A DNA stretch of 64,000 nt from the NCBI GenBank assembly GCA_018716085.1, contig DVKK01000047.1:908-64907 (forward strand). Direction: 5' to 3'. This document shows, piece by piece, positions 1 through 64,000 of the stretch. Source of the stretch: Candidatus Ornithoclostridium excrementipullorum (GTDB lineage: Bacteria; Bacillota; Clostridia; Christensenellales; UBA3700). The position numbers were made by a program, and so were the translations under genes. Positions within the stretch are counted from its first letter, which is position 1; each line of letters starts with the position of its first letter. The notes beneath the pieces are model-generated. The model searched no databases. It worked only from the letters and a program-made list of their open reading frames with translations, and was not told where the DNA came from.

Positions 1-224
1 GAGAGGATCGTAAAATTGGCGGCGGGTGAAAACGAATGACAAGATGTTTTGTCTTTCGCGCGGAGAGCGTAAACGAAAACGCCTCTCCCGTCAAGGGTAA
101 AGTGCATTGCCTGGCAACCCTTGACGGGCTCGAGAAGACGGACAGGGCATAAGAAAACATTGCGTTTCCGTTTGGTCCGCTCCCGTCGAAAGACAGAAAA
201 CAAACCGAAAAGGAGGTAATATCA

Positions 225-1742
225 ATGAAAACTGCGGTGATATATGCGAGATATTCCAGCGCAAGTCAAACAGAACAGTCCATCGAAGGACAGCTGCACG
301 TGTGCAATCAATTTGCCAAAGCCAACGATCTCATCGTGGTGGATACATACATAGACCGCGCAATGACGGGGACAAACGACAATCGGGCGGCTTTTCAACG
401 AATGCTTGCGGACAGCGCGAGCGCGACTTGGGAAGTGGTGCTTGTCTACGCGATAGACAGATTCGGCAGGAATTCCGTGGAAGTTGCGCTCAACAAGCAG
501 AGATTGAAGAGCAACAATAAGATCTTGATATCCGCTACGCAAAGAACATCCGAGAACTTGGATGGCACGAAAAACTTGGACGGCATCTTGCTCGAAAACG
601 TTTATATCGGAATAGCGGAATACTATTCGGCAGAGCTTTCGCAAAAGATACGCAGAGGCTTGAAAGAGAGTCGCAGCAAGGGATTGTTTTGCGGAGGTAA
701 AGTTCCGTTCGGATACAAAGTCGTGGACAGACGATTTCGGATAGACAAAGACGACGCGGAAGTAGTCAAGTATATCTTCGAACGCTATCATGCCGGGGTG
801 TATGTGTCGGATATCGTAAAGACGCTCAACGACAAGGGCTTGACCAATCGAGGCAAGAAGTTTACGAGCAATATGGTATACGGGATCTTGCGAAACGAAA
901 GATATACCGGCAGCTGTGAGATCGCGGGAGAAAGATACGACAATATCTTCCCGAAGATAGTCGACGCAAAACTGTTCGAGACAACTCGCGTCAAGATAGA
1001 GAAAAACAGGCTCGGCTCGCGCAGCGTTCAGGCAGTATATCTGCTTCGAAACAAAGTGAAGTGCGGATATTGCGGAAGACCCATAAGCGCGGAGACCGGC
1101 ACGTCGTGCAAAGGAAATGTGATGAGATATTACAAGTGCCTCGGAGTCAAGAAAGATCATAACGGTTGTCCGAGCGTCCCTTTGAGAAAAGATTATCTCG
1201 AAAATCTCGTCACCGAATGCGTTATATCCGAAATGAGCAAGCCGGAAGTGCTGGACAGACTTGTAAAAACGTTGCTTCAAGTGCAGGACAGGCAGACCAA
1301 AGAAAACACGGCGTTGAGCTTGCTTATCAAGGAGAGAAAGAAAACGCAAACAGCGCTCGACAATATAGTATCCGCCATAGAGCGCGGAATAATATCCGAA
1401 ACGACCAATAAACGGTTGCACGAACTCGAAACCAAGCTACGTGAATGTGAAGAAATGATAGCGATAGAGAAAAGCCGAGAAAAGATAAAGCTTACCGAAT
1501 ACGAAATACGACGATATTACGCTTTGGCGCTCAAGCAGGAAATCGCTTTGGCGATCAACTTCCTCGTAAAAGAGATAATAGTCTTCAAAGACAAAATAGA
1601 AATAATATTCAACAGCCCTTTGAATGGTCCCGACGAAAATCGGGATCATTGTTTTTATGAACAGTTTCGATATATCTCCGTTACGGCGTTTGCCCAATAT
1701 CAGACAGACAAAAGAGCTATCCTTGTCAAGATGAGCGTATGA
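225..1742 (+). CDS. large serine recombinase
   Basis: N-terminus MKTAVIYARYSSASQTEQSIEGQ is a resolvase-type catalytic Ser motif. A CGYCG...YYKC...C cysteine cluster (zinc ribbon) and a C-terminal coiled-coil-like region follow. GGAGG lies upstream of the ATG. Confidence 0.9.
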   Translation: MKTAVIYARYSSASQTEQSIEGQLHVCNQFAKANDLIVVDTYIDRAMTGTNDNRAAFQRMLADSASATWEVVLVYAIDRFGRNSVEVALNKQRLKSNNKILISATQRTSENLDGTKNLDGILLENVYIGIAEYYSAELSQKIRRGLKESRSKGLFCGGKVPFGYKVVDRRFRIDKDDAEVVKYIFERYHAGVYVSDIVKTLNDKGLTNRGKKFTSNMVYGILRNERYTGSCEIAGERYDNIFPKIVDAKLFETTRVKIEKNRLGSRSVQAVYLLRNKVKCGYCGRPISAETGTSCKGNVMRYYKCLGVKKDHNGCPSVPLRKDYLENLVTECVISEMSKPEVLDRLVKTLLQVQDRQTKENTALSLLIKERKKTQTALDNIVSAIERGIISETTNKRLHELETKLRECEEMIAIEKSREKIKLTEYEIRRYYALALKQEIALAINFLVKEIIVFKDKIEIIFNSPLNGPDENRDHCFYEQFRYISVTAFAQYQTDKRAILVKMSV

Positions 1743-1957
1743 TCCGAAATTTGCCCTTTCGCTTTGGCATTTTCGCACAGGCGTTGCGGAAGTAAACGGA
1801 AAAACATTTGCTTACGATACGCATTTAGCAACTATGATGCAAATATTTTTTGAGCCCGTTGACTTCCGGCAAAGACATCAAGGCGGTGGCGATTTATTCC
1901 GCCTGTGCAAAGTTGCCTGCGCCGAAAAGGCAAAATACAATTTCGGAGGTTGACCAA

Positions 1958-2605
1958 ATGAAAAAGATGAAATGCAGCAAAAAGCACACTCTCGGTGACG
2001 TAGAATTCTTCGATGTCACGATAACCGAGAAAAACCTCTTGCTTATCAGCGAAAAGATAGCTTTGAGGGCGTTAAAAACGGCAAGAGCATATTCTTGCGG
2101 TAAATTGGACAAATTGTTCAATTGTCTGCGATACGATATCTACCATCCCCACAACGATCCCGATCATATCTTCTCGGACGGCTACGATATCGTGCAATCG
2201 GTAGCGATGTTCTTATGCCCGCATATAGGCAAAACATTGGCAAGTCCGCTTTGCAAGGATAAATACGGAAATGAGATAAGCCTCGGAAAGGCAGGTTTCA
2301 GGTGCGCAGACAGATATATCCTCAAACATTTCCGAACGGAAAACAGCTATATAGCAAGGCTCGATGATTGCGTAAAATACGAATATCATATCGAAGCAAT
2401 CGACGACATGGACGCCAAACAAGCCAAGGCAGAGGATATAACGCGCCAAATGCGGCTCACAAAAGGCGAAAAGCAAGTGCTCGACTGCTATCTTGCCGGA
2501 ATGACCTATTGCAGTATAGCGCGCAATTTGGGCGTTGACAACACAACGGTGTGGCGCAGACGGCAAAACATGCAAAAGAAATATCTTGTCATAGCGTCTC
2601 ATTGA
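1958..2605 (+). CDS. sigma-70 region-4-like / LuxR-like HTH protein of mobile elements
   Basis: C-terminus LTKGEKQVLDCYLAGMTYCSIARNLGVDNTTVWRRRQNMQKKY is HTH-like. Start reassigned to ATG 1958, preceded by GGAGG (1945..1949) and a TTGCCT-17-TACAAT promoter. Confidence 0.6.
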   Translation: MKKMKCSKKHTLGDVEFFDVTITEKNLLLISEKIALRALKTARAYSCGKLDKLFNCLRYDIYHPHNDPDHIFSDGYDIVQSVAMFLCPHIGKTLASPLCKDKYGNEISLGKAGFRCADRYILKHFRTENSYIARLDDCVKYEYHIEAIDDMDAKQAKAEDITRQMRLTKGEKQVLDCYLAGMTYCSIARNLGVDNTTVWRRRQNMQKKYLVIASH

Positions 2606-2622
2606 CCACAAAAACGCGCAAT

Positions 2623-2661
2623 AAAAAAGTAACCAAAATTGACTTGTTCAATTTTGGTTAC
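2623..2661 (-). terminator. intrinsic terminator of ssrA (hairpin usable in both directions)
   Basis: 13-bp perfect inverted repeat gtaaccaaaattg/caattttggttac (2629..2661). It is flanked by an A-run on the plus strand, which is a T-run on the minus strand. Confidence 0.6.
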
Positions 2662-2664
2662 GAT

Positions 2665-3012
2665 TGGTGGAGCTGAGGGGAGTTGAACCCCTGTCCAAGA
2701 AAATTTTCAGGCCGCTTTCTACATACTTATCGGATGTTTATCGTCCCGTGCAGGCTACGTCCGCAAAGCCTGTTCCGGCAAGCCGCAAGATCTTGTCGCG
2801 TCGACTGCGGCGCATCGCCGCGACCCTTTTCCACTGACCGATGTCCGTAGGGGAGCGTGGAGATCCCCCGGGACAGCTTAGCTGCAATTAGGCAGCGTAA
2901 GCGATTTGCTGATTGTTTTTAGCGTTTAATTTTAGGTTTCCGTTTTTACGAAGCCGAGCCTTCGGTATGCTTACGAGCCCGTCCGTTCCCCTGTCGAAGC
3001 CGAGACAGCCCC
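2665..3012 (-). ncRNA. ssrA: tmRNA
   Basis: The minus strand starts GGGGCTGTCTCGGCTTCGACAGGGG and ends GGGGTTCAACTCCCCTCAGCTCCACCA. The acceptor stem has a G3:U70 pair. Internal tag reading frame GCT AAA AAC AAT CAG CAA ATC GCT TAC GCT GCC TAA encodes AKNNQQIAYAA. Confidence 0.9.
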
Positions 3013-3024
3013 ATGTGCCATAAT

Positions 3025-3053
3025 ATGATATCACCGATTTGATTGTTTGTCAA
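3025..3053 (-). promoter_or_regulatory. sigma-70-type promoter of ssrA
   Basis: Minus strand reads TTGACA (3053..3048), 17-nt spacer, TATCAT (3030..3025), about 12 nt upstream of the mature 5' end. Confidence 0.55.
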
Positions 3054-3096
3054 ATACGTAAATATATACCGTTTGCGGGATGCCGTAACCAAGATA

Positions 3097-4128
3097 TCAG
3101 CGGCTGCGGAAGAGCGAGGCGAGAGGAGAGAAAACGCTTTCGAAATATTCCGCCGCGCGGGCAGCGTTTTCCGAATCTGCTTCGGACATATTGTCGGGAT
3201 CTATCGCCGCGAGAGCGTCGAACGCCGCGAGGGCGTCTTCGGGCTCGACGGACGGACTGTCGGGAGCCAATGCGCTGACCGCCGCCGCCAACGCCGAGGC
3301 GAAATCGGCTTTGTCGAATCCTGTCTGCTCCGCGGCGTATCGGCAAACCGCGACGGCAAAATGTGCGCGGTCGGGCAGATACATGAACAGATCCAGCACG
3401 GTTTCTCTGTCTGCAGAGCGCAACACTGCGGCGGCGGAATTTACTCCGCTGCCGTATTCCGCGCAGTAGCCTTCCCCGAACGCGAGATCCATCAGGTACA
3501 GCTCGGAAAAGTCGGTTTCTCCCGTCACAGTCACCGCATAATCGTATGCGTTCAGGATCGACTTCAACGCGACCTGACCGAGCACGTCGTCGGCGGAGCG
3601 CACTTCGTATACGGTCTGCGCCGTTTCGTCGAAAGCGTCTTTGCCGTTTGCGGCTATCTTTTCGCAGATATTCATTATCTGCGCCAAAGACGCGGTCATA
3701 TGATCGGAAGAGATCGCCGAAAGACTGCCGCCCGTATCGGAAAACAAACTTGTGAGTTTTTCACGCAGAGAAGCGTATTTGAAAAGGGCGAACGGATCTG
3801 CGGCGGCGGGCGCGTCGTAATACGCGTCTGCGGCTCCGAGTACCAATTCGCCGTTTTCGGCGAATGCACATATGAGAGAGTACAGAGCGTCCGCTCCGTC
3901 GTCGAATTCTGTTTTATCTCCGTCGAAAGTCTTCGATACTTTTTCCGCGTCGTCGAGCAGCAGGGAGAGTTGACTTGCGGTGACGCCGTGTTCATTCAGA
4001 TACGCGCACAGCGCGGCTTCGTTGTTGAGAACGAAAGCCAGCGACAGGAATACGCAGATCGCCGCCGCTGCGATAAACGCAACGGCGGCGACGGCTATTT
4101 TGAGTATCTTTGCGCGCTTTGCGCTCAT
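3097..4128 (-). CDS. membrane-anchored Ala/Asp-rich helical protein, unknown function
   Basis: N-terminal TM helix ILKIAVAAVAFIAAAAICVFLSLAFVL. Its ATG overlaps the stop of the upstream giant gene (ATGA at 4125..4128). The opposite-strand ORF 3043..4155 has Arg-rich antisense-type composition. Confidence 0.7.
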   Translation of the reverse strand: MSAKRAKILKIAVAAVAFIAAAAICVFLSLAFVLNNEAALCAYLNEHGVTASQLSLLLDDAEKVSKTFDGDKTEFDDGADALYSLICAFAENGELVLGAADAYYDAPAAADPFALFKYASLREKLTSLFSDTGGSLSAISSDHMTASLAQIMNICEKIAANGKDAFDETAQTVYEVRSADDVLGQVALKSILNAYDYAVTVTGETDFSELYLMDLAFGEGYCAEYGSGVNSAAAVLRSADRETVLDLFMYLPDRAHFAVAVCRYAAEQTGFDKADFASALAAAVSALAPDSPSVEPEDALAAFDALAAIDPDNMSEADSENAARAAEYFESVFSPLASLFRSR

Positions 4129-7100
4129 TTAGTATACAGGAGGGATCCGACCTGACAGGGCGATTCGTCTATAATGATCGTCAGAGTCTGTTCGTCCGCA
4201 GACAGCGACGTGTCGAAACTTGCGTCGACGCTGACGCTGAGTCCGTATTCCGCGAGCGTATCGGAGATCTCAGCGATCGTCATGCCGGAAACGTCGATTT
4301 CGCGATAATCTCCGTATCCCGAAGCATCCAGCCTTATCGATATTGTACCTTTATCGATAATTATTTCATCGTAAGAGCAATTCTGCGCATAGGTAGCCTG
4401 CGCAAGATCGGCAGATTCAAAATATGCATCTTGCATAAAATACACATCGAGGGAAGTGAAGGCTCCCGCATATCCGATCCTGTATCTGAGCATATCTCCG
4501 AAGTCTTCCTCGACGGATACGGTGACTTCGCTGTGATCGACAAGCTCCTCCTCGGCTACACCGTGTCCGTATTCGACGGTGAGGGTGAAGTCCTCGCCCG
4601 CGACGGGGGCACGGTTCTCCGTCAATATTATCGGGTCGGGAGATATGGAAATGCCCGTCACGAGTTCGGCTTCCGCATCGGGTATCACGACGTAGTAGTC
4701 CGGGATGCACAAATACGCATAGGTCGTCGATACGGACAGCGACCAGCCGTTTTCGCCGGGGGTAAAGGAAATCACGGCGTCGTCGTACGTTTTTTCGAAT
4801 TCGGAAAGCGTTGCTTCGCCGATATCGTAATTGACCCTGATAATATCTTTATACGTTTCGCTGTCGATTTCGCTCTGCTTGAATACGTTGCGGGGGGCAT
4901 CAAAATAATCGAACCGGCGTATGACTTGGGCGTCGTTGTCGACGACGGAGTAGTGTACGGTCGAGAGAAGCACGTCGGCGTCGATACCGTTGACGGTGCC
5001 CGCGATGCGGAGCTGCGCGGTACGCAGACCTCCCTCGGCGCCGTCAAAAGTCGGTTCGAGGTAGATCCCGATGTCGTAGCCTTTCTGCTCCCAGTACGCA
5101 TTCATATAGGATATAACGCTCAGCCCTGCGGTGTTTCCGTTAAAATCGACGTCGAAGGCGTTGTGGTTGAATTGCATGATCTCACCTTCCATAGTTCCGA
5201 ACAGAGCGTCGGACAGGTCGTCGATATCGGAGCCCGTAGCCAGAGCTACAGAGCTGAGTTCGAAGCTGTAATTGTAGTAGGTGGATATCGCCCACGCTAT
5301 GGATTTCACTTCCACATCCGTATGTCCGGTGATCGTTAACCCGTTGTAGCTGTAGGTAACGTCGGCGGTGACGGAACCTCCTTCGGACGTATCCGCATAG
5401 ACGGTTATCTTGTCGTATTCCGAGGCGTCGACGTTGAGAGAGGAGTATCCGTAACCGAATTTGACGGAAACGGTGAAGTCTTGAGGAGAGAGGGTTCCGC
5501 CCTGCAAAACGTAGTCATTGCCGTCCTGAGGAGCAAACTGCGCCTGTATCGAAGTGGGCATGAGCGCCAGCGCGTCTGATATCACCCGTACCGACAGAGT
5601 GCAGTTGTAATAGCCGACGCGAAGAGATATCTTATATTGGTCGAACGTTATGTCAACTCCGTCTATGTTGTAGGACACCTTTCCGGTCTTCTCCGCGGTC
5701 AGACTGACGTTGTCGCCGTCGAGCGAGCCGTAGTCGTCCAAAGTTTTTATCGACCCGTCCGTCATAGTGAGAGTGATCCCGAGCCCGTCGAAGTTTTCAG
5801 TCAGCCTTTGCAGGAAGGCGTTGACATCGGAGATATCGCTTTCACTGAAGACCGTTTGACCGATAATCATACTTTGAACGAATTGTTCGTCCAAAGGCGC
5901 GCTGAAAGAAGTGGATCCTACGGTTACGTTGACCGAAACAATTTCGGCAGGATCCTGGTCGGGAGAGTAGACGGCGTATTCGAAGGATCTCTGTCGGAGG
6001 ACTTCGCCGTCGTTGTTGACCAGGCTTACGGTGGCGGTCTTGCCGTACGTCAATGCCGACGTGTCAACGCTTATCTGTAATTCGACCCCGTATTGCTCGA
6101 GATCGGCGTTAAGCTCCGCCACCGTTTTGGTTTTGCTGTAATTTGCCGGATAGTATTTGAATCCGAGGTAGACGCTCGGTTGCAGTTCGCCCGACGTAGT
6201 CGCGTCCTCGCCTTTGGTAAACAGGACGCTTGAGTCGATACTCAGAGAAGAAGAAGTGACCGTAAGGGCTTCCTGCATGGTAACGACCGTGACTTCGGCG
6301 GATCGGGAGCTGTCGTACGTATCAAGACCGGACAGCGATACGGTAAAGGTCTGCTTTCCGAGCTGCGAGGGGTCGAGACCGTCCGTTACGACCTGTATAT
6401 CGTCGTAGAAGCCGGGGATCTCTCTCGCGTTGATACCATAAGACATGATGACGTTGAAGTCAGCAATGAAAGTGCCGTTCTGCGGCAAAACATTGCAGTA
6501 GTCGTATGACACATCCGTTATGTTCGATTCGAGGTTGTCGGGATCGAACACGCTGTAAACTATCGGGAAGGATACCGTGCCGAAGATCGGGTCGGTATAC
6601 GATCCCTTGGCGACGTACAGTCCTGCGGGCTGCGAAGTGTCCATGTCGGTGATCGTAAGTTCGTGGTTGCCGGTGCTCACCATAAGACCGCTCGTCTTGT
6701 GGATAAACGTTTCGGGAACGTGACTGTTCATCGTCAGCATCGATTCTGCGGCATCTACTGAAGAGCCCTTCATCACGATCAGACCGGGCAGAGTGTGCCT
6801 GGAGTTGTACAGTTCGAACTTGCTCGCCGTGGCGCTGTCGTAGGCATAGCAGTCGACTGTGGCGGAGCAGCCCTCGATCGTGACCGTTGCGGTGAAAGCG
6901 CCTTCCTTCGTGCTGTCGAACGCTATCGCGTAGTTGCTCAGGTCCGTCACGGTCATCGACGTGCCGAGGTCGGCGTCGTAGAACGTGAACATCGCATACG
7001 AAGAGAGCGCCGAGACGAGGTCGTCCTTTTGCGTGCCTACGGGCACGAATACGGTATTAGTTTGCATGACGTCGAGATAGTCGTCGGACGAAATGCGTTC

Positions 7101-9296
7101 GCCGCCGATCGCAGCCTGCAGACTCTTTCCGAGAGAGAGCAGTTCTTCGTCCGAGAAGTCGTCTACGTCTTTGACGACGCTTGCCTGCATGAAGTCTACG
7201 AGAGCCGACAAGTTTACCTCGAACATCATCTCGGCGAGCTTCGACACGCTGTCGATCGCCTTCTTTTCTTTGAGCGACAGAGTCCGGTAATCAGTATATA
7301 TAAATGCCGCTATCTTAGCGCCGAGATAACCGAATTTCTGAGTTTTCTCGGTCGGATCGGTTTCCTTGGCATAGTCGTCGTAGTCGAGATAGACTCCCGC
7401 CACGAAGTCTGCCGTAAGGCGGGTGAGCGCGTTGGCGAGGGCTTTGTCTGCCGCAAGGATCCCCTCCGCGATACCTGCGAAGTCGAACATATTCATTTCG
7501 TCGACGCCCCAGATGTCCATGAGCTCGGACAGGAAATCCTGTACGGCTTTGACCAGAAGCGGATCGTCTGCGAAGGTGACGTTGAGCTGTTTCATGATAT
7601 TGCCGAATTCGTTGATCTGCGCGACCATCTCCTTATAGGAAAGGCCCGCCGCGTCGCCGCTGAGGAGCGATTCGATATCGCCCAACATTACGGTATTGAA
7701 AACGTCTTTGGCAAAAATCAGGAAGTCTGTCATCTTCTCGCCGTCGTAATCGCACGCCGCGCCGATCGAGTCTAAAAGCGCGTTTACGATATATACGGTC
7801 TTCGGCGAAGCGAGAAGTTCGAGAGTATCTTTTTCGGGAGATCTGTGCCCTTCGTCGGGCGCAACGTAGCCGAGGAAGAATTCGAGAAGTTCGGGATCTT
7901 CGCCGATCGCGGCTTCGAGCTGTTCGTAAGTAAGATGGTGATGGGAATTGCCGGAGAAGTATCCGCCGAGTATGTCAAGCGAGTACGAAAGGTTGGCATC
8001 GTAATCCCAATCGGAGATATCGGCTCCGACATCGGCAGGTCTTTCGGAAACGACCGCGGTGAAAAATGCCGAGAAGATCGCCGCCGCGTTCTCAGCCGAA
8101 ACGTTCGTTTTCAGATAAGATACCGCTTCGATCATTATGGCAATGTTTTCTTTGGTGAAGATCTTATTTAAACAGGCTGCTGCCTTTTCGTCGGAAGTAA
8201 CGTCGATTAATTCTCCGAGAAGTTTCAGGAGCGGCGCTCCGTCTGCGGTCATTATGTCTGCAAGCGACGAAATAACGTCGTTGGAAACGCCGGCATGATC
8301 GAATATAGAGAGGATTATTTCAAGATCGTCTTCGTTCATATCTTCGCAGCTTACGTCGAAGTATGCCAGTACGCTGTCGATATCTTCTATAAGTTGTTCT
8401 CTGTCGAGCGCTACCGTCGCGGGATCGTCCGGGGTGCCGAAGTCGAGAGCGTAGACCTTTATCTTAGCGGTCACCGTTGCGCCGCCATAGGTCACGGTCA
8501 CGGTCTTTTCGCCCGCGGAAGAGGTGTCGAACCCCGTAAGCATATCTTCGGTTATCGCTATCACGCTGCCGTCGTAGACGAGGTAAGCGCCGTCGAGATA
8601 CGGCTCGTCGCCTATAAAATACACGCTCTGCCAGTCGCCGATCTCAATTTCGCCGGAAGGCTCGACCGAAGGCGCCGACACGTTTATCGTCATCTGTACG
8701 GTCTTGCCGCCGTATGTGACGGTCACCGTCTTTTCGCCTTCCGTGGAAGTGTCGAATCCGGTAAGCATATCCGCGGTCACTGTCACCGTACGGGTAGTGC
8801 CGTCGCTCATCGTTGCGGTCATATCGCAGGGGACGAACGCTTCGTTGAGCAGGTACTCGGTTTTCCACGCCTCGGGGGAGACGGACAGCGAAACGACCGT
8901 GACTTCCGATCTCGTACGCGTTATCGTGAACTTATATACCGCATACAGTTCGGGCGCTCCGTCATACCACCCCTTGAGCCAGAAGACGTTGTCGCCTTCG
9001 GCAAGAGGAAGCGTCTGTCCTTCCGCTTTCGCGGTGAGTTCGGCGTCGGTGTAGACCTCGTACACTATCGTCGCGCCTTCGGAAAATCTGATCGAAGACA
9101 GCGGGAAAGCGTCGATCGAGTTCTGCACTCGGAAAGAGACCGTTCTCGCTTCGTTGTCGATCACGGCGTCGCTGACTCCGTCGATGCCTTGGATCGGCAG
9201 AGTAAAAGCGCTCGAGTCGTCGCACGCCGCAAAGCCGACCAGCAGCGACGCGGTCATTACGACCAAAACGAGCGCGGACAAAAATTTTTTGTTCAT
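4125..9296 (-). CDS. giant surface lipoprotein with bacterial Ig-like repeats (adhesin-like)
   Basis: Signal peptide plus lipobox MNKKFLSALVLVVMTASLLVGFAAC. Repeated modules such as GEKTVTVTYGGKTV, GKQTFTVSLSG and GAFTATVTIEG. 1723 aa with no internal stops. Confidence 0.85.
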   Translation of the reverse strand: MNKKFLSALVLVVMTASLLVGFAACDDSSAFTLPIQGIDGVSDAVIDNEARTVSFRVQNSIDAFPLSSIRFSEGATIVYEVYTDAELTAKAEGQTLPLAEGDNVFWLKGWYDGAPELYAVYKFTITRTRSEVTVVSLSVSPEAWKTEYLLNEAFVPCDMTATMSDGTTRTVTVTADMLTGFDTSTEGEKTVTVTYGGKTVQMTINVSAPSVEPSGEIEIGDWQSVYFIGDEPYLDGAYLVYDGSVIAITEDMLTGFDTSSAGEKTVTVTYGGATVTAKIKVYALDFGTPDDPATVALDREQLIEDIDSVLAYFDVSCEDMNEDDLEIILSIFDHAGVSNDVISSLADIMTADGAPLLKLLGELIDVTSDEKAAACLNKIFTKENIAIMIEAVSYLKTNVSAENAAAIFSAFFTAVVSERPADVGADISDWDYDANLSYSLDILGGYFSGNSHHHLTYEQLEAAIGEDPELLEFFLGYVAPDEGHRSPEKDTLELLASPKTVYIVNALLDSIGAACDYDGEKMTDFLIFAKDVFNTVMLGDIESLLSGDAAGLSYKEMVAQINEFGNIMKQLNVTFADDPLLVKAVQDFLSELMDIWGVDEMNMFDFAGIAEGILAADKALANALTRLTADFVAGVYLDYDDYAKETDPTEKTQKFGYLGAKIAAFIYTDYRTLSLKEKKAIDSVSKLAEMMFEVNLSALVDFMQASVVKDVDDFSDEELLSLGKSLQAAIGGERISSDDYLDVMQTNTVFVPVGTQKDDLVSALSSYAMFTFYDADLGTSMTVTDLSNYAIAFDSTKEGAFTATVTIEGCSATVDCYAYDSATASKFELYNSRHTLPGLIVMKGSSVDAAESMLTMNSHVPETFIHKTSGLMVSTGNHELTITDMDTSQPAGLYVAKGSYTDPIFGTVSFPIVYSVFDPDNLESNITDVSYDYCNVLPQNGTFIADFNVIMSYGINAREIPGFYDDIQVVTDGLDPSQLGKQTFTVSLSGLDTYDSSRSAEVTVVTMQEALTVTSSSLSIDSSVLFTKGEDATTSGELQPSVYLGFKYYPANYSKTKTVAELNADLEQYGVELQISVDTSALTYGKTATVSLVNNDGEVLRQRSFEYAVYSPDQDPAEIVSVNVTVGSTSFSAPLDEQFVQSMIIGQTVFSESDISDVNAFLQRLTENFDGLGITLTMTDGSIKTLDDYGSLDGDNVSLTAEKTGKVSYNIDGVDITFDQYKISLRVGYYNCTLSVRVISDALALMPTSIQAQFAPQDGNDYVLQGGTLSPQDFTVSVKFGYGYSSLNVDASEYDKITVYADTSEGGSVTADVTYSYNGLTITGHTDVEVKSIAWAISTYYNYSFELSSVALATGSDIDDLSDALFGTMEGEIMQFNHNAFDVDFNGNTAGLSVISYMNAYWEQKGYDIGIYLEPTFDGAEGGLRTAQLRIAGTVNGIDADVLLSTVHYSVVDNDAQVIRRFDYFDAPRNVFKQSEIDSETYKDIIRVNYDIGEATLSEFEKTYDDAVISFTPGENGWSLSVSTTYAYLCIPDYYVVIPDAEAELVTGISISPDPIILTENRAPVAGEDFTLTVEYGHGVAEEELVDHSEVTVSVEEDFGDMLRYRIGYAGAFTSLDVYFMQDAYFESADLAQATYAQNCSYDEIIIDKGTISIRLDASGYGDYREIDVSGMTIAEISDTLAEYGLSVSVDASFDTSLSADEQTLTIIIDESPCQVGSLLYTK

Positions 9297-9361
9297 ATCG
9301 CATCTCCTCTTAATTGCAATATTTTCATCGAATACGGTATTCGACGCAACACTATATATTA

Positions 9362-9390
9362 ATAATACTATATTATAAGAAATTTGTCAA
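9362..9390 (-). promoter_or_regulatory. candidate promoter of the giant lipoprotein gene
   Basis: Minus strand reads TTGACA (9390..9385), 17 nt, TATTAT (9367..9362), 65 nt upstream of the ATG. Confidence 0.5.
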
Positions 9391-9611
9391 TGCCGAATAT
9401 GAAAAATATATCGCGAATTCGCCTGTTTTGTAAAAACCGCCTCATTTTGCAGGTTTTTTTGAGGCTTTTTCGGAGGAGATCGTCATCGACTGCGGGATCC
9501 GAAGTCAAGAGATAGCCGCATGACGCCCGATAGACCGCAGCGGGCAGTCAAGAGTGTATTTTACTTGAATTTATATCAATACAAATGTTTTCGTCGCGTA
9601 AAAACATACAA

Positions 9612-9641
9612 CAAAAAAGACGCGCCGCAAACGACGCGTCC
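9612..9641 (-). terminator. intrinsic terminator after serS
   Basis: Minus strand GACGCGTCG-TTTG-CGGCGCGTC followed by TTTTTTGT. Confidence 0.7.
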
Positions 9642-9655
9642 GGATAAGCCCGAAA

Positions 9656-10945
9656 TCAACGTTCGGTTACCGTTATTTTTTCTTTGCCTCCCATGTACAT
9701 TCTCAGAGGCTGAGGTATGTTCACGCTGCCGTCGGCATTGAGATTGTTTTCGAGGAAAGCGATAAGCATACGGGGCGGCGCAACGACGGTGTTGTTGAGC
9801 GTGTGCGCGAGATAAGACCCGTTTTCCCCCTTGATCTTGATGTTCAGGCGTCTTGCCTGCGCGTCGCCGAGATTGGAGCAGCTGCCCACTTCGAAATACT
9901 TCTTTTGGCGCGGAGACCATGCCTCGACGTCGAGAGATTTGACTTTAAGATCCGCAAGGTCGCCCGAGCAGCATTCGAGGGTGCGTACGGGTATGTCGAG
10001 CGAACGGAAGAAGTCCACGGTGTTCATATACAGTTTGACGAACCATTGCGGGCTGTCCTCGGGCTTGCATATGACGATCATTTCCTGCTTTTCGAACTGG
10101 TGTATGCGGTATACGCCGCGTTCTTCTATGCCGTGCGCGCCGACTTCTTTGCGGAAGCAGGGAGAGTAGCTGGTCAGAGTGAGGGGCATCTTGCTCTCCG
10201 GCGTTGCGGTGTCCATGAACCTTCCGATCATCGAGTGTTCGGACGTGCCGATGAGATAGAGATCCTCGCCCTCGATCTTGTACATCATGTTTTCCATTTC
10301 GGCAAAGCTCATGACTCCGGTAACCACTCCTCCGCGGATCATGAACGGGGGCACCACATAGGTGAATCCGCGGTCTATCATGAAGTCGCGTGCGTAGGAG
10401 AGTATGGCGGAGTGCAGTCTTGCGATGTCGCCGGTCAGGTAATAGAATCCGTTGCCGCTCGTGCGGCGCGCGCTGTCGAGGTCTATGCCTTGAAGCTTTT
10501 CCATGATGTCTACGTGGTAGGGTATCTCGAAATCGGGGACTTTCGGTTCTCCGAATCTCTCTACCTCCACGTTTTCCGAGTCGTCTTTTCCTATCGGGAC
10601 GGACGGGTCGATGATGTTCGGGATCACGAGCATACGCTTGCGGATCTCCGCCGCGAGTTCGTCCTCCCTGACTTCGAGGTCGGCAAGTTCCTGCGCCATG
10701 GACGCGACTTGTTTTTTCGCTTCTTCGGCGCCTGCCTTATCGCCCTTGGCGAGCATCCCGCCTATCTGCTTGCTTATCACGTTGCGCTGATTGCGCAGAT
10801 AATCGCCGCGGGTCTTGCTTTCGCGGAAACGTCTGTCCAGATCGATCACTTCGTCCACCAGGACTAGCTTTTCGTCCTGGAACTTCTTTCTGATGTTCTC
10901 TTTGACTGCGTCGGGATTGTTCCTGACGAATTTGATATCCAGCAT
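9656..10945 (-). CDS. serS: seryl-tRNA synthetase
   Basis: Starts MLDIKFVRNNPDAV, has an N-terminal coiled coil and class II motif 2 FRKEVGAHG...RIHQFEKQE. SD AGGAG is upstream. Confidence 0.95.
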   Translation of the reverse strand: MLDIKFVRNNPDAVKENIRKKFQDEKLVLVDEVIDLDRRFRESKTRGDYLRNQRNVISKQIGGMLAKGDKAGAEEAKKQVASMAQELADLEVREDELAAEIRKRMLVIPNIIDPSVPIGKDDSENVEVERFGEPKVPDFEIPYHVDIMEKLQGIDLDSARRTSGNGFYYLTGDIARLHSAILSYARDFMIDRGFTYVVPPFMIRGGVVTGVMSFAEMENMMYKIEGEDLYLIGTSEHSMIGRFMDTATPESKMPLTLTSYSPCFRKEVGAHGIEERGVYRIHQFEKQEMIVICKPEDSPQWFVKLYMNTVDFFRSLDIPVRTLECCSGDLADLKVKSLDVEAWSPRQKKYFEVGSCSNLGDAQARRLNIKIKGENGSYLAHTLNNTVVAPPRMLIAFLENNLNADGSVNIPQPLRMYMGGKEKITVTER

Positions 10946-10973
10946 AAAAACTCCTGTCCGTGTATGTTATCGC

Positions 10974-13400
10974 TTATTTCGCTACTATGTTTACGATGCG
11001 CTTCGGGATCACTATCACCTTGACGGGCGTAAGCCCCGCAAGCGCGGCTTTGACGTTGGCGTCCGCAAGCGCAGCCGCTTCGACGGCGGCGTTGTCGGCG
11101 TCGGCGGGTACGGTTATCTTCGCCTTTACGCGGCTGTTGATCTGTACCGCCATTTCGTATTCGTCGCGGACGAGCGCCTTTTCGTTGCAGACGGGATAAG
11201 CGCATTTGAATACGCTTTCTTTATGTCCCAGCATTTCGTGAAGTTCTTCCGCAAAATGAGGAGCGAACGGCGCGAGCAGCAGTACGAGGTCCTCGACGTT
11301 TTCGCGCAGGAAAGACGCATTCACGGCTCCGTCCGTATATTTGTAAGCGGCGTTCACGAATTCCATGATACGCGCGATGGCGGTGTTGAAAGAGAAGACT
11401 TTAAGGTCTTCGGTCGCGCGCTTTATCGTATTGTTGCGCACGAAGTCGAGTTCTTTCTCCGCTTTGCCGTATTCTCCCTTTGCGCTGCCAAGCGCGATGC
11501 TCTTGTTCACCAGTCTTTCCACCCTGTCCATGAATCTGACGATGGATTCGAGTCCGCTCGTATTCCACGGACCGCCTTCGACGTAGGAGAAGCCGAACAT
11601 CAGATACAGTCTGAATGCGTCCGAGCCGTATTTGCCGACGTATTCGTCGGGCGAAATGACGTTGCCTTTGGACTTGCTCATGCGGTTGCCGTCCGGACCG
11701 AGGATAACGCCCTGGTGCACGAGCGAAGAGAACGGTTCGTCGAAGTTCAGATAGCCCATATCCCGCAGAGCTTTGGTAAAGAAGCGGGCGTAGAGCAAAT
11801 GCATACAGGCGTGTTCCGCGCCGCCGATATATTTGTCGACGGGAAGCATTTTGTTGATTATTTTGGGGTCGAAAGCCTGTTTGTCGTTATGCGCGTCGGG
11901 GTAGCGCAGGAAATACCAGCTGCTGCACACGAACGTGTCCAGAGTGTCGGGGTCGCGTTTTGCCTTTGCTCCGCATATCGGACAGGTCGTGTTCATGAAT
12001 TCGTCGCATTTGAGAAGCGGCGACTTGCCGTCGGGAGTGAAGTCCACGTTGTAGGGCAGTTCCACCGGAAGCTTGTCATCGGGGACGGGAACTTCGCCGC
12101 AGTGCGGGCAGTGTATGATCGGTATCGGGCAGCCCCAATAGCGCTGGCGGGAGATCAGCCAGTCGCGCAGACGGTAATTGGTCTTGAGCGCGCCCATGCC
12201 GACCTTTTCCAGATCTTTGACTATCGCCACCTTGGCTTCGTCGGTGGTCATGCCGTCGTATTTGCCGCTGTTGACGAGCACTCCGTGTTCGCAGTAGGGC
12301 AGTTCGTCGCCTTTTCCGTCGGCGCTCTTTATGACGCGTACTATGTCGAGCCCGAATTTTTTTGCGAAGTCGTAGTCGCGTTCGTCATGCGCGGCAACGC
12401 CCATGACCGCGCCCGTGCCGTAAGAGTACAGCACGTAGTCGCCTATCCATATTGGCACGCGTTTTCCGTTGACGGGATTGATGCAGTAAGCGCCGGTGAA
12501 AGCGCCGGTCTTTTCGCGCGAAGTGGAGAGGCGTTCTATCTCGGTCGCCTTGGAGCAGGCGAGTTTGTAGGCTTCGATCTCGGCTTTATGCTCGGGCGTG
12601 GTCAGCTTGTCCACCAGCGGGTGTTCGGGGGCAAGTATCACGTATGAAACTCCGAAGACCGTGTCCGCGCGCGTGGTGAATACGCTGAATTTATCTCCGC
12701 TCTCGCAGGTGAATACGATCTCGCCGCCTGTGGATTTGCCTATCCAGTTGCGCTGCATCGCTTTGGTCTTTTCGGGCCAGTCGATCTTGTCGAGTCCCGA
12801 GAGAAGCTCTTCCGCGTATGCGGTTATCTTGAAAAACCACTGCGTGAGATTTTTGCGTACGACGGTGGTGCCGCAGCGTTCGCAGCAGCCTTCGACGACC
12901 TGTTCGTTGGCAAGCACCGTGTTGCAGGAAGGGCACCAGTTGACGGGCGCTTCCTTGCGGTAGGCGAGGCCGTGCTTGTAAAATTGCAGGAACAGCCACT
13001 GCGTCCATTTGTAATAGTCCGGCATACAGGTCTTGATCTCGTAGTCCCAGTCGAACGACGCGCCCATGGCTTTGAGCTGTTGTTCCATCGTGGCTATGTT
13101 TTTAAGCGTGCTGTCCTTGGGATGTATGCCCGTTTTTATCGCATAGTTTTCCGCCGGAAGACCGAACGCGTCAAACCCCATCGGCTGGAAAACTTCCTTG
13201 CCGCTCATGCGCATGAAACGCGCGAAAGTATCGGACGGTCCGTAATTGTACCAATGTCCGACGTGCAACTTCGCGCCCGAAGGATAGGAGAACATTTCGA
13301 GCACGTAATACTTGTTGTCGCGTTTGGAGGTATCGAAGCTGTACAGCTTTTCCTCTTCCCAGCGCTTTTGCCATTTCTTTTCGATTGCGGTAAGATCCAT
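10974..13400 (-). CDS. leuS: leucyl-tRNA synthetase
   Basis: HIGH-type motif LHVGHWYNY and KMSKS-type motif RMSKSKGN. I prefer ATG 13400 (GGAG 5 nt upstream) over the GTG at 13406. Confidence 0.95.
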
Positions 13401-13676
13401 AGACACTCCGTCAAGTCATGCTTTGTCGCAGATTTTCGTTTGCGACGTTATCAAATCAATATTATATATTAAGCGCGCGGGTTTGTAAAGTTTTTTGCGA
13501 ACGCTCGCGCCGTAAAGCCGTCGGAAAGCGGTCGCAAAATGCCCCGTTACGCGCCGCGGCGACCGCTGCGGACGGAATTTTCGTGCACGCCGACGCGGCG
13601 ATGCGTAGCTTTTTCGAAAGAATTGGTATATTATATATATGCGATATGCGGCTGCGGCCGCGGGAGGTGATCCGAA

Positions 13677-15002
13677 ATGGACAGTATGGATATAAAAAAC
13701 TCTGCCGCCGACGCGGCGTTCGAAGAAGCCGTGAAGTCGGCTCTCGCTCTCATCGGGAAGAACAGCGTGCAGTCCGCTCCGTGTGCCGAAAGTCCGTTCG
13801 GCAGGGGCGTTGCGCAGTGTCTGGCAGCCGTTGCCGAAGACGCAAGGGCGCACGGTTTTACCGTAGGCGAGGGCGACGGATATTACGTCTGGGCAGAGAT
13901 CGGACAGGGAGACCTGTTCGGCATACTCGGACACGTCGATACGGTGCCGATAGGCGAAGGTTGGACGGCGGAACCGTTGGGCGAAATAAAGGACGGCGTT
14001 ATGTACGGCAGAGGCGTGCTTGACGACAAGGGACCCATGATACTTGCGTTGTACGCAGTCTATTCGTTGATCGCCGAAGGCAGAAAGCCCAAACGCAGGA
14101 TACGATTCATATTCGGAGGGAACGAGGAATCGGGCTGGAAGTGTATCGAAAGATATCTGCAAAAGGAAGAGATCCCGCCCGAAGGCATATCTCCCGACGC
14201 GGATTTTCCCGTCATAAACTGCGAAAAGGGCGTGGCGCATATAGAGCTGAAACTGAAAAAGCCCGCAGACCTTTTGTCCATGCGCGGAGGCGACAGAGCG
14301 AACGTAGTCATGCCGCTGTGCAAAGCGAGCATAGACGGTTCGTATCCCGACGCGGCTCAGGTGTGCGGAGTGACCGCCGAGGAGAAAAACGGCGTCACCG
14401 AGCTTACGGCGATCGGAAAGGCTGCCCACGGTTCTACACCGCGCGAAGGCGACAATGCGGCATGGAAAATATTGCAGTGGCTCGCGTTGAACGTCGGCGG
14501 AGAATACGTCGGACTGCGCGATATGCTGTGCGACGACAACGGGAAAGGATTGGGGATAGACTGTCGCGACGAAAAGAGCGGCGCGTTGACCTGTAATATC
14601 GGTATAATAGACACGGACAGCGAAAAAATCACGCTTACTCTCGACATAAGACATCCCGTGTCCGTTCCTCGGTCGAATATAGAGGCAAAGCTGAAAACGG
14701 CGTGCGGCGCGGTCGGCGCCGAAACGGTCGCGTTCCACGATCCGCTCTATGTGCCGCAGGACGACGAACTGGTACGTGGACTGCTCTCGGCATACAACGA
14801 GTGTACGGGGGAGCATGCGTCCCCGATATCCGTCGGAGGCGCGACTTACGCGAGGGCGCTGCCGAAGGCGGTCGCATTCGGTCCGATATTTCCGCGGCAG
14901 GCCAATACCATCCACATGCCCGACGAGAGAGCTTCGCTGACCGATCTGCGCAGGACTTTCGATATCTACCGAGCTGCGTTTGCGGCGCTGTTGTTCGAAT
15001 AG
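13677..15002 (+). CDS. M20-family dipeptidase (PepV/Sapep-like)
   Basis: Motifs GHVDTVP, GRGVLDDKGP and GGNEESG. GGAGG SD is upstream. Confidence 0.85.
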   Translation: MDSMDIKNSAADAAFEEAVKSALALIGKNSVQSAPCAESPFGRGVAQCLAAVAEDARAHGFTVGEGDGYYVWAEIGQGDLFGILGHVDTVPIGEGWTAEPLGEIKDGVMYGRGVLDDKGPMILALYAVYSLIAEGRKPKRRIRFIFGGNEESGWKCIERYLQKEEIPPEGISPDADFPVINCEKGVAHIELKLKKPADLLSMRGGDRANVVMPLCKASIDGSYPDAAQVCGVTAEEKNGVTELTAIGKAAHGSTPREGDNAAWKILQWLALNVGGEYVGLRDMLCDDNGKGLGIDCRDEKSGALTCNIGIIDTDSEKITLTLDIRHPVSVPRSNIEAKLKTACGAVGAETVAFHDPLYVPQDDELVRGLLSAYNECTGEHASPISVGGATYARALPKAVAFGPIFPRQANTIHMPDERASLTDLRRTFDIYRAAFAALLFE

Positions 15003-15012
15003 AGGAGGGACT

Positions 15013-15474
15013 ATGCAAAAGAAGAGAGTCCTTTTCGTATGTCTGGGCAATATATGCCGCTCGCCCATGGCGGAATTTATATTCCGGAAAGCGGCGGAAA
15101 GGGAAGGCCTTGCCGATATGTTCGAAACGGCTTCCGCGGGTACGAGCGCGGAGGAGGAGGGCAATCCCGTCTATCCTCCCGCAAAAGCGGAACTTGCCCG
15201 TCACGGTATCTCATGCGAGGGCAAGCGCGCCCGAAAGATAAAGAGAGAGGATTACGGCGCCTTCGACGCGATCGTGACGATGGAAGAGCGCAATTCCGCC
15301 GCGGCAAAGCGCTTTTTCGGCGGGGATCCCGACGGTAAGATACGCAGACTGCTCGATTATACCGACCGACCGCGCGATATAGCCGATCCTTGGTGGACGG
15401 GCGATTTTGCCCGAACGTATTCGGACATCGAAGAAGGCACGGAAGCGTTGCTGAAACTGCTCCGCGATCGGTAA
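15013..15474 (+). CDS. low-molecular-weight protein-tyrosine phosphatase
   Basis: P-loop VCLGNICRSP (CX5R) and DP motif DIADPW. Start reassigned to ATG 15013 after AGGAGGG. Confidence 0.85.
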   Translation: MQKKRVLFVCLGNICRSPMAEFIFRKAAEREGLADMFETASAGTSAEEEGNPVYPPAKAELARHGISCEGKRARKIKREDYGAFDAIVTMEERNSAAAKRFFGGDPDGKIRRLLDYTDRPRDIADPWWTGDFARTYSDIEEGTEALLKLLRDR

Positions 15475-15561
15475 AATGCGGATACCGCGCCCGATAAGAC
15501 GGGCTTGCCGCCGCAAAATCAGATACATACGCATGGAACGCAGGATTTTGCGTTCATATCG

Positions 15562-15590
15562 TTGACACGGGAGAGCTGCGGCGATACAAT
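15562..15590 (+). promoter_or_regulatory. candidate promoter of the AEC transporter gene
   Basis: TTGACA (15562..15567), 17 nt, TACAAT (15585..15590). Confidence 0.5.
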
Positions 15591-15622
15591 ATTGCGCGGG
15601 AAAGTTTGAGAAGGAATCGGAT

Positions 15623-16564
15623 ATGAATTTTCTTTCCACGTTTATCCAGGTGGTGATAGTCGTCGCGCTTGCCGTGCCGGGCTACATATTGCGCAAGACA
15701 AAACTTCTGCCCGAAAATACCGCAGGCATATTCGCGGCTTTGCTGTTGTATGTGGCGCAGCCGTTCCTAATGATGTCGTCGCTGTTCAACAAGACATTCG
15801 AGGCGGATATGCTCGCGAACTTCGCATGGGTGATAGGTTTCGCGATCGTTACCCAGCTTGCGGTATATTTTGCGGCGAAACTCATCTTCGCGAAGAGCAA
15901 AGACCTCGCCGCGAAGCGCGCTTGTACGGCGGCTTCCTATCTCGGCAACGTCGGATTTATGGGTATCCCCGTTATGGAGATGCTGTTTCCGGGTAATTCC
16001 GATCTTATCCTGTATACGGTCGTCTATAATATAGCTTTCAACGCCATGGCATGGACTTTGGGCGTCTACGCCATCACGGGAGAGCGCAAGAGCATACGCC
16101 CCGTCAAGATATTGCTCAATCCGCCTACGATCGCGGTCATAATAGCGCTGCCGTTCTTTTTCTGCAACGTCGCCATACCCGACGAGATCATGACTCCCGT
16201 CAACTATCTGGGGCAGATGACCCTGCCTCTGTCGATGATAATCCTCGGCATAAGGCTTGCGGATATGAGTCCGTTCAGACTGTTCAAGGATCCAAAGGTC
16301 TATCTCGTCGCGTTCGTAAAACTCGTTATATCGCCGTTGCTGTCGCTCGGCATAGTCATGTTGGTATCGCTTGCCGTCGATATCGACCGCTACGTCATTA
16401 TAGCGCTGTTCATAATAGGCGCGATGCCGTCCGCTTCGAGCACCCTTACGTTTGCGGAACTATACGGAGGCGACAAGGAAACCGCCGCGGCGGCAACGCT
16501 CATGAATACCATATTGTGCGTGATAACGGTGCCTGTGCTCATGTTGCTGTGCGATTTTATTTAG
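15623..16564 (+). CDS. AEC (auxin efflux carrier) family permease
   Basis: A roughly 10-TM protein. The N-terminus MNFLSTFIQVVIVVALAVPGYILRK and overall layout are typical of the AEC/malate-permease family. Confidence 0.8.
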   Translation: MNFLSTFIQVVIVVALAVPGYILRKTKLLPENTAGIFAALLLYVAQPFLMMSSLFNKTFEADMLANFAWVIGFAIVTQLAVYFAAKLIFAKSKDLAAKRACTAASYLGNVGFMGIPVMEMLFPGNSDLILYTVVYNIAFNAMAWTLGVYAITGERKSIRPVKILLNPPTIAVIIALPFFFCNVAIPDEIMTPVNYLGQMTLPLSMIILGIRLADMSPFRLFKDPKVYLVAFVKLVISPLLSLGIVMLVSLAVDIDRYVIIALFIIGAMPSASSTLTFAELYGGDKETAAAATLMNTILCVITVPVLMLLCDFI

Positions 16565-16597
16565 CCGCTCGACGCGCTTCGGACGTTAATGAGAAAA

Positions 16598-16632
16598 GGA
16601 AAACGCGGAGAGAGCCCGCGTTTTCCCTTTTT
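16598..16632. terminator. bidirectional intrinsic terminator between convergent genes
   Basis: ggaaaacgcgg / ccgcgttttcc 11-bp stem with flanking A-run and T-run. Confidence 0.7.
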
Positions 16633-16640
16633 CGTATTTT

Positions 16641-17555
16641 TCAGCGCGTGGACAGTCCCAGCAGATTGTTGCGGTAATTGTAGCGCTTCATAACTTTTAT
16701 CTTGCGCGAAGTCGTGACTTCGGTATATCTTTCCGTCACGGAGATGTTCGAATGCCCCAAAAGCTCTTGGACGGAGCGCAGGTCGGAGCCGTTTGCCAAC
16801 AGATTGGTCGCGAACGTGTGCCGCAGATAGTGCGGCGTGGACGAAGACGCTATCTTGGCTCCGTCGCGGTATTTTTTGAAAATATCTTCTATGCCGTGTT
16901 CCGAGAGTTTGCAGAGGTGGCGGTTGACGAACAGATAGTCGTTGTCGGGGCGCAGTTTTTTGCGTACGGACAGCCATTCGCGCAGATTGTCCAGAGTTTC
17001 GGAGCAGGACAGGTACAAAAGCCGTTCCTTGCGGCCTTTGCCGTGTATCAATACTATGCGCGAGCGCATATCGAGATCGTCCAGTCGTATGGCTGCGGCT
17101 TCGCCGATACGTATACCCGTCGACGCGATCAGATCCAGAAGAGCAAGATCGCGGGTTATCTGGAATCTGCCGAATTCGCTAACGGCGCAGGCTTTCAGCC
17201 TGTACAGATAAGAGAAGAGTTTGCGCATATCGTACAGGGGAATGGTCTTGGGCAGGGAGCGCTCGAGTTTGATCTTCATGTCCAGATCGTTCATGGGATT
17301 ATTTTTTCTGTCATGCTTGTAGACGTATGCGAAGTATTGCGACAAAGAAGCTACGTGCCTCTTGATCGTCGCGGATTTGTGCCCCGTCTTGTAGAGCATG
17401 GTCAGGTACTCGCGCAGCCCCAGTCCGGTATCGTTTTCGAATCTCGAGAAATTTCCGAGATCGGAACGGTACGCTTTTACGGTCTTGTCGCTCAGGTTTT
17501 TCGAAACAGCGCAATACAGTATGAATTCCGCTATTTTTTCTTCATTAGTAAACAT
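16641..17555 (-). CDS. tyrosine recombinase, XerC/XerD-like
   Basis: Catalytic signature TGIRIGE (Arg), HGKGRKER (Lys), HYLRHTFAT (HxxR) and LLGHSNISVTERYT (His, Tyr). GGAGG SD is upstream. Confidence 0.85.
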   Translation of the reverse strand: MFTNEEKIAEFILYCAVSKNLSDKTVKAYRSDLGNFSRFENDTGLGLREYLTMLYKTGHKSATIKRHVASLSQYFAYVYKHDRKNNPMNDLDMKIKLERSLPKTIPLYDMRKLFSYLYRLKACAVSEFGRFQITRDLALLDLIASTGIRIGEAAAIRLDDLDMRSRIVLIHGKGRKERLLYLSCSETLDNLREWLSVRKKLRPDNDYLFVNRHLCKLSEHGIEDIFKKYRDGAKIASSSTPHYLRHTFATNLLANGSDLRSVQELLGHSNISVTERYTEVTTSRKIKVMKRYNYRNNLLGLSTR

Positions 17556-17826
17556 TTTTTATCCTCCGTTTCAAGATTTTCTTGATTATAATACGTTGAT
17601 GTGCTATACTCAAAGCGCAATATCCCAAAAAATCACAAAAGATGACATATCCTGCCCGTCCGCGGGCAAGTCTTTGCATACTTCGGATAAAGAAAACGAT
17701 ATTAGCAATTATGAGCAGACGCGCGGGTCGGCAGTGCAAAAGGAAAGAGCGAACTTTAAGTGATTTTTTGACGCAAGACAGTTGTCAATTCCGGAAAAAT
17801 ATACTATACTATTTGAGCAAAGGTAT

Positions 17827-17917
17827 GCAGAGTTGTCCGAGAGGTCGATGGTGCAGCACTCGAAATGCTGTGTTGCCTAATAGGTAACCCAGGGTTCGAA
17901 TCCCTGACTCTGCGCCA
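17827..17917 (+). tRNA. tRNA-Ser (anticodon CGA), CCA encoded
   Basis: Acceptor GCAGAGT/ACTCTGC, anticodon stem CAGCA/TGCTG with loop CTCGAAA, long variable arm GTTGCC-TAAT-AGGTAAC, T-arm CAGGG-TTCGAAT-CCCTG. Confidence 0.9.
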
Positions 17918-17949
17918 TTGCTTCGAGCATCGGCTTGAAGCATGCCGCA

Positions 17950-17988
17950 AAGCGGTGGGACAGGAACAAGTTTCCTCCCGCCGCTTTT
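17950..17988 (+). terminator. intrinsic terminator after tRNA-Ser
   Basis: aagcggtggga / tcccgccgctt stem followed by TTTT. Confidence 0.6.
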
Positions 17989-18283
17989 GCGTCAAGCCTT
18001 TTCCTTGCTCTTCGCTTCGCTAAGTAGTAACGGGCGGCGAAATCGTGACGCTACGCTATTCCGTCCTCGCGTGCTCGTCCTTACGAATCTTCGACTCTTG
18101 TGTGGAAAGTATTAATTTTTATAAAAATAATCGGAGTTGATAATTGAAGTATTAAAAAGCTCGTGAGATGTTTGATGTGTGCGTGCAAGATAAAATATCG
18201 GAGATATATCATTGAAACAGGATATATGTTCAGGGGCTGCAAATTCCGACAAATAACTTGAGTTTTATGCCGGGAAAAGGATT

Positions 18284-18306
18284 CCCCGTCAGAGGACGGG
18301 GCTTTT
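18284..18306. terminator. orphan terminator-like hairpin in AT-rich non-coding DNA
   Basis: CCCCGTC-AGAG-GACGGGG followed by CTTTT. There is no convincing ORF upstream on either strand. Confidence 0.4.
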
Positions 18307-18704
18307 ACAAGCTGCTTTGGTAATAGTCCGAATGTACTTTTATTTACAGGCAGTATATTAGGAGTTTTGATACACGTAAATTGATAAGAACTTACATTCA
18401 ATTAATCATATTATTAATTATTTACAATTATTTTTTACAATATTTCATTAATAATTTGCAAATGGGGCGGTTAACTACAAGAATTGCGATCAGATCATAA
18501 GCATATAAGGGGGCTCTTAGTCGGATCGCCGAAGATTGTTTGAAAGATGGTAGATTTAAGCGCGGGTATCGTAGTATAGATACGACGTAAAAGGCAATAT
18601 ATTGCGGTGAAAGGCCGCGGCGCTTGCGTATAAATCGTCAGATGCGGATTATCGTACAAAACGGACGGCGAACATAGCGTTTGCGAAAAATTTGCGAAAA
18701 ACCG

Positions 18705-18734
18705 TTGCGTATCGGTATCCGTATGGCATATAAT
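18705..18734 (+). promoter_or_regulatory. candidate promoter of the acyltransferase gene
   Basis: TTGCGT (18705..18710), 18 nt, TATAAT (18729..18734). It is preceded by a perfect tandem 11-bp repeat TTTGCGAAAAA x2 (18680..18701). Confidence 0.5.
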
Positions 18735-18895
18735 GATTTTGCAAAAGGGGCTCGTGCCAAAGGCGGCGCGCGGGCTCCTTTTGCTTTGCAAAAATCCCGC
18801 AGATACGGCAACGGGCGTTTGCGGGCGCCTTGCTGCCGCGATACGAACGCCCGAAACGGAGCGGCTTTCCCCGTCAGGGGAAAATCGAGGTGAAT

Positions 18896-20185
18896 ATGAA
18901 AAAATTAAAAGCTGAAATGTGGGACAAGGTGCAATACATCTTTCGCAACTATTATGACGGAATGATACATTGCGCGATAGTTTACCGCGGTAAAGTCGAC
19001 GAAGCGCTGTTGCGCAGGGCGATCAAACTCGTCGTGGACAAGGTAGACGTGCTGCACTCTTCCTTTGTTGCGCATCCGATAGATCCGTATTGGAGAGTCA
19101 ACGATGATTATACGGAAGAAGAGATGCTCGACGTGGTGTACGGCGACGTTTCTCACGAAAAGATCGAGGAATTGTTGGTCAGGCACGTGGACTATCGCGG
19201 GAAGCTGCAATTCAAGGCCACTTTGGTCAAGGAGAGCGGAGATAAAAGCGTGCTTTGTTTCGTCATCAATCACATATGCTGCGACGGCAGGGATTTCATA
19301 AGGCTGATGGGCGAGATATGCGCGGCATATCGCTCGCTCGCGCTGTACGGAGCTTACAAGTCGGATATAGCGTCCGGATCCCGCGGCGCCGAGCAGATAT
19401 ACAGGGATCTGCCCGAGCACGTGCGGAAAAAGGCTCGCAGGCTCTACAAGAATATATCCGGCACCGACATCAAGACGAAATTTCCGTTCGAGCAGGAGAC
19501 CGAAGCGGACAAACCGCATATCGCACGCGCAAAACTGAGCGCCGACGTTATGAGCGCGCTGAAAGTCCGCGGCAAAGCCGAAGGGTATACGGTCAACGAT
19601 ATCTATCTCGCGGCATATTTCCGTGCGGTCAAAGCGTTTTGTTCTCTGTCCGAAGACTGTCCGGCGGAGATCACGTCCATGCTCGATATGCGTCGCTATC
19701 TGAAAGACGGCAAGACGGAGGGGCTTACGAATCTGACTTCGTACATGCAGTGCAAATTGCTTTCGGGCATAGGCAGGGATATGACGGACACGCTGACGCG
19801 CGTAGCCGAAGCGCTCGAGCCGCAAAAAAGCGACCCGACGCTGGGTATGGCGGGGCTTCCGCTCATGGCGTTGGGACTGAAATTTCCGTTCTTTATCGGA
19901 AGCGCGTTGGTAAAGCTGGGATACAGCAATCCGCTGTTCACAATGAGCAATATGGGAGTGTTGAACGCAGACGATCTCGCGCTTGCCGAGGCGAAGGCGG
20001 AGGACGCGTTTTTCACCGGTACGGTCAAGTACAAGCCTTATATCCAGATAGCCTGCACGACGATGAACGGAGAGGCGACTTTTACCGTATGCGAGAAGTG
20101 CTCCGACAGGGACAAACGCGCCATCCGAGCGTTTCTGGATCGATTTACCGGCGAATTGGAGAGATACGCAAAGGGCAGTCGTTAA
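18896..20185 (+). CDS. stand-alone condensation-domain/PapA5/WS-DGAT-like acyltransferase (HxxxDG)
   Basis: Motif VINHICCDGRDF matches HxxxDG. At about 430 aa it fits a single condensation-like fold. Start reassigned to ATG 18896 after GAGGTG. Confidence 0.7.
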   Translation: MKKLKAEMWDKVQYIFRNYYDGMIHCAIVYRGKVDEALLRRAIKLVVDKVDVLHSSFVAHPIDPYWRVNDDYTEEEMLDVVYGDVSHEKIEELLVRHVDYRGKLQFKATLVKESGDKSVLCFVINHICCDGRDFIRLMGEICAAYRSLALYGAYKSDIASGSRGAEQIYRDLPEHVRKKARRLYKNISGTDIKTKFPFEQETEADKPHIARAKLSADVMSALKVRGKAEGYTVNDIYLAAYFRAVKAFCSLSEDCPAEITSMLDMRRYLKDGKTEGLTNLTSYMQCKLLSGIGRDMTDTLTRVAEALEPQKSDPTLGMAGLPLMALGLKFPFFIGSALVKLGYSNPLFTMSNMGVLNADDLALAEAKAEDAFFTGTVKYKPYIQIACTTMNGEATFTVCEKCSDRDKRAIRAFLDRFTGELERYAKGSR

Positions 20186-20610
20186 ATCGCAGCGGAAGAC
20201 TTGAGTCGGGAACGGACATTATACATTTATTGGGTATAATAAAAATATAGTATAGAAGTAAAGTCTTTATGCGTGAGCGTTCGTTCATTAAATACGTGTT
20301 CCGCGACATGGCAGAAAAGACTCCGAACTGAAAAAGCGTGTGGACGGAGTCGCTTCCGCGGCGGTATTTAACCGCATGAAGCGTATCCGTCCCATGGTAA
20401 AGACCGTTTGTGGCGCTAGGGCTTGACGAGGTATATAGATCCGCGTAGACCTTGTTCAAGCGGGGCGTTCATAAGTTATTCGACGACGCCGATCTCATAG
20501 TCGGGATGTCGAGGCTGAATAAGATCGTTCTGCCGCTGCGCTATTATTGCAAGTTCGTCACACTGTCGAATACGGAGAGGGCGAATACGAAAAGAGCCCC
20601 GATCCTTTTT
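20184..20610 (+). repeat. direct repeat copy 1 (decayed copy of 23054..23489)
   Basis: aaatcgcagcggaagacttgAgtcgggaacgga matches 23054 onward. Long stretches such as ctgaaaaagcgtgtggacgg.gtcgcttccgcggcgg are shared. The copy has several indels. Confidence 0.85.
20240..20610 (+). pseudogene. pseudogene of an LMW-phosphatase family gene (paralog of 23110..23586)
   Basis: Aligns to codons 1 to about 127 of the intact gene. The CX5R P-loop region is unrecognisable. A 1-nt deletion (aagactccgaacTGA versus aaggatcccgaactg) shifts the frame into a stop. An in-frame TAG (gcgcTAGggc) and further indels follow. The 3' ~95 nt are missing. Confidence 0.75.
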
Positions 20611-21061
20611 TAACACAGAATATAAAAAATGTTTTCATACTATTACCAATAATTTTCTCAGACACTGACATTATCGCCAATAAATCACGAGCGGATAATA
20701 GGGAGTGCATTTATCTTTCAATATGACGTAAGCAGTTTTTGGAGATCAAAAAGTATACGTGGGAACAGCTATCGATCGCAGTTTGCGTGGAAAAGATATA
20801 TATTTTGCAAATATATTGTAACCGAGAAGGGGCAAAACATGAGATCTCAGCGGCAGATAGAGGATCGCGTTTCCGATAAATTCGATTATCTCGGGAGAGG
20901 TCGTTCGGGAAGTTTGCGCATATCATGGCGTTGATCGAGGGGTGAATCTCGACATAATTTATTCTATATTAAAAAGATCATCGCATTTCAATTCGACATA
21001 GATATAGTAATTTTAAGTAACATTATTTAAAAAACTATTTCGAACAGTACGAAAAGTCGGG

Positions 21062-21286
21062 TCAATCGTCGGTACGGTTGCCGCACTCGTCGGTAATGCC
21101 GAGCAAAAAATCGCTGCTTACGTCGAAAAACCTGGCGACTTTGATTATCGCAGAGGCAGTAGGCTCTGTTTTGGAAAGCTCCCATTTGGCGATCGCAGAT
21201 TGACTTTGACCGAGTTTTGCGGCAAGCTGCTGCTGGCTTAAGCCTCTCTCTATGCGAAGTTCTTTCAGCGTTTTATCAAAACTCAT
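21062..21286 (-). CDS. XRE-family HTH transcriptional regulator (74 aa)
   Basis: MSFDKTLKELRIERGLSQQQLAAKLGQSQSAIAKWELSKTEPTASAIIKVARFFDVSSDFLLGI is a canonical Cro/C1-type HTH. Confidence 0.85.
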   Translation of the reverse strand: MSFDKTLKELRIERGLSQQQLAAKLGQSQSAIAKWELSKTEPTASAIIKVARFFDVSSDFLLGITDECGNRTDD

Positions 21287-21321
21287 ATGAACAATATTAT
21301 CAAAGTTAAGTCGGATAATAC

Positions 21322-21350
21322 TTGACAAGTCTTATAAGACTTGATATAAT
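21322..21350 (+). promoter_or_regulatory. consensus sigma-70 promoter with embedded palindromic operator
   Basis: TTGACA (21322..21327), 17 nt, TATAAT (21345..21350). An 18-bp perfect palindrome CAAGTCTTATAAGACTTG (21326..21343) fills the spacer. Confidence 0.7.
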
Positions 21351-21376
21351 TCGATTAAAACAAGGAGGAGATCGGA

Positions 21377-22396
21377 ATGAAAGGTAAAGTTATCAAGATC
21401 ACGGCGGCGTTTGCGTTGTTGGCGGCGTTTGCAGGGGCATTGACCGCATGCGGCGGCGTAGAGTTGAATCTGTCGTTTTATGTGGACGGGGAGAGGTATG
21501 CTGTCGTTTCGACCAACGGAGGCGAAGCCGTATCGATGCCTGCCGATCCGATGAAAGACGGATATACTTTCGAAGGATGGTTTTGGGACGAAGGAGAGTG
21601 GTCTCTGCCGCTGACGACCATGTCGTTGATGAACGTTCCGCTGTCGTCCGATATGAGAGTGTACGCAAAGTGGAGTCCGAACTCAAATGAGGAAAAAGAC
21701 GGTGAAAAAAACGATATGCAGAACGCCGATAACGGCGGCTTAACGGATATCGAAGCCGAAGAACTGACTTCCGCAGAGCTTTTCGGTATTGTTCCTGACG
21801 AGCATTATTCCGCTAAGTATATGGGAGGTACGCTTTATCATTGGATATGGAACGGGGCTGACGTTACGGCGGCAGTGATCGACGGGCTGTCGTCCAAGGG
21901 GGCTGTCGCAACGGGAAAGTGGACGAGTTCAATCGCAATGAAGTGGTGTGGCACAAGGGTTGAGATGAACACGGTCGACATGGGAGCGTATCACGTGGAA
22001 TATTTCGACGGCGAAGGAAACGTGACGGTTTATTATATGAATATAGAAATAAGCGACGCTCCCGACGCGTCCGAGGACGGCGGGGAAAGCGTAGATATCG
22101 GTTTGACGCACGAGCAGATGATAGCCGTATTGGACGAAGCCGTTGCGAGAGGAAATGTGGTTGCGACCGGAAGGCGCGGGGATTACGTGGTGGAGGTCCC
22201 GTATACGGACGAACTTATAGCGATATCCGGGCTTAAAAAGAGCGCGTTGTTCTTATCCGGAGCTCCGTTCGATTATATTCGCGACGGATACGTCTATATA
22301 AACGTGGTCGACGAGTACGGCGGCGAGTACAGAATACTCGGATACGGAATAAACGAGTATGACGGCGGATGGTATGCCGTCTGCATACGCCGTTGA
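21377..22396 (+). CDS. lipoprotein with one Listeria-Bacteroides (Flg_new) repeat and an uncharacterised C-terminal region
   Basis: Lipobox AFAGALTACGG. DGYTFEGWFWDEGEW...VYAKW matches the Flg_new repeat pattern. GGAGG SD is upstream. Confidence 0.8.
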   Translation: MKGKVIKITAAFALLAAFAGALTACGGVELNLSFYVDGERYAVVSTNGGEAVSMPADPMKDGYTFEGWFWDEGEWSLPLTTMSLMNVPLSSDMRVYAKWSPNSNEEKDGEKNDMQNADNGGLTDIEAEELTSAELFGIVPDEHYSAKYMGGTLYHWIWNGADVTAAVIDGLSSKGAVATGKWTSSIAMKWCGTRVEMNTVDMGAYHVEYFDGEGNVTVYYMNIEISDAPDASEDGGESVDIGLTHEQMIAVLDEAVARGNVVATGRRGDYVVEVPYTDELIAISGLKKSALFLSGAPFDYIRDGYVYINVVDEYGGEYRILGYGINEYDGGWYAVCIRR

Positions 22397-22428
22397 CGAT
22401 CGGCGGCAAAAATACGGGAGATAACGAG

Positions 22429-22974
22429 ATGGAAGAACAGGATCGTAAAGAGGAAAGGGGCGGGGATATCGAAATGCAAAGCGGATCGGATCGGGTCGGC
22501 GGTCCGACAGGCTCGGACGGATCGCAAACGGGCAAGGCATCGGGTGTTGTGTCGAACCGTGCGGCAGCGAGCGGCGTTTCACAAGCGGCGAGTTTTTATC
22601 AAAGGCACAAAGTTTGGATATGGATAGCTGCGGCAGCAGTCGTAGCGGTGGTGTTGATCCTGATCATCGGGTCGTCCGGTACGCAGAAATACGTCGGTAC
22701 CGATACTAAGTTCGACGTATCCGTGGAGTTGGAGTCAAACGGCGAGTTTACTCTGACCGAAACGACGCTTGCCACCGGAGAGATATATACCGTAAAAGGA
22801 ACGTACGAATATCTCGGCAGTAACGATACGGTCATCCGATTCAATATCCGGAACGTAAACGGCGAAACGTTTCAATACTCGTTCACATGTCAGATAATGA
22901 CCAATATATACGGTACGCCGTTTATCAGTTTTACATCTTCGCCGTTCGATTATCCGCCCTGCTATAAACAGTAA
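22429..22974 (+). CDS. bitopic membrane protein, unknown function
   Basis: Disordered Gly/Ser/Asp N-terminus, TM helix VWIWIAAAAVVAVVLILIIG, then a ~110-aa beta-rich C-terminal domain. Start is at ATG 22429 after GGGAG. Confidence 0.65.
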   Translation: MEEQDRKEERGGDIEMQSGSDRVGGPTGSDGSQTGKASGVVSNRAAASGVSQAASFYQRHKVWIWIAAAAVVAVVLILIIGSSGTQKYVGTDTKFDVSVELESNGEFTLTETTLATGEIYTVKGTYEYLGSNDTVIRFNIRNVNGETFQYSFTCQIMTNIYGTPFISFTSSPFDYPPCYKQ

Positions 22975-23053
22975 AGCGGCGAAAATGCTATGCGGGCGTC
23001 GGATATGACGGCGGGACAGACGATCGCGGATCGGGAATCTGTTCGAACGTGCG

Positions 23054-23489
23054 AAATCGCAGCGGAAGACTTGCGTCGGGAACGGAGCATATAATATAAT
23101 CAATATATTATGAAGATACTTTTCGTGTGCTCTTCCAATATCTGCCGTTCGCCGTTTTGCGAATACGTGTTCCGCGATATGGTAGAAAAGGATCCCGAAC
23201 TGAAAAAGCGTGTGGACGGGGTCGCTTCCGCGGCGGTGTTCAACCGCATGAAGCGTATCCACCCCATGGCAAGGACGGCGTTGCTGCGCGAGGGATTCGA
23301 CGAGGCGTATATAGATTCGCACCGTCCTTCGTTCAAGTGGGGCGATCGCAAATTGTTCGACGACGCCGATCTCATAGTGGGGATGTCGAGGGCGAACAAG
23401 ATCGTTCTGCCGCTGCGCTATCACCGCAAGTTCGTCACGCTGTCGGAATACGGAGAGGGCAGATACGAAAAGATCCCCGATCCGTTTTT
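23054..23489 (+). repeat. direct repeat copy 2 (promoter region plus the 5' four-fifths of the intact phosphatase gene)
   Basis: Homologous to 20184..20610. See the repeat copy 1 entry. Confidence 0.85.
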
Positions 23490-23586
23490 GATGAAGAACG
23501 TAGACGACTATCTCGCGGTCATGGATTTTCTGAAAGCAAAGATAGTATCGTTCGCCGAAAAGATCAAGAGCCTGCCTTGCGACTGA
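23110..23586 (+). CDS. LMW phosphatase family protein (protein-tyrosine/arsenate-reductase-like fold)
   Basis: P-loop VCSSNICRSP (CX5R) and IPDPF motif. 158 aa. Confidence 0.8.
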   Translation: MKILFVCSSNICRSPFCEYVFRDMVEKDPELKKRVDGVASAAVFNRMKRIHPMARTALLREGFDEAYIDSHRPSFKWGDRKLFDDADLIVGMSRANKIVLPLRYHRKFVTLSEYGEGRYEKIPDPFLMKNVDDYLAVMDFLKAKIVSFAEKIKSLPCD

Positions 23587-23600
23587 GGCGAGATAACGGA

Positions 23601-23626
23601 CCGCGCGCTTTCGGCGCGCGGTTTTT
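23601..23626 (+). terminator. intrinsic terminator
   Basis: CCGCGCGC-TTTCG-GCGCGCGG followed by TTTTT. Confidence 0.75.
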
Positions 23627-23882
23627 GCGTAAAGTACGGGCGAGCGATCCTGCGGACGGACAGGCGCGTTGGCGGCAACGGTACTGTCGGGATATGTCGG
23701 TATCTCTCGGCGCGCGAAGAGGCCGGCGGACACGGAAACGCAAAGCCTGTTCACGGCTGAAAAACGCGCATTATCGGTGATTAAAAAGTAACCGAAAAAA
23801 ACGGAATTTTCCGATACCGAAAACTGATTTTTTGTCAAGTGTTTTTGCCTCAAAAATTATTTATTTTATTTTCGATCAAGCG

Positions 23883-23970
23883 TTGACAGTGTATATGTAC
23901 TGTGTTATCATAATTAGGCAAACAACAAAATACAGGATGACTTTCACCGTCTGACCACAATATATTGTGG
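23883..23970 (+). promoter_or_regulatory. nrdD promoter with two NrdR-box-like palindromes
   Basis: TTGACA (23883..23888), 17 nt, TATCAT (23906..23911). Box 1 is ACAGTGTATATGTACTGT (23886..23903, imperfect). Box 2 is CCACAATATATTGTGG (23955..23970, perfect 16-bp palindrome). Confidence 0.6.
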
Positions 23971-23996
23971 CTTGCGGCGAAAGGGAGGAGGAGAGT

Positions 23997-26333
23997 ATGT
24001 TCGAGACGATTATCAAGAGAGACGGGCGCAGAGTCCCTTACGACATCACCAAGATCCAGACCGCTATCGGCAAGGCCATGGCGTCCGCGGGGCGCAAGGA
24101 CGAGCTGGAATGCGCCAGACTGGCAAGGCTTGTCGAAGAAAGACTTCTCGACAAATACGAGGGCACGAACAACAGCCCGACGATCGAGGATATCCAGGAT
24201 ATGGTCGAAAAGGTCCTGATGGAGAACGGATACGCCTATATCGCCAAGAAGTACATCCTCTACCGTGCAGAGCGCACCAAGTCGCGTGAGATGAACACCG
24301 CGCTGATGCGTATTTACAACGAACTCACTTTTACCGACGCGGGCGACAGCGACATGAAGCGCGACAACGCCAATATCGACGGCGACACCGCGATGGGCAC
24401 GATGCTCAAATACGGCAGCGAAGGCGCGAAGGATTATTATGCGAAGTATATCCTGCCGCCCGAACAGAGCAAGGCTCACAGAGAAGGCGATATACATATC
24501 CACGATTTCGACTTCTACACGCTCACCACTACGTGCTGTCAGATCGATCTGCTCAAACTGTTCAAGGGCGGATTTTCGACGGGCCACGGCTTTTTGAGAG
24601 AGCCCAACGATATCCAGAGCTACGCGGCGCTCGCCTGTATTGCCATTCAGTCCAACCAGAACGATCAGCACGGCGGACAGAGTATCCCCAACTTTGACTA
24701 CGGTCTTGCGCCGGGCGTCGTCAAGACGTACAAGAAGCTGTATGCGTCCAACCTTGCCAAGGCTCTGGAACTGATCGACGACAGTCCGCTTTCCGTGGAC
24801 GACGTCAAGAAGATCGTCAAAAAGATAGAGAACGAAAAGGGCGTGTATCCCTGCCTGGCGGGCGATCCCGAATACGATAAAGCGGAGAGGGAAGCGTTCA
24901 AGGATATCCCCGACGCCGATTTCGCCAAGGCGAAGAAGTTTGCGAAGGAAAACGCCGACAGAGAGACGGACAGAGCGACGTACCAGGCTATGGAAGCGCT
25001 TATCCACAACCTCAACACGATGCATTCCCGCGCGGGAGCGCAGACTCCGTTCAGCTCCATCAACTACGGCACCGACACTTCGCCCGAAGGCAGGATGGTC
25101 ATCAGGAACATACTGCTCGCGGAAGAGGCGGGACTCGGTTTCGGCGAAACGCCGATCTTCCCGATCCACATATTCAAGGTCAAGGAAGGAGTGAACTACA
25201 ACAAGAAGGATCCCAACTACGATCTGTTCAAGCTCGCCTGCAAGGTCAGCGCGAAGAGGTTGTTCCCCAACTTCTCGTTCATAGACGCGCCGTTCAACCT
25301 GCAGTATTATAAGCCGGGACATCCCGAGACCGAGATCGCGTACATGGGCTGCCGCACCCGCGTCATGGGCAACGTATACGATCCGTCGCGTGAGATCACT
25401 TACGGAAGAGGCAATCTCTCGTTCACCTCCATCAATCTGCCGCGTATAGCGATCAAGAGCAAGGGCAACGTGGATTGGTTCTTCGAAGAATTGGAACGCA
25501 AGATGGATCTCGTCGTGCAGCAGCTGCTCGACAGATTCAAGATCCAGTCCAAAAAGAGAGTAAAGAACTTCCCGTTCCTCATGGGACAGGGCGTGTGGAT
25601 CGATTCCGAGAAGCTCGGTCCCAACGACGAAGTCGGCGAAGTGCTCAAACACGGCACTTTGTCGGTCGGATTCATCGGACTTGCCGAAACGCTCGTATCT
25701 CTGACGGGCAAACACCACGGCGAGAGCAAAGAGTCTCTCAACCTCGGTATGGATATCGTGAGGTTCATGAGAGAGTATCTCGACAGAATGTCGCAGAAGA
25801 CGGGGCTCAACTTCGGACTTATCGCGACCCCCGCCGAAGGACTTTCGGGCAGGTTCGTGCGCATAGACAAGAAGAAGTACGGCATAATACCTGGCGTGAC
25901 TGACAGGGATTATTACACCAACTCCTTCCACGTGCCCGTGTACTACAACATCAGCGCGTACGACAAGATACAGATAGAGGCGCCGTTCCACGCGCTCACC
26001 AATGCGGGACATATCAGTTATGTGGAGCTTGACGGCGACACCGCGAACAATCTCGAAGCGTTCGAAAAGATAGTGAGATGCATGAAAGAGGCGGGCGTAG
26101 GATACGGTTCGATCAACCATCCGGTCGACAGAGATCCGGTCTGCGGTTACAGCGGTATCATCGGCGAGTGCTGCCCCAAGTGCGGAAGAAAAGAGCATGA
26201 CGGAGAATTCGGCTTCGAACGCATCCGCCGTATCACGGGTTATTTGGTCGGAACGCTCGAAAGATTCAACAACGCCAAGCGTGCCGAGGAAAAAGACAGG
26301 GTCAAGCACGGGCTCGAAGGTCTCGCGGAATGA
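23997..26333 (+). CDS. nrdD: anaerobic ribonucleoside-triphosphate reductase (class III)
   Basis: N-terminal ATP-cone IIKRDGRRVPYDITKIQ, C-terminal Cys cluster CGYSGIIGECCPKCG and glycyl-radical motif RRITGYLVG. Start is at ATG 23997 after GGGAGGAGGAG. Confidence 0.95.
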   Translation: MFETIIKRDGRRVPYDITKIQTAIGKAMASAGRKDELECARLARLVEERLLDKYEGTNNSPTIEDIQDMVEKVLMENGYAYIAKKYILYRAERTKSREMNTALMRIYNELTFTDAGDSDMKRDNANIDGDTAMGTMLKYGSEGAKDYYAKYILPPEQSKAHREGDIHIHDFDFYTLTTTCCQIDLLKLFKGGFSTGHGFLREPNDIQSYAALACIAIQSNQNDQHGGQSIPNFDYGLAPGVVKTYKKLYASNLAKALELIDDSPLSVDDVKKIVKKIENEKGVYPCLAGDPEYDKAEREAFKDIPDADFAKAKKFAKENADRETDRATYQAMEALIHNLNTMHSRAGAQTPFSSINYGTDTSPEGRMVIRNILLAEEAGLGFGETPIFPIHIFKVKEGVNYNKKDPNYDLFKLACKVSAKRLFPNFSFIDAPFNLQYYKPGHPETEIAYMGCRTRVMGNVYDPSREITYGRGNLSFTSINLPRIAIKSKGNVDWFFEELERKMDLVVQQLLDRFKIQSKKRVKNFPFLMGQGVWIDSEKLGPNDEVGEVLKHGTLSVGFIGLAETLVSLTGKHHGESKESLNLGMDIVRFMREYLDRMSQKTGLNFGLIATPAEGLSGRFVRIDKKKYGIIPGVTDRDYYTNSFHVPVYYNISAYDKIQIEAPFHALTNAGHISYVELDGDTANNLEAFEKIVRCMKEAGVGYGSINHPVDRDPVCGYSGIIGECCPKCGRKEHDGEFGFERIRRITGYLVGTLERFNNAKRAEEKDRVKHGLEGLAE

Positions 26334-26845
26334 CGAAGATAAGGCTCGCGGGCACGGTGAACGATTCCATCACCGACGGTCCGGGACTGCGTTTTGCGAT
26401 ATTCGTCCAGGGCTGTCCGCACAACTGTCCGGGCTGTCACAACCCGCAGACGCACGATTTCGCGGGAGGAAAGGACGCCGATACGGACGACCTTCTCGAA
26501 CAGGGACTGCGCAATCCTCTGCTGTGCGGAGTTACGTTCAGCGGCGGAGAGCCTATGTGTCAGGCAAGGGCGCTTGCGGAACTTGCGCGGAAATTCCGCG
26601 AAAGAGGAGTGGACGACATAGCCTGCTATACGGGATACCTTATAGAGGATCTGCTCGCGGGTAAGGTCGACGGAGCGGAAGAGCTGTTGAGGGAACTCGA
26701 TACGTTGGTTGACGGTCCGTTCATACAGGCGCGCCGCACCTACGAGGCAAAGTTCAAAGGCTCGGACAACCAGCGCGTGATCGACGTGCAGGCGACGTTG
26801 GAGCAAGGCAAAGTCGTTCTTGATACTTCGGAGAGATGGAACTGA
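26330..26845 (+). CDS. nrdG: anaerobic RNR activating protein (radical SAM)
   Basis: CPHNCPGCHN radical-SAM cluster motif. The ATG overlaps the nrdD stop. Confidence 0.9.
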   Translation: MTKIRLAGTVNDSITDGPGLRFAIFVQGCPHNCPGCHNPQTHDFAGGKDADTDDLLEQGLRNPLLCGVTFSGGEPMCQARALAELARKFRERGVDDIACYTGYLIEDLLAGKVDGAEELLRELDTLVDGPFIQARRTYEAKFKGSDNQRVIDVQATLEQGKVVLDTSERWN

Positions 26846-26895
26846 CTTCGGGCAAACCCGACAACCGGGATATGACCGCATAAAAGCGGACGGAA

Positions 26896-26917
26896 AACGC
26901 GCTCAGGCGCGTTTTTT
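26896..26917 (+). terminator. intrinsic terminator after nrdG
   Basis: AACGCGC-TCAG-GCGCGTT followed by TTTT. Confidence 0.7.
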
Positions 26918-27087
26918 CATGCCCGTGTATGACAAACGCCGATATCGGGAATCTTCGAAAAGCGGAAACGATCATTCTACCGATAGTAGAGCCGCGTCGT
27001 ATTGCACGACATAGGAAGCCGTGATATAATAGTATCGAAAATGTCGGACAAGATCGATACGATGCTGTTCGGCACAGGAGGAGCGAC

Positions 27088-28056
27088 ATGAGCGAAAACG
27101 AAAAGCTGTCGTATGCGATAGGAAGAAAGATCGCCGAGCTGCGCAAGCGTAACGGATTGACCCAACGTCGGCTTGCCGATAAAATTTTTACGTCCGACAA
27201 AAATCTTTCCAAATGGGAGACCGGCAAGGCGTTGCCCGATCTCGAATATCTGCTTGCAATATGCGATGCGCTCGGGGTGGATATAACATATTTTACCAAT
27301 GACGAAAGCGTAAGCGCCGAGATGTCGGCCGCACGTAAAATTGCCGAGTATAGGACAAGTATGCGCAAGTGGCTAAGTCCGGCAATGGCGTTTGCCGCCT
27401 TGCCTATTTTTATATTTGCCGCCGCAAGGGCATATCTCCCGACCACGCTTCCCGTGCACTTTGACGGAGAACTCAACGCAGACCGCTCGGGATGGGTAGG
27501 AGAATTGTCGATAGGGGCGTTCGCTATGTTCGGCGTAACGCTCGCGCTTGTCGCATGTATCGGGTTCGTAAGTCGAAAATATCTCAACGGTCGTTCCGTT
27601 TTAGATAGGCGTATGCCCGTGGCGTTCGGTTTGTCGCTGCTGTTTGCGGACGCGGTCTCGCTTGCGTTGACGATGTCGGCTATCGTCGTATCTCATAACG
27701 CCGCAGTCCGACAAGGACTTGCCGCTCCTAATGTTGAGCCTTTCCCTTGCGTTTTTGCCGCTTTGACGGGGGCGATAGTCTGGCTTGCAGGATGTTCGAT
27801 GTTTGCCGTCGATCGCAATTCGTTCTTCGGATTTCGGATACCCGCGTCCTTGGAATCGGACAGAGCGTGGCGCGTATATAACGCGACGGCAGGAGCGTAT
27901 TTTTGTTTATACGCTTTTGTGTTCGGTTCGGTCATGGCTCTGCTGCCGCAGCCGATCGGAGAGGCTGCCGCATTGTGCGGAGCGCTCTTGCCGTTGCTGC
28001 CGGTAGTTGCGTTGGCATATTTCACATCAAGATTCGTTTTGAAACAAGGACGATGA
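27088..28056 (+). CDS. membrane-tethered XRE HTH protein with DUF1648/SdpI-like membrane domain
   Basis: N-terminal HTH LSYAIGRKIAELRKRNGLTQRRLADKIFTSDKNLSKWETG. Then about 6 TM helices with LPTTLPVHFDGELNADRSGW, a DUF1648-like motif. Confidence 0.75.
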   Translation: MSENEKLSYAIGRKIAELRKRNGLTQRRLADKIFTSDKNLSKWETGKALPDLEYLLAICDALGVDITYFTNDESVSAEMSAARKIAEYRTSMRKWLSPAMAFAALPIFIFAAARAYLPTTLPVHFDGELNADRSGWVGELSIGAFAMFGVTLALVACIGFVSRKYLNGRSVLDRRMPVAFGLSLLFADAVSLALTMSAIVVSHNAAVRQGLAAPNVEPFPCVFAALTGAIVWLAGCSMFAVDRNSFFGFRIPASLESDRAWRVYNATAGAYFCLYAFVFGSVMALLPQPIGEAAALCGALLPLLPVVALAYFTSRFVLKQGR

Positions 28057-28121
28057 CGTATTTTGCGTAAAACATTGATTTGAATACGCTTTACTGGTAC
28101 AATGTTATTCGGAGGTATATC

Positions 28122-28739
28122 ATGGACGTCAAAGGCAGACCCCTTATTCCGATAAACTGTCTGTTTCAAGGCTGTTACAATCCCGCATACGAGGCGGAGA
28201 TAGAGAAGTGCAAGGATAAGTGCTGGAAATACAATATGCTCAGTCCCAACGACCGCGAGGGCAGACAGGCTATACTGCGCGATCTGCTCGGTCATATGGG
28301 GGAGGGGGCGGAATTCGTGCCGCCTTTCTGGTGCGATTACGGATACAGGATATCGGTGGGGAACAATTTTTACGCCAATCACAACACCGTGATGCAGGAC
28401 GGCGCGGGCATAACTTTCGGCGACAATGTTTTCATAGCCCCCAACTGCACTTTTTCCACTGCGGAACATCCCACCGATCCGGAACAGCGCAAAAAGGGGT
28501 TGGAGATCGCCAAACCGATAAAGATAGGCAACAACGTATGGATAGGAAGCAACGCGACCGTACTTGCGGGTGTGACGATCGGCGACGATACGGTGATAGG
28601 AGCGGGCAGCGTGGTCACGCGTGACGTTCCGTCGGGAGTCGTCGCAGTCGGCGTTCCGTGCCGCGTGGTCCGTGAGATCACCGAAGCCGACAAGTACCGT
28701 TATCCGATGTTCGATCCCGATACCTACGGAAAACAATGA
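28122..28739 (+). CDS. maltose/galactoside O-acetyltransferase-like hexapeptide transferase
   Basis: Left-handed beta-helix repeats IGNNVWIGSNATVLAGVTIGDDTVIGAGSVV plus a Maa-type N-terminal region. Start is at ATG 28122 after GGAGG. Confidence 0.85.
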   Translation: MDVKGRPLIPINCLFQGCYNPAYEAEIEKCKDKCWKYNMLSPNDREGRQAILRDLLGHMGEGAEFVPPFWCDYGYRISVGNNFYANHNTVMQDGAGITFGDNVFIAPNCTFSTAEHPTDPEQRKKGLEIAKPIKIGNNVWIGSNATVLAGVTIGDDTVIGAGSVVTRDVPSGVVAVGVPCRVVREITEADKYRYPMFDPDTYGKQ

Positions 28740-29443
28740 GCGGCGGGCTTATACTTCTTTTCGACGTGGACGATACTCTGCTCGACTTCGCGAAGTCGGA
28801 GCGGCGTTCGATAATCCTCACGTTGCGGAGGTTCGGTCTGCCCGAGACCGAGGAGATCGTTGCTGCGTATTCCGAGATAAATCTGGCTTGTTGGAAACTG
28901 CTCGAAGACAACAAGATAACCCGCAAACAACTGGACAGACTGCGTTTCGATATCCTGTTCGAAAGGTTCGGCATAACGGGCGCGGACAGCGTGGCGGCGG
29001 GCGCGTGCTACCGCAAGGAACTGTCTTCGTCCGCGTACGTAATACGGGGATGCAGAGCGATGCTTGCGCGGCTTGCGGCGACGGACAGACTTTTCATCGT
29101 CACCAACGGGGCGGAAGCGACTCAGCTCAAACGCCTTAAAAAAGCCGGACTCGACGGGTTTTTCGAAAAGATATTCTATTCCGAGACCGTAGGGTACGCA
29201 AAGCCTTACAGGCAGTTTTTCGACTTTGTCGAGGCTGAAATAGACGGTTGGGACAGATCGCGCGCGGTGCTGATAGGGGATTCGCTTACGTCCGATATCG
29301 CCGGCGCTGCGGGAGCAGGGATAACGTCGGTATGGTTCAACCGCTTCGGAGCCGACAGGGGCAGCGCGCGTCCCGATTTCGAAGCGCGCGGTTACGCGGA
29401 ACTGGAAGAGATACTGTCAAAGTTAAGGCGTAAGACAGGATAG
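28736..29443 (+). CDS. HAD-IA family hydrolase (YjjG-like nucleotidase type)
   Basis: Motif I LLFDVDDTLLDF and motif IV GDSLTSDI. ATGA overlap with the upstream gene. Confidence 0.8.
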   Translation: MSGGLILLFDVDDTLLDFAKSERRSIILTLRRFGLPETEEIVAAYSEINLACWKLLEDNKITRKQLDRLRFDILFERFGITGADSVAAGACYRKELSSSAYVIRGCRAMLARLAATDRLFIVTNGAEATQLKRLKKAGLDGFFEKIFYSETVGYAKPYRQFFDFVEAEIDGWDRSRAVLIGDSLTSDIAGAAGAGITSVWFNRFGADRGSARPDFEARGYAELEEILSKLRRKTG

Positions 29444-29447
29444 GACA

Positions 29448-30122
29448 ATGGACGGAACTGCAAAGAAAACCATACTCGTAGTAGACGACGATCCCGCCAT
29501 ATCCGCAATGCTTGCGGAGCAGCTTACTTCCGCGGGATACGACGCGGTATGCGCGTATTCGGGCAGCGAAGCGCTGCTCGCGGCGCGCAACTATTCGCCC
29601 GATCTCGTACTGCTCGATCTGTCGCTCCCCGGAAAGAGCGGAGAAGAAGTGCTGCGCGAACTGGGGACGATACCTGTCATAATAGTCAGCGCGCGATCGG
29701 ATATCGACGGCAAGGTAAGGACATTGCTTGCGGGGGCGGCGGACTACGTCACCAAGCCGTTCGAGTTTGCCGAGCTGGAAGCGAGGATAAGAGTGGCTCT
29801 GCGCAAAAATTCGGGGACGGGCGAGGAACTGCGCTGCGGTCCCGTAACGATCGACGCCGCAAAGAGAAAGTGCCTGTGCTCGGGCGTCGAGGTCAGGCTT
29901 ACGCGTACGGAATACGCGATACTGAAAGCTCTCGTCGTCGCGGGCGGCAACGTATTGACGAAAAATCAGTTGATGACCGCGATCGAGGAGGACACCCCCG
30001 ATTGCGAAGAGAGCTCGCTCAAGACCCACGTCGCCAATCTGCGGGCAAAGCTGAAAACGGCGGGAGGATACGATCTCATCAGATCGGTATGGGGTATAGG
30101 ATATACTCTTTGCGACAAATAA
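29448..30122 (+). CDS. OmpR-family response regulator
   Basis: Receiver domain ILVVDDDP...DLVLLDLSLPG and a winged-helix C-terminus LTRTEYAILKALV...VWGIGY. Confidence 0.9.
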   Translation: MDGTAKKTILVVDDDPAISAMLAEQLTSAGYDAVCAYSGSEALLAARNYSPDLVLLDLSLPGKSGEEVLRELGTIPVIIVSARSDIDGKVRTLLAGAADYVTKPFEFAELEARIRVALRKNSGTGEELRCGPVTIDAAKRKCLCSGVEVRLTRTEYAILKALVVAGGNVLTKNQLMTAIEEDTPDCEESSLKTHVANLRAKLKTAGGYDLIRSVWGIGYTLCDK

Positions 30123-30204
30123 TCTTGACCGAAACTTTACCTTTTATTGCGGGAATCTTGACTCCGAACGGGTATCATATAGTCAAACGATATAAGGAGG
30201 CTTT

Positions 30205-31116
30205 ATGGAATATTGTTTGACTACTTACAATCTTGCCAAATCGTACGGAAGAAAGCCCGTGCTCCGCAACGTCAATATGCACGTCGAAAGGGGCGCGATA
30301 TACGGGTTTGTCGGCAAGAACGGTTCGGGCAAAACCACGCTGATACGCTGCGTCACCGGACTGCAAAGACCTACGAGCGGAAGTTACGAATTGTTCGGCG
30401 TGTCCGATTCGGACGGAGCGTCCGCACGCGTCAGAAAAAGGATCGCGGCGATAGTCGAAACGCCTTCGGTCTATCCGTCCCTGTCCGCGAAAGACAATAT
30501 GCTCATGCAGTGCGAGATACTCGGCATAGCCGATACTCGCAGGGTGGCGGACATTCTTGATTATGTGGGGTTAAGCTACACGGACACGAAAAAAGTCGCA
30601 AAATATTCTCTCGGTATGCGACAGCGCCTCGGCATAGCTCTGGCGCTGGTCGGAGGCCCCGATCTCATCATTCTGGACGAGCCCGTCAACGGTCTGGACC
30701 CGCAGGGTATAGTCGAGATAAGGGAACTGATCCTGCGGCTCAACCGCGAGAAGAACATGACGGTCGTCATATCCAGTCATATACTCGGAGAGCTTTCCAA
30801 ACTTGCCACGCATTACGGTTTTATCGACGCGGGCAGTATAGTCAAAGAGATAAGCGCGAAAGAACTTGCGGACAAATGCCGCAAGAGCATATATGTCGAA
30901 GTCGACGATATAAAGGCGTTCTCGTGCGCGATGCAGTCGCGCGGGATCGAGCACAGGGTCGCGTCCGACCGCTCCGCCGAAATATACGGGGAGATCACCG
31001 TCACCGAGTTGGTCGCGCTGCTGTCCGGGTACGGATGTTCTCTGCGTACCGTCAGGGAACAGGACGAAGACCTCGAACGCTACTTCCTCGATCTGATAGG
31101 AGGCGAGCGGTCATGA
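30205..31116 (+). CDS. ABC transporter ATP-binding protein (bacitracin/lantibiotic-export type)
   Basis: Walker A GKNGSGKTT, signature SLGMRQRL, Walker B LIILDEP. Confidence 0.9.
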   Translation: MEYCLTTYNLAKSYGRKPVLRNVNMHVERGAIYGFVGKNGSGKTTLIRCVTGLQRPTSGSYELFGVSDSDGASARVRKRIAAIVETPSVYPSLSAKDNMLMQCEILGIADTRRVADILDYVGLSYTDTKKVAKYSLGMRQRLGIALALVGGPDLIILDEPVNGLDPQGIVEIRELILRLNREKNMTVVISSHILGELSKLATHYGFIDAGSIVKEISAKELADKCRKSIYVEVDDIKAFSCAMQSRGIEHRVASDRSAEIYGEITVTELVALLSGYGCSLRTVREQDEDLERYFLDLIGGERS

Positions 31117-31967
31117 TCAATCTTCTCAGAGCCGATTTCAAACGGCTGTTCAAGAGCAGGGTAACCATATCTCTCGCCGTGCTGTACGCACTGTACGCTT
31201 TGGTAATGATAGTATTCATAGTCGCTGTCGATCAGAGCAGAGGAGGAGGGTACGGCAAAGAACTCATGGCGTCGGTGTTCGTGCAGACTTACAGCATTTT
31301 CGGCACGTTCCCCGTCGCGGGCTGCGGCGTCATGATATTGGCGGCGGTGCTGGTCGGAGCCGATTTCAGAAACGGTACGATCCGCAACAAACTCATATCC
31401 GGTCACGGCAGAACGGAAACGTATCTCTCGTCGTTCATAGCCGTAGCGGTCACGGCGCTCGCGTTTACCGCCGAGTATTATCTCATAATGTGCGCGGTAG
31501 GTCTGCCGATATACGGAGGGATGGCGTTGAGCGCGGAAAATGCCGCATGGTTCGTGTTCGACGGCTCTCTCACCGTGGTATCCTATGCTGCGGTCGCTAC
31601 CTTCCTGACCTATACCGTACGCAGATACGAGGCATCTCTGACGATAGGCATTCTGGCGGCGTTCGCCATGTGTATCGTGACGGGACTTCTGATCTCCGCG
31701 GCGACGCAGCCCGAATTTATCGACGACTTGGTCGGATGGACGGCGGACGGATCGCCGATATTCGAAACCGTTCCTAATCCCGACAAGCTCAGCCCCGCTG
31801 TGGAGAAGTTTTTACTTCAGCTCTCGTACGTATTCCCGAGTTCGCAATGTCACTGGTATTACCGAGGCGGAGCGCCGACGTGGGAATTCGCCGCTTACTC
31901 GGGCGCATTGACCGTATTGTTCTCCGCAGCGGGAGCAGGCGTATTCGCAAAGAGAAATCTGAACTGA
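31113..31967 (+). CDS. ABC-2 type permease
   Basis: Six predicted TM segments. The ATG overlaps the ATPase stop (ATGA). N-terminus MINLLRADFKRLFKSR is typical of ABC-2 permeases. Confidence 0.75.
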   Translation: MINLLRADFKRLFKSRVTISLAVLYALYALVMIVFIVAVDQSRGGGYGKELMASVFVQTYSIFGTFPVAGCGVMILAAVLVGADFRNGTIRNKLISGHGRTETYLSSFIAVAVTALAFTAEYYLIMCAVGLPIYGGMALSAENAAWFVFDGSLTVVSYAAVATFLTYTVRRYEASLTIGILAAFAMCIVTGLLISAATQPEFIDDLVGWTADGSPIFETVPNPDKLSPAVEKFLLQLSYVFPSSQCHWYYRGGAPTWEFAAYSGALTVLFSAAGAGVFAKRNLN

Positions 31968-31998
31968 GTCCCGATTTTCGCGGGGCGTCGGAGGAATA

Positions 31999-32916
31999 AT
32001 GGAAACTGTTCTCGCGATCGCAATATGCGTCGCGGCGGTATGCGCCGCCGCGGCGCTTGCGCTGTCTGTCAAAACGATAGCCGTGCGCCGCACTTTGGCG
32101 GACATGGCGGATACTTTGGAGGAAGCCGAGGATTCGAACGTCGTAGTACGCGTGCGAACGAGGGACAAGGCGGTCCGAGCGGCGGCAGAGGCGTTGAACG
32201 ACGAATTGACAAAACTGCGGAAAGCGCGTTCCGAATACTCGCAGGGCAGCAGGGATCTCGATACCGCGATAGTGAACATGGCGCATGATCTCCGCACTCC
32301 GCTGACAGCCGCGCTCGGGTGGCTCGAACTGTGCGATAAGACGGACGATCCCGTCAAACTGCACGGATACGCTCAGGCTGCCCGCGACGCGGCGACAAGA
32401 CTCAAAGAACTGACCGAAGAGCTGTTCGGGTATGCGCTCGCTCACGAAAAGGAGAAGCCCGAATTCGACAGGGCGGATCTGACCGAAGCGCTCAGGCGCG
32501 CGGTGCTTGCTTCATACGCCGCGTTCGGGCTCAAAGGCGTCGAGCCGAAGATCGATCTGCCCGACGCCCCCGTATGGGCGATCTCGGACTGCCGAATGTT
32601 GGAGAGGATCTTCGACAACATAATTTCCAATGCGCTCAAATACGGCAAAGACGGCTTTTTCGTTTCGCTCGACGAGAAGGGAGTGGTCAAAATTGGCAAT
32701 AACTGCGAAGGGTTGGACAGCGTGGACGTAGCGAGAATGTTCGACAGGTTTTTTACGGTGAAAAACGCACGGTCTTCTTCGGGACTCGGGTTGTCGATAG
32801 CAAAGACGCTCACCGCAAGGCTGGGAGGGAAGATATACGCCGATCTGGACAAAGACGTGCTGACGGTCACCGTCGATTTTTCGCAAACGCTTTGCGAAAT
32901 CGCGCGCGAAAAATGA
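31999..32916 (+). CDS. sensor histidine kinase with a single TM helix and no extracytoplasmic domain
   Basis: H-box MAHDLRTPLTA, N-box ISNALKYG, G2-box SGLGLSIAK. There is only one N-terminal TM helix. Confidence 0.85.
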   Translation: METVLAIAICVAAVCAAAALALSVKTIAVRRTLADMADTLEEAEDSNVVVRVRTRDKAVRAAAEALNDELTKLRKARSEYSQGSRDLDTAIVNMAHDLRTPLTAALGWLELCDKTDDPVKLHGYAQAARDAATRLKELTEELFGYALAHEKEKPEFDRADLTEALRRAVLASYAAFGLKGVEPKIDLPDAPVWAISDCRMLERIFDNIISNALKYGKDGFFVSLDEKGVVKIGNNCEGLDSVDVARMFDRFFTVKNARSSSGLGLSIAKTLTARLGGKIYADLDKDVLTVTVDFSQTLCEIAREK

Positions 32917-32999
32917 TTTTTCTCCGAAAATGTTTGACATCGCGGCGATTTGGTGCTATAACGGTGTCGATAAAGAAATTTATCTCGGAGGTTATGACT

Positions 33000-33218
33000 A
33001 TGGACAAGTTCGAAAGACAGCAGCAGCTCGACGTAGAGAAATGGGTAGACAGCGAAAACAAGGGATACGATACCTGCGGTTTCTATTCTTACTGCGCGGC
33101 ATGCGATAAGAGCGCGGAGAATCCCTGCGCCACCGCGGAAGAGAAGGCAAGCGCGAAGAAGCCCGCCAAGAAAGCCGCGAAGAAGCCGGCTGCCAAAAAG
33201 AGCAAGAAGACCGCTTGA
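33000..33218 (+). CDS. small Cys4 protein with a lysine-rich KKPAKK tail (72 aa), unknown function
   Basis: GGAGG lies 8 nt upstream of ATG 33000. Contains CX6CX2CX7C (CGFYSYCAACDKSAENPC) and the tail AKKPAKKAAKKPAAKKSKKTA. A strong terminator follows. Confidence 0.55.
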   Translation: MDKFERQQQLDVEKWVDSENKGYDTCGFYSYCAACDKSAENPCATAEEKASAKKPAKKAAKKPAAKKSKKTA

Positions 33219-33225
33219 CGAGGTC

Positions 33226-33259
33226 GAAAAAATACGCGGCGTCCGCCGCGTATTTTTTT
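33226..33259. terminator. bidirectional intrinsic terminator
   Basis: AAAAAATACGCGGCG-TCC-GCCGCGTATTTTTTT. Confidence 0.8.
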
Positions 33260-33276
33260 GCTTCGGATCAGTTGAT

Positions 33277-35007
33277 TTACCGTTTGCCCGCTCCGGCTCC
33301 CGCCGCGACGGCGCACATCTCCGCGTTGAGCGCCGCGAGCATATCGGGATCGGCTTTCAATTCTTTACGGTCGTAGGTGACCAGTCCGTTCTGTTCGTTT
33401 TCCACGTCGGAAAGCTGGGTATAGATGGCTGCGCACAGACCTTCGCGCACCGCGGGAACGATCTGTTCTTCCAACAGTTTTCCGAGAGCGGCGTTGAGTT
33501 TGTCTTTATTTCGGAACACCAGATATCCGAACGTCTTCTTTTCATTGTATACGTGCCCCGATATCTTCATGCTGTATCCGCCGTATTCGCTCAGTACGAC
33601 GTGGCGGCTCTCCTTCTTCGGCATACGGAACGGCAGTATATAGCGGTGGATGCTTCTTATCGGCGCGCCTTGATCGTACCATCCGCTCGTGGAGTCGATC
33701 AGCCTGGTGCCGTCCAGCTCGCGCAGTTTCGCGGTAAGACGTTCGCTGTCGAATTGTCCCCACGCCTCGTTGAATAAAGTCCACAGCGCTATGCAAGGAC
33801 AGTTGTACAGCTGTTCCACCGTTTCGGTCATCTCTTGTTCGAAGAGTTTGCGTCCCTGCGCGTCCGTGCGGGCGAGCCTGCCGTAAGAGTTCTCTCCGTC
33901 GCCGATATTTATTCCGATCGTGGGGGCGACCATTATCCAGAAATTGTCGTACTTGCCTCCGCCGTTGACGATATCCTGCCACACTATCATTCCCAGTCGG
34001 TCGCAGTGGTAGTAAAAGCGCATACTTTCGACTTTGGCGTGTTTGCGCAGGGTGTTGAAGCCGCATTTTTTCGCCAGTTTGATATCGTATATGAGAGCTT
34101 CGTCCGACGGCGGAGTATAGATGCCGTCGGGCCAGTATCCCTGGTCGAGCAGACCTGTCATGAAATACGGCTCGCCGTTAAGGGTGAAGCACGGCTTGCC
34201 GTCGGCGCGTTTGCCGATGCCGAACTCGCGCAGAGCGAAATACGACCGCACTCTGTCGCCTTCCAACATTATGTCGAAGTGATACAGTCTGGGCGTTTCG
34301 GGCGACCAAAGGACGGGGGAGAGGACCTTGTAATCGATCTCTCCGCTGTGGGACTCGAAAGGTCTTCCGTCCTCGTCTATCATTATGAAATTTTTCGAGC
34401 CCGTGTTCGTGAACACCTTGATATTGACCGAGCCGCGCGAAATGTCGGGCGTGATCTTCAGCTTCGTGACGTAAGTGTCGGGCACGTATTCCAACCATAC
34501 GCTCTGCCATATGCCCGACTGCGGGGTGTACCATATCCCGCCGTTTTTGCGGCGCTGTTTTCCGCGCGCCCCCACGCCTTGATCGGACGGGTCGCGGACG
34601 ACGCATATCAATTCGTTTTTCTCTTCGGCGACCGCTTCGGCGGAAAAAGAGGTGTAGCCTCCCGTATGGCGCGTCAGCTCTTTTCCGTTCAAATATACTA
34701 TGCAAAAGAAATCCGCCGCTCCGATGTGCAGCACGAATTTGTCGTCGGCCCTGCCGTCGAATACTGTTCGCAGGACGAGAGATTCGTCCGCGCCGAGAGT
34801 TCTGCCCACTCCGGACAGCGGAGATTCCAACGCGAACGGTACGCGGATCTTGCCGTCGTATTCCGTCCCGTCCTTGGGGAAATATTCGCCTTTTACTATC
34901 TTGTAATCCCACAGCCCGTCGAGATTGACGTAACTGCCGCGTACCATCTGCGGTCGGGGATATGCGGTCGTGTCCGCCGCCGCGCTCCATACGGTATCCA
35001 ATGCCAT
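33277..35007 (-). CDS. glycoside hydrolase family 2 protein (beta-galactosidase/glucuronidase-like)
   Basis: GH2 layout with YPRPQMVR...LDGLWDY at the N-terminus and the acid/base region WTLFNEAWGQ. GGAGG SD is upstream. Confidence 0.85.
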   Translation of the reverse strand: MALDTVWSAAADTTAYPRPQMVRGSYVNLDGLWDYKIVKGEYFPKDGTEYDGKIRVPFALESPLSGVGRTLGADESLVLRTVFDGRADDKFVLHIGAADFFCIVYLNGKELTRHTGGYTSFSAEAVAEEKNELICVVRDPSDQGVGARGKQRRKNGGIWYTPQSGIWQSVWLEYVPDTYVTKLKITPDISRGSVNIKVFTNTGSKNFIMIDEDGRPFESHSGEIDYKVLSPVLWSPETPRLYHFDIMLEGDRVRSYFALREFGIGKRADGKPCFTLNGEPYFMTGLLDQGYWPDGIYTPPSDEALIYDIKLAKKCGFNTLRKHAKVESMRFYYHCDRLGMIVWQDIVNGGGKYDNFWIMVAPTIGINIGDGENSYGRLARTDAQGRKLFEQEMTETVEQLYNCPCIALWTLFNEAWGQFDSERLTAKLRELDGTRLIDSTSGWYDQGAPIRSIHRYILPFRMPKKESRHVVLSEYGGYSMKISGHVYNEKKTFGYLVFRNKDKLNAALGKLLEEQIVPAVREGLCAAIYTQLSDVENEQNGLVTYDRKELKADPDMLAALNAEMCAVAAGAGAGKR

Positions 35008-35223
35008 AATTTACCTCCGACACCATTATAAAGCATATCGCGTTCGGTTTCAATACATTTTTCGGAACAGCCTTATCGACGGATCGTTACGTAGGACAGC
35101 GTGGGGGTACGGGCGGCGCGCGTCGGGAGGACCGTCGGAAAAGTGCGGAAAATTCCGGCGGCATATTGCAAGCGCGCGCGGTTTGGTGTATCATATGTAT
35201 AACGGAAATAAACAGGAGAAGAT

Positions 35224-36159
35224 ATGAATATCTGCGAGAATGCCACGGAACTCATAGGCAATACTCCGCTGCTCAGACTCGGCGGACTGAAAAAGAGGCT
35301 CGGATTCAAGGCGAACGTGTTGGCGAAGCTGGAATCGTTCAATCCTTACAGCGTGAAGGACAGAGTCGCTCTGCGCATCATCGACGACGCGGAGAGATCG
35401 GGAAGATTGAAAAAGGGCGGCTCCATAGTTGAGCCGACGTCGGGGAATACGGGCATAGGTCTGGCGTTCGTCGGCGCGGTGAGAGGGTACAAAGTCACGT
35501 TGGTCATGCCGTCGAGCATGAGCGTGGAGAGGCGAAAGATACTTGCAATGCTCGGCGCCGAGCTCGTGCTGACAGACGCGGCTCTCGGTATGAAAGGCGC
35601 TCTCGACGAGGCGGACAGGATAGCGCGCGAAACGGGAGCTTTTTTGGCGGATCAATTCGCCAATCCGTCCAACGTAAAGGCGCACGAAACGACGACCGCT
35701 CGCGAGATATACGACGCCACGGAAGGCAAGGTCGACGCGTTCGTCGCGGCGATCGGCACGGGCGGTACTCTGACGGGTACGGCGAAGGCGCTCAAAGCGA
35801 AGATCCCCGGACTGAAAGCGTACGGGGTGGAGCCGGCTTCGTCGCCTCTGCTCACGAAAGGTTGGGCGGGGCCGCACGGCATACAGGGCGCGGGAGCTAA
35901 TTTCGTGCCCGAGATACTCGATCTGTCGGTAGCGGACGGCATCGTTGACGTTACCGAAAGGCAGGCGTACGACACGGCGCGGCTGCTTGCAAAATGCGAC
36001 GGGATACTTGCGGGCATATCGTCGGGAGCGGCGCTGTATGCCGCGGTCGAGCTGGCGCAAAAGAAAGAATACGCCGATAAAAACATAGTCGTCGTTCTGC
36101 CCGATACGGGAGAGCGGTATATGTCTACGGAGCTCTTTGAAAACGGGGACAGAAGCTAA
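35224..36159 (+). CDS. cysK: cysteine synthase A (O-acetylserine sulfhydrylase)
   Basis: PLP-lysine motif NPYSVKDR and GNTGIGLA. Promoter TTGCAA-17-TATCAT is upstream. Confidence 0.92.
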   Translation: MNICENATELIGNTPLLRLGGLKKRLGFKANVLAKLESFNPYSVKDRVALRIIDDAERSGRLKKGGSIVEPTSGNTGIGLAFVGAVRGYKVTLVMPSSMSVERRKILAMLGAELVLTDAALGMKGALDEADRIARETGAFLADQFANPSNVKAHETTTAREIYDATEGKVDAFVAAIGTGGTLTGTAKALKAKIPGLKAYGVEPASSPLLTKGWAGPHGIQGAGANFVPEILDLSVADGIVDVTERQAYDTARLLAKCDGILAGISSGAALYAAVELAQKKEYADKNIVVVLPDTGERYMSTELFENGDRS

Positions 36160-36973
36160 ACGCGGCTACGGCGTGTTCGGGACGCGACGCGGCGACAGGG
36201 CGAAGATATTTTTCCGCAAGGCGCGGAGTCTGCTGTACGTGGACAGGTGCGTCTGCGTCGGCTGCGGGGCGGAACTTCCGCAGTCCGTACGGGGCGGCTT
36301 GTGTTCGGAGTGCCTTTCGCGCAGCATTGCGCTCGGATCGGATATATGCGCAAAGTGCGGCAGGATAGTCGCCAACGAAGCGGATTACTGCGACACTTGC
36401 ATAAACCGCGACCGACATTTCGAAAAAGCGCGTTCGTGCTTCGTCTACGACGGCGTGCCGAAGAAGCTTATCTACGGATTGAAATTCGGCGGTAAGAGGT
36501 ATCTGGCGTCCTTTCTCGCCGAATCGATGACCGACAGATATCTGGACGAGAATTACGACTGCGACTGCGTTATCGCGGTGCCTCTGTCGGAGAAGAGAAA
36601 GAAAAAGAGAGGCTACAATCAGTCCGAGCTGCTGGCCGAAGAGATATCGGGACAGCTGAAGCTCCCTCTGCTGACGGGCGCATTGGAGAAGATACGCGAC
36701 AACAAGGCTCAGGCGAAACTTCGCGTGAACGAGAGGGAAGAAAACGTGCGCGGAGCGTACGAAGTGAAAGACAAAGCCGCCGTAAAGGGGAAGAGGATAC
36801 TCGTCGTAGACGACGTTATCACGACGGGAGCGACCGCGAGCGAAGTCGCGCATATGCTTTACAAAGCGAAAGCGAGGAGCGTAAAAGTGCTGACGTATGC
36901 GTCAACGCGCTATACCGCTCCTTCCGAAAACATATTCGACGAGGAGGATGTTTATGAAGACGAGATGGTATAA
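36137..36973 (+). CDS. comFC: ComF family protein (ComFC-like phosphoribosyltransferase fold)
   Basis: N-terminal CxxC...CxxC zinc finger (CVGCG, CSEC, CAKCG, CDTC) and PRTase motif ILVVDDVITTGAT. The start (TTG 36137) is uncertain. Confidence 0.75.
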   Translation: MKTGTEAKRGYGVFGTRRGDRAKIFFRKARSLLYVDRCVCVGCGAELPQSVRGGLCSECLSRSIALGSDICAKCGRIVANEADYCDTCINRDRHFEKARSCFVYDGVPKKLIYGLKFGGKRYLASFLAESMTDRYLDENYDCDCVIAVPLSEKRKKKRGYNQSELLAEEISGQLKLPLLTGALEKIRDNKAQAKLRVNEREENVRGAYEVKDKAAVKGKRILVVDDVITTGATASEVAHMLYKAKARSVKVLTYASTRYTAPSENIFDEEDVYEDEMV

Positions 36974-38681
36974 GGACGCGTTCTTTTATCAGATCTATCC
37001 GCGCAGCTTCTGCGACGGCAACGGGGACGGTATCGGCGATCTGCGCGGTATAATATCCAAACTGGATTACATAAAGGATCTCGGCGTCAATGCGGTATGG
37101 CTCTCGCCGTGTTACAAGTCGCCCAACGACGACAACGGATACGATATCAGCGACTACCGCGACATCATGGACGAATTCGGTACGATGGCGGATTTCGAGG
37201 AATTGATAAACGGTCTGCACGAGCGCGGCATAAAGCTCATCATGGATCTTGTCGTCAATCACACGTCCGACGAACACTGGTGGTTCAAAGAGAGCCGTTC
37301 GTCCAAGGCAAATCCGTACCGCGACTACTATTACTGGAAAAAGGGCAGGGGCAAGAACGGCAAACGCCCTCCCAACAACTGGATGTCCAATTTTCTCGGA
37401 CCGGCATGGAAGTATGAGGAGAATACCGACGAGTGGTATCTGCACATCTTTTCCTACAAACAGCCCGATCTCAACTGGAACAACCCCAAGGTGCGGCAGG
37501 AAGTCGCCGACATATGCAATTTCTGGTTCGAAAAGGGCGTGGACGGATTCCGCTGCGACGTGATAACCTATATATCCAAAAAGGACGGACTGCCCAACGG
37601 CAAGATCAAACTGCCGCTGATCGGATTCGAGCAATATTGCCTTACGGAGAATTACCACAAATTCATCAAAGAAGTCGCCGACAAGTCGTGGAACCGCTAC
37701 GATACGACGATAGTGGGCGAAGCGATGGGCATCACTTCGTCCAACGCCGCCCAATATATCGACGAGAGCGTGGGCGAACTGGACTGCGTGTTCGCGTTCG
37801 AGCATACCAACTGCGACCGCTATACCCAGATCCTGCCGCACAAACTCAGCGTGAAGAAGCTGAAGAGCATTTTCGCCAGGTGGCAGGCTCTGCCCGAAAC
37901 GTGCACGCCGACTTTGTTTTTCGAGAATCACGACCAGCCGCGCAGCGTGCCGCGCTTCGTCGGTTACGACTGCGGCGAGCACAGGGACAAGGCGGCGAAA
38001 ATGCTTCCCGTCGCGCTTTATATGCAAAGGGGAGTGCCGTTCGTGTTCCAAGGGCAGGAGCTGGGCATGAGCGATATCCCGATCGGCAGGGAGGGCGAAG
38101 TGTGGCGCGACGGCAAGCCCGTCAAGGCGGTGCTCAAAGAGGAAGAAGTGTACAAGGATATCCTGTCCGTCAACGCCATGAAGATGTTCCGCAAACGCGC
38201 TCCGTTCCTCATGCCGATAGTCAAAAAGGTGCTCAAAAAGGTCGCCCGCGACCATGCGCGTACCCCGATGCAGTGGAGCGACGCCGCCAACGCGGGGTTC
38301 TGCCCCGAGGGCGTGGAGCCTTGGATGACGGTCAATCCCGACTATAAGAGAGTCAACGTCGCCGCCGAACAGGCGGACGGGGACAGCGTTCTGAACTATT
38401 ACAAGAAGCTTATCGCGTTCCGCAGATCAAGCGATTGCGTAAAGCGGGGCAAGTTCAAAGAATATTACGCAAAGAGCGGTAAGCTGTATGTCTACGAACG
38501 CCGTACCGAACAGAGCACCGTCGCCGTCGTCTGCAATTTTACCAAGACGGAGCAGCCGTTCGCTCTGCCCGAGGAATGGAAAGGCAAAGAGAGCGAATGC
38601 AGACTGTGCAATTACGACGAGATAAGACCTCTTGCGGACAGAATGCTGCGTCCGTTCGAGGCTGCCGTGTACGAGTTCTGA
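36954..38681 (+). CDS. GH13 alpha-glucosidase / oligo-1,6-glucosidase
   Basis: YQIYPRSFCDGNGDGIGDL, GVDGFRCDV, VGEA and FENHDQPR match GH13 regions I-IV. Start is at ATG 36954 after GAGGAGG. Confidence 0.9.
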   Translation: MKTRWYKDAFFYQIYPRSFCDGNGDGIGDLRGIISKLDYIKDLGVNAVWLSPCYKSPNDDNGYDISDYRDIMDEFGTMADFEELINGLHERGIKLIMDLVVNHTSDEHWWFKESRSSKANPYRDYYYWKKGRGKNGKRPPNNWMSNFLGPAWKYEENTDEWYLHIFSYKQPDLNWNNPKVRQEVADICNFWFEKGVDGFRCDVITYISKKDGLPNGKIKLPLIGFEQYCLTENYHKFIKEVADKSWNRYDTTIVGEAMGITSSNAAQYIDESVGELDCVFAFEHTNCDRYTQILPHKLSVKKLKSIFARWQALPETCTPTLFFENHDQPRSVPRFVGYDCGEHRDKAAKMLPVALYMQRGVPFVFQGQELGMSDIPIGREGEVWRDGKPVKAVLKEEEVYKDILSVNAMKMFRKRAPFLMPIVKKVLKKVARDHARTPMQWSDAANAGFCPEGVEPWMTVNPDYKRVNVAAEQADGDSVLNYYKKLIAFRRSSDCVKRGKFKEYYAKSGKLYVYERRTEQSTVAVVCNFTKTEQPFALPEEWKGKESECRLCNYDEIRPLADRMLRPFEAAVYEF

Positions 38682-38867
38682 TACCGGATCTCGGATGCGG
38701 GATTACGGCGCGCGACGGCGCGCCGCTTTCGCATAGATCGCGGCGTCCGCCCACGGCGATCCGAATGCGTCCGACGCCGCGCGGCAAGCGTTTTGCACCC
38801 GACGAGCGTTCCTGTTGCGATATGGCGAAAAATGCATAAAAAAACGTATACGTGTAGGTTTTTTTAG

Positions 38868-38896
38868 TTGAAAACACGCGTCATACGTGTTATAAT
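38868..38896 (+). promoter_or_regulatory. near-consensus promoter of the GtrA-YegP fusion gene
   Basis: TTGAAA (38868..38873), 17 nt, TATAAT (38891..38896). The spacer holds ACACG-N7-CGTGT. Confidence 0.6.
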
Positions 38897-38927
38897 TAAA
38901 GCATATCTATCCTGAGAGGAGGAAATT

Positions 38928-40775
38928 ATGGCTAAAAAGAAACCGGATAGCGAAGTCACGGAAGAGACTTCTGCGGTAGATCTCGGTGACGAGCAGGCGA
39001 TCGTCGAAGAACCCGAGAAAAAGAAAGGAACTCTGTTGCAGTTGGTGCTTTTCATCGCGTTGAGCATCATAGCCTGCGTGGTCCAGATGTTGATAATCAA
39101 CTATCTGCCCATGGCTATCAAAAACGACACTATGGTCGACGCGTGGATATTCTCCCAACCGCTCAACTCTCTTATAGGTTTTTTGGTAGGTAATGTCGTA
39201 GCGAAGCTGCTTTCTTACTTCCTTAACAGAAAAGCTACTTTCGGTGCCCGTAAGCATTTCGCGTTCAGCATGACCGTATACGTCATAATGTGCGTCGTGC
39301 TCATTATAGTAGAAACTTTGATCGGAGAACCGCTTAAACAGCAGTATATAGCGCTTCTCGGAGATTCTATGGCGAAAGTATCGTTCTTTGCGAGCGATAT
39401 CGAGGGTTGGTGTAATATCCTTTCCATCATCACATATTCCTGCGCCGATCTTATTATCGTGTTCATCATGAACAAATTAGTGATCATGAACGATCACATA
39501 TTCGACAGATTCGAGAAGAAAAAGGCTGTCGCGGCTGAAGGCGAGGAAAATGCTGCAGAGCAGCAGACCGACAGCGACGTCGTTGACAACGACGAAGCGG
39601 TAGCCGAGATCGTTGCCGATTCCGTAACCGAACAGTCAGAAGTTTCGGAGGGAGCGTCCGCGGTCGATAACGGCGTAGAGGCGGAAGTTCCCGCAGAGGA
39701 AGCCGTCGCTTATGAGGGATCGGTCGAGGAGACGGCGGAAGAGCCCGCCGAGGCAGTCGAAGAGACCGTTTCCGAAGAGACGGTCGCAGAGCAGCTCGAG
39801 GAAGAAGCCGTAGTCGAAGAAACGGAAAAAGCCGCAGCGGATGAGCCCGCCACGGAGGAAGACGTCCCCGCTGAAGAGGCTGAGAATAAGGAAGAGGTCG
39901 CGGAGGCGGAAGTCCCCTCAGAGGAAGCCGCAGCGTACGAGGAACCTGCCGAGGAGGCGCAGGAAGCTCCCGTCGAGATAGAGGAAGCTCCCGTCGAAGA
40001 AACCGTCGTTGAACAGACCGCCGCCGAGGAGAAAGCCGAAGAAGCGCCTGTCGACGAGAATGTCGTCGAAGAGCCCGCTCCCGTAGAAGAGAGCGAAGCG
40101 GCGCCTGCGGAAGCGAACGAGGCTCCCGTCGAAGAAGTTGCCGCCGCAGAGGAGAAACCCGTCGAGAAGAAGTCCTCCGCGAAAAAGGCTCCCGCAAAGA
40201 AGCCTGCCGCAAAGAAGACCGCGGATAAAAAGCCCGCCGCAAAGAAAGCGGACGAGAAGAAGACTGCGGCAAAGAAGACGGACGAGAAGAAGCCCGCCGC
40301 CAAGAAGACCGCGGATAAAAAGACTGAGGCAAAGAAGGACGAACCCAAGAAGACTGCGGCAAAACCCGAGGCGAAGGAACCCGTAAACAACGTGACCGTG
40401 TTGTTCGACGCGCCCGAGACCGAAGGACCCAAGGGCAAGTTCGTCATCATCAAGGACGAGATCAACCCGATGCGCCCGTACAAGTTCCAGCTCAAAGCCA
40501 ACAACGGACAGGTGCTGTACGAGAGCGAAGGATACAAGATCAAGCCCAGAGCCAAGCAGATCGAAGTGTTCCGCAATACGATCAATAACGGATCCGTTGC
40601 TTTCGATTCCGAGAAGAACGGAACCTATCGTTACAAGCTGTTCAAGCCGGACGGCACGCTTTACGGCGTAGGCGAAGGCTATAAGACCAAAGCCGCCGCG
40701 GAGAGTGCGATCGAGTCGGTCAAGAACTTCTGCAACACGTCCAATACTCTCGAAGATACGACTTTGGGAGAATAA
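38928..40775 (+). CDS. fusion protein: GtrA-like 4-TM domain + acidic E/A/P/V repeats + KKPAAKK-type basic repeats + two YegP (DUF1508) domains
   Basis: GtrA-type motif VVAKLLSYFLNRKATFG within 4 TM helices. YegP-like segments YKFQLKANNGQVLYESEGYKIK and YRYKLFKPDGTLYGVGEGYKTKAAAESAIESVKN. Strong SD GAGGAGG, own promoter and terminator. Confidence 0.8.
   Translation: MAKKKPDSEVTEETSAVDLGDEQAIVEEPEKKKGTLLQLVLFIALSIIACVVQMLIINYLPMAIKNDTMVDAWIFSQPLNSLIGFLVGNVVAKLLSYFLNRKATFGARKHFAFSMTVYVIMCVVLIIVETLIGEPLKQQYIALLGDSMAKVSFFASDIEGWCNILSIITYSCADLIIVFIMNKLVIMNDHIFDRFEKKKAVAAEGEENAAEQQTDSDVVDNDEAVAEIVADSVTEQSEVSEGASAVDNGVEAEVPAEEAVAYEGSVEETAEEPAEAVEETVSEETVAEQLEEEAVVEETEKAAADEPATEEDVPAEEAENKEEVAEAEVPSEEAAAYEEPAEEAQEAPVEIEEAPVEETVVEQTAAEEKAEEAPVDENVVEEPAPVEESEAAPAEANEAPVEEVAAAEEKPVEKKSSAKKAPAKKPAAKKTADKKPAAKKADEKKTAAKKTDEKKPAAKKTADKKTEAKKDEPKKTAAKPEAKEPVNNVTVLFDAPETEGPKGKFVIIKDEINPMRPYKFQLKANNGQVLYESEGYKIKPRAKQIEVFRNTINNGSVAFDSEKNGTYRYKLFKPDGTLYGVGEGYKTKAAAESAIESVKNFCNTSNTLEDTTLGE
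40182..40378 (+). repeat. in-frame tandem repeat of about 30 nt (10 aa, KKT[A/D][D/E]KKPAA type), about 6 units
   Basis: aagaagaccgcggataaaaagcccgccgca / aagaaagcggacgagaagaagactgcggca / aagaagacggacgagaagaagcccgccgcc / aagaagaccgcggataaaaagactgaggca / aagaaggacgaacccaagaagactgcggca. Confidence 0.8.
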
Positions 40776-40795
40776 GATAGATCGCTGTCATGCGC

Positions 40796-40823
40796 ACGCG
40801 CGTCCGAAAGGGCGCGCGTTTTC
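40796..40823 (+). terminator. intrinsic terminator
   Basis: ACGCGCGTCC-GAAA-GGGCGCGCGT followed by TTTT. Confidence 0.75.
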
Positions 40824-41112
40824 CGTATTTCGGTAAAAGGATAAGAAACGCGCAGGGGAGAAAGGCGAAGGAAAAGGACGGCTGAAACGAAGGATAAAAG
40901 CCGTCGTTAAAAGCGTAAAGCGAAGCGTAACGGACGTTGCGGGAGAGTTGTGCAGCGGAAAAGGGCGCTCGGCAGGACTTGCGTCGACTTGTCCGTAATA
41001 TGCGCATTTGCTCCGTCGGCACCGATATACGTATTCCCGAGCCGTGCGACGCAGTATTCGTCGATACGCTGAGCGGTCTTTTGAAAGTACGTTTACGGCG
41101 TGAAAAGCCGAC

Positions 41113-41137
41113 AAAAAAGCCGCCCCGAAGGGCGGCT
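41113..41137 (-). terminator. intrinsic terminator after the transketolase C-subunit gene
   Basis: Minus strand GCCGCCC-TTCG-GGGCGGC followed by TTTTTT. Confidence 0.75.
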
Positions 41138-41157
41138 CTCATTATTTTTATCCAATA

Positions 41158-42096
41158 TTATTTCCTCTGCATTGCTTTGACGGCTGCGTCGACGATGTTG
41201 CTCGGATTTAGACCGTATCTGTCGGCGAGATAAGCCATTTTGCCGACTTCGCCGAATTGGTCTTTTACGCTCACGCTCTCGACGGGGACGGGGCACAGTC
41301 CGGAGGTCACTTCCGATACCGCGCTCGTAAGGCCGTTGAATATATTGTGGTTTTCGGCGACGACGACCGCGCCCGTCTTTTTGACGGATCTGACGATCGT
41401 TTCTTCGTCGATCGGTTTCCAGGTGTAGACGTTGACTATCTCTGCGTCTATGCCGCGATCCTTGAGTATCTCCGCTGCTTTGATCGCACGGTCTACCATG
41501 ATACCGCTGGCAATGATCGTGACGTCGCGACCGGACCTTACGGTAAAGGCTTTGAACAGATCGAACTGCGCGCCGTCTTCGAATATCTTTTCCGTCTTTT
41601 TGCGGAACAGACGGATATATACGGCTCCTTTGTAGTCGGCTATCTGAGGCATCAGCGATTTGAGCATGGCTCCGTCGGTCGGTTCCACGCAGACCATCTG
41701 CGGTATACCGCGCATTATGCCCATGTCCTCGAACGGCATATGAGTGCCGCCGTTGAGCTCTGCGCAGATGCCGGGGTCGGTGCCGACTATTTTGACGTTC
41801 TGTTTGCTGTAAGCTACCGAGATGAATATCTGATCGAAACAGCGGCGAGTGGCAAACGTGGCGAAAGAAGAGCAGAAGGGCACTTTGCCGCAGGTCGCAA
41901 GACCGGCGGATATACCGATCATATTCGCTTCGGCTACGCCTACGTCGAAGAAACGGTCGGGATACGCCTTTTTGAAAGGGCCCGTCTTGATACAGTTCAT
42001 CAGGTCGGCTTCGACGACGACGATATCTTTGTTCGTCTTCGCCATTTCTATAAGACTGTCGCAGTATATCTCGCGCATCTCTTTAAGATCTTGCAT
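41158..42096 (-). CDS. transketolase, C-terminal (pyrimidine-binding) subunit
   Basis: GVAEANMIGISAGLA and overall length fit the split transketolase C-subunit. SD AGGAGG is upstream. Confidence 0.9.
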   Translation of the reverse strand: MQDLKEMREIYCDSLIEMAKTNKDIVVVEADLMNCIKTGPFKKAYPDRFFDVGVAEANMIGISAGLATCGKVPFCSSFATFATRRCFDQIFISVAYSKQNVKIVGTDPGICAELNGGTHMPFEDMGIMRGIPQMVCVEPTDGAMLKSLMPQIADYKGAVYIRLFRKKTEKIFEDGAQFDLFKAFTVRSGRDVTIIASGIMVDRAIKAAEILKDRGIDAEIVNVYTWKPIDEETIVRSVKKTGAVVVAENHNIFNGLTSAVSEVTSGLCPVPVESVSVKDQFGEVGKMAYLADRYGLNPSNIVDAAVKAMQRK

Positions 42097-42920
42097 CAGT
42101 CTGCCTCCTTATTGCAGAATTCGCGCCATTCGGCTTCGGATATGCTGAAGCTGTGGCTGCCCACGCCCTTGCTCTCGGCAAAGGGCACTCCGTGTCCCTT
42201 TACGGTGTCCAGAACGATGCAAGTGCATACGCCCTTGGCTTTGTGCGCGCGGTCGATCGCAGCGGATATCGCGGCGATATCGTGTCCGTTCACGCGTTCC
42301 GAACGCAGATTGAACGCTTCGCATTTTTTGTCGAAAGGCTCGATGCTGTTGATCGCGTCGGTGTAGTCGTCTATCTGCATTTTGTTGTTGTCGAGGAAGA
42401 TCGTCAGATTATCCAGTTTCATGTTGCCTGCGTACATCATCGCCTCCCAGATCTGACCTTCCTGAGATTCGCCGTCGCCTATGACGGCGTAAACTCTGTA
42501 ATCTTTTTTGTCTATCTTCGCGGCGAGAGCCATGCCGACCGCGCAGCTGAGCCCCTGGCCGAGAGAACCTGCGGTCATATCGACGCCCACGGTCTTGTTC
42601 ATGTCGCAATGCGACGGCAGTTCGGTCCCCGGGAGATTGAGAGTTTTGATCTTTTCGAGCGGGAAATATCCTTTGTCGGCAAGCACGGAATAAAGAGCCG
42701 GACCTGCGTGACCTTTGCTCAAAACTATCCTGTCGCGGTCGGGATCTTTGGGATCGGACGGATTAACGCGCGCTTTGTCGTAATACAGAACGGTCAGAAG
42801 TTCGACTATCGAGAGCGATCCTCCGACGTGTCCGACGCCGAGCCTGCCGATCATCTCGATGATCAGTTTGCGTATATCGTCGGCTTTGCCGTTCAGAAAT
42901 TCGAGTTTCTCCTTGTTCAT
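42096..42920 (-). CDS. transketolase, N-terminal (TPP-binding) subunit
   Basis: GHVGGSLS and GDGESQEGQIWEA TPP-binding motifs. Start reassigned to ATG 42920 after GGAGG. The stop overlaps the C-subunit start (TGATG). Confidence 0.9.
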   Translation of the reverse strand: MNKEKLEFLNGKADDIRKLIIEMIGRLGVGHVGGSLSIVELLTVLYYDKARVNPSDPKDPDRDRIVLSKGHAGPALYSVLADKGYFPLEKIKTLNLPGTELPSHCDMNKTVGVDMTAGSLGQGLSCAVGMALAAKIDKKDYRVYAVIGDGESQEGQIWEAMMYAGNMKLDNLTIFLDNNKMQIDDYTDAINSIEPFDKKCEAFNLRSERVNGHDIAAISAAIDRAHKAKGVCTCIVLDTVKGHGVPFAESKGVGSHSFSISEAEWREFCNKEAD

Positions 42921-43375
42921 AACTGCCTCCGACACTATTATAACATAACGGGCGCGGTTTTCAAAAAACTTTGACGTCGTTTTTGCCCCGTTTTTTAAGT
43001 TAATTATTTGACGCTCCCGTTTCGGCGGAATGCGTGCGGCGATAGCGGCTTCGATATTTGTGTTTTGCGACCGCGCCTCGGTTTTGCGCGTCCTTTCATG
43101 CTCGGCAGCGATAGCGGCGCTCGCTCCGTCGGTCCGTATCATTATCATCGCACCTCGATTTGCCGTTTACGAGGGGCGGAACGCTAGTCGACGCGAGCGT
43201 ATGAGGCGGCGGATCGCGCACGGTCGCCGCTTTTACGGATCTCGCGAGAGATCATGAGCATGATATCTCATGAACATGACGGCATATGAGGACATGGTCT
43301 TGCACGCATATGCGCTTATCGGCGTTCGTTCATGCGATCTCAGGGCGAAAAGCGCTTCATTACGCCTTGTTCCGC

Positions 43376-43404
43376 TTGCCAAGCCCGCGCGTATGCAGTA
43401 TAAT
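43376..43404 (+). promoter_or_regulatory. candidate proS promoter
   Basis: TTGCCA (43376..43381), 17 nt, TATAAT (43399..43404). Confidence 0.55.
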
Positions 43405-43433
43405 TTTATAAAACCGTTTTTCGAGAGGAAGTT

Positions 43434-45152
43434 ATGTTACTGAGCAAACTGGTTTGCGAGAGAATGAAGGAAGTCCCGCAGGACGCCAAGATAAAGAGCC
43501 ACGTGCTTTTGGTCCGCGCGGGATTTATCAAGCAGGTCGCGGGCGGCATCTATACGATGACGATGCCCTGTCAGAAAATGAGCCTGAAAATACAAAAGAT
43601 AATCCGCGAGGAGATGGATGCCGAGGACGGGCAGGAAGTGCTTTTCCCCGTCGTGATGCCGCGCGAGTTGTGGGAACAGTCCGGCAGATATTCTTCCATC
43701 GGGCAGGAGATGGTGCGTTTTAAGGACAGAGGCGACCGCGATATGCTTCTCGGCATGACGCACGAAGAGGCCGCGGTGCATCTTGCCAATCATACCGTAT
43801 CCAGCTATCAGCAGCTGCCCATGATGATATATCAGTTGCAGACCAAGTTCCGCGACGAGGCGAGACCCCGCGGAGGTCTGATCCGCGTACGCGAATTCAC
43901 GATGAAGGACGCGTATTCCTTCCATTGCGACAGCGCCGATCTCGAAAAGTATTACTATCGTATGTACGACGCCTATTACCGCATATTCAGGCGGATAGGG
44001 CTCAAAAATTTCATCGACGTCAAGTCGGACAGCGGCATGATGGGAGGCTCGGTCGCTCACGAATTCATGCTGATCACGCCCGACGGCGAGGACAGCATCG
44101 TTTTCTGCAACGACTGTGATTACAGAGCCAATATGGAAGTCGCCGTTTCGGTCATAGACAGACCCGAGGCGGAAGACGAACCGATGCGCGAGATATATAC
44201 CGGCGAAGACAAGACGATAGAGGAAGTCTGCGCAAGACTGAACATTCCCGCAAGCCGTACCGTCAAAGCCGTGGTTTACGCGGTAAAGGGCGACAGCGAC
44301 GAGCTTGTGGTCGCGTTCATTCGCGGCGATCTCGAAGTCAACGAGGCAAAGCTCAAAAAGGTGTTGGGCAAGAACGTCGTAGCTTACGACGGGGGCATAA
44401 GCGAGGATATCGTCTGCGGCAATATAGGCGCGATAGGTCTTTCGGATAAGATCGTCAAGGTGTTCGACAAGTCGCTCGAAGGTTGCAAAGGCATGGTGAC
44501 GGGCGCGAATAAGCCCGAATATCATATTGCGGGAGTCAACGTCGCGCGCGATTTCGGAGATGTGACGTTCGTAGACGTCGCAAAAGCCGCCGCAGGGCAC
44601 CGTTGCCCCGTATGCGGAGGCGCTCTCCGCGTGGAGAACGGTATCGAGATAGGCAATATCTTCCAGTTGGGGACGAAATATACCGCTTCCATGAATATGA
44701 CCGTCAACGGTCCGGACGGAACGGCGTTCAATCCGATCATGGGCTGTTACGGGATCGGCGTGGGCAGGGCGATAGGTTCTATCGCGCAGGAGTCCAACGA
44801 CGAATACGGATTGATACTGCCTATGAGCGTCGCTCCGTGGCAGGTCCATATCTGCGCGCTGCGTTACGACGACGATGCTGTCAGGAGCAAAGCCGACAAA
44901 CTGTATGCCGACCTGCGCGCAGCGGGAGTCGAGGTGTTGTTCGACGACAGGAACTGCGGCGCGGGCGTCAAGTTCGCGGACGCTGACCTTATGGGTATGC
45001 CGATACGCGTCGTCATATCTCCCAAAACGCTTGCCGAAGATAAGGTCGAGATCAAGTTGAGAAGAGAAAAGACCGCCGAGCGCGTCGATCTGTCCGAAGC
45101 GGTTTCCGAGATATGCCGCACGATCGAAAAAGAGCTCGAAGCTTTGAAATAA
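43434..45152 (+). CDS. proS: prolyl-tRNA synthetase (bacterial type with editing insertion)
   Basis: Class II motif 2 FRDEARPRGGLIRVREFTMKDAYSF. The 572-aa length fits an INS domain. Confidence 0.95.
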   Translation: MLLSKLVCERMKEVPQDAKIKSHVLLVRAGFIKQVAGGIYTMTMPCQKMSLKIQKIIREEMDAEDGQEVLFPVVMPRELWEQSGRYSSIGQEMVRFKDRGDRDMLLGMTHEEAAVHLANHTVSSYQQLPMMIYQLQTKFRDEARPRGGLIRVREFTMKDAYSFHCDSADLEKYYYRMYDAYYRIFRRIGLKNFIDVKSDSGMMGGSVAHEFMLITPDGEDSIVFCNDCDYRANMEVAVSVIDRPEAEDEPMREIYTGEDKTIEEVCARLNIPASRTVKAVVYAVKGDSDELVVAFIRGDLEVNEAKLKKVLGKNVVAYDGGISEDIVCGNIGAIGLSDKIVKVFDKSLEGCKGMVTGANKPEYHIAGVNVARDFGDVTFVDVAKAAAGHRCPVCGGALRVENGIEIGNIFQLGTKYTASMNMTVNGPDGTAFNPIMGCYGIGVGRAIGSIAQESNDEYGLILPMSVAPWQVHICALRYDDDAVRSKADKLYADLRAAGVEVLFDDRNCGAGVKFADADLMGMPIRVVISPKTLAEDKVEIKLRREKTAERVDLSEAVSEICRTIEKELEALK

Positions 45153-45169
45153 GTCTTTCAAATATCGGC

Positions 45170-45200
45170 GCGGTGACGCTCGCAGCGTCACCGCGTTTTT
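45170..45200 (+). terminator. intrinsic terminator after proS
   Basis: GCGGTGACGCT-CGC-AGCGTCACCGC followed by GTTTTT. Confidence 0.8.
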
Positions 45201-45388
45201 GTTTACCCGATACGATCAAGAAAAGACGGTTGCGGCGCGTATCCGGACGCGCGTATCTTACCGTAAGAAAAACGCCGCCGTGCAGGCGGCGCGCAAGTCC
45301 GTTTCGAAAGCCGGAAGTCACGGAGCCAACGCGGCGATAACGCAAAGCTTGCGCCGTAAAGGATGCGCGGTAGGCGCGGACTGCGAAG

Positions 45389-46093
45389 TCAGAGGAAGAA
45401 TACCGACAAACCGTACAGCACTTGTGCGGAGCAGTAACTTATCATTACGAAGAACGGCGCGACTTTGGGCGGTATCTTTGCGGCAGGGCAGTATGTCTTG
45501 AGACCGAGCAGTATGTCCGAGAACGTGAACAAAACCGTGGCGACAAGGACTATAATGCCCGCGTCGCTTTGATTGCCGAGGAAGAACGACGCGCCTCCTA
45601 TGATCGTGCCGCCGAGCACGAGGAAATAGAAGATCATAAGGAAGCTTTTCGTCTTGCTCAAAGTGATCTTGCCCGAAAGTATGACCGCGAGCATTATCAG
45701 AGGCAGTACGGGCAGCGCGATGAGAAGGTGCGGGGTCTGGGATATGGGCGCGTAGTAGTAGAGCAGTATGAGATAGATGACGTGTCCCACGAAAAAATTC
45801 GCCGTGCCGACTACTCCGAAGAAGCCTTCGTCATAGCTGCCTTTCGGGAAAAACGCGTCCATGCACAGCATGATATCCCCGATCGCTCCGAAGATGAGAG
45901 CGCAGAGTATAAATATCCCGTATTCGAGATTTTCGGGATTCAGTAATATAGCGATGACTCCGCAGCAGAGAAAACACAGGCTTGCGAGCAATTTGAACAC
46001 GAATTCTCTGTGACGGTGACCGCGCACGTCGCAGAAGGCTTTCGCTCCCGCGAACACGACGCACATAACTCCGATTGCGATGAACCAATCCAT
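45389..46093 (-). CDS. polytopic membrane protein, possibly YhhN (lysoplasmalogenase) family
   Basis: Seven to eight TM helices with a YhhN-like size and pattern. No clear SD, so the start is uncertain. Confidence 0.5.
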   Translation of the reverse strand: MDWFIAIGVMCVVFAGAKAFCDVRGHRHREFVFKLLASLCFLCCGVIAILLNPENLEYGIFILCALIFGAIGDIMLCMDAFFPKGSYDEGFFGVVGTANFFVGHVIYLILLYYYAPISQTPHLLIALPVLPLIMLAVILSGKITLSKTKSFLMIFYFLVLGGTIIGGASFFLGNQSDAGIIVLVATVLFTFSDILLGLKTYCPAAKIPPKVAPFFVMISYCSAQVLYGLSVFFL

Positions 46094-46150
46094 AATTATA
46101 TGATACTTGATGGCGCGCGCATTGTCAACAGCGTATCGCGCGCAAAAGCT

Positions 46151-46861
46151 CTATTTGAGTCGTTTGGAAAACCCCGAATGCGTTTTCAGTCTTACGGAGA
46201 GCATGTCGGTGGCTGGGTTGTAGGTCGCAAGAGCTATCTCCGAGAGATTTTTCGAGTTTTCGCCGAGATTGGCTTCCAGCCATTCGCGGGATTTGTTGTA
46301 TTGTATGAGTCCCGTATCGTATATCCTGCCGTCGATCACGAACGGCGTTATCAACGTGACTTCGGGGAGTTTGTCTTTGCGCACGTCTTCCGCCGTAGCG
46401 GGTTGCTTGCCCGCTTTTGGCAGGATACTGAGTTCTCCGCTCGTTTCGAACACGGCATATGCGATGTCGTCGATGTCGAAATATCCCGCGGTACGGCACA
46501 TACCGAGAAGGGCGTTGACGTCCAGTTTGCTCTTGACGAGATTGCGGTAATCGAGTTCTCCGTCGCTGATGAGCACTATGGGCGAGCCTTTGAGGAGCCG
46601 TTTGAGGAACGGGGTCTTGCGTTCGGCGAACGCTATCGCGAGGCTGAGTACGAAATAGATCGCGATGGCAATACAGTATATACGCCAGTCCGCTTCCCGG
46701 TCTATCGCCCATTCGGCGGATATCGATCCCAGCGAGATCCCGATCACGTAGTCGCTGAACGTGAGTTCCGCGATCTGCTTTTTGCCCAGAAGTTTCGCCA
46801 GTATGAACAGCGACACGAAAGATATCAAAGAATTGACGGCGACTTGTCCGAGAATACCCAT
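46151..46861 (-). CDS. DUF421 (YetF-like) membrane protein
   Basis: N-terminus ...LISFVSLFILAKLLGKKQIAELTFSDYVIGISLGSI is characteristic of the YetF/DUF421 family. Confidence 0.7.
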   Translation of the reverse strand: MGILGQVAVNSLISFVSLFILAKLLGKKQIAELTFSDYVIGISLGSISAEWAIDREADWRIYCIAIAIYFVLSLAIAFAERKTPFLKRLLKGSPIVLISDGELDYRNLVKSKLDVNALLGMCRTAGYFDIDDIAYAVFETSGELSILPKAGKQPATAEDVRKDKLPEVTLITPFVIDGRIYDTGLIQYNKSREWLEANLGENSKNLSEIALATYNPATDMLSVRLKTHSGFSKRLK

Positions 46862-47086
46862 AGCGCGAGTATTCCCGAAACGGAGACGTTTAACCGCATA
46901 CCGTGCGTCGCGGCGAAAACGTGTAAGGCACGCGCTTGCCGGCGGAGGGGATCATTGCCGCAAAACGCATGAGGGGAAGGCTCGGGCGGAATGCGCCGCC
47001 GCAATATCCGGGCATATTTTCGTTCGGTCGTAAACGAAGCGTTTACCTACACGGGTAGGCGTTTTCGATAAGATAAACCACTCGCG

Positions 47087-47119
47087 GAAAAAATAAGAGA
47101 GGGCGGCTAAACGCCGCCC
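47087..47119 (-). terminator. intrinsic terminator
   Basis: GGGCGGC-TAAAC-GCCGCCC hairpin with a T-rich tract on the minus strand. Confidence 0.6.
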
Positions 47120-47126
47120 GCAAACG

Positions 47127-47948
47127 TTATCGGTCCTGTTTCGGCAAGAACCCGAAAAGGTGGGAAATGTTCATGTCCTTCGGAATATTCTTGCCGTGAT
47201 TGCCCGTACCTATCAGCATGCGGTGTACGCCGTGATCGGGGCACATACCTATCAAGGTGTCGTGTCCGCTCCAATGTTCTTTGACCGCGGCGACGAGTTT
47301 GTCGAAATTGACGTTGTAGCAATCGAGCGCGCGGCGGGCTCTGCGCGACTTGGGGTGCGTGAAATGTATCGCGTCGTCATAGCGCTGATTGTAGACGCAG
47401 AGAAGATCGTATTCGTCTTTCTTTATCAGCTCGAGCGCTTTTTCCACGACTTCGTCGTCGTACCGTTCGCTGAAATAATCCATGTCCCTGCCGCGGAAGA
47501 TCCTGTCCATGCTCTGGTTTTTTACGCTCACTATGCAGGGCTTTTTGCCCGCTTTTATGAAGGCGTCGAATATCGAATCTATCGTCACCACAGGCTTTTC
47601 GTATTTGAGTATCCCGTGGACTTCGGGCTCGGCCCCCGTGTACATCGAAGCGAAGCATACGGGCGTTTTGGGCGGGAAGACCGTTATGAATCTGTGGCGG
47701 ACGGGCGCGTATTCCAGACTCCGCGCGAATTTACCGATGTATTTGTCCATGACCCAATCGCCGATCGCGTCGGGATTGTATATCATTATCCTGTCCGCGG
47801 TAAACGCTCCGTAGCGGGAGAAGAGCTCGTCCGTCAGTTCCGTACTGGCGGGGGCGGCTTGTTCGGGCGGTCTTACGCCGGCGGCTTTGCAAAGAGCCGC
47901 GCACAGACCGGTCATCGGATCCGTAAAAAATCCGTGTTCGTCTTTCAT
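47127..47948 (-). CDS. alkaline-phosphatase-superfamily protein (type I phosphodiesterase/nucleotide pyrophosphatase-like)
   Basis: FPPKTPVCFASMYTGAEPEVHGI (nucleophile Thr region) and CPDHGVH metal-ligand motif. Start moved to ATG 47948 (AGGAG upstream) from the ORF-track 47963. Confidence 0.7.
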   Translation of the reverse strand: MKDEHGFFTDPMTGLCAALCKAAGVRPPEQAAPASTELTDELFSRYGAFTADRIMIYNPDAIGDWVMDKYIGKFARSLEYAPVRHRFITVFPPKTPVCFASMYTGAEPEVHGILKYEKPVVTIDSIFDAFIKAGKKPCIVSVKNQSMDRIFRGRDMDYFSERYDDEVVEKALELIKKDEYDLLCVYNQRYDDAIHFTHPKSRRARRALDCYNVNFDKLVAAVKEHWSGHDTLIGMCPDHGVHRMLIGTGNHGKNIPKDMNISHLFGFLPKQDR

Positions 47949-47959
47949 GTTTTCTCCTG

Positions 47960-50470
47960 TCATTCTTCGAACGTACGGTAGAACCAGTTGATGAAGTTCA
48001 GCGGTTTGAAGAACAGTTGTTTCCTGTATTGTTTGTCTGCGCGTATACCGAACTTTCTGGGGATATCCGCCAGCGAACGCACGCGCAGTTTCTTGTCCAG
48101 AGTTTCCTTGTCCGCGCCGTCGATGCGGGCGGTCACGGTCTTGTATTCTCCCGCTTTGAGATCGAAGAAATTGTCGCTCCAGACTGCGTTTATTCCGTCC
48201 AGCATCAGCTCCACGCCTCTTGCGTAAGAGTTAGCCCTTACCGTGACGGAATACGTATCTCCGTCGTACGAAGTGGTGTGTCCGAGCGGAGAGGCGGGAA
48301 GTTCGGCATATTTTTCCTTGACCAGAGTGCGCGTTCTTTCCGATATGAGGGCGCCTTGTTCGTCGTAAAGTTCGGCGTACGCTATCGTGTCGGCGTCGCG
48401 CGTTTTGCCCTTCGGGTTTTTCACGCTTGCGACGGGTATCACGCTTTGCGCGGGACAATCGAATTCTTTTTCCACGCGTTCGATATTTTCTCCGCCCATT
48501 GTCATGAAGCCGCATACCGCCTTGAAGCGGCGGTCTTTCATCGAATCGTTGACGACGTGGAAGTCCGCGCTCTTGCTTTTGAGCGATACGGTAACGGTGA
48601 CGGGGGCGTTGAATTCGCGCGCGCGATAGGTCACGGCTTTGAGATTGCGGTACCAGTCGATCCCCGCCCACGAGGTCACTCCCCAGCAGTCGTTGTACTG
48701 CCAGTAGAGAGCGCCGTTGCAGCGTCCTTTGTTGCGGCGCCAGTGTTCGGTCGCGTCCTGAGCGCAGTCTGCCTGATCGAGCTGACTGAGATAGACGAGA
48801 TCCCACAGCCGTTCGGGCGTCCAGTATCTGTCGATGATGTAAAACTGCGTGCGGGAATTTCCGCACATGGCTTTCTGATGTCCTTTCATCAAAGGATCGG
48901 ACAATGCGTCGGGAAGTTCGCCCGAGCAGAACGTTCGGATCGTATTTTCGTGAGCGAACGCCTGGAAGCCGAATTCACTGCAAAATCTGGTGTAATTCCC
49001 GAGCAGATAACTCACGGGGCGAAGACCGTGCCACGCTTTCCACAGGTGCGTGTCGCCGACGTCGGGAGAGTTGATGCGTTTGAGAAATTTGCTTCCCGTG
49101 GGAGACCCCGGATGATAGGGCGTGACGTCGTCGTACTCGGCTATCTTCGCGGGCAGACGTTTATAGAAGAGTTTTTCGGTCCTCTTAATGTTATCGCGCA
49201 TGAACCGCCATGCCGCGGACATCTGTTCGATCTCGTTGTTGCCGTTCCACAGCGCGAGCGAAGCGTGATGGCGCAGTCGCGTCACGTTGTCGGCGATCTC
49301 GGCGTCGATCTCCGCCATAAAATCTTCCCTTCTGTACGGGAAAGGCGAGCAGGCGAACATACAGTCCTGCCATACGAGAATGCCGTAGCGGTCGCACAGA
49401 TCGTAGAAATCGTCGCTTTCGTAGTATGCGCCGCCCCAAACCCTGAGCATATTCATATTTGCGTGAGCGGCGGTGCTTATGAGAAATTCGATATCGTCGC
49501 GGGTGGTACGTGAGATAAAGCTGTCCGTCGGGACCCAGTTCGCGCCCTTGGCGAAGACCTTGACGCCGTTGAGAACGAAGCAGAAATTACTGCCGTATTT
49601 ATCCTTGGATCTGTCCAGAACGATCGTGCGCAGTCCGATCGTATATTCGAGTACGCGGTCGGGCTCGTCTTCGGCATATGCGCGCAGAGTATACAGGGGC
49701 TGATCGCCCAATCCGTTGCACCACCACAGACGGGGAGACGTTATGACCGTCTCCGCGTCGCCGGTTGCCGAGAAGGACGATTCTTCGCCGTCGGGAGAAA
49801 CGAGAGTATAACCCACTCTGCCGCCTTCGCCTCCGTCGAATTCGGGCGACAGTTTCAACGTCACGCTGCCGTTTTCGTGGATCTGCCTGATGCGCACGGA
49901 AGACAGTTTCGCTCCGTTATACGCCTCGATGTAGACCGGTTTTATCATGCCGCATTGCAGCAGATGTGGAGCCCAGTCCCAGCCGAAGTGGTACGCGGGT
50001 TTGCGGATATGGCACGATCCGGCTTCGCCTTCGGTGGTATTGAGCATGGGCATTGCCTTTTGCCATTGCGCGATATATTCGAGGCAGTTGAGAAATTTGA
50101 CGCTTATCGTGTTCTCGCCTTCGGTCAGCGCGTCTTTGACGTCGAAAACGTATCTGCGGTAAGCGTTCTGCGTCGTACCGATCTCCTTGCCGTTTACGGA
50201 TATCTCGGCGAGAGTATCGAGCATTTCGAAGACCAGTTCGCACTTTTCCGCGTCGAGGATCTCGGGCGCTACTTCGAAAGTGCGGGTGTATATCCAGTTA
50301 TGTTCGCCCACCCATTGGACGGCCTTTTCGTTGCAGCCGAGGAACGGGTCGGGGATTATCTCCGCCCGCATAAGGTCGAGGAAGTTGCATCCGGGGACCT
50401 GAGCGGGAATATTTTCGACTCTGTCGTTATCTGTCAGGGACCAGACTCCGTTTAGACCGATCTGCTTCAT
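47960..50470 (-). CDS. GH2 beta-mannosidase
   Basis: N-terminus MKQIGLNGVWSL...IPAQVPGCNFLDL and the acid/base region LWNGNNE fit beta-mannosidase-type GH2. Start is at ATG 50470 after GGAGG. Confidence 0.85.
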   Translation of the reverse strand: MKQIGLNGVWSLTDNDRVENIPAQVPGCNFLDLMRAEIIPDPFLGCNEKAVQWVGEHNWIYTRTFEVAPEILDAEKCELVFEMLDTLAEISVNGKEIGTTQNAYRRYVFDVKDALTEGENTISVKFLNCLEYIAQWQKAMPMLNTTEGEAGSCHIRKPAYHFGWDWAPHLLQCGMIKPVYIEAYNGAKLSSVRIRQIHENGSVTLKLSPEFDGGEGGRVGYTLVSPDGEESSFSATGDAETVITSPRLWWCNGLGDQPLYTLRAYAEDEPDRVLEYTIGLRTIVLDRSKDKYGSNFCFVLNGVKVFAKGANWVPTDSFISRTTRDDIEFLISTAAHANMNMLRVWGGAYYESDDFYDLCDRYGILVWQDCMFACSPFPYRREDFMAEIDAEIADNVTRLRHHASLALWNGNNEIEQMSAAWRFMRDNIKRTEKLFYKRLPAKIAEYDDVTPYHPGSPTGSKFLKRINSPDVGDTHLWKAWHGLRPVSYLLGNYTRFCSEFGFQAFAHENTIRTFCSGELPDALSDPLMKGHQKAMCGNSRTQFYIIDRYWTPERLWDLVYLSQLDQADCAQDATEHWRRNKGRCNGALYWQYNDCWGVTSWAGIDWYRNLKAVTYRAREFNAPVTVTVSLKSKSADFHVVNDSMKDRRFKAVCGFMTMGGENIERVEKEFDCPAQSVIPVASVKNPKGKTRDADTIAYAELYDEQGALISERTRTLVKEKYAELPASPLGHTTSYDGDTYSVTVRANSYARGVELMLDGINAVWSDNFFDLKAGEYKTVTARIDGADKETLDKKLRVRSLADIPRKFGIRADKQYRKQLFFKPLNFINWFYRTFEE

Positions 50471-50651
50471 CAACACACCTCCGGAACGGCGCCGCACAGC
50501 GACGCGTTCGGTATATTTATTATATTTTAAATTATTTTTATATAATAGTCAACATTTGCGCGCTTGCAAGCGCGTATTTTGCGAAAATTATCGCTTCGGG
50601 AGATAAAATCGCGCGCGTAGACGCGAATCGGAGAAGAGAAGGAGTATCGGG

Positions 50652-52037
50652 TCAGTCGACGTTCTCCGTCTGTCCGATACCGGGATCCTCCTCTGCGGCA
50701 GTTTCTTTTTCCGCGGCTTTTGCCGCGCGCAGTCTGTCGGCGTCTTTGGCGACGAACGCTATCGGAACGATCGACAGGAGCGCGACCACCGCCGCCGCGA
50801 GGAATATCTCGAACGGGGGAGACGTCACGCCTCCGTCGTTCGCGCTGAAAGAGTTGATGCCTATCGCAAGCGAGATCACGGGCCCGACGACCATCGGTAT
50901 CAACACGGTGAAGCACATACGGACTCCTTGAAAACGTCCTTCGAAACCTTTGGGTATATAGTCCTGAAAAGTCGCCATGAGCGCGCCGTTGGTGCACAGC
51001 ATGGAACCGAGCATCACCGTACCTCCGACGTACAGCATGGGTAGATACGAGCTTGCGCCCAGAAATTTGGTCAGATATATCGAAAATGTGCCTATCGTCA
51101 TGACGACGGCAAGGGGAACGAAAAACTTTTTTCGTCCGAATCTGTCGTACAGCACGCCGAAAACTCCCGTGATGACCGCCGACAGCACTATGACCGTCCC
51201 GAGCGGAAGGATATAGTCGGTTATACCGAGAGTCGCCGTGATGAAATTGATGAGATATGACATAAAAGTCTGCTGCGCGATCCCCGCAAGCGAGAGCGCC
51301 GCAAGACAGACGAACATAAACTTGTTTTCTTTGACTACGGACGGGCGGAAGCCGTAAAAGACGTCTTTCGCGCTGCGCATATCCGAACGTACGATCCCGG
51401 GTTTGTCTTTTATTAGAAATACCGAGGCAATGCCGCACACGATCGGGATCGCGCCCAGTACGATGAAAAACGCCGAGTAATTGCCTTTGTCGTATGTGAA
51501 CATCGCCACCGCTATCGCCGCGACGGTAGCGAGAACGGGCATTACGGACAGGACGGTGTTGACTTTTCCGCGGTTGGAAGAGTCCGTCACGTCTGTCACC
51601 CATGCGTTGAAGGCCGCGTCGTTGGCGGTGGAGCCCACCAACGTCATCACGCAGTCGAATACGACCAGCAAAGTTATGACGAGCGGCGCTTCGTCGGGGG
51701 AGGGATCTGCGCCGAGCGCGGCAAAGAGCATTATCGTAAAGCCCCAGAGCAAGTAACCTGCCGAAATGAAGATCTTTCGCCTGCCCGCTTTGTCGCTGAG
51801 CGCGCCCGCAAAGACTGTCGTGACCGTGGCGGTCACCGCCGACAACACGACCATTAAAGTGGTGACGATGAAATAGTAATTGCCGTAGTCGGCCGAATTC
51901 TCGAAGATGTCCTGCGCAAAGGTGGAGAAATACATATTTTCGACTATCCAGGCTATCTGTCCGATAAAGCCGCATACGAGCAGCGACGCCCAGATCCTGC
52001 CGCCGAGCGGTGTGGAACGCGAACCGATGTTTTTCAT
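50652..52037 (-). CDS. MFS-type sugar/glycoside transporter
   Basis: 12 TM helices. Start is at ATG 52037 after GGAGGG. Co-directional with the beta-mannosidase gene. Confidence 0.8.
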   Translation of the reverse strand: MKNIGSRSTPLGGRIWASLLVCGFIGQIAWIVENMYFSTFAQDIFENSADYGNYYFIVTTLMVVLSAVTATVTTVFAGALSDKAGRRKIFISAGYLLWGFTIMLFAALGADPSPDEAPLVITLLVVFDCVMTLVGSTANDAAFNAWVTDVTDSSNRGKVNTVLSVMPVLATVAAIAVAMFTYDKGNYSAFFIVLGAIPIVCGIASVFLIKDKPGIVRSDMRSAKDVFYGFRPSVVKENKFMFVCLAALSLAGIAQQTFMSYLINFITATLGITDYILPLGTVIVLSAVITGVFGVLYDRFGRKKFFVPLAVVMTIGTFSIYLTKFLGASSYLPMLYVGGTVMLGSMLCTNGALMATFQDYIPKGFEGRFQGVRMCFTVLIPMVVGPVISLAIGINSFSANDGGVTSPPFEIFLAAAVVALLSIVPIAFVAKDADRLRAAKAAEKETAAEEDPGIGQTENVD

Positions 52038-52170
52038 GATCTTCCCTCCGCTTCTATCATACTCCAAACGGACGCCGTCCGCAAGAGGGTATTTCGGATT
52101 TGCCGCGTTATCGCCGAAAAAACATTGTCCGCCGAAGCTCATAAGAAAAAGCGGATCGGACGCGTCGACG

Positions 52171-52200
52171 AAAAAAGCCCCGGCGCCGAGCGCACGGGGC
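52171..52200 (-). terminator. intrinsic terminator after dapB
   Basis: Minus strand GCCCCG-loop-CGGGGC followed by TTTTTT. Confidence 0.7.
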
Positions 52201-52219
52201 AAGAGGGGGCAGTTGAGCG

Positions 52220-52990
52220 TTACGATCGCGGCATCATCTCGGCGATAACGTCGTCCATCGAATACATACGCGGGGCTTTGCCTTTGAGGAAAGCCGCCGC
52301 TTTGAGCGCGCCGTGAGCAAAGACGGCCTTGCTGTGCGCTTCGTGGGCGATCGTTACGACTTCGTCGTCGCCGTAGAAACCGACTTCGTGTCTGCCCACG
52401 ACCGTTCCGCCTCTGACCGCATGGATGCCGATCTCGTTGTGGGCGCGGCGGGTATCTCCTCCGTGTCTGCCGAACGTCAATTCGAAGCCCGGCTTTTCTT
52501 CGAGCAGTCCTTCCGCGATCGCGAGCGCGGTGCCCGAGGGGGAGTCTACCTTGCGGTTGTGATGCGTTTCGATTATCTCTATGTCGAAATTGTCGCCGAG
52601 GAAAGCAGCAGCTTTTTTCGCCAGTCCGATAAGCAGATTTATGCCCAAAGACATATTGCTGGAACGGAATATCGCGACCTTTTCGGACGCCGCCTCGATC
52701 GCGTCGAGCTGAGCCGCGGAGTAGCCGGTGGTAGCGAGCAGCAGCGCGGTACCCGTGCGCTGTGCGTATTCGAGCAGACCGTCCAAAGCTTCGGGGCGGG
52801 AGAAGTCGATCACGACGTCGGCGCTCACGTTGATATCGGAAGGCTTTGCGAACACGGGCACGGAAAATTTCGAAGGATCGGCATAGGCGTCTATACCTCC
52901 GACGCAGCGTACGTCGGGGTGTTCGGAGAGCGCGTTCAGAAGGTTTGCGCCCATTTTGCCGCCTATTCCGCAGATGATTATATCTGTCAT
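52220..52990 (-). CDS. dapB: 4-hydroxy-tetrahydrodipicolinate reductase
   Basis: N-terminal Rossmann motif IIICGIGGKMG and the HHNRKVDSPSGTA substrate-binding motif. Confidence 0.92.
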   Translation of the reverse strand: MTDIIICGIGGKMGANLLNALSEHPDVRCVGGIDAYADPSKFSVPVFAKPSDINVSADVVIDFSRPEALDGLLEYAQRTGTALLLATTGYSAAQLDAIEAASEKVAIFRSSNMSLGINLLIGLAKKAAAFLGDNFDIEIIETHHNRKVDSPSGTALAIAEGLLEEKPGFELTFGRHGGDTRRAHNEIGIHAVRGGTVVGRHEVGFYGDDEVVTIAHEAHSKAVFAHGALKAAAFLKGKAPRMYSMDDVIAEMMPRS

Positions 52991-52991
52991 A

Positions 52992-53876
52992 TCACGCCTC
53001 GATGAATGAGAGTTTTTTCATCTCTTCTCTAAGAGCCGCCGTCGTTGCGTCGGTCGCCTGTGTGAGGGGCAGACGCATATACGGCTTGCACAGTCCGAGC
53101 AGGGCGCACGCCGCCTTGATCGGTATGGGGTTGACTTCGGCGAACATCAGTTCGAAGAAGCGCTGATAACGGTATTGCAGTTTTCTCGCCGTGGCATAAT
53201 CTCCCGCGAGGCAGGCGTCGGTGAGTTCTTTGATCCTGGCGGGCACGGCATTGGACGCGACCGAGATAAGACCGACTCCGCCCACCGCGAAGATCGGCAG
53301 AGCGGCGGGATCGTCGCCCGAGAACAGCGAGATGTTGCTGCCCTCGATCGCCTTTGCGATATTTATGACCTGAGTGATGTTGCCGCTCGCCTCTTTGATA
53401 CCTGCGAGATTTGGTATCTCGGTCAGGCGCGCCGCTGTGGAGGGCAGAAGATTGACGCCCGTCCTTCCGGGGACGTTATAGGCTATGACCGGCAGGGACG
53501 TGCTCTCCGCGACCGTACGGTAATGCAGGAACAGACCGTCCTGCGTGCATTTGTTGTAGTAGGGAGTGACGACCAGAACGCCGTCCGCACCCAGTTCTTC
53601 CGCGCGGCGGCTGTTTGCGGCGGCGGAGGCGGTGCAGTTGCTGCCCGTGCCCGCTATGACCGGGATCCTGCCTGCGACTGTCCGAACGGCAAAGCGGATC
53701 ACGTCCGATCTTTCCGTATCGGTCATTGCGGGAGGCTCTCCCGTGGTGCCGCATATGACGAGCGCATTCACGCCCGCGTCGAGCTGTGCGCAGATCAGCT
53801 TTTCGAGAGAAGCATAGTCTATGCGTCCGTCCTCTTCGAAAGGCGTGATCAGCGCCGTGCCTAACCCTTTGAACAT
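52992..53876 (-). CDS. dapA: 4-hydroxy-tetrahydrodipicolinate synthase
   Basis: GTALITPF...ICGTTGE...AYNVPGRT motifs. GAGGAG SD is upstream. Confidence 0.95.
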   Translation of the reverse strand: MFKGLGTALITPFEEDGRIDYASLEKLICAQLDAGVNALVICGTTGEPPAMTDTERSDVIRFAVRTVAGRIPVIAGTGSNCTASAAANSRRAEELGADGVLVVTPYYNKCTQDGLFLHYRTVAESTSLPVIAYNVPGRTGVNLLPSTAARLTEIPNLAGIKEASGNITQVINIAKAIEGSNISLFSGDDPAALPIFAVGGVGLISVASNAVPARIKELTDACLAGDYATARKLQYRYQRFFELMFAEVNPIPIKAACALLGLCKPYMRLPLTQATDATTAALREEMKKLSFIEA

Positions 53877-53886
53877 TTTTTACTCC

Positions 53887-54906
53887 TCAGATCTTGTTGT
53901 GAGCGATCATATATTCCGCGATCTGGACGGCGTTGGACGCCGCGCCTTTGCGGATATTGTCGGCGACGACCCACAGGTTCACGCCGCTGTCCACGGTGTC
54001 GTCGATACGGATCCTGCCGACGTAGACTTCGTCGTGTCCGGTCGCGTCGATCGGCATCGGGTATTTGTTGTTCGCCACGTCGTCGACGACCACGAGCCCG
54101 GGCTGGGAGGAAAGCGCTTCGATAACGCTCTCTCTGGTGCAGGGCTTTTCGAATTCGACGTTTATGGACTCGCTGTGCGAATTGAGCACGGGGACTCTGA
54201 CGGTGGTCGCGGTGACCTTGATCGACTTGTCGCCGAGTATCTTCTTGGTCTCGTTGATCATCTTTTCCTCTTCTTTGGTGTAGCCGTTGGGGAGGAAAAC
54301 ATCGATATGGGGCAGACAGTTGTTGACGATCTGATAGGGGAACTTCTGCGTTTTGTAGTCGCCGCCCGCCGCGAAAGCCTTGATGCCTTCGTTGAGATCG
54401 TTGTATCCCGCGACGCCCGCGCCGCTGACCGCCTGGTAGGTCGAATAGACGATGCGCTTGATGCCGAACTTATCGTAGAGCGGTTTGAGCGCGACCATCG
54501 CCTGGATGGTGGAGCAGTTGGGGTTGGCGATTATGCCGTGGTGCCAATCGATATCCTGAGGATTGACCTCGGGAACGACGAGAGGCACGTCGTCGTGCAT
54601 ACGCCACTGGCTGGAGTTGTCGATGACGACCGCTCCGTTCTGCGCGAAAACGGGCGCGAATCTGGCGCTGGTGGAACCGCCCGCGGAGAAGAGGGCGATA
54701 TCGATCTTCTTGTCCTTGACGTTGTCTTCGGTCAATTCGATGACGGTGTATTCCTTTCCCATGAATCTGACCTTTTTGCCGGCGCTCTTCGCGGAGGCGT
54801 AGAGGTAATAATTCTCGACGGGAAGTTTTTTCTCCTCGAGAACTTCGAGGAACTTGTTGCCGACCATACCGGTCGCGCCGACTACGGCGATGTTGTACTT
54901 TTTCAT
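53887..54906 (-). CDS. asd: aspartate-semialdehyde dehydrogenase
   Basis: NIAVVGATGMVG and the active-site Cys region IIANPNCSTIQ. Start is at ATG 54906 after AGGAG. Confidence 0.95.
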   Translation of the reverse strand: MKKYNIAVVGATGMVGNKFLEVLEEKKLPVENYYLYASAKSAGKKVRFMGKEYTVIELTEDNVKDKKIDIALFSAGGSTSARFAPVFAQNGAVVIDNSSQWRMHDDVPLVVPEVNPQDIDWHHGIIANPNCSTIQAMVALKPLYDKFGIKRIVYSTYQAVSGAGVAGYNDLNEGIKAFAAGGDYKTQKFPYQIVNNCLPHIDVFLPNGYTKEEEKMINETKKILGDKSIKVTATTVRVPVLNSHSESINVEFEKPCTRESVIEALSSQPGLVVVDDVANNKYPMPIDATGHDEVYVGRIRIDDTVDSGVNLWVVADNIRKGAASNAVQIAEYMIAHNKI

Positions 54907-54964
54907 AAAAACTCCTTTCCAAGCATAAGCTTGCGATGTTTCCTGTCCGGCGGGCGGACCCGCA

Positions 54965-55172
54965 TAAAAAAATCCGTCTTCGACGTGGGCGAAAACGGAA
55001 ACGATGATCCTTGTCCGCAAATAGCCCTCCATCGAACGATGACAGTTATGAGACTTTCGTCGTCATACCCAGCCGAACCTGCTCCAAAGCGCCCGGGACG
55101 GCTTCGGCGATGCTCCCTTTCGTCGGCGTTCTTTGAAACGTAGTTCCGATTACTGATGAGTACCGCGCCTCT
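54965..55172 (-). promoter_or_regulatory. lysine riboswitch (L-box) with terminator, leader of asd-dapA-dapB
   Basis: The minus strand reads AGAGGCGCGGTACTCATCAGTAATC...GAAAGGGAGCATCGCCGAAGCC...TTGGAGCAGG...AACTGTCATCGTTCGATGGAGGGCTAT. This matches the conserved L-box blocks. A CCGTTTTCG/CGAAGACGG hairpin plus TTTTTTT follows. Promoter TTTACA-17-TATCAT lies just upstream. Confidence 0.85.
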
Positions 55173-55410
55173 ATTGCACGACAATGATATCACAAAGGTG
55201 CGCCCGTGTAAAGCGATTTGCGCAAAAAAATGCGTTTTTCGCGGCCCGACGCGCTTTTTCCGCGGGTTTTCGTGCATAAAGAAAACGGCGCGCGAGGCGG
55301 GTTTTCGCCGTTTTGCGGCAAAAATTTCGGGTGCTCCCCATATTTGTTTGCGATTTTCGCGGCAATAGTGTATTATATTCAGTATTAAAGGAGAGCGGCT
55401 CGGGCCGCGT

Positions 55411-56550
55411 ATGGAGAACCTAATGTCAAGAATCGTCGCGTTGGCGGAACGTCTTACCGTCGCCAAGGATCTGGGACCGGAAAGAGATTATACCGAGAAG
55501 GGGCGCATCAGGAAAGTATTCTCTACGATGAGCGAACACAAGCTCGGAATGCTTGCGGTCAATCTGGTGACCGCGCTTTTTGCCGCGCCGCTGATAGTGA
55601 TGTTCTTCGTGCTGATGACGATGTACGAAGATCTGTCGATCGCGGAGGCGGGTTTCAACTTCTCGGGTTTCATAGGGATAGGATACGGACTCACCGACGA
55701 TACCGTCGCCGGTATCAACATGATATACGGGATAAGACAGGACTTTTTCCTTTATTTCTTCACGCCGTCCATGATGATACTGTCGATAGGCGTTGCGGGC
55801 GCTTATCACTGCATCCGCAACTGGCTGTGGGGCGTGGAGGTCAAGCCCAAGCACTGGTTCCGCGGCGTAAAACTGCATTGGTGGAAGTTCCTTTCGGCGT
55901 TCACGTTTATGGGGCTCGTGGGGACCAACGCCGCGTATTCCACGATCGAGCTCATGCGCCTCATGAGTACGGTCGGATCCGCGCACGCCGGCATTTGGAT
56001 ATGGTGTATCACCGCGTTGCTGCTCGCGGTGCTTACGATATTGTTCGTCAGTATGTGGCTGCCCTTGTCGGTTATGTTCAAAGTGGGATACGGCGACAGT
56101 ATCAAGAACGCCGTGCTCTGCATACTGATCACGGGGATCGTCAACGTCGTCGTTGCGGTGGTGCTCATCGCGCCGCTGTTCCTGTCGATGGTCAACATAC
56201 TCAACTATATAATTTACGTTGCGATGTTGTTCTACGGAGGATCGTTCTACATCACCTGCAATCTTTCGTTCGGTATGTTCGCGGGAGATATGACGCTCAA
56301 CACTCTGTACGAGTACGAACAGAAACAGAGTATGCAGCAGAAAAAGAGCGGCAAGGATAAGCGCCGCGCAAAGACGGACAAGAACAAAGACCGCGTCGTT
56401 GCCGACGCGGCTCCCGCGCCGACCGCGGCTCCCGAAGCGGAGATACCCGTGCCGAACGCGCCCGCCGAGGACAACGGCCGCGATCGCAACAAGCCCGTCA
56501 ACAGACAGAATAACGGCGCGAAGCGCAAGCCCAAATACAGACGCAAATGA
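55411..56550 (+). CDS. polytopic membrane protein with Lys/Arg-rich C-terminal tail, unknown function
   Basis: About 6 TM helices, then QQKKSGKDKRRAKTDKNKDR...NGAKRKPKYRRK. The alternative start ATG 55423 has better SD spacing. Confidence 0.65.
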   Translation: MENLMSRIVALAERLTVAKDLGPERDYTEKGRIRKVFSTMSEHKLGMLAVNLVTALFAAPLIVMFFVLMTMYEDLSIAEAGFNFSGFIGIGYGLTDDTVAGINMIYGIRQDFFLYFFTPSMMILSIGVAGAYHCIRNWLWGVEVKPKHWFRGVKLHWWKFLSAFTFMGLVGTNAAYSTIELMRLMSTVGSAHAGIWIWCITALLLAVLTILFVSMWLPLSVMFKVGYGDSIKNAVLCILITGIVNVVVAVVLIAPLFLSMVNILNYIIYVAMLFYGGSFYITCNLSFGMFAGDMTLNTLYEYEQKQSMQQKKSGKDKRRAKTDKNKDRVVADAAPAPTAAPEAEIPVPNAPAEDNGRDRNKPVNRQNNGAKRKPKYRRK

Positions 56551-57260
56551 CGGCGTATTCGGCGTTGGCGCGCTGGTACGACCGTCTTATGGGCGATTTC
56601 GATTACGACGGCTATCTGCGTTTTCTTGACGGAAAACTTTGCGGCAGCGGAGTCGATCTCGCCTGCGGGACAGGCAGGATGACCGTGGAGCTGGCATCCG
56701 CGGGGCTGGACGTGATCGGAGCCGACGTAAGCGCCGAGATGCTCAACGTCGCGGTGAACAACGCGGCGGAGCGCGGCGTATCGGCGACCTGGGTCGCCTG
56801 CGATATGAAGACGTTTTCGCCCGCCGAGAAAAAGGACTTTTGCGTATGCGTCTGCGACGGGTTCAATTATCTGACGCCCGCGTCGCTGAAAAGGACGATC
56901 GCAAGGATAGCGGGCTGGCTTAAAAAGGGCGGCAGACTGGTGTTCGACGTGTCGAGCGAGCACAAGCTGCGCGACGTGATAGGCGACAATATGTTTTTCG
57001 AGGAATACGAAGATCTTTCCTATTTCTGGGACAACCGCTTCGCCAAAGGCGCGTGCGATATGCGCCTTGTCTTTTTCGAAAGAAAAGAGAGCGGACTTTA
57101 CGAAAGATACGAAGAGGAACACAGACAATACGCGCATCCGAGGGAATATATCGAAAGCTGTCTTTCCGGGCTTTTCGATCACAGCGTGTCGGACGGCGCC
57201 GATTTCGGCAGAGCGAGGAAGAATTCCGAGCGGCTGCTGTTCGATTGTATCAGGAGATGA
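56547..57260 (+). CDS. class I SAM-dependent methyltransferase
   Basis: Motif I VDLACGTGRMT. ATGA overlap with the upstream gene. Confidence 0.8.
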   Translation: MTAYSALARWYDRLMGDFDYDGYLRFLDGKLCGSGVDLACGTGRMTVELASAGLDVIGADVSAEMLNVAVNNAAERGVSATWVACDMKTFSPAEKKDFCVCVCDGFNYLTPASLKRTIARIAGWLKKGGRLVFDVSSEHKLRDVIGDNMFFEEYEDLSYFWDNRFAKGACDMRLVFFERKESGLYERYEEEHRQYAHPREYIESCLSGLFDHSVSDGADFGRARKNSERLLFDCIRR

Positions 57261-57265
57261 TTCAT

Positions 57266-58129
57266 ATGGACATACTCAATCGTTCGATACTGTTCGGGGG
57301 CAAGGCGATAGTCAGCGCTCTCGACGTTACCGATACCGCGCGGAAGGCGCGCGAAATACACGGATTTTCCGTTGCGGCGTGCAGAGCCTTTTCCAAGGCT
57401 TTGACCGTTGCGGCGTTCATGAGCGCCGGATTCAAGGGGCTGGACAACAAGCTGACCGTGATCATCGAAGGCGGCGGAGCGGGAGGCAGGATCGTGCTTG
57501 CCGGAGAGGCTGGCGCCAAAGTCCGCGGATATATGGAAGATCCGCAGTGCCTTGCCGACAGACCCGAAGCGCCCGTCCGCGACGTGGTGGGCAGGGACGG
57601 CAATCTCGTAGTGATCAAGGATTTCGGGCTCAAAGAGCCGTACAACGGTTACAGCAGGATAGTCAACGGCAGCATTGACGCCGACTTCGCATATTATTTT
57701 ACTCAGTCGGAGCAGCTTCCGTCCGCGGTCGCGACGGGCGTGAATTTCGACGGGAACGGGCGGCTCGTGGCTGCGGGCGGCATAATAGTCCAGCCCATGC
57801 CGAATTGCGACGACGGGATAATCACGATGTTGCAGGACATAGTGACTGATTTTGCGGATATCGACGACAAAGTGGCGCAGTTTACGCCGCAGGAGCTTAT
57901 AGAGGCGAAGTTCGGGCATTTCGAAAAGAGCGATCTGGAACCCGTCTATCCCGAATACCGCTGCGACTGTTCGCGCGAGCGTACGGCGGCGGCGATAAGG
58001 ATGCTCGGAGAGTCCGAGGCGCGCACGGTGGTCGCCGAGATGGGCAGGATAGAAGTCTGCTGCGATTTTTGCGGCAAGAAGTACGTTTTCGGCGACGAAG
58101 ACGTCCGCGGTTTGTTCAAGGAGGACTGA
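57266..58129 (+). CDS. hslO: Hsp33 redox-regulated chaperone
   Basis: C-terminal zinc centre CDCSRER...CCDFCGKKY and an Hsp33-type N-domain. Start is at ATG 57266 after AGGAG. Confidence 0.9.
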   Translation: MDILNRSILFGGKAIVSALDVTDTARKAREIHGFSVAACRAFSKALTVAAFMSAGFKGLDNKLTVIIEGGGAGGRIVLAGEAGAKVRGYMEDPQCLADRPEAPVRDVVGRDGNLVVIKDFGLKEPYNGYSRIVNGSIDADFAYYFTQSEQLPSAVATGVNFDGNGRLVAAGGIIVQPMPNCDDGIITMLQDIVTDFADIDDKVAQFTPQELIEAKFGHFEKSDLEPVYPEYRCDCSRERTAAAIRMLGESEARTVVAEMGRIEVCCDFCGKKYVFGDEDVRGLFKED

Positions 58130-59889
58130 TGGGCAAAATAGTCAGAATACCCACGAAAGAAACGGGATCGTGGCTCGAAAATCTCGCTCTTGCGCACAAT
58201 CTTCTCGACGAAGACAAGCCCGAGGAGTGCCTTGTCCTGCTCAATAAGCTCGAATACGACGGCACCGACGCCGAGATGCTGCGCGGAAAGGCTTTTTTCG
58301 CGCTGCGCAATCACGCTTTGTCCAACTATCACTTTTTCAAAGCCATCAAGTCCTATCTGTCAAAGGGCGGCAAGATGACGGACGCGTTTCTTGCCCAGAC
58401 CGTTTCCAACGTCGTGTATAATTGCGTCGAACTCAAAAAATACGAGGCGGCGGCGTACTATCTCGCGGTGAGCAAACGCCGTGCGGACGCGGGCGACAAG
58501 AGCGAAAGCAAATATTCCATCGAAAACGCATTTACCGAATTTGCGCTGACCGAGAGGGTGCGCAGCGCGTCGGACGACGACATATCTTTGGATATTCTGC
58601 CCGATATGGACCTTTTCGGCAAATTCGTAAAGGTCAAAAAGCATACCGCGAAGGGACAATACGACAAAGCCATAAAGATATTGAAAGATCTGCTCCCGAA
58701 TGCGGGCGAATATACGCTGACCATACGGCTGATGCTGGCGCGGTGTTATTACGACAACTGCGACTACGAGGAGTGTATATCCGAATGCCGCGGGGTGCTG
58801 AACGAATTTCCGACCAACGTAAAGGCGCAGTGTCTGCTGTGCAAGAGCGCGGTAAGATCGGACGAGAACGCGCTTGCGGAGGCGACCGCAGACAAACTCG
58901 TTGCCGAAGGCGGGATCGAGGACAACGACGATATATACGATATAGCGGAACTGTTCATTGAGCTTAAATACTACAAGCGGTTGCTCGATTATTCCGAAAG
59001 GCTGATCGAATACGACGACGGCGATTATCTGTTCGTAAAGATAAACGCGCTCGCGCTGCATCTGAACGGAGATACGCTGCGCGCTCTCAAAATACTCAAC
59101 AGACAGGCGAGCCTTTTCGGCGAGAGCGACGACGCGCGGTTCATCGTTTATTATATGAAAAACTATCCCGACGCGGAGATATATCCGGAACTGGAAACTT
59201 TCTATCCCGACGAGATGGACGCCGAAATGAACGATCGCATGACCAAATGCAAGGATCTTGCGGAAAACGTAGAAACGGATAAGGACGCGGAGAAGTTCGC
59301 GCGAATGCTGGACGAGAACGCTTTGGCGATAGATTACGTGGCGAGATACGGCGCGTCGGGCGAAGAGGGCAACTGGGACTATCTCACGATAGTCGAGGAA
59401 CTTGCGCTGAATTCCGCTTCGTACGACCGCAAACAGATAGAGAGGCTGGAAGACAGACTTCTGGACGAAGATCTCGCGCTCGAAATACGCGAAATGACGA
59501 TGCACGCGCTATTGCTGGACGAAGAGCGTTATTTCGTCTACTACGTCAACAACGGCAAACTGTATCGGGCGGACAGACGGCTTCCCGCCGAACTCGACGC
59601 GCTGCCGCGTAAATTCGACGCGTTCATCGAGGCGTACAGGCTCATGAAGTGCAAGCTCGCACTGCGTTACCGCAACGAGCCGTACAAGCTGGACGACGCC
59701 GCCTGCGCGATCGCGAAGGCGCTCAAAAAGCGCAAACTTACCGAAAAAATATCTTCGCCGCTGACGTACGTCAAGATGTTCAAGTTTTTCATCGACAACT
59801 ACGATTACGACAACGGCGAGGAGCTTGCGGCGGCGGTCTGCGATCTCGACGCGGTCGAAAACGTCGATATCGACGATCTGATGGGATAG
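58129..59889 (+). CDS. helical-repeat (TPR-like) protein, unknown function
   Basis: Helix-rich repeats with periodic A/Y/L. The ATG overlaps the hslO stop. Confidence 0.55.
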   Translation: MGKIVRIPTKETGSWLENLALAHNLLDEDKPEECLVLLNKLEYDGTDAEMLRGKAFFALRNHALSNYHFFKAIKSYLSKGGKMTDAFLAQTVSNVVYNCVELKKYEAAAYYLAVSKRRADAGDKSESKYSIENAFTEFALTERVRSASDDDISLDILPDMDLFGKFVKVKKHTAKGQYDKAIKILKDLLPNAGEYTLTIRLMLARCYYDNCDYEECISECRGVLNEFPTNVKAQCLLCKSAVRSDENALAEATADKLVAEGGIEDNDDIYDIAELFIELKYYKRLLDYSERLIEYDDGDYLFVKINALALHLNGDTLRALKILNRQASLFGESDDARFIVYYMKNYPDAEIYPELETFYPDEMDAEMNDRMTKCKDLAENVETDKDAEKFARMLDENALAIDYVARYGASGEEGNWDYLTIVEELALNSASYDRKQIERLEDRLLDEDLALEIREMTMHALLLDEERYFVYYVNNGKLYRADRRLPAELDALPRKFDAFIEAYRLMKCKLALRYRNEPYKLDDAACAIAKALKKRKLTEKISSPLTYVKMFKFFIDNYDYDNGEELAAAVCDLDAVENVDIDDLMG

Positions 59890-59935
59890 TATAAAACCGC
59901 AGCGCTATGCGGACGATATTCGCACGGAGAGAATT

Positions 59936-60640
59936 ATGGTGACGTTCGAAGACGTAAAAAACAACAGCGAGATACAGGCGCTCATAAAGGGCGCCAGCCA
60001 CGTGCTGAACGTGATGAACTATACCGAACACGGACTGCGCCACGTCGGTTACGTGTCGCGCACCGCGCACATGATACTGAAAAAGCTCGGCTTTGACGAC
60101 AAGACCGCGGAATTGGCTAAGATAGCGGGATATATCCACGATGTAGGCAACATGATAAACCGCAAGAATCACGGCATAACCGCCGCGACGCTCGTCTATC
60201 CGATATTACGCGATATGGGGATGCTGTTGGACGACGTGTGCGAGATATGTTCCGCCGTGGGAAACCATGAGGAGGAGATCGGCTGGGTCGTCAATCCGAT
60301 AGCGGCGGCATTGATAATAGCCGACAAGTCCGACGCCCACCGTACGAGAGTAAAAAGGATAAACCAACATTTCGACGACATTCACGATCGGGTCAATTAT
60401 TCCATACGCAAAAACATCGTTCTGGTGGACAGCGAAACCAAGATAATAAGCATAAAGTTCTATATGGACAATTCCTCGTCCGTAATGGATTATCTGAAGA
60501 TATTCCTGCCGCGCATGGTCATGTGCGAAAAAGCCGCCAATTTTCTCGGGTGCGCTTTCAGGCTATATATCAACGACATAATAATCAATACCGTGAGGCA
60601 GATGACCACGTCTCAGATCGACGACGCCGAAGAAGAATAA
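59936..60640 (+). CDS. HD-domain phosphohydrolase
   Basis: H...HD signature EHGLRHV ... GYIHDVGN. Confidence 0.8.
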   Translation: MVTFEDVKNNSEIQALIKGASHVLNVMNYTEHGLRHVGYVSRTAHMILKKLGFDDKTAELAKIAGYIHDVGNMINRKNHGITAATLVYPILRDMGMLLDDVCEICSAVGNHEEEIGWVVNPIAAALIIADKSDAHRTRVKRINQHFDDIHDRVNYSIRKNIVLVDSETKIISIKFYMDNSSSVMDYLKIFLPRMVMCEKAANFLGCAFRLYINDIIINTVRQMTTSQIDDAEEE

Positions 60641-60786
60641 AACGTATGCCCGTGCGGCGCGGCGCGATCCCGTTTTTTCGGGAGGCGCTTTTTTTTGCGG
60701 CGGTCGCGTGCGTCTGTACGATTATTTTGCGGAAAGCCGTTGAATTTTGTCAAATATTATCAATTATTAACAATTATTATCTATTA

Positions 60787-61551
60787 TTATTTAATATCGA
60801 CGGAGGAGTTGTCCTTTCGGGAGGATACGAAGCGCGCGACGACGGCAAGAGCCGTGCAGACGAATCCCGAAACGATATAGTACGTTTTGAGCGGCGTCAG
60901 CAGAGAAAGCAGGAACAATGCCGTTGCGCAGGCGGCAAATCGGTACGAGTTCTTTGCTGAAAAGACCGCATAGACGAACGCTTTGGAGAAGAATCGCGTT
61001 TTTGCCGCGGTCGCGCGGGGAACGAGTCCTTGCTTTTTTGCGCGGCGGTAGATGTTTCGGAACGTAAGTATATAAATCGGACAGGCGGGGAGGCTTCTCG
61101 CAAGGGCGTCCGTCTGTTTGTCGTAATCCACGCAGACGACGAACCCTCTTTTGGCGCCCGCTTCGGCGAACTTTTTGTAATAGCTTATGACCGAGTCGCC
61201 CGAAGGTTTCGCGAGTTTTAAGTGCAAAGCTGCGGCAGCGTCGCCGAATACGAATATCCCGTCTTTCTTTACCGCGTCGGGATACAGTGCGGAGAATATC
61301 TTATCGGCATATCCGTCGTCGAGCAGACAATATGTAACGAAATCCCGATAAGCCGCGTGTTTTTCTCCGCGTTTTTTTACTACCGCGGCAAAAGCGAGCG
61401 CCGCGGCCGCCAATGCCGCAAGCGCGGCGGCTCCGCGAAGCCAAAAAGAATCCGTCGCGAATCCCGTCAGCAAAAACGTCGATACGAACACTCCGAAGAG
61501 TATGAAAAAGCCGTCGATATATCTGTTCATAGCAGAAATTATCGACGGCAA
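60787..61551 (-). CDS. membrane protein with a central soluble domain, unknown function
   Basis: Two N-terminal and two C-terminal TM helices flank a ~110-aa soluble segment. The start (TTG 61551 or ATG 61530) is uncertain. Confidence 0.5.
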   Translation of the reverse strand: MPSIISAMNRYIDGFFILFGVFVSTFLLTGFATDSFWLRGAAALAALAAAALAFAAVVKKRGEKHAAYRDFVTYCLLDDGYADKIFSALYPDAVKKDGIFVFGDAAAALHLKLAKPSGDSVISYYKKFAEAGAKRGFVVCVDYDKQTDALARSLPACPIYILTFRNIYRRAKKQGLVPRATAAKTRFFSKAFVYAVFSAKNSYRFAACATALFLLSLLTPLKTYYIVSGFVCTALAVVARFVSSRKDNSSVDIK

Positions 61552-61652
61552 ATGCTTCGATTATACTTAGTTCGGCGCCGCGGCGTCCGCCACGTTTCGA
61601 GGCGAGGCATATGCCTCCGCAAGGGCGGAACGCCCCGATGCGCCTTAGAGCG

Positions 61653-62231
61653 TTACTCGGGCAGGTGCGACAGGAACGAAAGCGTAGTGTCTACGCAGCC
61701 GTCTATGCCTATCAGTCCGCTGTCGAGGCAAAGATGATGATTTTCCGCAAGTCCCCACTTTTTGTAGGTGTAGAATTCGTAGTATTTTTTGCGTTTTTTA
61801 TCTATGCTCTTGACGTGCGCTTCCATTTTTTCGGGCGGGACGTCCAGACCGAGTTTGTTTTTGCGCTCCACGCGTTTTTCGAGATCGGCGTGGATGTATA
61901 TCTTTACCGAATCGTCCAGGATCGCGTCGGCGCAGCGCCCGAGTATCACGCAAGGTCCGCGCTTTGCCAACTCTTTTATCACGTTGGACTGCGCGATATA
62001 GATCTGATCCGACATGGGCATGAAGTATGCCGAATAAAAGATCCCCGACAGCATATTGGGCGCGCTCTCTTCGTGGTGGGTCATGAATTCTTCGCACATC
62101 GAGCTGTCTTTTGCCGCCATCGAAATAAGATCTTTGTCATAGAAAGGGATATCGAGAGCTTTTGCCAGTTTTTTGCCGAACTCTCTTCCTCCGCTTCCGA
62201 ATTGACGGCTTACGGTAATTACTTTGTTCAC
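61653..62231 (-). CDS. cytidylate-kinase-like family P-loop protein
   Basis: N-terminus VITVSRQFGSGGREFGKKLAKALDIPFYDKDLI is typical of the cytidylate-kinase-like family. GTG start follows GGAGG. Confidence 0.75.
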   Translation of the reverse strand: MNKVITVSRQFGSGGREFGKKLAKALDIPFYDKDLISMAAKDSSMCEEFMTHHEESAPNMLSGIFYSAYFMPMSDQIYIAQSNVIKELAKRGPCVILGRCADAILDDSVKIYIHADLEKRVERKNKLGLDVPPEKMEAHVKSIDKKRKKYYEFYTYKKWGLAENHHLCLDSGLIGIDGCVDTTLSFLSHLPE

Positions 62232-62483
62232 GTCTTTTACCTCCTCGTACGCCTTCTTAAATATATTAAATCACCGCCGAAGATATTTGTCAATAGCGGA
62301 TCCGCAAAATCGCGCCCGAAATACCGCTCTCTCCGAGCGCGAAGCGTACTTCGGAGCCGCAGAGAAGTGACAAAAAAGAAGATTTATAATTATTTGTCAA
62401 GTATCGTTATGTAAAATTTATCTGTAAGATATTGACAAAAAAAACCGCGTATAATATAATATTATCGCTAGAGGGGGCTACAA

Positions 62484-62603
62484 ATGCAAAAGGTCACTAT
62501 AGTCTACAAAAGATTTTTATATACAAAAGATGCGATAAGGTCTAAAACCTCATATACCGAAGAATTTTGCAAAAGTAAAAAATCGGAGGAGCTACAGTTA
62601 TGA
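62484..62603 (+). CDS. 39-codon upstream ORF coupled to the peptidase gene (below the ORF-track cutoff)
   Basis: GAGGGGG lies 6 nt upstream of ATG 62484. The product is MQKVTIVYKRFLYTKDAIRSKTSYTEEFCKSKKSEELQL. Its TGA overlaps the peptidase ATG (ATGA at 62600..62603). Confidence 0.4.
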   Translation: MQKVTIVYKRFLYTKDAIRSKTSYTEEFCKSKKSEELQL

Positions 62604-64000
62604 GCAAAACAGGTAAAAGAACCATCGTATCGCTTATGGTCGTCGTAATGTTCGCATTGGCGGCGGCAATGATCATCGGCTATGCGGCGGAAACCGTCGC
62701 CGAAACCAATTCCGTGACCGCGGTCCTGAATTCCGGCGCGAAAGACGAGATAGTTGGACTTATCTCGCAGAGAAGAAGCGATTATTCCGAAAAGATATCG
62801 TCGGTTTTCCGACAGAACGGCTTGACGACGGCGAGCACTTTGTCGACGTCCGAGGCGTTCTATGCTGTGACGGAAAAGAGGTCGATGGTCATCAAAGATT
62901 TCGACGGAAGTTATGCGTATCTGTATATGGAATTGCTTCCGTCGGGATATGCGATATACGATATCGCGAAGTCCGAATTGCTGGAAAGCGCTGACGTGGG
63001 CAGCGGCCCGTACGAGGGATATTCCGACGGATCGGCTCTGTATTACGGAGGACCCGGTAATTATTACGTAAAGAACGGATCGACGTATACGGATATTTCT
63101 GGCGGAGGTTCTGTCGGCAGCGAGGCGGCGGAATATTTCGCGCAGAGAATGGACGAGGTCAGGCAGAGATTGGCGCAAGATGAAGTTGTTTCAGCAACGA
63201 ACGCAGGCGTTTCTGTCGCCGCAGCCAACAGCAGCACGCTCCATCTTCTCGGTGAAGAGTCCAATATAAGCACTCTTTGCGATGATGCCATGTACTACTT
63301 CCTGCTGCTTTACGGCTTGGAAGCCGGTATTTTTGATTCTTCTCAGGAAGGTTGGATATGTTCGTATTATGATTTTCAATCGGAATTCGGTAACGGAGGA
63401 TCAGATTTGGTATTTGCAAATAATATCTATGGTTCCTGTACTACAGTTGCAATGGGGATCGTCCTGCAATATTACGAAAGACTCGGACTTGCAGATACCG
63501 TGCCGAGCGATATCAGCGGATTCCATAATATGTACGATCCTAAAGTTAAAGATCCGGATGTTAAATTGTCACAGATTTCCCGATCTAGCGCTGTTGCGGA
63601 ATATCTACATCAGGAGCTGCTGTACGAGATTTTCCCCGAATACAGGAATACGCCTTCTTCATCGTTGACATCTACGACGTTTGGATTATCTCTTTACGAT
63701 ATGAGATACGCGATAGAAGATTATTTTGCTGAGTTCTCGTTGCCTTCATACAGCGTAACGCACAATCTGCTTTGGTTGGGAGGTCCAGAAGGTAAGATTG
63801 TTAAAGGCAACCCTGTAATACTCGGTTTTGAAGGTGCTTATGAAGACGCATCAGGAAACGGAGGTACCGTAGGTGCACATTCGGTGGTAGCTTATGCTTA
63901 TACCACGACAAAAGTAGGCATAATAGACTCGTTAGATGATTTCATGGTGAACTTTGGATGGTATGACGGCAACTATGGTCAAATATACATAGATAAGTCG
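62600..64000 (+). CDS. secreted/membrane-anchored papain-fold cysteine peptidase, streptopain-like (C10 family), 3' end outside the window
   Basis: My own translation is open from ATG 62600 to the window end. Signal/anchor VSLMVVVMFALAAAMIIG. Cys region NIYGSCTTVAMGIVLQYYE, His region GAHSVVAYAY, then NFGWYDGNYG, matching the C10 order. GGAGGA SD is upstream. Confidence 0.75.
   Translation, partial: MSKTGKRTIVSLMVVVMFALAAAMIIGYAAETVAETNSVTAVLNSGAKDEIVGLISQRRSDYSEKISSVFRQNGLTTASTLSTSEAFYAVTEKRSMVIKDFDGSYAYLYMELLPSGYAIYDIAKSELLESADVGSGPYEGYSDGSALYYGGPGNYYVKNGSTYTDISGGGSVGSEAAEYFAQRMDEVRQRLAQDEVVSATNAGVSVAAANSSTLHLLGEESNISTLCDDAMYYFLLLYGLEAGIFDSSQEGWICSYYDFQSEFGNGGSDLVFANNIYGSCTTVAMGIVLQYYERLGLADTVPSDISGFHNMYDPKVKDPDVKLSQISRSSAVAEYLHQELLYEIFPEYRNTPSSSLTSTTFGLSLYDMRYAIEDYFAEFSLPSYSVTHNLLWLGGPEGKIVKGNPVILGFEGAYEDASGNGGTVGAHSVVAYAYTTTKVGIIDSLDDFMVNFGWYDGNYGQIYIDKS

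Follow-up and report, generated by a model that had tools for sequence, protein, structure and literature searches.

The locus described here lies in the window, that is, the whole stretch of 64,000 nucleotides that was analysed, from a contig of Candidatus Ornithoclostridium excrementipullorum; all coordinates refer to this window (Table 1). Two native genes, coding for a stand-alone acyltransferase and for a protein of the LMW-phosphatase family, are separated by a 2.43-kb cassette that is bounded by two directly repeated copies of the beginning of the phosphatase gene, the left one decayed and the right one part of the intact gene. The acyltransferase also resembles the PapA5 subfamily model of NCBIfam but scores below its cut-off (E 6.5e-7). 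The match of the intact phosphatase to the LMWPc profile covers positions 1-143 of 144 with a score of 59.3 bits (Pfam cut-off 23.2), and its translation contains both the CX5R P-loop (C8-SSNIC-R14-S15) and the general-acid loop (D125-P126-F). The orthologues of this protein in the nearest species are 83-87% identical to it and adjoin nrdD.

Table 1. Features of the acyltransferase-phosphatase locus and of the cassette inserted in it (window coordinates).
Feature	Position	Strand	Evidence or remark
Acyltransferase gene, stand-alone condensation-domain/PapA5-like	18893..20185	+	Pfam Condensation E 7e-8
Left repeat copy: truncated phosphatase pseudogene (promoter region, codons 1 to about 129)	20184..20620	+	E 3e-102 to right copy
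Indel-ridden patch of left copy	20224..20290	+	gapped alignment, strain alignment
AT-rich spacer, 37-41% GC, cassette left end	20621..21061		composition
XRE-family HTH regulator, divergent from cassette operon	21062..21328	-	Pfam HTH_3 E 4e-18; PHROG repressor families
Consensus promoter TTGACA-17-TATAAT of lipoprotein operon	21322..21350	+	12/12 matches
Lipoprotein, one Listeria-Bacteroides (Flg_new) repeat, C-terminal part nearly orphan	21377..22396	+	Pfam PF09479
Membrane protein, 181 aa (201 aa from alternative start 22369), species orphan	22429..22974	+	homologue search
Inverted match, 19 nt (17/19), to repeat end 23465-23483	23030..23048		5 nt from cassette right junction
Right repeat copy: functional promoter region and 5' 389 nt of phosphatase gene	23054..23498	+	alignment, BLAST
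Intact LMW-phosphatase-family gene, 158 aa	23110..23586	+	Pfam LMWPc PF01451 E 6e-16
Terminator-like hairpin and T-run 3' of phosphatase gene	23602..23626	+	sequence scan

The direct repeat that was put forward in the original prediction is highly significant: with the right copy (23054-23498) as the query in a BLAST search of the same genome, the left copy (20184-20620) is recovered with an E-value of 3e-102 and 80% identity over 436 nt. The ungapped blocks of the alignment are 85-90% identical at a spacing of 2870-2878 nt, in line with the earlier estimate by eye of about 90% in the best stretches and less, with indels, elsewhere. The copies of ~437 bp, in each of which the promoter region of the phosphatase gene is followed by its codons 1 to about 129, lie 2870 bp apart and bound the 2.43-kb cassette, which is the direct-repeat layout of an amplifiable unit. 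No perfect terminal core is found in the repeat. The left copy begins, as predicted, at the stop codon of the acyltransferase gene, the first base of the repeat (20184) falling within the last two bases of the TAA codon at 20183-20185. At its other end, homology stops at about 20612-20622, close to the predicted abrupt end at about 20610, and gives way to the AT-rich spacer; the match of a genus nhmmer profile ends at 20622, and by this profile and a window-wide nhmmer search the left copy lacks the last ~90 nt of the gene, as compared with the ~95 nt predicted. A decayed continuation of the left copy past 20620 was considered and rejected: pairwise shuffles gave p about 0.002-0.006, yet the profile searches lend it no support, and the region past 20620 is absent from the window-wide nhmmer matches obtained with the 3' part of the phosphatase gene. 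A candidate decayed 3' end of the acyltransferase gene upstream of the right copy, at 22975-23053, is not significant (score reached by 714 of 3000 shuffles). The inverted match at 23030-23048 is the best inverted alignment of the repeat with the cassette, and its score was reached in none of 2000 shuffles. Both this 19-nt match at the right junction of the cassette and the coincidence of the left boundary with a stop codon were counted against the explanation that is favoured below.

The left copy contains no open reading frame with a P-loop and accordingly does not qualify as a functional LMW phosphatase. The changes in a 67-nt patch (20224-20290) common to all strains affect the -10 region, abolish the start codon and remove the CX5R P-loop. 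As long as no gaps are allowed, the patch seems impossible to align. In the gapped alignment, these changes resolve into an insertion of ~13 nt, the conversion of ATG to ATAG, and deletions of 16 nt and 3 nt that remove CSSNIC; this indel account has modest support (score reached by 52 of 2000 shuffles). Two other origins of the patch were considered: copying from elsewhere was rejected given that the genome contains no other copy, and an inversion was ruled out by eye, not by computation. A promoter-like site, CGGACA-16-TATAAT at 20213-20240, was created here. Additional lesions include five nucleotides deleted in four indels that are fixed across strains, a TAG stop codon in frame, and a shift of the reading frame that leads into TGA, so that the predicted loss of the P-loop, frameshift, stop codon and further indels are all recovered in the gapped and strain alignments. 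The 15 substitutions fixed in the left lineage are distributed over the codon positions as 4:9:2 (13 at positions 1 and 2) and are accompanied by 4 indels; the right lineage has fixed four (1:0:3), and there are 47 segregating columns in the left copy versus 10 in the right one. The left copy evolves approximately four times faster than the right one and free of codon constraint, and the right copy is under purifying selection.

The cassette itself consists of an AT-rich spacer, a regulator gene, and, divergently transcribed, the genes for a lipoprotein and a membrane protein. Comparison of the stop-to-stop frames of the spacer with Pfam (E ≤ 10) and PHROGs (E ≤ 1) revealed no remnants of integrase, excisionase or Rep genes, and no iterons were found there. 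Beyond its own cluster, a set of 5.8 billion proteins contains relatives of the lipoprotein in no more than two clusters, which are distant (45-47% identity) and encoded in unrelated genomic contexts, with no neighbours in common. The membrane protein has no match in Pfam, NCBIfam or PADLOC, and its homologues are confined to the species. No phage or plasmid match was found for the cassette DNA, and a search for defence systems with PADLOC yielded generic HTH matches only. As anticipated, there is no recombinase in the bracketed segment (20621 to 23053) according to Pfam, PHROGs, NCBIfam and PADLOC; the nearest tyrosine recombinase is an Xer-like protein encoded at 16641-17555, 3 kb outside the cassette. 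No Rep family match that would provide a replication initiator for a 2.88-kb closed cycle of the cassette and one repeat was detected.

Comparison with related genomes, which the original prediction proposed, revealed the uninterrupted arrangement: of the 14 other species of the genus, 12 have the phosphatase gene immediately between the acyltransferase gene and nrdD. In one of the remaining two, the acyltransferase and the phosphatase are encoded on different contigs, and the other has no match. The cassette DNA is absent from all 14 congeners, and the relatives carry a single phosphatase copy, which argues against an old tandem paralogy. Within the species, the repeat and the cassette are present at all nine places that were read for the exact phosphatase protein, as well as in the three longest contigs that encode the exact lipoprotein, and the shorter contigs are consistent with this arrangement. 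A scan of JGI metagenomes with a shared 35-mer yielded three contigs, one with the full normal arrangement and two that are partial but consistent. Recombinant forms aside, the repeat and the cassette are fixed in the species, as seen in every long same-species contig that was read across the locus; these contigs come from different samples and assemblers. No donor and no intermediate state came to light, nor did any genome of the species with a pristine empty site, and in no assembly does the duplication or the cassette occur without the other.

In a phylogenetic tree that includes both copies from 10 strains, the left and right copies form sister clades (support 100/100). A common stem of 0.18 substitutions per site separates them from the nearest species, and the stems of the left and right clades measure 0.079 and 0.017, respectively. 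Given this sister relationship on a long common stem, the duplicated piece is the own DNA of the lineage and was not brought in from outside to restore the gene. Since gene conversion is demonstrably active at the locus, concerted evolution could contribute to the sister relationship, which may be inflated. The tree that was meant to pick out the native copy resolves the relationship between the copies but does not single out either as native, and the native junctions are split between them, with the acyltransferase junction kept by the left copy and the junction with the 3' end of the phosphatase gene by the right one. Of the two models originally considered, a segmental duplication followed by decay and the insertion of a cassette with its own 5' portion of the gene, the insertion is borne out by the empty site in the relatives and the decay by the state of the left copy, but the foreign 5' portion is contradicted by the sister relationship of the copies.

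The two copies recombine with each other. Gene conversion is apparent from patches of the right type in the left copies of two strains (L038 and L044) and from intergenic variants of the left type in the right copy of another (L039). In addition, homologue searches yielded hybrid proteins, both with the 5' part of the right and the 3' part of the left copy (R5'/L3'; P0012 and 10 members of its cluster) and with the reverse composition (L5'/R3'; P0009 and P0125). The R5'/L3' hybrid repeats occur in four assemblies. In L052, the cassette is tandemly duplicated and the hybrid lies between its two identical copies, in the order acyltransferase gene, left repeat, cassette, hybrid repeat, cassette, right repeat and nrdD. 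L054 (2936 nt, 55-nt terminal overlap) and L055 (2912 nt, 30-nt terminal overlap) are closed cycles of one cassette and one hybrid repeat each, and L056 is a short linear contig with the same junction type. In each of these assemblies, one clean crossover maps to one of three intervals, 23326-23378, 23380-23438 or 23446-23460 (the latter in two of them), and the first interval narrows to about 14 nt when compared with the own copies of L052. The intervals (~14 nt in L052, 15 nt twice, and 59 nt) are shorter than the k of the respective assemblers (55, 31, 55 and 119), so k-mers joining the diagnostic sites of the right and left types must have been present in the reads. The hybrids come from different strain backgrounds and comprise eleven distinct protein sequences from three different assemblers. 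As judged from these assembled hybrids, crossover between the repeats is shown to have happened more than once, and the four assemblies are copy-number variants with a hybrid novel joint and varied crossovers, as expected of an amplifiable unit. In assembly graphs, a tandem array and a free circle are inseparable, and the loop traversals of L052 may reflect a coverage-based choice of the assembler. Two contigs, L053 and L057, are of the deletion type, with an L/R hybrid directly following the acyltransferase gene (and followed by nrdD in L057); both were assembled by Logan with k=31, and the crossover falls within a 66-nt identical block. The reciprocal deletion that leaves an L5'/R3' hybrid devoid of the P-loop is likely but less secure, and an assembly-graph artefact may explain these two contigs.

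Altogether, the locus probably arose by insertion-duplication of a cassette that now acts as a repeat-flanked amplifiable unit, with a copy number that varies in natural populations. Under this scenario, one ancient event in the ancestor of the species, later than the separation from the nearest sampled species but before the divergence of the strains, would have inserted the cassette of 2.43 kb, foreign or orphan in nature, downstream of the acyltransferase gene and upstream of the phosphatase gene. In the same event, 437 bp of own DNA would have been duplicated, comprising the intergenic promoter region in its entirety and the phosphatase gene up to about codon 129. The repeat-cassette-repeat product would be that of a single-crossover (Campbell-type) integration of a circle carrying the homologous fragment; an insertion with a long target duplication would yield it equally, and no site-specific recombinase would be involved. 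The right copy, the only one joined to the 3' end of the gene, has stayed functional, and the left copy, never able to encode the full protein, has lost its start codon and P-loop. The repeats remain substrates for homologous recombination, crossovers between them giving rise to a tandem duplication of the cassette and one repeat or to the equivalent 2.88-kb closed cycle.

Two independent steps, namely a 437-bp tandem duplication by illegitimate recombination followed by insertion of the cassette exactly at the novel joint, or disruption by the cassette at codon 129 followed by repair with taken-up wild-type DNA (joined through homology at its right end and by illegitimate recombination at its left end), are an unlikely alternative. 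Either order would produce the observed arrangement from DNA of the same lineage. Selection to regain a phosphatase that is essential, or at least useful, would account for the presence of the entire promoter region in the duplicated piece. The repair route corresponds to homology-facilitated illegitimate recombination, an established way in which DNA with homology on one side only is inserted (PMC3240628). Nevertheless, two rare events would be needed at identical nucleotide positions, the intermediate is found in no assembly, and the present data fit the one-step insertion-duplication just as well. It is rather doubtful that the 2.88-kb unit goes further and is a recombinase-free circularising element that leaves and re-enters the chromosome by host homologous recombination, with the captured gene fragment as its attachment arm, and could enter naive relatives after DNA uptake. 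Given that the captured fragment includes the promoter and the 5' end, integration of such a unit would never inactivate the target gene. Quite improbable is a degenerate site-specific integrative element that would have targeted the phosphatase gene near codon 129 and brought a foreign 5' replacement, with the left copy being the stranded native part and the integrase lost in the spacer. It would agree with the abrupt end of homology inside the phosphatase gene, with the XRE repressor-like gene and the AT-rich spacer at the left end, and with the imperfection of the repeats, which could date from the insertion; however, at the available resolution neither of the sister copies with their long shared stem is foreign, the spacer is devoid of integrase or excisionase remnants, the boundary lacks a conserved identical core, the cassette matches no phage or plasmid DNA, and crossovers at three or more places in the repeat betray homologous rather than site-specific exchange. 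Finally, that the repeat is a static fossil and the tandem duplication, closed cycles and deletions are all artefacts of metagenome assembly is scarcely credible when all four R/L hybrid crossover intervals are shorter than the assembler k and eleven distinct hybrid proteins come from three assemblers, even though the cassette copies of L052 are identical, the crossover of the deletion contigs falls within 66 identical nucleotides, more than the Logan k, and mixed strains are common in metagenomes.

The locus illustrates that a pseudogene fragment beside its intact parent gene need not be inert: in wild gut populations it can hold the neighbouring cassette in copy-number flux, from one copy to two or a loop and possibly to none, and here it does so with repeats that are no more than 80-88% identical. 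In the annotation of metagenome-assembled genomes, the short "LMWPc" open reading frames of 126, 146 and 164 aa found in public protein collections should not be taken for novel phosphatases, as they are products of recombination between the two copies. Trees of duplicated fragments call for caution, given that gene conversion blurs which copy is native. Should the unit prove to be a free circle, its re-integration by homology would be a minimal, recombinase-less mode of carriage of accessory genes, and such a circularising element would be a natural counterpart of the laboratory insertion-duplication vector.

With respect to known systems, the locus is a clear case of an ordinary, already known kind of genome change. 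Phages and islands that integrate in tRNA or protein-coding genes can restore the interrupted gene, and such elements resemble the present locus in having a partial gene copy at one border and the intact gene at the other; here, in contrast, an integrase and a short identical core are both lacking, the duplicated part stems from the lineage itself, and the crossovers are spread along the repeat. The locus also resembles the outcome of suicide-vector insertion-duplication mutagenesis, in which a circle that bears part of the target gene integrates by a single crossover (Campbell type). In both cases, the target fragment forms direct repeats around the inserted DNA, with one copy truncated at the 3' end and the other of full length, owing to the presence of the promoter and 5' end in the fragment, and the change is reversible by recombination between the repeats, so that no site-specific recombinase is needed. 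The present locus differs in being natural, fixed in the species and old, as indicated by the divergence of the repeats to 80-88% identity, and its circle and one-step origin are those that we infer.

Repeat-flanked amplifiable units of DNA are known from Streptomyces. The cassette shares with such units the direct repeats of a few hundred base pairs, the copy number shifting by unequal crossover, and, as expected, a hybrid repeat at the novel joint; the deletion seen in two contigs would be the matching reciprocal product. The tandem amplifications behind heteroresistance are repeat-flanked amplifiable units as well (PMC12892994; mechanism reviewed in PMC1428787), and a laboratory analogue with 438-bp repeats placed 1.5-10.5 kb apart has been described (PMC4627823). 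The distinguishing features of the present unit are its repeats, which are a gene fragment and its live parent with 80-88% identity instead of IS or rRNA copies, and its cargo, which consists of a regulator and two predicted envelope proteins.

The diverged direct repeat put forward in the original prediction is borne out by a whole-assembly search: when the right copy, the front of the live LMW-phosphatase gene, serves as the query, the left copy, a decayed duplicate, is the single other match (E = 3e-102, 80% identity). The repeat finder resolves the pair into collinear blocks of 40, 34, 90, 23, 115 and 53 nt at a spacing of 2870-2878, most of them 85-90% identical (78% for one 23-nt block). 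The ORF containing the right copy is intact as claimed (158 aa; 59 bits against the Pfam LMWPc model, cut-off 23) and encodes a CX5R-S P-loop (C8...R14-S15) and an Asp-Pro loop (D125-P126). The start of the left copy falls inside the stop codon of the acyltransferase gene, within its final two bases, and the homology of the copy ends at about 20612-20622. A 67-nt patch in this copy is seemingly unrelated to its counterpart when aligned ungapped but is resolved by gapped alignment into an approximately 13-nt insertion, a change of ATG to ATAG, and deletions of 16 and 3 nt, because of which the P-loop is gone. On the 3' side of the patch, the left copy additionally carries a frameshift, a TAG in frame and four indels that are fixed. 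Pairwise statistics hint at a decayed continuation of the left copy past 20620, but neither the genus profile nor a window-wide nhmmer search supports it; a full-length, more decayed left copy was therefore rejected, and the left copy is still described as truncated. The second LMW phosphatase gene of the window is a distant paralogue that is not involved in the repeat.

Features of the phosphatase locus and its surroundings in the window
Feature	Position	Strand	Remarks
tmRNA gene	2665-3012	-	tag peptide AKNNQQIAYAA
Second LMW protein-tyrosine phosphatase gene	15013-15474	+	canonical (VCLGNICRSP ... DPWW); 8 kb upstream of the studied gene
Xer-like tyrosine recombinase	16641-17555	-	XerC/XerD models below cut-offs; adjoins tRNA-Ser(CGA)
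tRNA-Ser(CGA)	17827-17917	+	
Left copy of the repeat	20184-20620		
Lesion patch of the left copy	20224-20290		
Cassette	20621-23053		2.43 kb
Cassette: AT-rich spacer			no recognisable remnant
Cassette: XRE-family regulator		-	
Cassette: promoter			consensus, TTGACA-17-TATAAT
Cassette: lipoprotein			one Listeria-Bacteroides repeat
Cassette: membrane protein			orphan
Last cassette gene to phosphatase promoter	22975-23109		
19-nt inverted match	23030-23048 vs 23465-23483 (and 20588-20606)		17/19; last bases of the cassette vs repeat end
Right copy of the repeat	23054-23498		
Phosphatase promoter	23071-23112		TTGCGT-18-TATAAT; ATG 10 nt past the -10 box; no Shine-Dalgarno sequence
Phosphatase ORF	23110-23586		

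Among 14 other species of the genus, 12 have the acyltransferase, phosphatase and nrdD genes directly adjacent, with gaps of approximately 100-300 nt; in one species, the acyltransferase and phosphatase are split over separate contigs, and in one (genome 84% complete), no match was found. A DNA-level search detected no cassette DNA in any of the 14. Given this empty site in the congeners, the cassette and the duplication are specific to the lineage of this species, and the two copies do not represent an old tandem paralogy. Within the species, contigs were collected from many samples and assemblers through exact-protein look-ups; the locus is spanned at nine places retrieved with the phosphatase, in the three longest contigs retrieved with the lipoprotein and in a single contig from JGI. 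Recombinant forms aside, every locus-spanning contig contains the left copy, cassette and right copy, with 97-100% identity to the window; this arrangement is fixed in the species, and the major lesions are common to all left copies. The left flank of the locus is a variable region as indicated by the strain-dependent content upstream of the acyltransferase gene, namely, the Xer-like recombinase in most strains, an IS200/IS605 Y1 transposase in the L039 contig and a metallophosphatase gene in the L046 contig.

In a maximum-likelihood tree built on 329 alignable nt from both copies of 10 strains, together with seven congeners, the left and right copies form sister clades (100/100), with stems of 0.18 (shared), 0.079 (left) and 0.017 (right) substitutions per site. 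When fixed differences are polarised with the two nearest species, the left lineage shows 4 indels and 15 changes, 13 of the latter in first or second codon positions, and the right lineage 4 changes, 3 of these at third positions; 47 columns segregate among strains in the left copy versus 10 in the right copy. This topology and the pattern of fixed differences indicate that the duplicated DNA is the lineage's own; purifying selection acts on the right copy, whereas the left one is unconstrained. The phylogeny, proposed originally as a means to tell which copy is native, thus leaves neither labelled as an import: the left copy keeps the native junction on the acyltransferase side, and the right copy keeps the one with the 3' end of the phosphatase gene. 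Gene conversion between the copies is apparent: two strains have right-type patches in their left copy, and one right copy contains left-type variants. The sister relationship may therefore be overstated owing to concerted evolution. In the left copy of L039, a 22-nt insertion between 20421 and 20422 consists of the 11-nt sequence CTTGACGAGGT twice, reiterating the neighbouring CTTGACGAGGT, and is a fresh slippage product in unconstrained DNA.

A search for phosphatase homologues yielded an odd cluster of 11 ORFs, the full-length members of which (126 and 164 aa) join a right-type 5' part to the frameshifted tail of the left copy; two shorter members run off the ends of their contigs. Conversely, two 146-aa proteins combine the scrambled start of the left copy with a right-type 3' part. 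In the L052 scaffold (ENA ERZ28614267; SAMEA6814670), the order is acyltransferase, left copy, cassette, R/L hybrid (right-type 5', left-type 3'), a second, identical cassette, right copy and nrdD. Two contigs from different strain backgrounds, L054 (2936 nt, terminal overlap 55 nt; ERZ28614940, SAMEA104467353) and L055 (2912 nt, overlap 30 nt; ERR4096483), each close into a cycle of one cassette and one R/L hybrid, and L056 (ERZ27239295) contains the same joint. In L053 (ERR9525716) and L057 (SRR14687501), the acyltransferase gene is followed by the reverse, L/R hybrid without the cassette, and L057 runs on into nrdD. All hybrids are clean single-crossover products at 103 fixed diagnostic columns. 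The R/L crossovers fall within 23326-23378 (narrowed to about 14 nt against L052's own copies), 23380-23438 and, twice, 23446-23460. Since these intervals are all shorter than the respective assembler k-mers (55, 119, 55 and 31), the R/L hybrid molecules, judging from the assemblies, must have been present in the reads, and the fact that crossovers occurred at several positions points to homologous recombination, not to a site-specific process. In the deletion contigs L053 and L057, the crossover lies within 66 nt of identical sequence, which exceeds the k used by Logan, so these two may be graph artefacts. The recurrent R/L joints imply duplication or circularisation of a 2.88-kb unit (cassette plus one repeat); a tandem array and a free circle look alike in assemblies.

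No recombinase, replication gene or defence system was identified in the cassette with Pfam, PHROGs, NCBIfam and PADLOC, in line with the recombinase-free segment described originally, and no phage or plasmid DNA resembling it was found. Among 5.8 billion proteins, the C-terminal part of the lipoprotein has just two relatives, both distant (45-47% identity) and both encoded in Christensenellales-type contigs, in different contexts. Each of these homologues (L047, 7657-8996; L048, 1138-3450) lies beside a small, divergent HTH gene whose product shows no detectable relationship to the XRE protein of the window; there is a DpnII-type restriction-modification cluster at one locus and a RhuM-family gene near the other. 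The 19-nt inverted match at the end of the cassette is the top inverted alignment between repeat and cassette, reached by none of 2000 shuffles. There is no terminator-like site between the last cassette gene and the phosphatase promoter, and transcription from the strong cassette promoter may therefore run into the phosphatase gene. The layout of the phosphatase promoter, the same in the nearest species, suggests a leaderless or near-leaderless mRNA.

The lineage-specific insertion was coupled to the duplication of 437 bp of the genome's own sequence, with the right copy retained as functional and the left copy decayed. The topology is that expected from single-crossover integration of a circle carrying a phosphatase fragment or, equivalently, insertion with a long target duplication, and the present copy-number changes would be driven by host homologous recombination. 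A two-step history, either disruption followed by repair via homology-facilitated illegitimate recombination (PMC3240628) or duplication followed by insertion, seems rather improbable. That the cassette is a recombinase-free circular element whose homology arm is a captured piece of a gene is a quite doubtful proposition. A degenerate site-specific element bearing a foreign, restoring copy of the 5' part of the phosphatase gene is unlikely given the sister relationship of the two copies, the lack of any recombinase remnant in the cassette and the spread of crossover points along the repeat. The insertion, duplication and left-copy decay of the original prediction stand.

Recombination between direct repeats is a well-documented route to tandem amplification (PMC12892994; PMC1428787), and its occurrence has been measured in the laboratory for 438-bp repeats located 1.5-10.5 kb apart (PMC4627823). 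The locus is real and well characterised, and represents one more case of a known kind of change: it works like a repeat-flanked amplifiable unit and matches insertion-duplication in structure. Its particular features are that a gene fragment and its live parent serve as the repeats, that these are only 80-88% identical, and that the variants are common enough in wild populations to assemble.

Follow-up and report, generated by a model that had tools for sequence, protein, structure and literature searches.

Organization of the gene

The window analyzed here, a 64,000-nucleotide stretch of a contig from Candidatus Ornithoclostridium excrementipullorum, contains at 38928..40775 of the forward strand an uninterrupted ORF of 615 aa with an ATG start, exactly as described in an earlier note on this DNA. 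An exact-sequence look-up retrieves an identical protein from Candidatus Ornithoclostridium excrementipullorum in NCBI (HIT27072.1), where it is named “DUF1508 domain-containing protein”. For the fusion architecture itself, as the earlier note had supposed, no description was found in the literature searched. The gene and its recognizable parts are as follows.

38868..38896, +, sigma-70-type promoter: -35 TTGAAA, 17-nt spacer, TG-extended -10 TATAAT (11/12 positions; pattern scan)
38914..38922, +, Shine-Dalgarno sequence GAGAGGAGG, with the ATG 5 nt downstream (sequence reading)
38928..40775, +, coding sequence, 615 aa, stop codon counted in (ORF list, exact-sequence look-up, taxonomy, at least 345 homologs)
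38928..39029, +, charged N-terminal segment, aa 1-34, predicted cytoplasmic, with EKKKG abutting helix 1 (composition, family K+R enrichment)
39030..39524, +, predicted four-helix membrane domain, divergent GtrA-like, aa 35-199 (hydropathy, AlphaFold2, alignments, PF04138, hhalign, profile)
39528..40139, +, acidic low-complexity linker, aa 201-404 (composition)
40140..40376, +, lysine-rich histone-H1-like repeat segment, aa 405-483, KKPAA/KKTAD pentapeptides (Tandem Repeats Finder)
40377..40436, +, conserved lead-in of the YegP module, aa 484-503, with NVTVLF and PKGK (invariant alignment columns)
40437..40592, +, first DUF1508 domain, aa 504-555 (Pfam, 2K8E alignment, model)
40593..40730, +, second DUF1508 domain, aa 556-601 (Pfam, NCBIfam, PDB sequence matches, Foldseek)
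40796..40823, +, probable intrinsic terminator: 10-bp GC-rich stem, GAAA loop, UUUU (RNA fold)

The promoter call is a consensus match obtained by pattern scan and by direct reading of the sequence. With 11 of the 12 promoter positions matched and GAGAGGAGG located 5 nt before the ATG, the description of a separate gene with its own promoter and a strong Shine-Dalgarno sequence holds. The terminator that had also been claimed is borne out in part: RNA folding yields a GC-rich hairpin of 10 bp at 40796-40819 followed by UUUUCCGUAUUU (z = -2.98 versus shuffles), but a stricter pattern scan lists no terminator directly 3' of the stop codon. Judging from the sequence, the gene forms a separate transcription unit both in the window and in the relatives. 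A permissive Rfam scan of positions 38000-42000 gave nothing relevant around the gene, and a riboswitch is excluded because the leader is only ~25 nt long.

Conservation and genomic context

The same full-length layout was found in at least 345 homologs from NCBI, ENA and Logan assemblies, on contigs that reach 1.8 Mb and include a HiFi chromosome, and it recurs in hundreds of independent assemblies, far beyond chance. In loci from metagenome-assembled genomes of Christensenellaceae and other Clostridia, either two or four DUF1508 domains follow the membrane domain and the acidic linker; two Christensenella genomes of this kind have the four-domain version. The search for the same domain architecture in other genomes, proposed in the earlier note, is thus positive for versions with two and with four DUF1508 domains, and the three-part architecture (a membrane domain, a charged linker and a YegP module) is real. 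The fusion had been presented as unusual; its layout stands, but it is no one-off, being conserved across Christensenellales-like Clostridia.

The relatives of the membrane domain are either stand-alone proteins of 167-210 aa or are fused, after helix 4, to GNAT, NUDIX or HAD domains. The clade numbers 268 representatives among 1.84 billion proteins. A first narrow search with the membrane domain gave only 8 matches, an effect of the word index; profile searches reached further.

Since both modules also occur as stand-alone proteins in nature, one could imagine that a gene for a small membrane protein and a yegP gene had been joined artificially during assembly or gene calling. We consider this hardly credible, given that the ORF is uninterrupted, that the exact protein sequence is present on 8 contigs of up to 277 kb, that the at least 345 homologs come from NCBI, ENA and Logan and include the one on the 1.8-Mb HiFi chromosome, that synteny is conserved, and that the shifts in composition track amino-acid bias and not a junction. 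An assembly chimera, which the earlier note had named as a possible refutation, is ruled out by the recurrence of the layout in independent assemblies.

In the window and in the sister loci, the gene is surrounded by cysK, a comF-like gene, an alpha-glucosidase gene, a split transketolase gene and proS. Its neighbors in the distant loci are HAD, Fe-ADH and proS genes as well as a 141-aa ORF, which we take to be a putative luxS. The recurrent adjacency of proS looks like plain synteny. The loci examined contain housekeeping genes only, with no neighboring functional partner, and no GtrB-type GT2 or GT-C glycosyltransferase is encoded within ~6 kb on each side of them. There are no paralogs of the membrane domain or of DUF1508 within the window, and no yegP-like gene lies near the unfused membrane-domain genes in the loci examined. 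A PADLOC-DB search returned 0 defense families at E<=0.1, and there are no defense neighbors.

The membrane domain

The four transmembrane helices that the earlier note placed at residues ~35-190 are seen both as hydrophobic segments in the Kyte-Doolittle profile (aa 32-65, 81-100, 108-138 and 160-187) and as long helices in the AlphaFold2 model (aa 34-63, 79-105, 111-149 and 158-199 in protein numbering; pLDDT 82, pTM 0.72), which also contains a predicted beta-hairpin in loop 1. A four-helix membrane topology has likewise been predicted for GtrA-family proteins (PMC7389260). Among 23 family members, the mean K+R count is 2.4 in the N-terminal flank, 3.6 in loop 2 and 3.0 in the C-terminal flank, and 1.0 and 1.5 in the outward loops 1 and 3, respectively (loop 3 comprises 28 residues). 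The prediction of structure and topology called for in the earlier note thus yields four helices with a positive-inside pattern, that is, both termini are predicted to be cytoplasmic (N-in/C-in). The tail is probably cytoplasmic too because GNAT, NUDIX or HAD domains occupy its place in relatives of the membrane domain.

The motif VVAKLLSYFLNRKATFG is present and carries most of the family-invariant residues, namely N89, A92, K93, S96, Y97, L99, N100, R101, K102, T104 and F105. The invariant polar residues of the membrane domain are Q38, Q53, N89, K93, N100-R101-K102, E129-T130 and D174, of which the intrahelical K93, E129 and D174 are invariant or nearly so among relatives at 30-60% identity. 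Given that intrahelical charged and polar residues are kept and that stand-alone versions exist, the membrane domain is best read as a conserved unit with a function of its own and not as a mere anchor.

The assignment of this domain to the GtrA family in the earlier note is upheld by transitive profile homology but not by the protein's own Pfam score. GtrA_DPMS_TM (PF04138) is the best Pfam match of the membrane domain, although the whole protein scores 18.3 bits and the isolated domain 21.6 bits (E 2.6e-4 to 2.8e-3), both below the gathering threshold of 26.1 bits. The same model is the top and near-only Pfam match across the family, being matched at E<=0.01 by 22 of the 23 close family members and by 40 of the 42 distant relatives; of the ten most distant relatives, eight exceed the threshold with matches that span the full model (27.4-37.7 bits), and a profile of distant relatives matches the ORF at 38928..40775 with E = 7e-33. 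In two hhalign comparisons with E. coli GtrA (YfdG), the probability is 50% and 87.5%. This chain of profile matches suggests that the membrane half belongs to a small, divergent GtrA-like clade. The lack of any match at E<=0.001 in a Foldseek search of the membrane-domain model against PDB and BFVD is uninformative on the GtrA fold because this method copes poorly with simple helical bundles; the membrane-domain profile gave only chance-level matches to PDB sequences.

The clade shares with the GtrA/GtcA family (PF04138/IPR007267; YfdG, GtrA of Shigella phage SfX, GtcA of Listeria and B. subtilis, Rv3789 of M. tuberculosis) the four transmembrane helices, the cytoplasmic loop-2 motif N-x-(K/R)-x-(T/F)-F, of which the N and F positions (N100 and F105) are conserved, and the C-terminal K-F-V/I-I/V. 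It differs in the length of the membrane domain (~165 aa instead of ~120 aa), in the longer outward loops that include the predicted hairpin, in its own invariant K93, E129 and D174, and in the 415-residue tail, predicted to be cytoplasmic; furthermore, it is a small clade confined to Clostridia, and no gtrB or gtrC-type neighbors were found. Essential residues of GtcA are R95 in helix 3 and N132 in helix 4 (PMC7389260). Mapped via the hhalign alignment with YfdG, which is of low confidence at this point, the position of the helix-3 arginine corresponds to the invariant S114, so that the arginine appears to be swapped for serine. A GtrA-like membrane domain is also covalently joined to a cytoplasmic domain in the type-III dolichyl-phosphate mannose synthase of Pyrococcus furiosus, but there the cytoplasmic part is an N-terminal GT-A glycosyltransferase that is coupled directly, without a disordered linker (PMC12992685). 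This enzyme was not recovered by the Foldseek search of the membrane-domain model against PDB.

The charged linker

The acidic linker (aa 201-404, 204 aa) consists of 32% E, 21% A, 14% V and 6% P and has a net charge of -73. The composition reported in the earlier note is therefore confirmed, but not the acidic repeats: Tandem Repeats Finder detects no repeat array in this stretch at the DNA level, and the acidic stretch is a compositional bias, not a true repeat. An acidic linker is present in all family members, with varying sequence and length, and the whole linker (acidic and basic) spans 197-310 aa among homologs. The length of the acidic linker is polymorphic between strains.

The basic segment (aa 405-483; 36% K, 26% A; charge +16) does contain a true tandem array, at 40167-40337, with a period of 15 nt and ~11.4 copies. 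The KKPAAKK/KKTADKK repeats described previously are accordingly genuine, but they are not kept across the wider family: distant members possess no long lysine-rich repeat and only a short K-rich patch, which is located just upstream of the first DUF1508 domain and is kept in every family member. The long repeat, not being conserved in distant members, cannot be essential to the core function of the family. Its scores against Pfam HC2 (PF07382; 30.3 bits, cut-off 40) and NCBIfam Hc2 (NF038052; 32.1 bits, cut-off 135) fall short of the curated cut-offs, and the likeness is one of composition only. The K/A/P pentapeptide repeats are common to this segment and to H1-like tails (chlamydial Hc2 and the Burkholderia H1-like proteins; PF07382, NF038052/NF038053), but in the present family the repeat is internal in a membrane protein and is absent from distant members.

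The YegP module

Pfam DUF1508 (PF07411) is matched in two stretches with 54.7 bits by the whole protein and with 60.1 bits by the C-terminal 135 aa, well above the gathering threshold of 22 bits. The best stretch covers aa 563-600, and the NCBIfam HVO_2922 family is matched at aa 563-601. Sequence matches of the module in PDB are 2K7I, 2K8E, 2K49 and 6Q2Z; structures of YegP/DUF1508 proteins have been solved since 2008. The first DUF1508 domain aligns with the first half of E. coli YegP (2K8E), and in a phmmer alignment, module residues 34-129 correspond to YegP residues 30-126, so that both domains are covered. The AlphaFold2 model of the module (pLDDT 70) comprises two beta-beta-beta-alpha units, with an extra short strand (E6-8) predicted at low confidence in the lead-in. 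In Foldseek, the best match is 2K8E (E = 3.4e-4, TM-scores 0.60/0.67), together with 2K49, each with a probability of 1.00, whereas the matches to the Whirly-like PBF-2 (1L3A) and MRP (2GJE) are non-significant, with E ~0.13-0.18 and low probability. The two YegP/DUF1508 domains recognized in the earlier note are thus well founded, and the C-terminus can be securely assigned, by sequence profile and model, as a YegP-like tandem DUF1508 module. The module has a net charge of 0 and retains 80-100% identity across homologs with diverging linkers. Among PHROGs, only two families were matched, by the DUF1508 part only, neither with an assigned function.

YegP and other UPF0339 proteins (2K8E and 2K49; single-domain 2K7I, 6Q2Z and 3BID) have the same tandem DUF1508 organization and predicted pseudo-dimer fold. 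However, YegP is soluble, stands alone and has ~110 aa, whereas here the module occupies the last 132 of the 615 residues of a membrane protein, is preceded by charged disordered segments and has 22-28% identity to YegP. YegP is uncharacterized (PMC13373217), and the E. coli gene is induced by multiple stresses in a stationary-phase-type manner (PMC9501238; 10.1101/2024.11.21.623966). Tandem DUF1508 has been likened to the PC4/Whirly superfamily of single-stranded nucleic-acid-binding proteins and proposed to be the sensor in NsnA of the Menshen system (PMC12065111), and other multidomain proteins also have DUF1508 where a sensor or adaptor would sit (PMC12065111; 10.1101/2024.11.21.623966). 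The NsnA variants (PMC12065111) and the DUF1508-Ubl protein of Bub operons (10.1101/2024.11.21.623966) likewise join a tandem DUF1508 accessory to an unrelated domain; however, these proteins are soluble, carry the module at the N-terminus and are encoded in defense or ubiquitin-like operons, unlike the C-terminal, membrane-tethered module described here. The literature found on YegP/DUF1508 comprises only a stress-induced gene, a proposed defense sensor module and a position downstream of DNA-damage-responsive regulators.

Allelic swapping of the membrane domain

In the sister species, the membrane domain exists as two alleles with 41% identity, flanked by sequences that are 96-100% identical; the membrane domain is swapped as a module, and the dimorphism is confined to it and does not extend to the tail. 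Of the two alleles, types A and B, type A may be shared between two species. Such allelic dimorphism suggests balancing or diversifying selection. A phage origin of the swapped cassette is unsupported because a scan of IMG/VR with the membrane-domain profile found no viral relative. The swap of the membrane cassette within a species, which is absent from the earlier note, is the most unusual feature of this gene.

Possible function

We tentatively propose, as a reading that is plausible although short of probable, that the protein is a membrane tether presenting the YegP module to a polyanionic ligand, the likeliest being single-stranded nucleic acid. In this mechanism, for which we infer the topology, the ligand and the coupling of the two ends, an inner-membrane protein with both its N- and C-terminus in the cytoplasm would extend an acidic disordered chain of ~200 residues that is repelled by the anionic membrane surface and acts as a spacer. 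The end of the spacer would present the lysine-rich segment and the YegP-type pseudo-dimer of two DUF1508 domains, which together would capture a polyanionic cytoplasmic ligand and keep it near the membrane. Single-stranded nucleic acid would be the likeliest ligand, followed by other polyanions or a protein partner, and the membrane domain may bind, and perhaps translocate, a polyprenyl-phosphate-linked sugar or similar lipid.

A tether is favored by the layout common to the at least 345 homologs and by the loci in which two or four DUF1508 domains come after the same membrane domain and an acidic linker, and a nucleic-acid ligand by the H1-like K/A/P pentapeptides that adjoin the module and by the K-rich patch found in every member. 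The idea of the earlier note that the tail could tether the YegP module, and perhaps nucleic acid, to the membrane fits the predicted cytoplasmic topology and the Whirly/PC4-like proposal (PMC12065111). For Rv3789 of the GtrA family, a recruiting as opposed to a flipping role is debated (as cited in PMC12992685), and there is therefore a precedent for an anchoring role. Unless the segments are spatially separated, polyanion binding is disfavored because the linker (-73) far outweighs the basic segment (+16). We also count against the tether that the Whirly-like matches are weak, that the YegP module has a charge of 0, that the long repeat is absent in distant members, that the membrane model has no structural match and that the neighbors give no hint of a pathway.

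Alternatively, the protein might be primarily a flippase, that is, a GtrA/GtcA-type translocase of polyprenyl-phosphate-linked sugar in envelope glycosylation whose tail regulates or recruits a glycosyltransferase; the two alleles would then reflect different sugar substrates or partner enzymes. The transitive homology to PF04138, the likeness to E. coli GtrA that includes the loop-2 N-x-K-x-T-F and the C-terminal KF(V/I)(I/V), and the retention of polar residues within the membrane are compatible with this role, as are the fusions of relatives to NUDIX, HAD and GNAT domains, enzymes whose substrates are nucleotide-, phospho- or acetyl-group metabolites, and the sharp dimorphism limited to the membrane domain, as expected from strain-specific surface chemistry. 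We nevertheless regard it as rather unlikely: the protein's own Pfam score is sub-threshold, R95, which is essential in GtcA (PMC7389260), aligns, at low confidence and via YfdG, with an invariant serine, no GtrB-like or GT-C gene adjoins in the loci examined, the clade is small (268 representatives in 1.84 billion proteins), and no link between DUF1508 and glycosylation was found. It is unlikely, too, that the tail has no specific ligand and forms a disordered, charged “bristle” that bears YegP as a stress domain, serving in cation buffering, in hydration or spacing of the membrane surface, or in condensate nucleation. The freedom of the linker to vary in sequence and length with its acidity retained would agree with such a role, and so would the multi-stress, stationary-phase-type induction of E. 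coli yegP (PMC9501238; 10.1101/2024.11.21.623966) and the near-consensus promoter and Shine-Dalgarno sequence, which suggest high expression. However, the DUF1508 module remains 80-100% identical while the linkers diverge, which argues for a specific interaction surface, and DUF1508 is found in sensor or adaptor positions elsewhere (PMC12065111; 10.1101/2024.11.21.623966).

The order of a transmembrane anchor, an acidic segment containing E and P, a basic K/P segment and a globular C-terminal domain recalls TonB, in which acidic and then basic proline-containing stretches follow each other and the linker is periplasmic. By analogy, the spacers could project the YegP module outward, as in a TonB-like or wall-spanning surface protein, and the dimorphism could mirror surface exposure. 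Such an extracytoplasmic tail is very improbable: the even number of helices and the positive-inside pattern place both termini in the cytoplasm, the GNAT, NUDIX and HAD domains found at the same place need cytoplasmic substrates, the protein lacks a signal peptide and a wall-anchoring motif, Pfam detects no TonB_C or other surface domain, and the dimorphism affects the membrane domain and spares the tail. The general design of a membrane anchor, a long extended linker and a small globular binding domain is common to ZipA and TonB; unlike in these proteins, the anchor here consists of four helices with conserved polar residues, and there is no Pfam match to either protein, nor is either among the top 50 Foldseek matches listed.

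Implications

To return to the tether, it could be taken further as a two-ended device, in which a polyelectrolyte tether would couple a GtrA-like cassette, kept as two ancient alleles, mechanically or allosterically to a YegP module in contact with nucleic acid or the nucleoid. The alleles would presumably be kept by phage selection or by alternative chemistries of envelope lipids or glycans. We consider this extended version decidedly unlikely; if true, it would provide the first cellular role for the DUF1508/YegP fold, namely to capture or sense single-stranded nucleic acid close to the membrane.

The conserved fusion places YegP at the predicted cytoplasmic face of the membrane beside a tail of polyanion-binding type, which is a testable clue to its site of action and the kind of its ligand. 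The importance of the finding is moderate, as it concerns a single gene that combines known domain types. The carriers are uncultured Christensenellaceae from animal guts, which are relevant to host health and in which hardly any gene functions have been studied. The GtrA-like clade appears as a platform for several cytoplasmic domains, namely DUF1508, GNAT, NUDIX and HAD.

Gene Identity and Expression Signals

The gene under study is an uninterrupted 615-codon ORF on the plus strand of the window (38928-40775, ORF list). An exact-sequence look-up finds the identical protein in NCBI as HIT27072.1, from the MAG species Candidatus Ornithoclostridium excrementipullorum (Christensenellaceae); the databases label it only "DUF1508 domain-containing protein". 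Candidate sites for the promoter, Shine-Dalgarno sequence and terminator that the earlier note had ascribed to this gene were all found:

38868-38896, plus strand: promoter-like site TTGAAA-17-TATAAT with a TG extension (pattern scan)
Ending 5 nt upstream of the ATG, plus strand: strong Shine-Dalgarno sequence GAGAGGAGG (sequence read)
40796-40819, plus strand: 10-bp GC-rich hairpin followed by UUUU (RNA folding)

The mRNA leader is only ~25 nt long, and no Rfam family was matched near the gene. The hairpin is absent from a stricter terminator pattern scan; the scanner's plus-strand match lies at 41118-41137, at slightly lower coordinates than the stop codon of the transketolase gene on the minus strand (ORF 41158-42096), and in this reading is the transketolase terminator because the T run comes next on the minus strand. 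Intergenic gaps always part the gene from its neighbors, in agreement with the proposed monocistronic organization. The ~290 bp between the two terminators (40824-41117) contain no convincing ORF, Rfam match or repeats, and the matching gap in the sister loci is ~750 bp.

Distribution and Genomic Context

A search over 5.8 billion proteins retrieved at least 345 homologues, so that the same fusion is indeed found elsewhere, in Christensenellaceae and Clostridia MAGs. The best 120 homologues are all 479-628 aa long, and in 118 of these the membrane-domain motif occurs together with the motif at the start of the C-terminal module. The species-representative genomes with the family belong to Christensenellaceae, Christensenella and unnamed Clostridia MAGs. 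An assembly chimera, which the earlier note had considered, or a gene-calling artefact is excluded by the number of homologues, the full length of the best 120, the recurrence of the layout and the conserved synteny.

The window shares with two loci of relatives, L001 and L002, the order cysK, comF-like gene, alpha-glucosidase, target, split transketolase (opposite strand) and proS. In six loci from distant MAGs (L003, L004, L005, L007, L008, and L014) the target's membrane domain and acidic linker recur ahead of two YegP-like pairs (four DUF1508 domains), and the gene order is HAD-like ORF, Fe-ADH-like ORF, target, proS. In those long enough (L003, L004, L005, and L014), proS is followed by a 141-aa ORF that we take to be luxS; the neighbor names in these loci come from reading translated sequences. 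The target homologue is directly upstream of proS in all six. The transketolase, split into two genes for its N- and C-terminal halves (41158-42920, minus strand), sits between the target and proS (43434-45152, plus strand), an insertion present in the window and the sister species.

A Divergent GtrA-like Membrane Domain

The membrane domain (aa 35-199) has four hydrophobic segments by hydropathy, and its AlphaFold2 model, based on 23 relatives (pLDDT 82, pTM 0.72), consists of four long helices, the first of the outward loops holding a small hairpin. A Foldseek search of this model against PDB and BFVD gave nothing significant. The best Pfam match is GtrA_DPMS_TM, whose score of 18.3-21.6 bits is under the cut-off of 26.1. 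However, PF04138 is matched at E<=0.01 by 22 of 23 relatives in the close set and by 40 of 42 in the distant set. Its gathering score is passed over the whole model by 8 of the 10 most distant, and a profile of the latter finds the target ORF at E = 7e-33. In hhalign comparisons with a genuine E. coli GtrA (YfdG; probability 50% and 87.5%), the loop-2 motif LNRKATF pairs with ANAKFTF and the C-terminal motif NKLVIMN with SKFIVFR. Judged from these profiles, the link to GtrA by transitivity is solid. Listeria GtcA depends on an arginine in helix 3 (PMC7389260); in the target family an invariant serine takes this position, albeit in a low-confidence hhalign alignment. On all this evidence, the domain is a divergent GtrA-like domain and not a certified GtrA; the original GtrA assignment holds through the relatives but not by the protein's own Pfam score. 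Within ~6 kb on each side, the target also lacks the usual glycosyltransferase neighbors of GtrA.

The clade is small: out of 1.84 billion proteins, 268 representatives reach E<=0.001. It has its own invariant polar residues within the helices (Q38, Q53, N89, K93, E129-T130, and D174 in the alignments). Some of its members stand alone as membrane proteins 167-210 aa long; JGI has annotated one of these as a "putative flippase GtrA". In other homologues the fourth helix is followed by a GNAT acetyltransferase domain (P0171 and locus L013, 5836-7290), a NUDIX hydrolase domain (P0279), a HAD phosphatase domain (P0288) or a lysine-rich tail alone (P0181). The membrane domain seems to serve quite generally as a platform to which Clostridia attach cytoplasmic modules.

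An Allelic Membrane Cassette

Two homologues from one sister species, P0035 and P0082, are identical at 30 of 31 N-terminal, 221 of 229 linker and 133 of 133 C-terminal residues; in the membrane domain only 61 of 150 match (41% protein identity, between flanks 96-100% identical). At the DNA level, their loci, L016 and L002, share 96.4% identity in the sequence around the cassette, and L016 6101-6600 (equivalent to window 39015-39525) shows 52-74% identity over ~500 nt, with sharp edges coincident with the membrane domain. Both allele types are common among metagenomic homologues (~37 and ~40 clusters among the 118 splittable into regions). The window's species carries type A, with a membrane domain 86% identical to the type A of the sister species and a C-terminal module ~80% identical. 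A profile scan of IMG/VR found no viral relative of the cassette. The maintenance of two ancient alleles inside one species suggests that the membrane domain is under balancing or diversifying selection, for which a difference in lipid-linked substrate or in partner enzyme, or pressure from phages, are possible causes.

The Charged Linker and the YegP Module

The acidic linker (aa 201-404) is composed of 32% E, 21% A, 14% V and 6% P, with a net charge of -73. Tandem Repeats Finder detects no tandem array in its DNA, so that what had been described as acidic repeats is compositional low complexity. The basic segment (aa 405-483), by contrast, is the repeat that had been claimed, a true array of ~11 copies of 15-nt units coding KKPAA/KKTAD pentapeptides; its matches to histone-H1-like models are all sub-threshold. 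Among close relatives the whole linker (window 39528-40376 and homologues) varies from 197 to 310 aa through insertions and deletions, and the acidic-then-basic composition is kept despite the change in length. In every member a K-rich patch stands ahead of the DUF1508 domains; it is long in the target and short in distant members.

The YegP module (aa 484-615) proved as predicted: Pfam detects two copies of DUF1508 (55-60 bits), phmmer aligns both with E. coli YegP (2K8E) and SO_3888 (2K49), and the AlphaFold2 model (two beta-beta-beta-alpha units, pLDDT 70) has 2K8E (TM-scores 0.60/0.67) and 2K49 as its top Foldseek matches. By sequence and fold this is a bona fide member of YegP/UPF0339, although members of that family are free small proteins and the target module is not. 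Tandem DUF1508 domains form a pseudo-dimer and are found as accessory parts of other proteins (10.1101/2024.11.21.623966); it has been proposed that they resemble PC4/Whirly, a fold that binds single-stranded nucleic acid, and that they are an infection sensor in Menshen NsnA (PMC12065111). In 57 cases yegP-like genes follow DNA-damage-responsive capK/capS regulators, YegP itself being still uncharacterised (PMC13373217).

Topology and Possible Function

In the target and in the mean of 23 relatives, the N-terminal flank, loop 2 and the residues that follow helix 4 are rich in Lys and Arg, and loops 1 and 3 are poor in them. Together with the enzyme domains that take the tail position in relatives and need cytoplasmic substrates, this pattern indicates that the tail is very probably cytoplasmic, which would count against a TonB-like surface-spanning reading and makes an extracellular tail highly improbable.

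The reading that we favor, tentatively, is that of a membrane tether. The acidic chain would be repelled from the anionic membrane and project the lysine-rich segment and the YegP module into the cytoplasm, where the module could capture a polyanion as its ligand, single-stranded nucleic acid being the most plausible one. The nucleic-acid idea is weakened by the non-significance of all Whirly-type Foldseek matches, the module's net charge of 0 and the fact that the long Lys repeat is not family-wide. The main rival, somewhat unlikely in our estimate, is a GtrA/GtcA-type translocase of lipid-linked sugars in the first place, with a regulatory tail; the polar residues of the conserved membrane domain look functional, and the two readings are not exclusive. 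The composition of the acidic spacer is conserved across members and the YegP module is highly conserved. E. coli yegP is induced by multiple stresses (PMC9501238); a non-specific "charged bristle" or stress role for the target is improbable and, like the extracellular tail, less likely than the tether or the translocase.

By analogy, the design might resemble the membrane tethers of ZipA and TonB, although the target belongs to neither family. We found no paper describing a GtrA-like and DUF1508 fusion, in line with the initial impression of an undescribed architecture. What is new is the conserved domain architecture and the unusual allelic cassette, built from domains of known kinds, and the target offers a testable handle on the function of the otherwise uncharacterised YegP.

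Other Features

L002, on a Christensenellaceae chromosome, has 1.9 kb of intergenic DNA upstream of its homologue, with families of 44-90-nt direct and inverted repeats (4500-5400), possibly REP- or MITE-like; the counterpart of this intergenic DNA in the window (38682-38927) is only 246 bp long and has none of these repeats. A small Cys-rich ORF (32892-33218, plus strand; probable internal ATG start, ~73 aa) ends in AKKPAKKAAKKPAAKKSKKTA, a second histone-H1-like Lys/Ala/Pro tail in the window. Ordinary features unrelated to the target are a tmRNA (2665-3012, minus strand; tag AKNNQQIAYAA), a tRNA-Ser(CGA) (17827-17917, plus strand) and a lysine riboswitch (55014-55181, minus strand).
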